Shown: one piece after another, positions 1-11,753 of the stretch | How the letters are laid out: every line of letters begins with the position of its first letter | Numbering within the stretch: position 1 is the first letter of the stretch | Source of the DNA: Candidatus Heimdallarchaeota archaeon | Lineage (GTDB): Archaea; Asgardarchaeota; Heimdallarchaeia; Heimdallarchaeales; Kariarchaeaceae | NCBI GenBank assembly: GCA_015523565.1 | Contig: WAKA01000129.1 | Span: forward strand, 1 to 11,753 | DNA length: 11,753 nucleotides | Direction of reading: 5' to 3' | Translations under genes and position numbers: made by a program | The notes under the pieces: generated by a model | Told to the model about the DNA's origin: nothing | Database searches by the model: none | Seen by the model: only the letters and a program-made list of their open reading frames with translations

Positions 1-87
1 ATCTTTATCTATTAAAAATCATAATGTAATCTTTATAGATCTTAGATTATTGTTTATATTATTACATTGGATTTTTTTTAATCCTTG

Positions 88-1497
88 TTATTTTATTTCA
101 ACCATTGAAACCGATTTTATTTTAAACATATTTTTAAGATGAATGGCAATTTTATATGCCAAAAGTGGTGGTACTGCATTTCCAATTTGAATGGCAATAT
201 CGTTGAACTTTCCTGAGAATGAAAAATCGTCAGGGAACGTTTGCAATCTTGCTCCTTCTCGTAATGAAATACCTCGATTTGCTACAGGGTGTAGCTTTTC
301 TCTTCCATTGAAATCAACTGTTAAAATAGTATGCGATATGTTATTTCTGTCCAATCGCGTAAATCGAGGTCGTAGACCTGCCTTTGTCGTGATTTTGTAA
401 CCTTTTTGACCGTCTTTCTCCATCGTCTTTAGCCAACCTTCACTTACTAGTTTGTCAAGAACAGAAGCATCTGACAAAGGTATGGCTTCCTCTTTGACAA
501 AATTTTCTTCTTTACTGGGATCCATTAAGAAATTTTTCTTGGTTTGGTGGGATGCAATGAAATGAAGAGTTTCCCTTTCCTCTTTTGTAAAATTAACAAT
601 TTTCCATATTGGGACATATCTTTCACCAAACCGGTTACTTCTGAAAATTTTCCCTTCTGGAATTTTTGAGGCAATGTACAAATCTTTTTGAGGTATTTTT
701 TGTGCTATATGGAGATCTGTCTTTACTATTCTTCCATTGTCCCTTATGAATCCCATTAGTTCATTATTTGGAGGATTGTCAAAATGGACAATTCCTGTTT
801 CTGGTGTTTCAAGAGGTAGTCCTTCAAATGCATGTGCTACTGTATTGTACGGTTTTTTTTGGGTGTTTTGATCATAGAACTCTTCTAGGCTTGTTTGCAT
901 AGTTTTTGCTTTTGGATATTGACCTCTCATGTCTGTTGGGACATAATGGGTCTCTTTTGGAAAAAAAGTATCAACAAATTCAAGGATTGTTTGGTCTATT
1001 CCAATTACAAACATTCGTTCTCGTTTTTGGGGAACTCCATAGCTTGCGGCATGCAAAACTTTGTACTGAACAACATATCCCAATCTTCTCAGCTTTTCAA
1101 TTGTTTTCTTGAAAAATTGTCCTTTTTCAATTGTCTTGATTCCTGTCACATTTTCCATTACAAAAAAAGTTGGATGAATATTGTTGATCCAGTTAATGAA
1201 TTGGGGAACCAGATTGTTGCGCGGATCTTTCGTATTTCGTGACCCTTTTGCATCACTAAAACCCTGACAGGGGGGACCGCCGATAACGCCATCTATTTCA
1301 TCTTTGAGTTCATTAATCAATTTTTTTGGTGGTGGTTTATGTAGATCCAACTTTAAAGATGAAGAATTTCTATGATTTTTATAGAATGTTTCTAATGCAT
1401 ATTCATAATTGTCAATCCCTAAGATAACTTGGTAACCTGCCATCTCGAATCCTTTACTTAATCCTCCTGCACCAGAGAACAAATCTATTATCTTCAT
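88..1497 (-). CDS. dcm: DNA (cytosine-5)-methyltransferase, ~469 aa (ATG at 1497 preferred; ORF track starts at TTG 1506)
   Basis: Ordered C5-MTase motifs: I DLFSGAGG, IV GGPPCQGFS (catalytic Cys), VI MENVTG, VIII PQKRERMF, IX SLREGARLQTFPDDF, X QIGNAVPP. TTTAAATA lies 22-29 nt upstream of ATG 1497. The symbol is family-level only; the target sequence cannot be inferred. Confidence 0.97.
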   Translation of the reverse strand: MKIIDLFSGAGGLSKGFEMAGYQVILGIDNYEYALETFYKNHRNSSSLKLDLHKPPPKKLINELKDEIDGVIGGPPCQGFSDAKGSRNTKDPRNNLVPQFINWINNIHPTFFVMENVTGIKTIEKGQFFKKTIEKLRRLGYVVQYKVLHAASYGVPQKRERMFVIGIDQTILEFVDTFFPKETHYVPTDMRGQYPKAKTMQTSLEEFYDQNTQKKPYNTVAHAFEGLPLETPETGIVHFDNPPNNELMGFIRDNGRIVKTDLHIAQKIPQKDLYIASKIPEGKIFRSNRFGERYVPIWKIVNFTKEERETLHFIASHQTKKNFLMDPSKEENFVKEEAIPLSDASVLDKLVSEGWLKTMEKDGQKGYKITTKAGLRPRFTRLDRNNISHTILTVDFNGREKLHPVANRGISLREGARLQTFPDDFSFSGKFNDIAIQIGNAVPPLLAYKIAIHLKNMFKIKSVSMVEIK

Positions 1498-1518
1498 TTT
1501 AGTCAATCTTTATATTTC

Positions 1519-1528
1519 TATTTAAAAA
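1519..1528 (-). promoter_or_regulatory. Putative archaeal TATA box of the methyltransferase gene
   Basis: Minus strand reads TTTTTAAATA (1528->1519), matching the TTTAWATA consensus, 22-31 nt upstream of ATG 1497. This spacing fits a near-leaderless transcript. Confidence 0.55.
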
Positions 1529-1579
1529 CCACTTAATTTAGGTTCCTCTTATTGGAAAATAAATAAGACCAGCAAATGA

Positions 1580-1894
1580 ATTTTAAAAGTCATAATTTCA
1601 TATGGAAGAAGGAATGATAAAACAGTGACGTTAAGGTTGTTAAACACTTATTTTCCTGATGGATTGAAAAAAAATACACTAATTGGAAAGGAACTTTGGG
1701 ACTTTCTAAGTGGTGAAGAAAATTACCGCGAAAAAGTACTTTGTAATATAATTGAAGGTACAAAACAAATTTTAGGGGATAAAAGCTTCATGAAACGTAT
1801 TAAGGAAAAAATAAATGCTCTAACAATTGAATTCGAAAATAAATATGGATCTGGTGAAAAAGGAATAATGAAATACATTAATGATCAATTTTGA
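1580..1894 (+). pseudogene. Probable 5'-truncated type II restriction endonuclease (C-terminal ~104 aa only)
   Basis: The frame is open from 1580 (after TGA 1577-1579): ILKVIISYGRRNDKTVTLRLLNTYF...LIGKELWDFLSGEENY...KINALTIEFENKYG. From memory, 'GxxxWxFxSG' preceded by 'YG' resembles C-termini of PmeII/TdeIII-like endonucleases. It adjoins a C5-MTase, has no in-frame ATG near its 5' end, and leaves no room for an N-terminal catalytic half. Confidence 0.55.
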
Positions 1895-1904
1895 TTTATC
1901 ACAT

Positions 1905-1919
1905 TTTGAAATTTTCAAA
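1905..1919. repeat. Perfect 7-bp inverted repeat between convergent genes (possible terminator or protein-binding site)
   Basis: TTTGAAA-T-TTTCAAA in the 38-bp gap between the stops at 1894 (+) and 1933 (-). The repeat is seen directly; its function is not established. Confidence 0.3.
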
Positions 1920-1932
1920 GCATGATCCATTT

Positions 1933-2733
1933 TTATGAGCTCTGAGAACACCACTCAATTATGGGTTTCCAGAACTTTTCAGGTTCCTCAATCATGGCAA
2001 AGTGTCCCACTCCTTCCAAATGCAGAAGGGAATGGTTATTCAAGTGGTTTTGAAGGTCTCTTACGTAGGAAAGCGGCCAAACATCCTTTTCTGCACTTAC
2101 AATCAATGTATCCACTTTGATCTTCCTTAATTTACTTCGCACATCGAATTTCTCTATTTCTGGGTACAGCCAATAATATTCCTCGTATGCAACCTTTTTC
2201 GCCTCATTGAGTAAGCGTTGTGCCTCTCCAAGATTTGGGGGATCAAAATATACCGTATATGCACGGGAAAATTTCACCTTCAATGAGTTCGGATCCATCC
2301 GTGAAAAATAATTGTCCAATTCATTCTTTGTTTGCGGTGTAAACCGATCTCGAATATTCCATGCAAGTTCTGCCCTGTATCTGGAACTTGCAGAGGTTGA
2401 AAACAGAACAATTTTTTTGACACTTTTAGTATGTCGAACGACATAGGTCAATGCAATCAAGCCACCAAGCCCATGCCCAAACACAATTATCTTTTCATGC
2501 CCCAAGTTCTTTCTTAGCTCATTGACATCGTCAGCCATTTTTGAAAACTTCATTTCCTTTGCCTGTTCAACACTTGGCGATTTTCCATGGGATCTGTAAT
2601 CAAAAAGAACCAATGGTGACTCGAATTCAATCCCTTTTATGCTTCTCTTCAAATATGTTCGATCAAGGGGGAATGTTGGGAAAAAATATATGGGGATGCC
2701 TTGTCCTTCAACAAGTTCATAATCAAGTTGCAT
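1933..2733 (-). CDS. Alpha/beta-hydrolase-fold protein (proline iminopeptidase/Abhydrolase_1-like) with Gly in place of the nucleophile Ser, ~266 aa (alternative start 2751)
   Basis: DYRSHGKS (DxRGxGxS motif), MADDVNELRKNLG, nucleophile elbow VFGHGLGG, acid strand TLIVSAEKD, His loop GVGHFAMIEEPEKF. ATG 2733 is preferred because TTATAATA lies 26-33 nt upstream. Confidence 0.92.
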   Translation of the reverse strand: MQLDYELVEGQGIPIYFFPTFPLDRTYLKRSIKGIEFESPLVLFDYRSHGKSPSVEQAKEMKFSKMADDVNELRKNLGHEKIIVFGHGLGGLIALTYVVRHTKSVKKIVLFSTSASSRYRAELAWNIRDRFTPQTKNELDNYFSRMDPNSLKVKFSRAYTVYFDPPNLGEAQRLLNEAKKVAYEEYYWLYPEIEKFDVRSKLRKIKVDTLIVSAEKDVWPLSYVRDLQNHLNNHSLLHLEGVGHFAMIEEPEKFWKPIIEWCSQSS

Positions 2734-2758
2734 TACTAAATAGGTTGACATTTTTGAA

Positions 2759-2766
2759 TATTATAA
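2759..2766 (-). promoter_or_regulatory. Putative TATA box of the hydrolase-fold gene
   Basis: Minus strand TTATAATA (2766->2759), preceded by A-rich AAATCAAA, 26-33 nt upstream of ATG 2733. Confidence 0.45.
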
Positions 2767-2775
2767 GATTTGATT

Positions 2776-2934
2776 TCAGGCACAGGATTTCCTCATTTTC
2801 TTGCCTTTTATGTCTAGATCAACCCATTCTTCCAACAATTTCCTGTTTATCTCCTCCTTCAACAACTCTATTAACTGATCATAGATGATCTCATCCTCCA
2901 ATGAAATTTGAACATCTTTTGTTTTCTTTTCCAT
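2776..2934 (-). CDS. Small hypothetical protein, 52 aa, not in the ORF track
   Basis: Translated by hand from ATG 2934 to TGA 2776: MEKKTKDVQISLEDEIIYDQLIELLKEEINRKLLEEWVDLDIKGKKMRKSCA. Purine-rich codons, amphipathic helical pattern, same strand as its neighbours, sits within the ~300-bp gap between them, and has TTTTATT about 24-30 nt upstream. Confidence 0.7.
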   Translation of the reverse strand: MEKKTKDVQISLEDEIIYDQLIELLKEEINRKLLEEWVDLDIKGKKMRKSCA

Positions 2935-3059
2935 TATCTATTAATTTGATTTTTGAAAATAAAAGAAACGACTCTCTGAGGGTAAATTCAAAGTGAATAT
3001 TCCTGATCTATGGCTTCTTTGATGGCTAAATGAATATTATTCCTAAAAGTAATTTGTTC

Positions 3060-4592
3060 CTAAAAGTAGTCGTACTTCAGGGAATCATCAATCGCCTCTA
3101 AAAAGGGGTCTGGCTCTTCAGGAGGTATATTGTCCAACAACGAAGGTTGGGGAAGCAGTCCTCTGGAACGTTCCAACTGCCTTCCAAATTGCAAAAGCCT
3201 TTCATCATGCCATTTGGGTGCAACAATCTGAATTCCTATGGGAAAACCATCTTTGATGGTGATTGGAAAAGTCAAAACAGGATTCCCTGTGAGGCTGAAC
3301 GGTATGGTGTACGAAATCGTGGCTTTCCAATATGGAACCATTTGTCCATTGATTTCAATTGGCTCATGATATAGATTATGTCGGAATGGCATTGCAGGGG
3401 TGACAGGAAATATCCAAAAATCAATGCTGTCAAATAACTCTTCGAACTTATTCATCACGATTTTTCTTTCCCTTGTCTTCAATTCCATATTGGAATTGGA
3501 GACGTCTTTTTCTTCTTCAACTAACTTAATGAAACGCTGTCCAAACCAATTGTACAATGTTTTCATTTCCTTGTAAAGTTCTTTGTCCAATATTTTCTCT
3601 TCAACCTCATAACCGCTGTTCGTGAGTATTTCCTCAAAATTGGCTATTGACTCTACAATTCTTTTGTCTGTTGGAATAAAATCCAATTGTGGTGTAACAG
3701 CAACATTGACATTCCTCAAATAACTGGATGGCAATTTGAAGTTTGGTAGCCGTTCTGCATACTCTGTTTTGGGGGTAAACAGAACTTTTGCTTGGTAAAT
3801 GAGATCATCAACTGTCCTTGCCATGGGTCCAACAGTCAGGCATTCATAATAACCCTCATCCCTTACTTCAATTATGTCATTGGGGGATTTCCCATATGAA
3901 GATTCAGTCAATAGGAAAGAAGATTTTTCATAGCCGTTGATCTGCATCATCTTCTTCACTAACTTCTCAGAATTGAATGGAGGAAAATGCCCCAGTGTTG
4001 AAACTCTACCTTCTGTTGGCTTCAATGAAGAGATGCCACAATATGAGGCGGGTATCCTTAATGATCCTGCCAAATCACTCCCAATGCCTGCATGGGCAAA
4101 AGCAAGGGACACTGCCGCCGCTACTCCGCCACTAGAACCTCCTGCTGTAAAATCCAAGTTCCATGGGTTGCCGCATATCCCTGTTAAATCATTAAATGTC
4201 TGAACATCAAGAGCAAATTCAGGAACTGAGGCCTTTCCCATAATAAGGGCGCCGTGATCATCCAAAAGTCCTATCAGAGGTGAATCAACGGTATTAAATA
4301 ATCCTGCATATCTTAAACTCCCTGCCGAAGTAGGTAGGTCTTTTGTCAAAAATACATCTTTCACAATTGTGGGGACTCCAAAAAGAAATCTTGAATGAAG
4401 AACGTTTGGGGTTGATGAGAAAATATGATTATATTCAAATGCATCCATGTTGCTATCGTGGTTAATGCTTGCCATAGCCCTGACCAAGGGATTATATGTT
4501 GCTATTCGATTTGATGCGGCAGTTTCTATATCTGATATCGCTAAAATCTTTCTTGCAATTAAGTCTCTTAAATGCCTGATCGTTATCAACAC
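3060..4592 (-). CDS. Amidase-signature family enzyme (Ser-cisSer-Lys triad), 510 aa
   Basis: GVPTIVKD (Lys), AGGSSGG (cis-Ser), GSDLAGSLRIPASYCG (nucleophile Ser), GPMARTVDDL and GFPIGIQIV. Substrate unknown. Confidence 0.95.
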   Translation of the reverse strand: MLITIRHLRDLIARKILAISDIETAASNRIATYNPLVRAMASINHDSNMDAFEYNHIFSSTPNVLHSRFLFGVPTIVKDVFLTKDLPTSAGSLRYAGLFNTVDSPLIGLLDDHGALIMGKASVPEFALDVQTFNDLTGICGNPWNLDFTAGGSSGGVAAAVSLAFAHAGIGSDLAGSLRIPASYCGISSLKPTEGRVSTLGHFPPFNSEKLVKKMMQINGYEKSSFLLTESSYGKSPNDIIEVRDEGYYECLTVGPMARTVDDLIYQAKVLFTPKTEYAERLPNFKLPSSYLRNVNVAVTPQLDFIPTDKRIVESIANFEEILTNSGYEVEEKILDKELYKEMKTLYNWFGQRFIKLVEEEKDVSNSNMELKTRERKIVMNKFEELFDSIDFWIFPVTPAMPFRHNLYHEPIEINGQMVPYWKATISYTIPFSLTGNPVLTFPITIKDGFPIGIQIVAPKWHDERLLQFGRQLERSRGLLPQPSLLDNIPPEEPDPFLEAIDDSLKYDYF

Positions 4593-4646
4593 CTGTCTTA
4601 AATAAAGCCATTAAAAAAGTCTGATGATTATTTGACAATTTTTAGA

Positions 4647-5546
4647 TTATTGGTCTCTCCGATTGAAATAAATTGACAGATACGAGGCTATTACCAAGAT
4701 AGCGCTTCCCAATAAGAAATTTCTTGACAAATCCCTTCCAAATAAAAAATAGTCCGAAAGGAATGGGGGAATATTTTGAAGCAAAAGCAAAACTGATCCA
4801 GTAACTGCTGATATGTCCTCTAACGCGGCAAAGTATGCGAAATACGAAATCAAGGTTGAAAATACAATTAATATTCCCAAAATCAAAATTATTTCCTGTG
4901 AATAGTGTATGGATAGTTTGTCTGTATTCGAAATCAATAACCCGCCACTGACAAATGTGACAAACCATAGAACAATCAATAAAAGGGCAAAATTGTCTAC
5001 ATCATTGTCTTGTGCAAGCAACGAGGAATAAACAATATAGAACGCGAATCCTAAACTTGATATGGTTGCCGCCATCAACCCCCAAAACAAATCAGAAGTA
5101 AAATCCAAGTTTCCCAAGTCTGAAATCAGAAAAACGCCTGAAAAACCAAAAAATGCAATAAATACATTCCTTGCTTGAAATTTTTCCTTGGCAATGAAAG
5201 GTGTGATGAATGGGACATAAATCAAATAGGACTTTGTAACAATTGTGGAAAATGAAGGTATTACAAACAATTGGCTAATGTATTGGAAAATGATGGCAAT
5301 TGACTGAAATAGTGCCAAAAGGTATGTTCTTTTCATTCCAAGAAGCCGCTTGACTTTTTCAAGATATCCATCCATAAGAAGAATTGGTGACAGAAACAAG
5401 GCAGAAACAAAAAATCTCAGGAATATGAATGTATAGACGTCAATCTGGGTTAATGCAATGTCAATCAATATCGGGGCTATGCCAAAACCCAAAATTGGAA
5501 ATGAAATGAAAAAGTATCCTCGCAAAGATGATTTCTCTTGACTCAA
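4647..5546 (-). CDS. EamA/DMT-family transporter, 299 aa
   Basis: About 10 hydrophobic segments in two repeats, with FLRF, 'FIAKEKF' and 'FLFGRDLS' loops typical of EamA repeats. TTG start. Confidence 0.9.
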   Translation of the reverse strand: MSQEKSSLRGYFFISFPILGFGIAPILIDIALTQIDVYTFIFLRFFVSALFLSPILLMDGYLEKVKRLLGMKRTYLLALFQSIAIIFQYISQLFVIPSFSTIVTKSYLIYVPFITPFIAKEKFQARNVFIAFFGFSGVFLISDLGNLDFTSDLFWGLMAATISSLGFAFYIVYSSLLAQDNDVDNFALLLIVLWFVTFVSGGLLISNTDKLSIHYSQEIILILGILIVFSTLISYFAYFAALEDISAVTGSVLLLLQNIPPFLSDYFLFGRDLSRNFLLGSAILVIASYLSIYFNRRDQ

Positions 5547-5572
5547 TACAGCATTGGTTATTTACATGCTTA

Positions 5573-5586
5573 ATTCAATTTTGAAT
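5573..5586. promoter_or_regulatory. Palindrome in the divergent eamA/xdhC promoter region (candidate operator)
   Basis: ATTCAA-TT-TTGAAT is a perfect 6-bp inverted repeat within the 83-bp region between the starts at 5546 (-) and 5630 (+). Confidence 0.3.
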
Positions 5587-5629
5587 GAGTCCCAACATTT
5601 TTAGTGCAAGTTTAGGATTAAGGGAAACA

Positions 5630-6562
5630 ATGAACGAATTCAAGCTCTGGTCTACCGCCCTTGAATGGTTGAAACAAGGAAAAAACCCTGTAATGGTAAT
5701 TATTGCTGAAACCAAGGGAAGCTCTCCTGGAAAGGCAGGATTCAAGATGGCGGTAAACATGGATTCAGAGTTTGTTGGAACTGTCGGTGGTGCAATTTTT
5801 GAAGCAAATATTATCAAATCACCTCCGATCAACAAAAAACCGTTTCTGAAAAAATACGTGCATAATCCCAATGCTCCTCCTGACAAACGATCTGGATTGA
5901 ATTGTGCGGGAAGTCAACAGACAATTTTTTTCCCTCTTACTCAAAAGGAAGTTCCCATTTTAGAGGAAATTGTTGATGCAATTGAAAAATCAATCCCTTC
6001 AAAATTAACTGTTACTGAAAATTCATTGGAAATTGAAACATTGAACAATCTAGAAAATATTAAGAGAACTCCTGAACTTACGTTCACAAGCAATAAATGG
6101 ATATATTCGGAAATAGTTGGTTTCCCATATGCAATCTATATTTTTGGAAATGGACACACTGGTATTGCCCTAAGTCAAGTGATGAAAAACCTTGGGTTTA
6201 AAGTCATCTGTATTGACAACCGAGAAACAACCCTTGAAAATCCATTTGCAGATAGGATTGAAATCGGTGAATTTGCATCCATTGCAAAGAATATCTCGTC
6301 AACCCCAAGAACTTTTGTTGTAATTTGTACTTATTCAATGGAAACTGACACTGAGGTTCTTCAAGCACTTCTCGACAAAAACATTCCCTATATCGGTCTA
6401 ATGGGAAGCAAAGCTAAACTTGAAAAAATCAAGAAAAGGATCGGAAAAGCATTTCCTGGTAATGTTCATGCCCCTGTAGGCATTCCAATCAATGATGAAA
6501 CCCCTGCCGAAATCGCAATAAGCATTGCCGCGGAGATAATTCATATCAAAAATAGCCGCTGA
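5630..6562 (+). CDS. xdhC: XdhC/CoxI-family molybdenum cofactor maturation/insertion chaperone, ~310 aa (track start 5585; ATG 5630 preferred)
   Basis: GSSPGKAGFKM, GTVGGAIFE, GLNCAG, Rossmann-like YIFGNGHTG, YIGLMGSKAK and HAPVGIPINDETPAEIAISIAAEII. It lies directly upstream of xdhA. Confidence 0.93.
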   Translation: MNEFKLWSTALEWLKQGKNPVMVIIAETKGSSPGKAGFKMAVNMDSEFVGTVGGAIFEANIIKSPPINKKPFLKKYVHNPNAPPDKRSGLNCAGSQQTIFFPLTQKEVPILEEIVDAIEKSIPSKLTVTENSLEIETLNNLENIKRTPELTFTSNKWIYSEIVGFPYAIYIFGNGHTGIALSQVMKNLGFKVICIDNRETTLENPFADRIEIGEFASIAKNISSTPRTFVVICTYSMETDTEVLQALLDKNIPYIGLMGSKAKLEKIKKRIGKAFPGNVHAPVGIPINDETPAEIAISIAAEIIHIKNSR

Positions 6563-6582
6563 TGTGAATTTCAACCATTAAG

Positions 6583-6590
6583 TTTTATTA
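6583..6590 (+). promoter_or_regulatory. Putative TATA box of xdhA
   Basis: TTTTATTA 23-30 nt upstream of ATG 6613, with no Shine-Dalgarno before this ATG. Confidence 0.45.
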
Positions 6591-6612
6591 TACTTGGTTT
6601 CTAATAAGTAAA

Positions 6613-8100
6613 ATGAATCCCCAAAGTGCAAATGGATTTTGGTTGAATGACTCATTCATAGAATTCAATGGTAACTTAAACATGACTTTGCTTGACTTTC
6701 TCAGATATTCACAAAATCTGCGTGGCACAAAAATTGGATGTAGGGAAGGTGATTGCGGTGCCTGTGTTGTCATTCAGGGCAAATTTTCAAATGGAAATAT
6801 TAAGTACCAACAGATTGTTTCTTGTCTTACTCCAATGGGGAATGTTATCGGAACGCATATCCTGACAATAGAGGGAATTAATTTACCTAATCAATTGACA
6901 CTCCCCCAAAAGTCCTTGATGGAAACAGGCGGAACACAATGTGGATTCTGTACTGTGGGATTCATAATTTCATTGACCGCATATTGCATGAATGCAAATG
7001 AATTCAACCGAGAAAATGCAATCAAGGCTATTGACGGAAACATTTGCAGATGTACAGGTTATAAGTCAATCATCCGTGCTATAGATATCATCAATTCAAA
7101 ATTACAAGAAATTGATCTAAATCATAGACTTGAACAATTGGTTCAAGCCAATGTGATTCCAATATCCGTAATCAAAGTTGCTAAGCAGATGGAAAGGATA
7201 TCTCCCCCATCAACAAATTCAAATGCATCAACAGTAGTGGGTGGAGGAACAGATCTTTTTGTAATGAAGAGACTTGAAATGCTTGATAAGGATGCAAGGT
7301 ATATTTTACCACTTTCCATGTCAGAAGAGAAAATCATTGAAAGAGATGGAAATATCGTTGTCCATGGATCAACAACTGTAACCGAGTTTGTTGAATCACC
7401 ACTCATACAACAAACTATCCCCAACATTAAAAAAATAGCAAAACTTATCTCAAGCACCCCTATCAGAAATATTGCAACAATCGCTGGAAACTTCGTGAAC
7501 GCATCTCCAATCGGTGATTTGAGCATTTTATTCTTGGCGTTGGATGCAGTCTTGGAAATTAAGGGTCAAGAAGGTATTCGGCAGGTTCCATTGAAAGATT
7601 TCTTTTTACAATATCGTAAGGTTGACTTGAAAAAAAATGAAACAATCCAGTATGTTTCATTCAAAAAGAAAAATCCTTGGCATCTCAATTTTGAAAAAAT
7701 AAGCAAAAGAACCCATTTGGACATTGCTTCCGTCAATTCTGCAATGTCTCTTGAAATTGAAGGGGATACCATAAAAGAAATCCATCTTTCTGTCGGTGGC
7801 GTAAAGGAAATCCCTCTATACCTGTCCCGAACAAACCAATTCCTTGCTGGAAAAAAAATAGATCAAAACACAATAATCCAAGCTCTAGAACAAATCCAGA
7901 ATGAAATAAAACCCATAAGTGATATAAGGGGAAATGAACTATATAAACGCTCTTTGGCATCGAATCTTTTCATAAGCCACCTGATGGAACTTTCTGTTCT
8001 AGATGACAAGAATCAAATCGTGCAGATTATTCCCCAATCCATTAAAATATCTGAAATTCACCATTCAAGACAAGCTAATGGAGGTAAAGCCAATGCTTGA
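6613..8100 (+). CDS. xdhA: Xanthine dehydrogenase small subunit (two [2Fe-2S] clusters plus FAD domain), 495 aa
   Basis: GTKIGCREGDCGAC...SCL, QCGFCTVG...GNICRCTGY, FAD motifs GGGTDL and IRNIATIAGNFVNASPIGD, KISKRTHLDIASV, PISDIRG. Confidence 0.95.
   Translation: MNPQSANGFWLNDSFIEFNGNLNMTLLDFLRYSQNLRGTKIGCREGDCGACVVIQGKFSNGNIKYQQIVSCLTPMGNVIGTHILTIEGINLPNQLTLPQKSLMETGGTQCGFCTVGFIISLTAYCMNANEFNRENAIKAIDGNICRCTGYKSIIRAIDIINSKLQEIDLNHRLEQLVQANVIPISVIKVAKQMERISPPSTNSNASTVVGGGTDLFVMKRLEMLDKDARYILPLSMSEEKIIERDGNIVVHGSTTVTEFVESPLIQQTIPNIKKIAKLISSTPIRNIATIAGNFVNASPIGDLSILFLALDAVLEIKGQEGIRQVPLKDFFLQYRKVDLKKNETIQYVSFKKKNPWHLNFEKISKRTHLDIASVNSAMSLEIEGDTIKEIHLSVGGVKEIPLYLSRTNQFLAGKKIDQNTIIQALEQIQNEIKPISDIRGNELYKRSLASNLFISHLMELSVLDDKNQIVQIIPQSIKISEIHHSRQANGGKANA
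8080..8085 (+). promoter_or_regulatory. Shine-Dalgarno site for xdhB
   Basis: GGAGGT ends 7 nt before ATG 8093. That ATG overlaps the end of xdhA (stop 8098-8100) by 8 nt, consistent with translational coupling. Confidence 0.8.
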
Positions 8101-10387
8101 AAAACTGAAAACCAAAATCAAGGAAATAAAAAACATTGATTCTACAGGTCATGTCACTGGTCGTTCAATGTATGTTGATGATATCATAGAAAGAGCTGAT
8201 ACACTCTTTGCTGGTGTTTTGACCTCTCCTGTTTCCAAGGGAAAAATTGTCCAAATCAATGTGGATAAGGCCCTTGAAATTGATGGAATCAATTGTATAC
8301 TTCTTGCAACTGATATTCCAGGTGAAAACCAAATTGGAGGAATTTTACCTGATGAACCCCTTTTGGCTGAAAATGAAGTCCATTACATGGGTCAACCAAT
8401 AGCTGTGTTGGTTGGAGAAGACGAAAACTGTATTCATAAGGCAATTTCCCTAATTGATCTGGAAATAGAAAAGGAAATTCCCATAACCGATCCAAAAACT
8501 GCTTTCCAAAAGGGCAAAATTCTGCTTCCACCTCGAACCTTCAGATTGGGAAATACCGAAGAGGAATTCTCGAAAAAAGACCTTGTCATTGTGGAAGGCT
8601 CTTGCGATATAGGTGGACAAGAGCATTTGTATCTTGAAACACAAGGCGCATATGCCATTCCCAAAGAAAAGGGAATCTATGTAATTTCCTCGACACAGAG
8701 CCCAACCGCGGTTCAAAGAACAATTGCAAAAGTCTTGGGGTGGTCAATGCACCAAGTTGAGGTTGACGTTACACGACTAGGTGGCGGATTTGGAGGGAAA
8801 GAGGATCAGGCAACTCCATGGGCTTGTATGGCTGCATTAGCTGCGGTTCGTATGAATAAACCTGTAAAATTAATTCTAGACAGATATGTTGATATCAGAA
8901 GCACAGGCAAAAGACATCGATATATGGCTGATTACAGGATTTGCTCAACAAAAGACGGAATGATACAAGCATATGAGGTCATGTTTTATCAAGACGCAGG
9001 TGCCGCGGCAGACCTCTCCCCCGCAGTCCTTGAACGCACTTTATTCCATTTCACCAATGCTTATTTCATACCAAATGTGACTGCAACAGCTGTGAGCTGT
9101 AAAACCAATCTTCCCCCAAATACAGCATTCAGGGGATTTGGTGGACCACAAGGGATGTTCGTAATTGAAGCTGCAATTACACGTCTTGCAGACAAACTGA
9201 AACTCCCAAGAGAGGAGGTTCAAAAGAAAAATCTCCTAAAGGAAAATGACCTCCTCCCTTATGGACAAATAGTGAGAAATGTCAAAACCAACCTAAGTTG
9301 GGATACATTAATTACAAACTTTGATATAAACAAAAGAATTGCATCTATAAATAAATTCAATGAGGAGAACAAACTTAAAAAGAAAGGATATGCATTCATG
9401 CCCATTTGCTTTGGCATTTCATTTACAAAAACGAGCTTGAACCAAGCATCTTCCCTTGTCAACATTTATTATGACGGAAGTGTTGGAATTTCTACAGGTG
9501 CCGTCGAAATGGGTCAAGGAGTCAATACCCGAATTGCCCAAGTTCCTATGACTGTTTTCAGCCTCCCTCTCAATAAAATAAAAATTGAAACAACCAATAC
9601 CACCCGTATAATCAACACCTCTCCATCCGCCGCAAGCTCCACTGCTGATTTAAATGGAAAGGCAACAGAACTGGCATGCATGACTCTAAAGGAAAGACTT
9701 TTGCAATTTGCATCGGAACTGCTGGAAACCCCTATGGAACAACTGGATTTTGAAGATCTATATGTTACCAATAATAATCAAAAAACCTCCCTTTCTTGGG
9801 ACGAGCTGATTTCAAAAGCTTATGAAAACAGAATCAGCCTTTCAGAAAAAGGATTTTATGCAACTCCTAGTATCCATTTCGATTCTTCCATCGAAAAAGG
9901 TCATCCATTTGCATATCATGTTTACGGCACTTCATTCCATGAAGTGACAATTGATGTCGTTAAAGGTACATATTCATTGGATTATGTTGCTGTTGTCCAT
10001 GATGTCGGTAAATCCATGAATAAATTGATTGATCAAGGGCAACTGGAAGGTGGATTGGTTCAGGGAATTGGATGGATGACACTGGAAGAACTTCGTTATT
10101 CTGATGAGGGTAGACTTCTTTCCAATTCGTTGTCAACCTATAAGGTGCCTGACATCTATTCCATCCCCAAAGTACTTGAAACAATGTTCCTTGAAGACCC
10201 TGAACCTCATGGACTTCTAAAATCAAAGGCAATTGGAGAACCCCCCCTTATGTATGGAATAGGGACATATTTTGCATTGCTCAATGCCATTAATCAATAT
10301 ACGGGAAAATTACCTAATACAATAATTTCCCCAATGACACCTGAACGGCTATTTACCTTCCTCCATTTATCGCGCCATCATCCTTAA
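8093..10387 (+). CDS. xdhB: Xanthine dehydrogenase molybdopterin-binding subunit, ~764 aa (track start 8003 is probably too early)
   Basis: HVTGRSMYVDD, GGQEHLYLETQ, RLGGGFGGKED, VLERTLFH, TAFRGFGGPQG, GISFT, GAVEMGQG, DQGQLEGGLVQGIGW and SKAIGEPPL. These include equivalents of the bovine XOR active-site residues Glu802, Arg880, Phe914, Phe1009, Thr1010 and Glu1261. Confidence 0.96.
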   Translation: MLEKLKTKIKEIKNIDSTGHVTGRSMYVDDIIERADTLFAGVLTSPVSKGKIVQINVDKALEIDGINCILLATDIPGENQIGGILPDEPLLAENEVHYMGQPIAVLVGEDENCIHKAISLIDLEIEKEIPITDPKTAFQKGKILLPPRTFRLGNTEEEFSKKDLVIVEGSCDIGGQEHLYLETQGAYAIPKEKGIYVISSTQSPTAVQRTIAKVLGWSMHQVEVDVTRLGGGFGGKEDQATPWACMAALAAVRMNKPVKLILDRYVDIRSTGKRHRYMADYRICSTKDGMIQAYEVMFYQDAGAAADLSPAVLERTLFHFTNAYFIPNVTATAVSCKTNLPPNTAFRGFGGPQGMFVIEAAITRLADKLKLPREEVQKKNLLKENDLLPYGQIVRNVKTNLSWDTLITNFDINKRIASINKFNEENKLKKKGYAFMPICFGISFTKTSLNQASSLVNIYYDGSVGISTGAVEMGQGVNTRIAQVPMTVFSLPLNKIKIETTNTTRIINTSPSAASSTADLNGKATELACMTLKERLLQFASELLETPMEQLDFEDLYVTNNNQKTSLSWDELISKAYENRISLSEKGFYATPSIHFDSSIEKGHPFAYHVYGTSFHEVTIDVVKGTYSLDYVAVVHDVGKSMNKLIDQGQLEGGLVQGIGWMTLEELRYSDEGRLLSNSLSTYKVPDIYSIPKVLETMFLEDPEPHGLLKSKAIGEPPLMYGIGTYFALLNAINQYTGKLPNTIISPMTPERLFTFLHLSRHHP

Positions 10388-10585
10388 CCGCATTTCCAAG
10401 GTTTCTGGCGTTTCATTCATGAAATCTCCAATGAATCCCCGTGTTGATAGACTTCTTGGATCTATCTCTTTTTCTTTCTTGGATTCAGAGATTGATGCCA
10501 TCAGCATCTCCGCCAACTTTTTCCTTAGCATCGGGTTCTGATGCAATTCTTCCATTAATTTTACTGCAATGCTACCATCATCCAT
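10367..10585 (-). CDS. Small hypothetical helical protein, 72 aa
   Basis: ATG-started ORF filling the gap between xdhB and the second EamA gene. Composition is protein-like, charged and amphipathic. Its 3' end overlaps xdhB by 21 nt. No family recognised. Confidence 0.65.
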   Translation of the reverse strand: MDDGSIAVKLMEELHQNPMLRKKLAEMLMASISESKKEKEIDPRSLSTRGFIGDFMNETPETLEMRLRMMAR

Positions 10586-10640
10586 ATTCCATCGCTTATA
10601 TTTAGTGTAAACTTGCTATTAAGTCTATCTACCAGAAAAT

Positions 10641-11501
10641 TCAAAGTGCCATGATCATTCCTGCGCCGATTACCATTAAAATCATCCCTGGAATACGTTC
10701 CTTGACCCTTTCATGAAGAAACTTTTTTGCTAGATACGCCGTTACAAATGTTGATAGCAAACTCAAAGGTTCTGCTACTGTAACTTCCAGATTAATTATT
10801 GCAATCAATAAAAACAGGTAACTCCAACCATTCGTCAATGATGCCGCAAATATGACTTTGGGTTTAGAATTGAGTAATTCTTTGATTATCCAACCATTCC
10901 TACGGTAAACAACTACCAATAGCAAAAAAAATCCGATCAGAAAATTTGTCAACCATGCATATAATATCTCATTTACCTCTTGAATTATCAGTGTATCCAA
11001 TGTCCTGCCGATGGCTATGAAAAAAGACCCCAAAATCATGAAAAGGGACGCTTTTGAGGATTTTACGGTTTGAAGTTTTGTCCATAGATTTCCCTCATGA
11101 AGTAAAAATACTCCTATAAACATTCCTATAGCACCAACAACTCGAAAAATTGTAATGTGGTCTTCCAAAAACAAATATCCAAGAAACATCAACCAAAGGA
11201 TTGATGAATTATACAAAGGTGCAACCAATGAGGCGTCACCAACTGAAAGTGCTTTAACATAGGCAAAAAATCCCAATGAATAACTCAAAGAACTCAACAA
11301 TGCAAGAAGCATAAAATGACTTGATATGAAATATGCCGATTTAGGAATAAAAAACAATACTGGTGCCAACAAAATCCCAGCCAATAAAAAGAAAATCGTG
11401 GAGACCACAACAGAATCAAATTTTTCCAGCTTTTTCAAAAATATCCGTTCAGATCCCAACAACAATATCCGTGCAGATAACGCAAAATACCCAACTATCA
11501 T
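10641..11501 (-). CDS. EamA/DMT-family transporter, 286 aa
   Basis: Two five-helix repeats: KALSVGDASLVAPL...FLFLEDHIT and EVTVAEPL...KFLHERV...GMILMVIGA. Confidence 0.92.
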   Translation of the reverse strand: MIVGYFALSARILLLGSERIFLKKLEKFDSVVVSTIFFLLAGILLAPVLFFIPKSAYFISSHFMLLALLSSLSYSLGFFAYVKALSVGDASLVAPLYNSSILWLMFLGYLFLEDHITIFRVVGAIGMFIGVFLLHEGNLWTKLQTVKSSKASLFMILGSFFIAIGRTLDTLIIQEVNEILYAWLTNFLIGFFLLLVVVYRRNGWIIKELLNSKPKVIFAASLTNGWSYLFLLIAIINLEVTVAEPLSLLSTFVTAYLAKKFLHERVKERIPGMILMVIGAGMIMAL

Positions 11502-11651
11502 TGATATTTTTTTTCATAATGGGATTTATCTATTGTAGTCTCGGTAATTTCAATTCACTAAATTTATGATGCTTAATTGTGTATCTTTATGATTATTTTT
11601 TATTGAATCATCACTCGAAAAATTAATCAGTATATTATTTTCCCCTATTAT

Positions 11652-11753
11652 GTGCTTTCTTTCGATGAATTAATTTTTTATATTCAATTATTGGGCACTT
11701 TCTTTTTCATTGCTTCTTTCTTCTCAAGCATCATTCTCTACAAGAAATATCGG
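11652..11753 (+). CDS. 5' end of a probable membrane protein (partial, runs off the window)
   Basis: From GTG 11652: MLSFDELIFYIQLLGTFFFIASFFSSIILYKKYR, a hydrophobic helix followed by basic residues, open to the window end. CGAAA-AATTAAT lies about 25-36 nt upstream. Confidence 0.55.
   Translation, partial: MLSFDELIFYIQLLGTFFFIASFFSSIILYKKYR

Follow-up and report, generated by a model that had tools for sequence, protein, structure and literature searches.

The methyltransferase gene, its host and its locus

The window, which is the whole stretch of 11,753 nucleotides that was analysed, begins with an intact gene for a C5 cytosine DNA methyltransferase (MTase; Table 1). The contig stops 87 bases beyond this gene, and a second assembly stops there too. 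PF00145 was the sole domain matched across the entire protein encoded by ORF 88-1506 (E 1e-67, Pfam); motifs I, IV (Pro-Cys), VI (ENV), VIII and X are all in open frame, and the catalytic motifs are invariant in an alignment with 30 homologues. The query DNA is present in hydrothermal vent metagenomes, and the vent contigs that cover positions 165-2800 show no letter differences in the MTase gene; no RNA data set was listed as containing the query DNA.

Table 1. Coordinates of the methyltransferase, of its parts and of the neighbouring nuclease remnant in the window.
Feature	Position	Strand	Remarks
C5 cytosine DNA methyltransferase, intact	88..1506	(-)	472 aa with TTG as start codon; 469 aa with the ATG at 1497
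Catalytic motif IV with Pro-Cys	1255..1281	(-)	residues 76-84, invariant in 30 homologues
Variable loop after motif VIII, site of putative clamp motifs across the family	847..960	(-)	residues 183-220; alignment, loop table
Basic flank 5' of the PIP box	898..912	(-)	residues 199-203; KAK = residues 199-201
PIP box QTSLEEFY	874..897	(-)	residues 204-211, or 201-208 counted from the ATG at 1497
Target recognition region, family-specific	271..714	(-)	profile match; weak winged-helix match HTH_27 E 0.007, below cut-off
C-terminal third of the cognate EcoO109I/TdeIII-type restriction endonuclease, left as a remnant	1540..1894	(+)	divergent from the MTase

The first-pass annotation of this DNA supposed an archaeal host with a PCNA sliding clamp. 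The host is indeed an Asgard archaeon (Heimdallarchaeia), and its genome (3.57 Mb, 38.6% GC, 90% complete) encodes PCNA from a single gene. The closest homologue of the MTase is 58% identical and is found on an 8430-base contig of a congener (genome G002). A 16S rRNA search of the host gave no hit, and the placement of the host was made through this contig.

The partner nuclease had been described as truncated, and this was confirmed: positions 1595-1891 (+) align with residues 215-313 only of the 313-aa nuclease of the family (40%, E 1e-18, tblastn). The remnant gives an RE_TdeIII match (E 0.0014) and is preceded by in-frame stops; an extra one-base deletion near 1667-1674 is present in another assembly and in two runs. 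No further piece of the nuclease was found in the 90%-complete host assembly. The divergent arrangement of the MTase and nuclease genes is common to the query and the congener.

The genes further away belong to other functions. XdhC (Pfam) is followed by two ORFs that resemble, by sequence only, the Fe-S/FAD and molybdopterin subunits of xanthine dehydrogenase (5585-10387, +). The segments 1933-5546 (-) and 10641-11501 (-) encode an alpha/beta hydrolase, an amidase, an EamA transporter (Pfam) and a second probable EamA protein. The neighbours of the flanking alpha/beta hydrolase gene differ in each congener.

A PIP box in the loop after motif VIII

Translation of 874-897 bears out the exact PCNA-interacting (PIP) box, preceded by basic residues and placed outside the catalytic motifs, that was the starting point of this work. 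QTSLEEFY fits Qxx[LIM]xx[FY][FY] exactly and lies 40 residues beyond motif VIII, in a loop that sits between this motif and the conserved segment leading to the target recognition region. The match to the pattern is by itself weak, because the bare pattern occurs at chance level in the host proteome (63 observed compared with 62.5 expected, or 2.6% per 472-aa protein). Such a frequency would suit an explanation in which QTSLEEFY, lying in a polar loop that evolves fast, matches by chance or as a vestige, the Q-x-x-L part being an old structural element and no clamp docking taking place in vivo. We regard this explanation as unlikely, and a first argument against it is the quality of the peptide, which ranked 9 among about 1.08 million positions of the host proteome with a host-trained PIP score. 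This score was trained on five boxes (PolB, PolD, RFC-L, NreA and Fen1) and was applied only to 8-mers with Q at position 1 or F/Y at position 7. The top scorers near QTSLEEFY that were not used for training include Hef, a Hel308-type helicase, RNase HII and UDG; the score therefore picks clamp clients. Shuffling the loop yielded a strict PIP box in 0.46% of the trials.

The same score pointed to PIP boxes in proteins without a Pfam family or with DUF2797 (G000:C222:1618-2325, C135:387-2375 and C126:395-1345). Separately, a 162-aa Mrr_cat-type nuclease with a C-terminal QKRLDEFF was observed (G000:C29:31912-32400, L038).

Models of the loop and of its complex with PCNA

The AlphaFold2 model of the MTase had a mean pLDDT of 89.4, with values below 50 at residues 200-206 and a short helix at residues 207-214. 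Low values in this segment of an otherwise confident model are what is expected of a flexible loop around the PIP box, as predicted in the first-pass annotation. When MTase residues 181-222 (numbering of the 469-aa form) were modelled with host PCNA, the peptide was placed in the PCNA pocket, with a complex score of 0.75 compared with 0.01 for the best control; the mark used for this score is met by 51 of 78 solved complexes and by 2 of 108 mismatched pairs. The runs shared at least 64% of their contacts and the partner pLDDT was at least 53. Modelled contacts begin at residue 197 and the tightest ones centre on the PIP residues; on the side of PCNA, the contact residues are those of the pocket described in PMC6881253, matched by offset in a mapping made in this analysis. 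As PIP-PCNA complexes have been solved many times over, the model demonstrates likeness to such pairs, not binding, and its score may derive from these solved complexes.

One haloarchaeal loop behaved differently in prediction. In the model of the Haloplanus loop, of the form Q-L-T-L-x-G, the segment is ordered and hairpin-like, with beta-bridges (pLDDT 82). Because of this order, we did not accept the form as a firm PIP box. It may be structural, as it has no aromatics, is modelled as ordered and has a counterpart in mouse DNMT1, where QLSV stands in the equivalent segment at a similar offset; the order and the QLSV both favour the explanation of QTSLEEFY by a chance or vestigial match.

Clamp-type peptides recur in the loop or in the tail

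A single-protein search of genome contigs returned no relatives of the MTase; they were found with a profile built on the target recognition region, which matched 22 loci in genomes, 36 in metagenomes and 49 cluster representatives. A tree of the 66 non-redundant full-length members was made without the loop and the tail. No part of these 66 proteins varies more than the loop after motif VIII, and yet clamp-type peptides recur there: Q-x-x-hydrophobic was observed in 41 of the 66 loops, compared with a mean of 9.2 and a maximum of 20 in shuffled loops (the rows being related).

The loops of the query clade (7 members) contain QTSLEEFY, QHSLLDFT (the peptide of the congener, at the position of the query's), ISLDKWM, HSLDKWL and PSLNDFF, together with one weak and one degenerate form. 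The first-pass annotation had raised the conservation of the motif in archaeal homologues, and this was found in part: a hydrophobic residue at position 4 with an aromatic one at position 7 is mostly kept (6 of the 7), but the full Q...FY form is not (Q1 in 2 of the 7). In Nanohaloarchaea and Halorutilales the loops show Q-x-[TKR]-L forms from which the two aromatics are missing, and the Fen1 proteins of these archaea end in a full PIP box.

Members with a short or motif-less loop often have a longer tail, with a motif at its end. In Lokiarchaeia these tails end in TLLNFL and SLLDFI; a second Loki clade has LITEFI, and the bacterial clade has LSLF or ISLF. Altogether, 47 of the 66 members have a motif in the loop only, 10 in the tail only, 2 in both and 7 in neither, so that a motif at one site nearly excludes one at the other (patterns set after viewing; rows related). 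A Fisher test of loop versus tail (p 5e-6) and a product over eight hand-picked clade representatives were rejected as probabilities, since patterns and representatives had been picked after viewing and the rows are related.

Sequences fetched later contained QTQLDEFL and TTLEMFY in the loop, and QVLLTDFF and QSSLSLYI at the C-terminus. Many of them had no motif at all, so the clamp motif is optional in the family. The number of homologues that lack it would agree with a chance match in the query; in contrast, the recurrence of full PIP forms in distant members does not. A further distant member, P0167, joins a C5 MTase to an HhH-GPD-like domain at the C-terminus, as judged from its sequence.

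Bacterial members carry beta-clamp-type motifs

The first-pass annotation suggested QLSLF-like beta-clamp motifs in the same loop of some bacterial homologues. Motifs of this kind are present in three Halobacteroidaceae: QLNLF, QLNLL and QLNLF occur among Natroniella, Halanaerobacter and Halonatronum, in the loop position of the query, and a metagenomic neighbour of the bacterial members has QMDLF. The MutS proteins of the three hosts contain QMPLF, QLPLF and QLALF, and PCNA was not found in the two of these three hosts that were tested. An exchange between PIP and beta-clamp motifs within the MTase family is thus supported by the sequences; it rests on few independent events, since the named bacteria form one clade. 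L089 and L101, and also P0031 and P0045 (short contigs; a 'Woesearchaeota' MAG) within the bacterial clade, were assigned to neither host domain. A structural hairpin would leave unexplained both the complete beta-clamp pentamer of the bacterial members and the terminal motif of the short-loop members, which argues again against a QTSLEEFY that arose by chance.

It was also observed that, in the bacterial clade, the nucleases have EQLNL at their C-terminus (L015:2251-3219 and L148:3635-4591). This end is beta-clamp-like minus the final F, and may be merely a homologous terminal helix.

The methyltransferase belongs to a mobile restriction-modification cassette

Homologues of the MTase are adjoined by an EcoO109I- or TdeIII-family nuclease, and an HhH-GPD glycosylase is often the third gene. 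HhH-GPD glycosylases of the type found in this cassette repair T:G mismatches that result from deaminated 5mC, and the cassette's glycosylase is likely to be such a T:G mismatch repair partner. Examples lie at L009:6718-7758, L146:12395-13072 and L148:6102-6761, that of L009 having an extra C-terminal domain. TdeIII cuts GGNCC and EcoO109I cuts RGGNCCY; judging from the nuclease family, the target of the MTase is probably of the GGNCC type. The host genome has an observed/expected ratio of 0.58 for GGNCC, but also of 0.32 for GGCC, 0.30 for CCGG and 0.47 for CCWGG, and word avoidance fixes no target.

The family is rare: searches recovered it from 2 of the 61 close relatives and from 6 of the 400 Asgard genomes covered. 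MTase gene neighbourhoods differ in two species of the genus, in the congeners the family does not lie beside the flanking hydrolase gene, and one copy lies inside an element that also encodes a serine recombinase and a primase/helicase of the D5 type. Intact nucleases are found beside motif-bearing members, for example in Halanaerobacter (322 aa), Halorutilales (328 aa) and a nanohaloarchaeon (322 aa), and also within the query clade, in L009 (313 aa) and L151 (310 aa). In its cassette, a mobile Type II restriction-modification (RM) system, the MTase has the part of the methylase, and the nuclease has decayed in this strain; the loss of the nuclease here looks like ordinary RM decay. Because the motif is found beside intact nucleases and the gene is rare and mobile, the putative clamp tether would be a property of the mobile cassette, older than the nuclease loss. 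In the congener, a TAG stop lies just upstream of the PIP-like peptide and the nuclease is frameshifted (L012:2100-2335, G002:C359); both may be errors, as the coverage of this contig is 1.8x.

These results bear directly on the proposal, made in the first-pass annotation, that the enzyme has been domesticated and works like DNMT1, as a maintenance or epigenetic MTase coupled to replication. An intact MTase beside a nuclease remnant is what this proposal would predict; in addition, the top Foldseek matches are the catalytic domains of DNMT1 and MET1 (TM by query about 0.65, 21% identity for DNMT1; identity of about 21% for the top matches) and an HMM aligns the segment after motif VIII with DNMT1. 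The Foldseek matches, however, reflect the shared catalytic fold, and the best sequence match in the PDB is M.HaeIII. RFTS, CXXC and BAH domains, i.e. the regulatory domains of DNMT1, are absent from the MTase (Pfam over the whole protein), and in a published tree the eukaryotic DNMTs have no robust Asgard sister group (PMC12344493). The distribution of the family is not that of a conserved vertical host gene, the motif occurs equally beside intact nucleases, and the congener copy carries the stop codon and the frameshifted nuclease mentioned above (on the 1.8x contig). The proposal was therefore not upheld, and we consider it very improbable. A better candidate for a domesticated enzyme is the solitary-type C5 MTase of about 325 aa, which recurs in most of the Heimdallarchaeia genomes searched and has no comparable PIP-type motif in its loop or tail. 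These solitary enzymes have GE[AS]VPP in motif X (G000:C232:62132-63136, L005; L050-L070). The query family also suggests that neither DNMT1 ancestry nor epigenetic domestication should be read from the mere presence of a PIP box in an Asgard methylase.

Comparison with known systems

M.HaeIII (PDB 1dct; PF00145) and the EcoO109I/TdeIII nucleases (PF14511, PF09520) are among the closest known systems, with the same motifs, domain order, adjacent nuclease and patchy mobile distribution. Compared with the C5 MTases of Type II RM systems, the query family has a longer loop after motif VIII with a putative clamp peptide, and a larger target recognition region; compared with Type II RM pairs, the query locus has a nuclease reduced to a remnant. 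DNMT1 shares with the query the C5 catalytic fold and a PIP-type peptide on a cytosine methylase. The PIP box of DNMT1 is N-terminal, far from the catalytic domain; the query MTase, devoid of the DNMT1 regulatory domains, has its PIP box inside the loop of a catalytic-domain protein. The box of DNMT1 sits in a long disordered region (PMC6881253). The tethers of DNMT1 and of the query are best read as convergent.

The same split within a family, between PCNA-type motifs in archaea and beta-clamp-type motifs in bacteria, is known for IS1634 transposases (PMC4549789) and for EndoMS/NucS (PMC4929162, PMC6159521), and clamp binding by these proteins has been shown by experiment. Their motifs are C-terminal, on a transposase or a repair nuclease, whereas those of the query family are in an internal loop, or C-terminal if the loop is short. 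The PCNA clients of the host (Fen1, RFC-L, PolB, PolD DP2, NreA, RNase HII and Hef) have end peptides nearly identical to that of the MTase, e.g. QTSLESFF in Fen1; these motifs are mostly C-terminal and on core vertical genes, whereas that of the MTase is internal and on a mobile defence gene. The internal site counts against clamp docking, since one survey placed every curated archaeal PIP motif at the C-terminus (PMC6881253). No clamp or PIP motif in RM methylases was reported in the literature searched, the coverage of which is incomplete, so that prior notice is possible. What is new here is that the clamp-type motif sits in an internal loop, that this site exchanges with the C-terminus and that the forms match the host within one methylase family.

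A proposed clamp tether for a restriction-modification methylase

Taken together, the peptide, the models and the family survey point to an MTase that probably docks on PCNA via its loop and methylates sites on newly replicated or repaired DNA. In this proposal, the loop after motif VIII would be a tolerated insertion site that bears a sliding-clamp docking peptide, through which the MTase would bind the clamps left on newly made or repaired DNA. Full methylation would be restored soon after the fork, and therefore no unmethylated site would be exposed to the nuclease. The tether may also bias methylation to the host's own DNA over incoming DNA.

A wider generalization is put forward tentatively, with slightly more doubt than confidence: RM methylases could be tethered to the host clamp by a movable peptide, retuned between PCNA and beta-clamp when the cassette passes from archaea to bacteria or back. 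Self-marking would then be coupled to the fork, and clamp loading would help to tell host from incoming DNA; such a tether would be a prokaryotic parallel to DNMT1-PCNA coupling and not its ancestor.

Another role for a PCNA-binding peptide would be mainly to help the mobile cassette establish itself or persist by giving it access to replicating DNA after transfer, as has been shown for IS1634 transposases, with little effect on steady-state methylation. The mobility of the cassette, including the copy carried by the element with a serine recombinase, and the finding that IS1634 motifs function across domains (PMC4549789) are compatible with this role; nevertheless, it overlaps with the fork-coupled methylation proposed above and differs from it only in the time at which the tether matters, and we give it very little weight.

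RM methylases are usually viewed as free-diffusing enzymes that race the nuclease. If the fork-coupled proposal is true, a clamp tether would be a direct route to fast remethylation of new DNA, favouring self over invader. The MTase family is a clean test case, because its members have a PIP box, a beta-clamp motif or none, in the loop or in the tail, depending on the lineage.

Clamp-like peptides in unrelated methylases

A universal clamp-motif rule for C5 MTases was rejected, since few of about 20 unrelated Bacillota and Halobacteriota enzymes had a candidate motif; among further Asgard C5 MTases, one of 5 had one. Several unrelated RM-type MTases of Heimdallarchaeia end in PIP-like peptides. 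Clamp-like peptides were noted in the unrelated RM-type methylases G000:C24:240-1355 (L002), G000:C128:3-1130 (L040), G000:C200:3630-4835, L042, L043, L044, L134 and L172. C-terminal peptides in such enzymes include QSSLEPYL, QLTLAEYL, QVKLRQFI and weaker forms; internal ones are QKTLLEYF in an N4/N6 methylase and QPTLSDF in the loop after motif VIII of a Halobacteriota enzyme.
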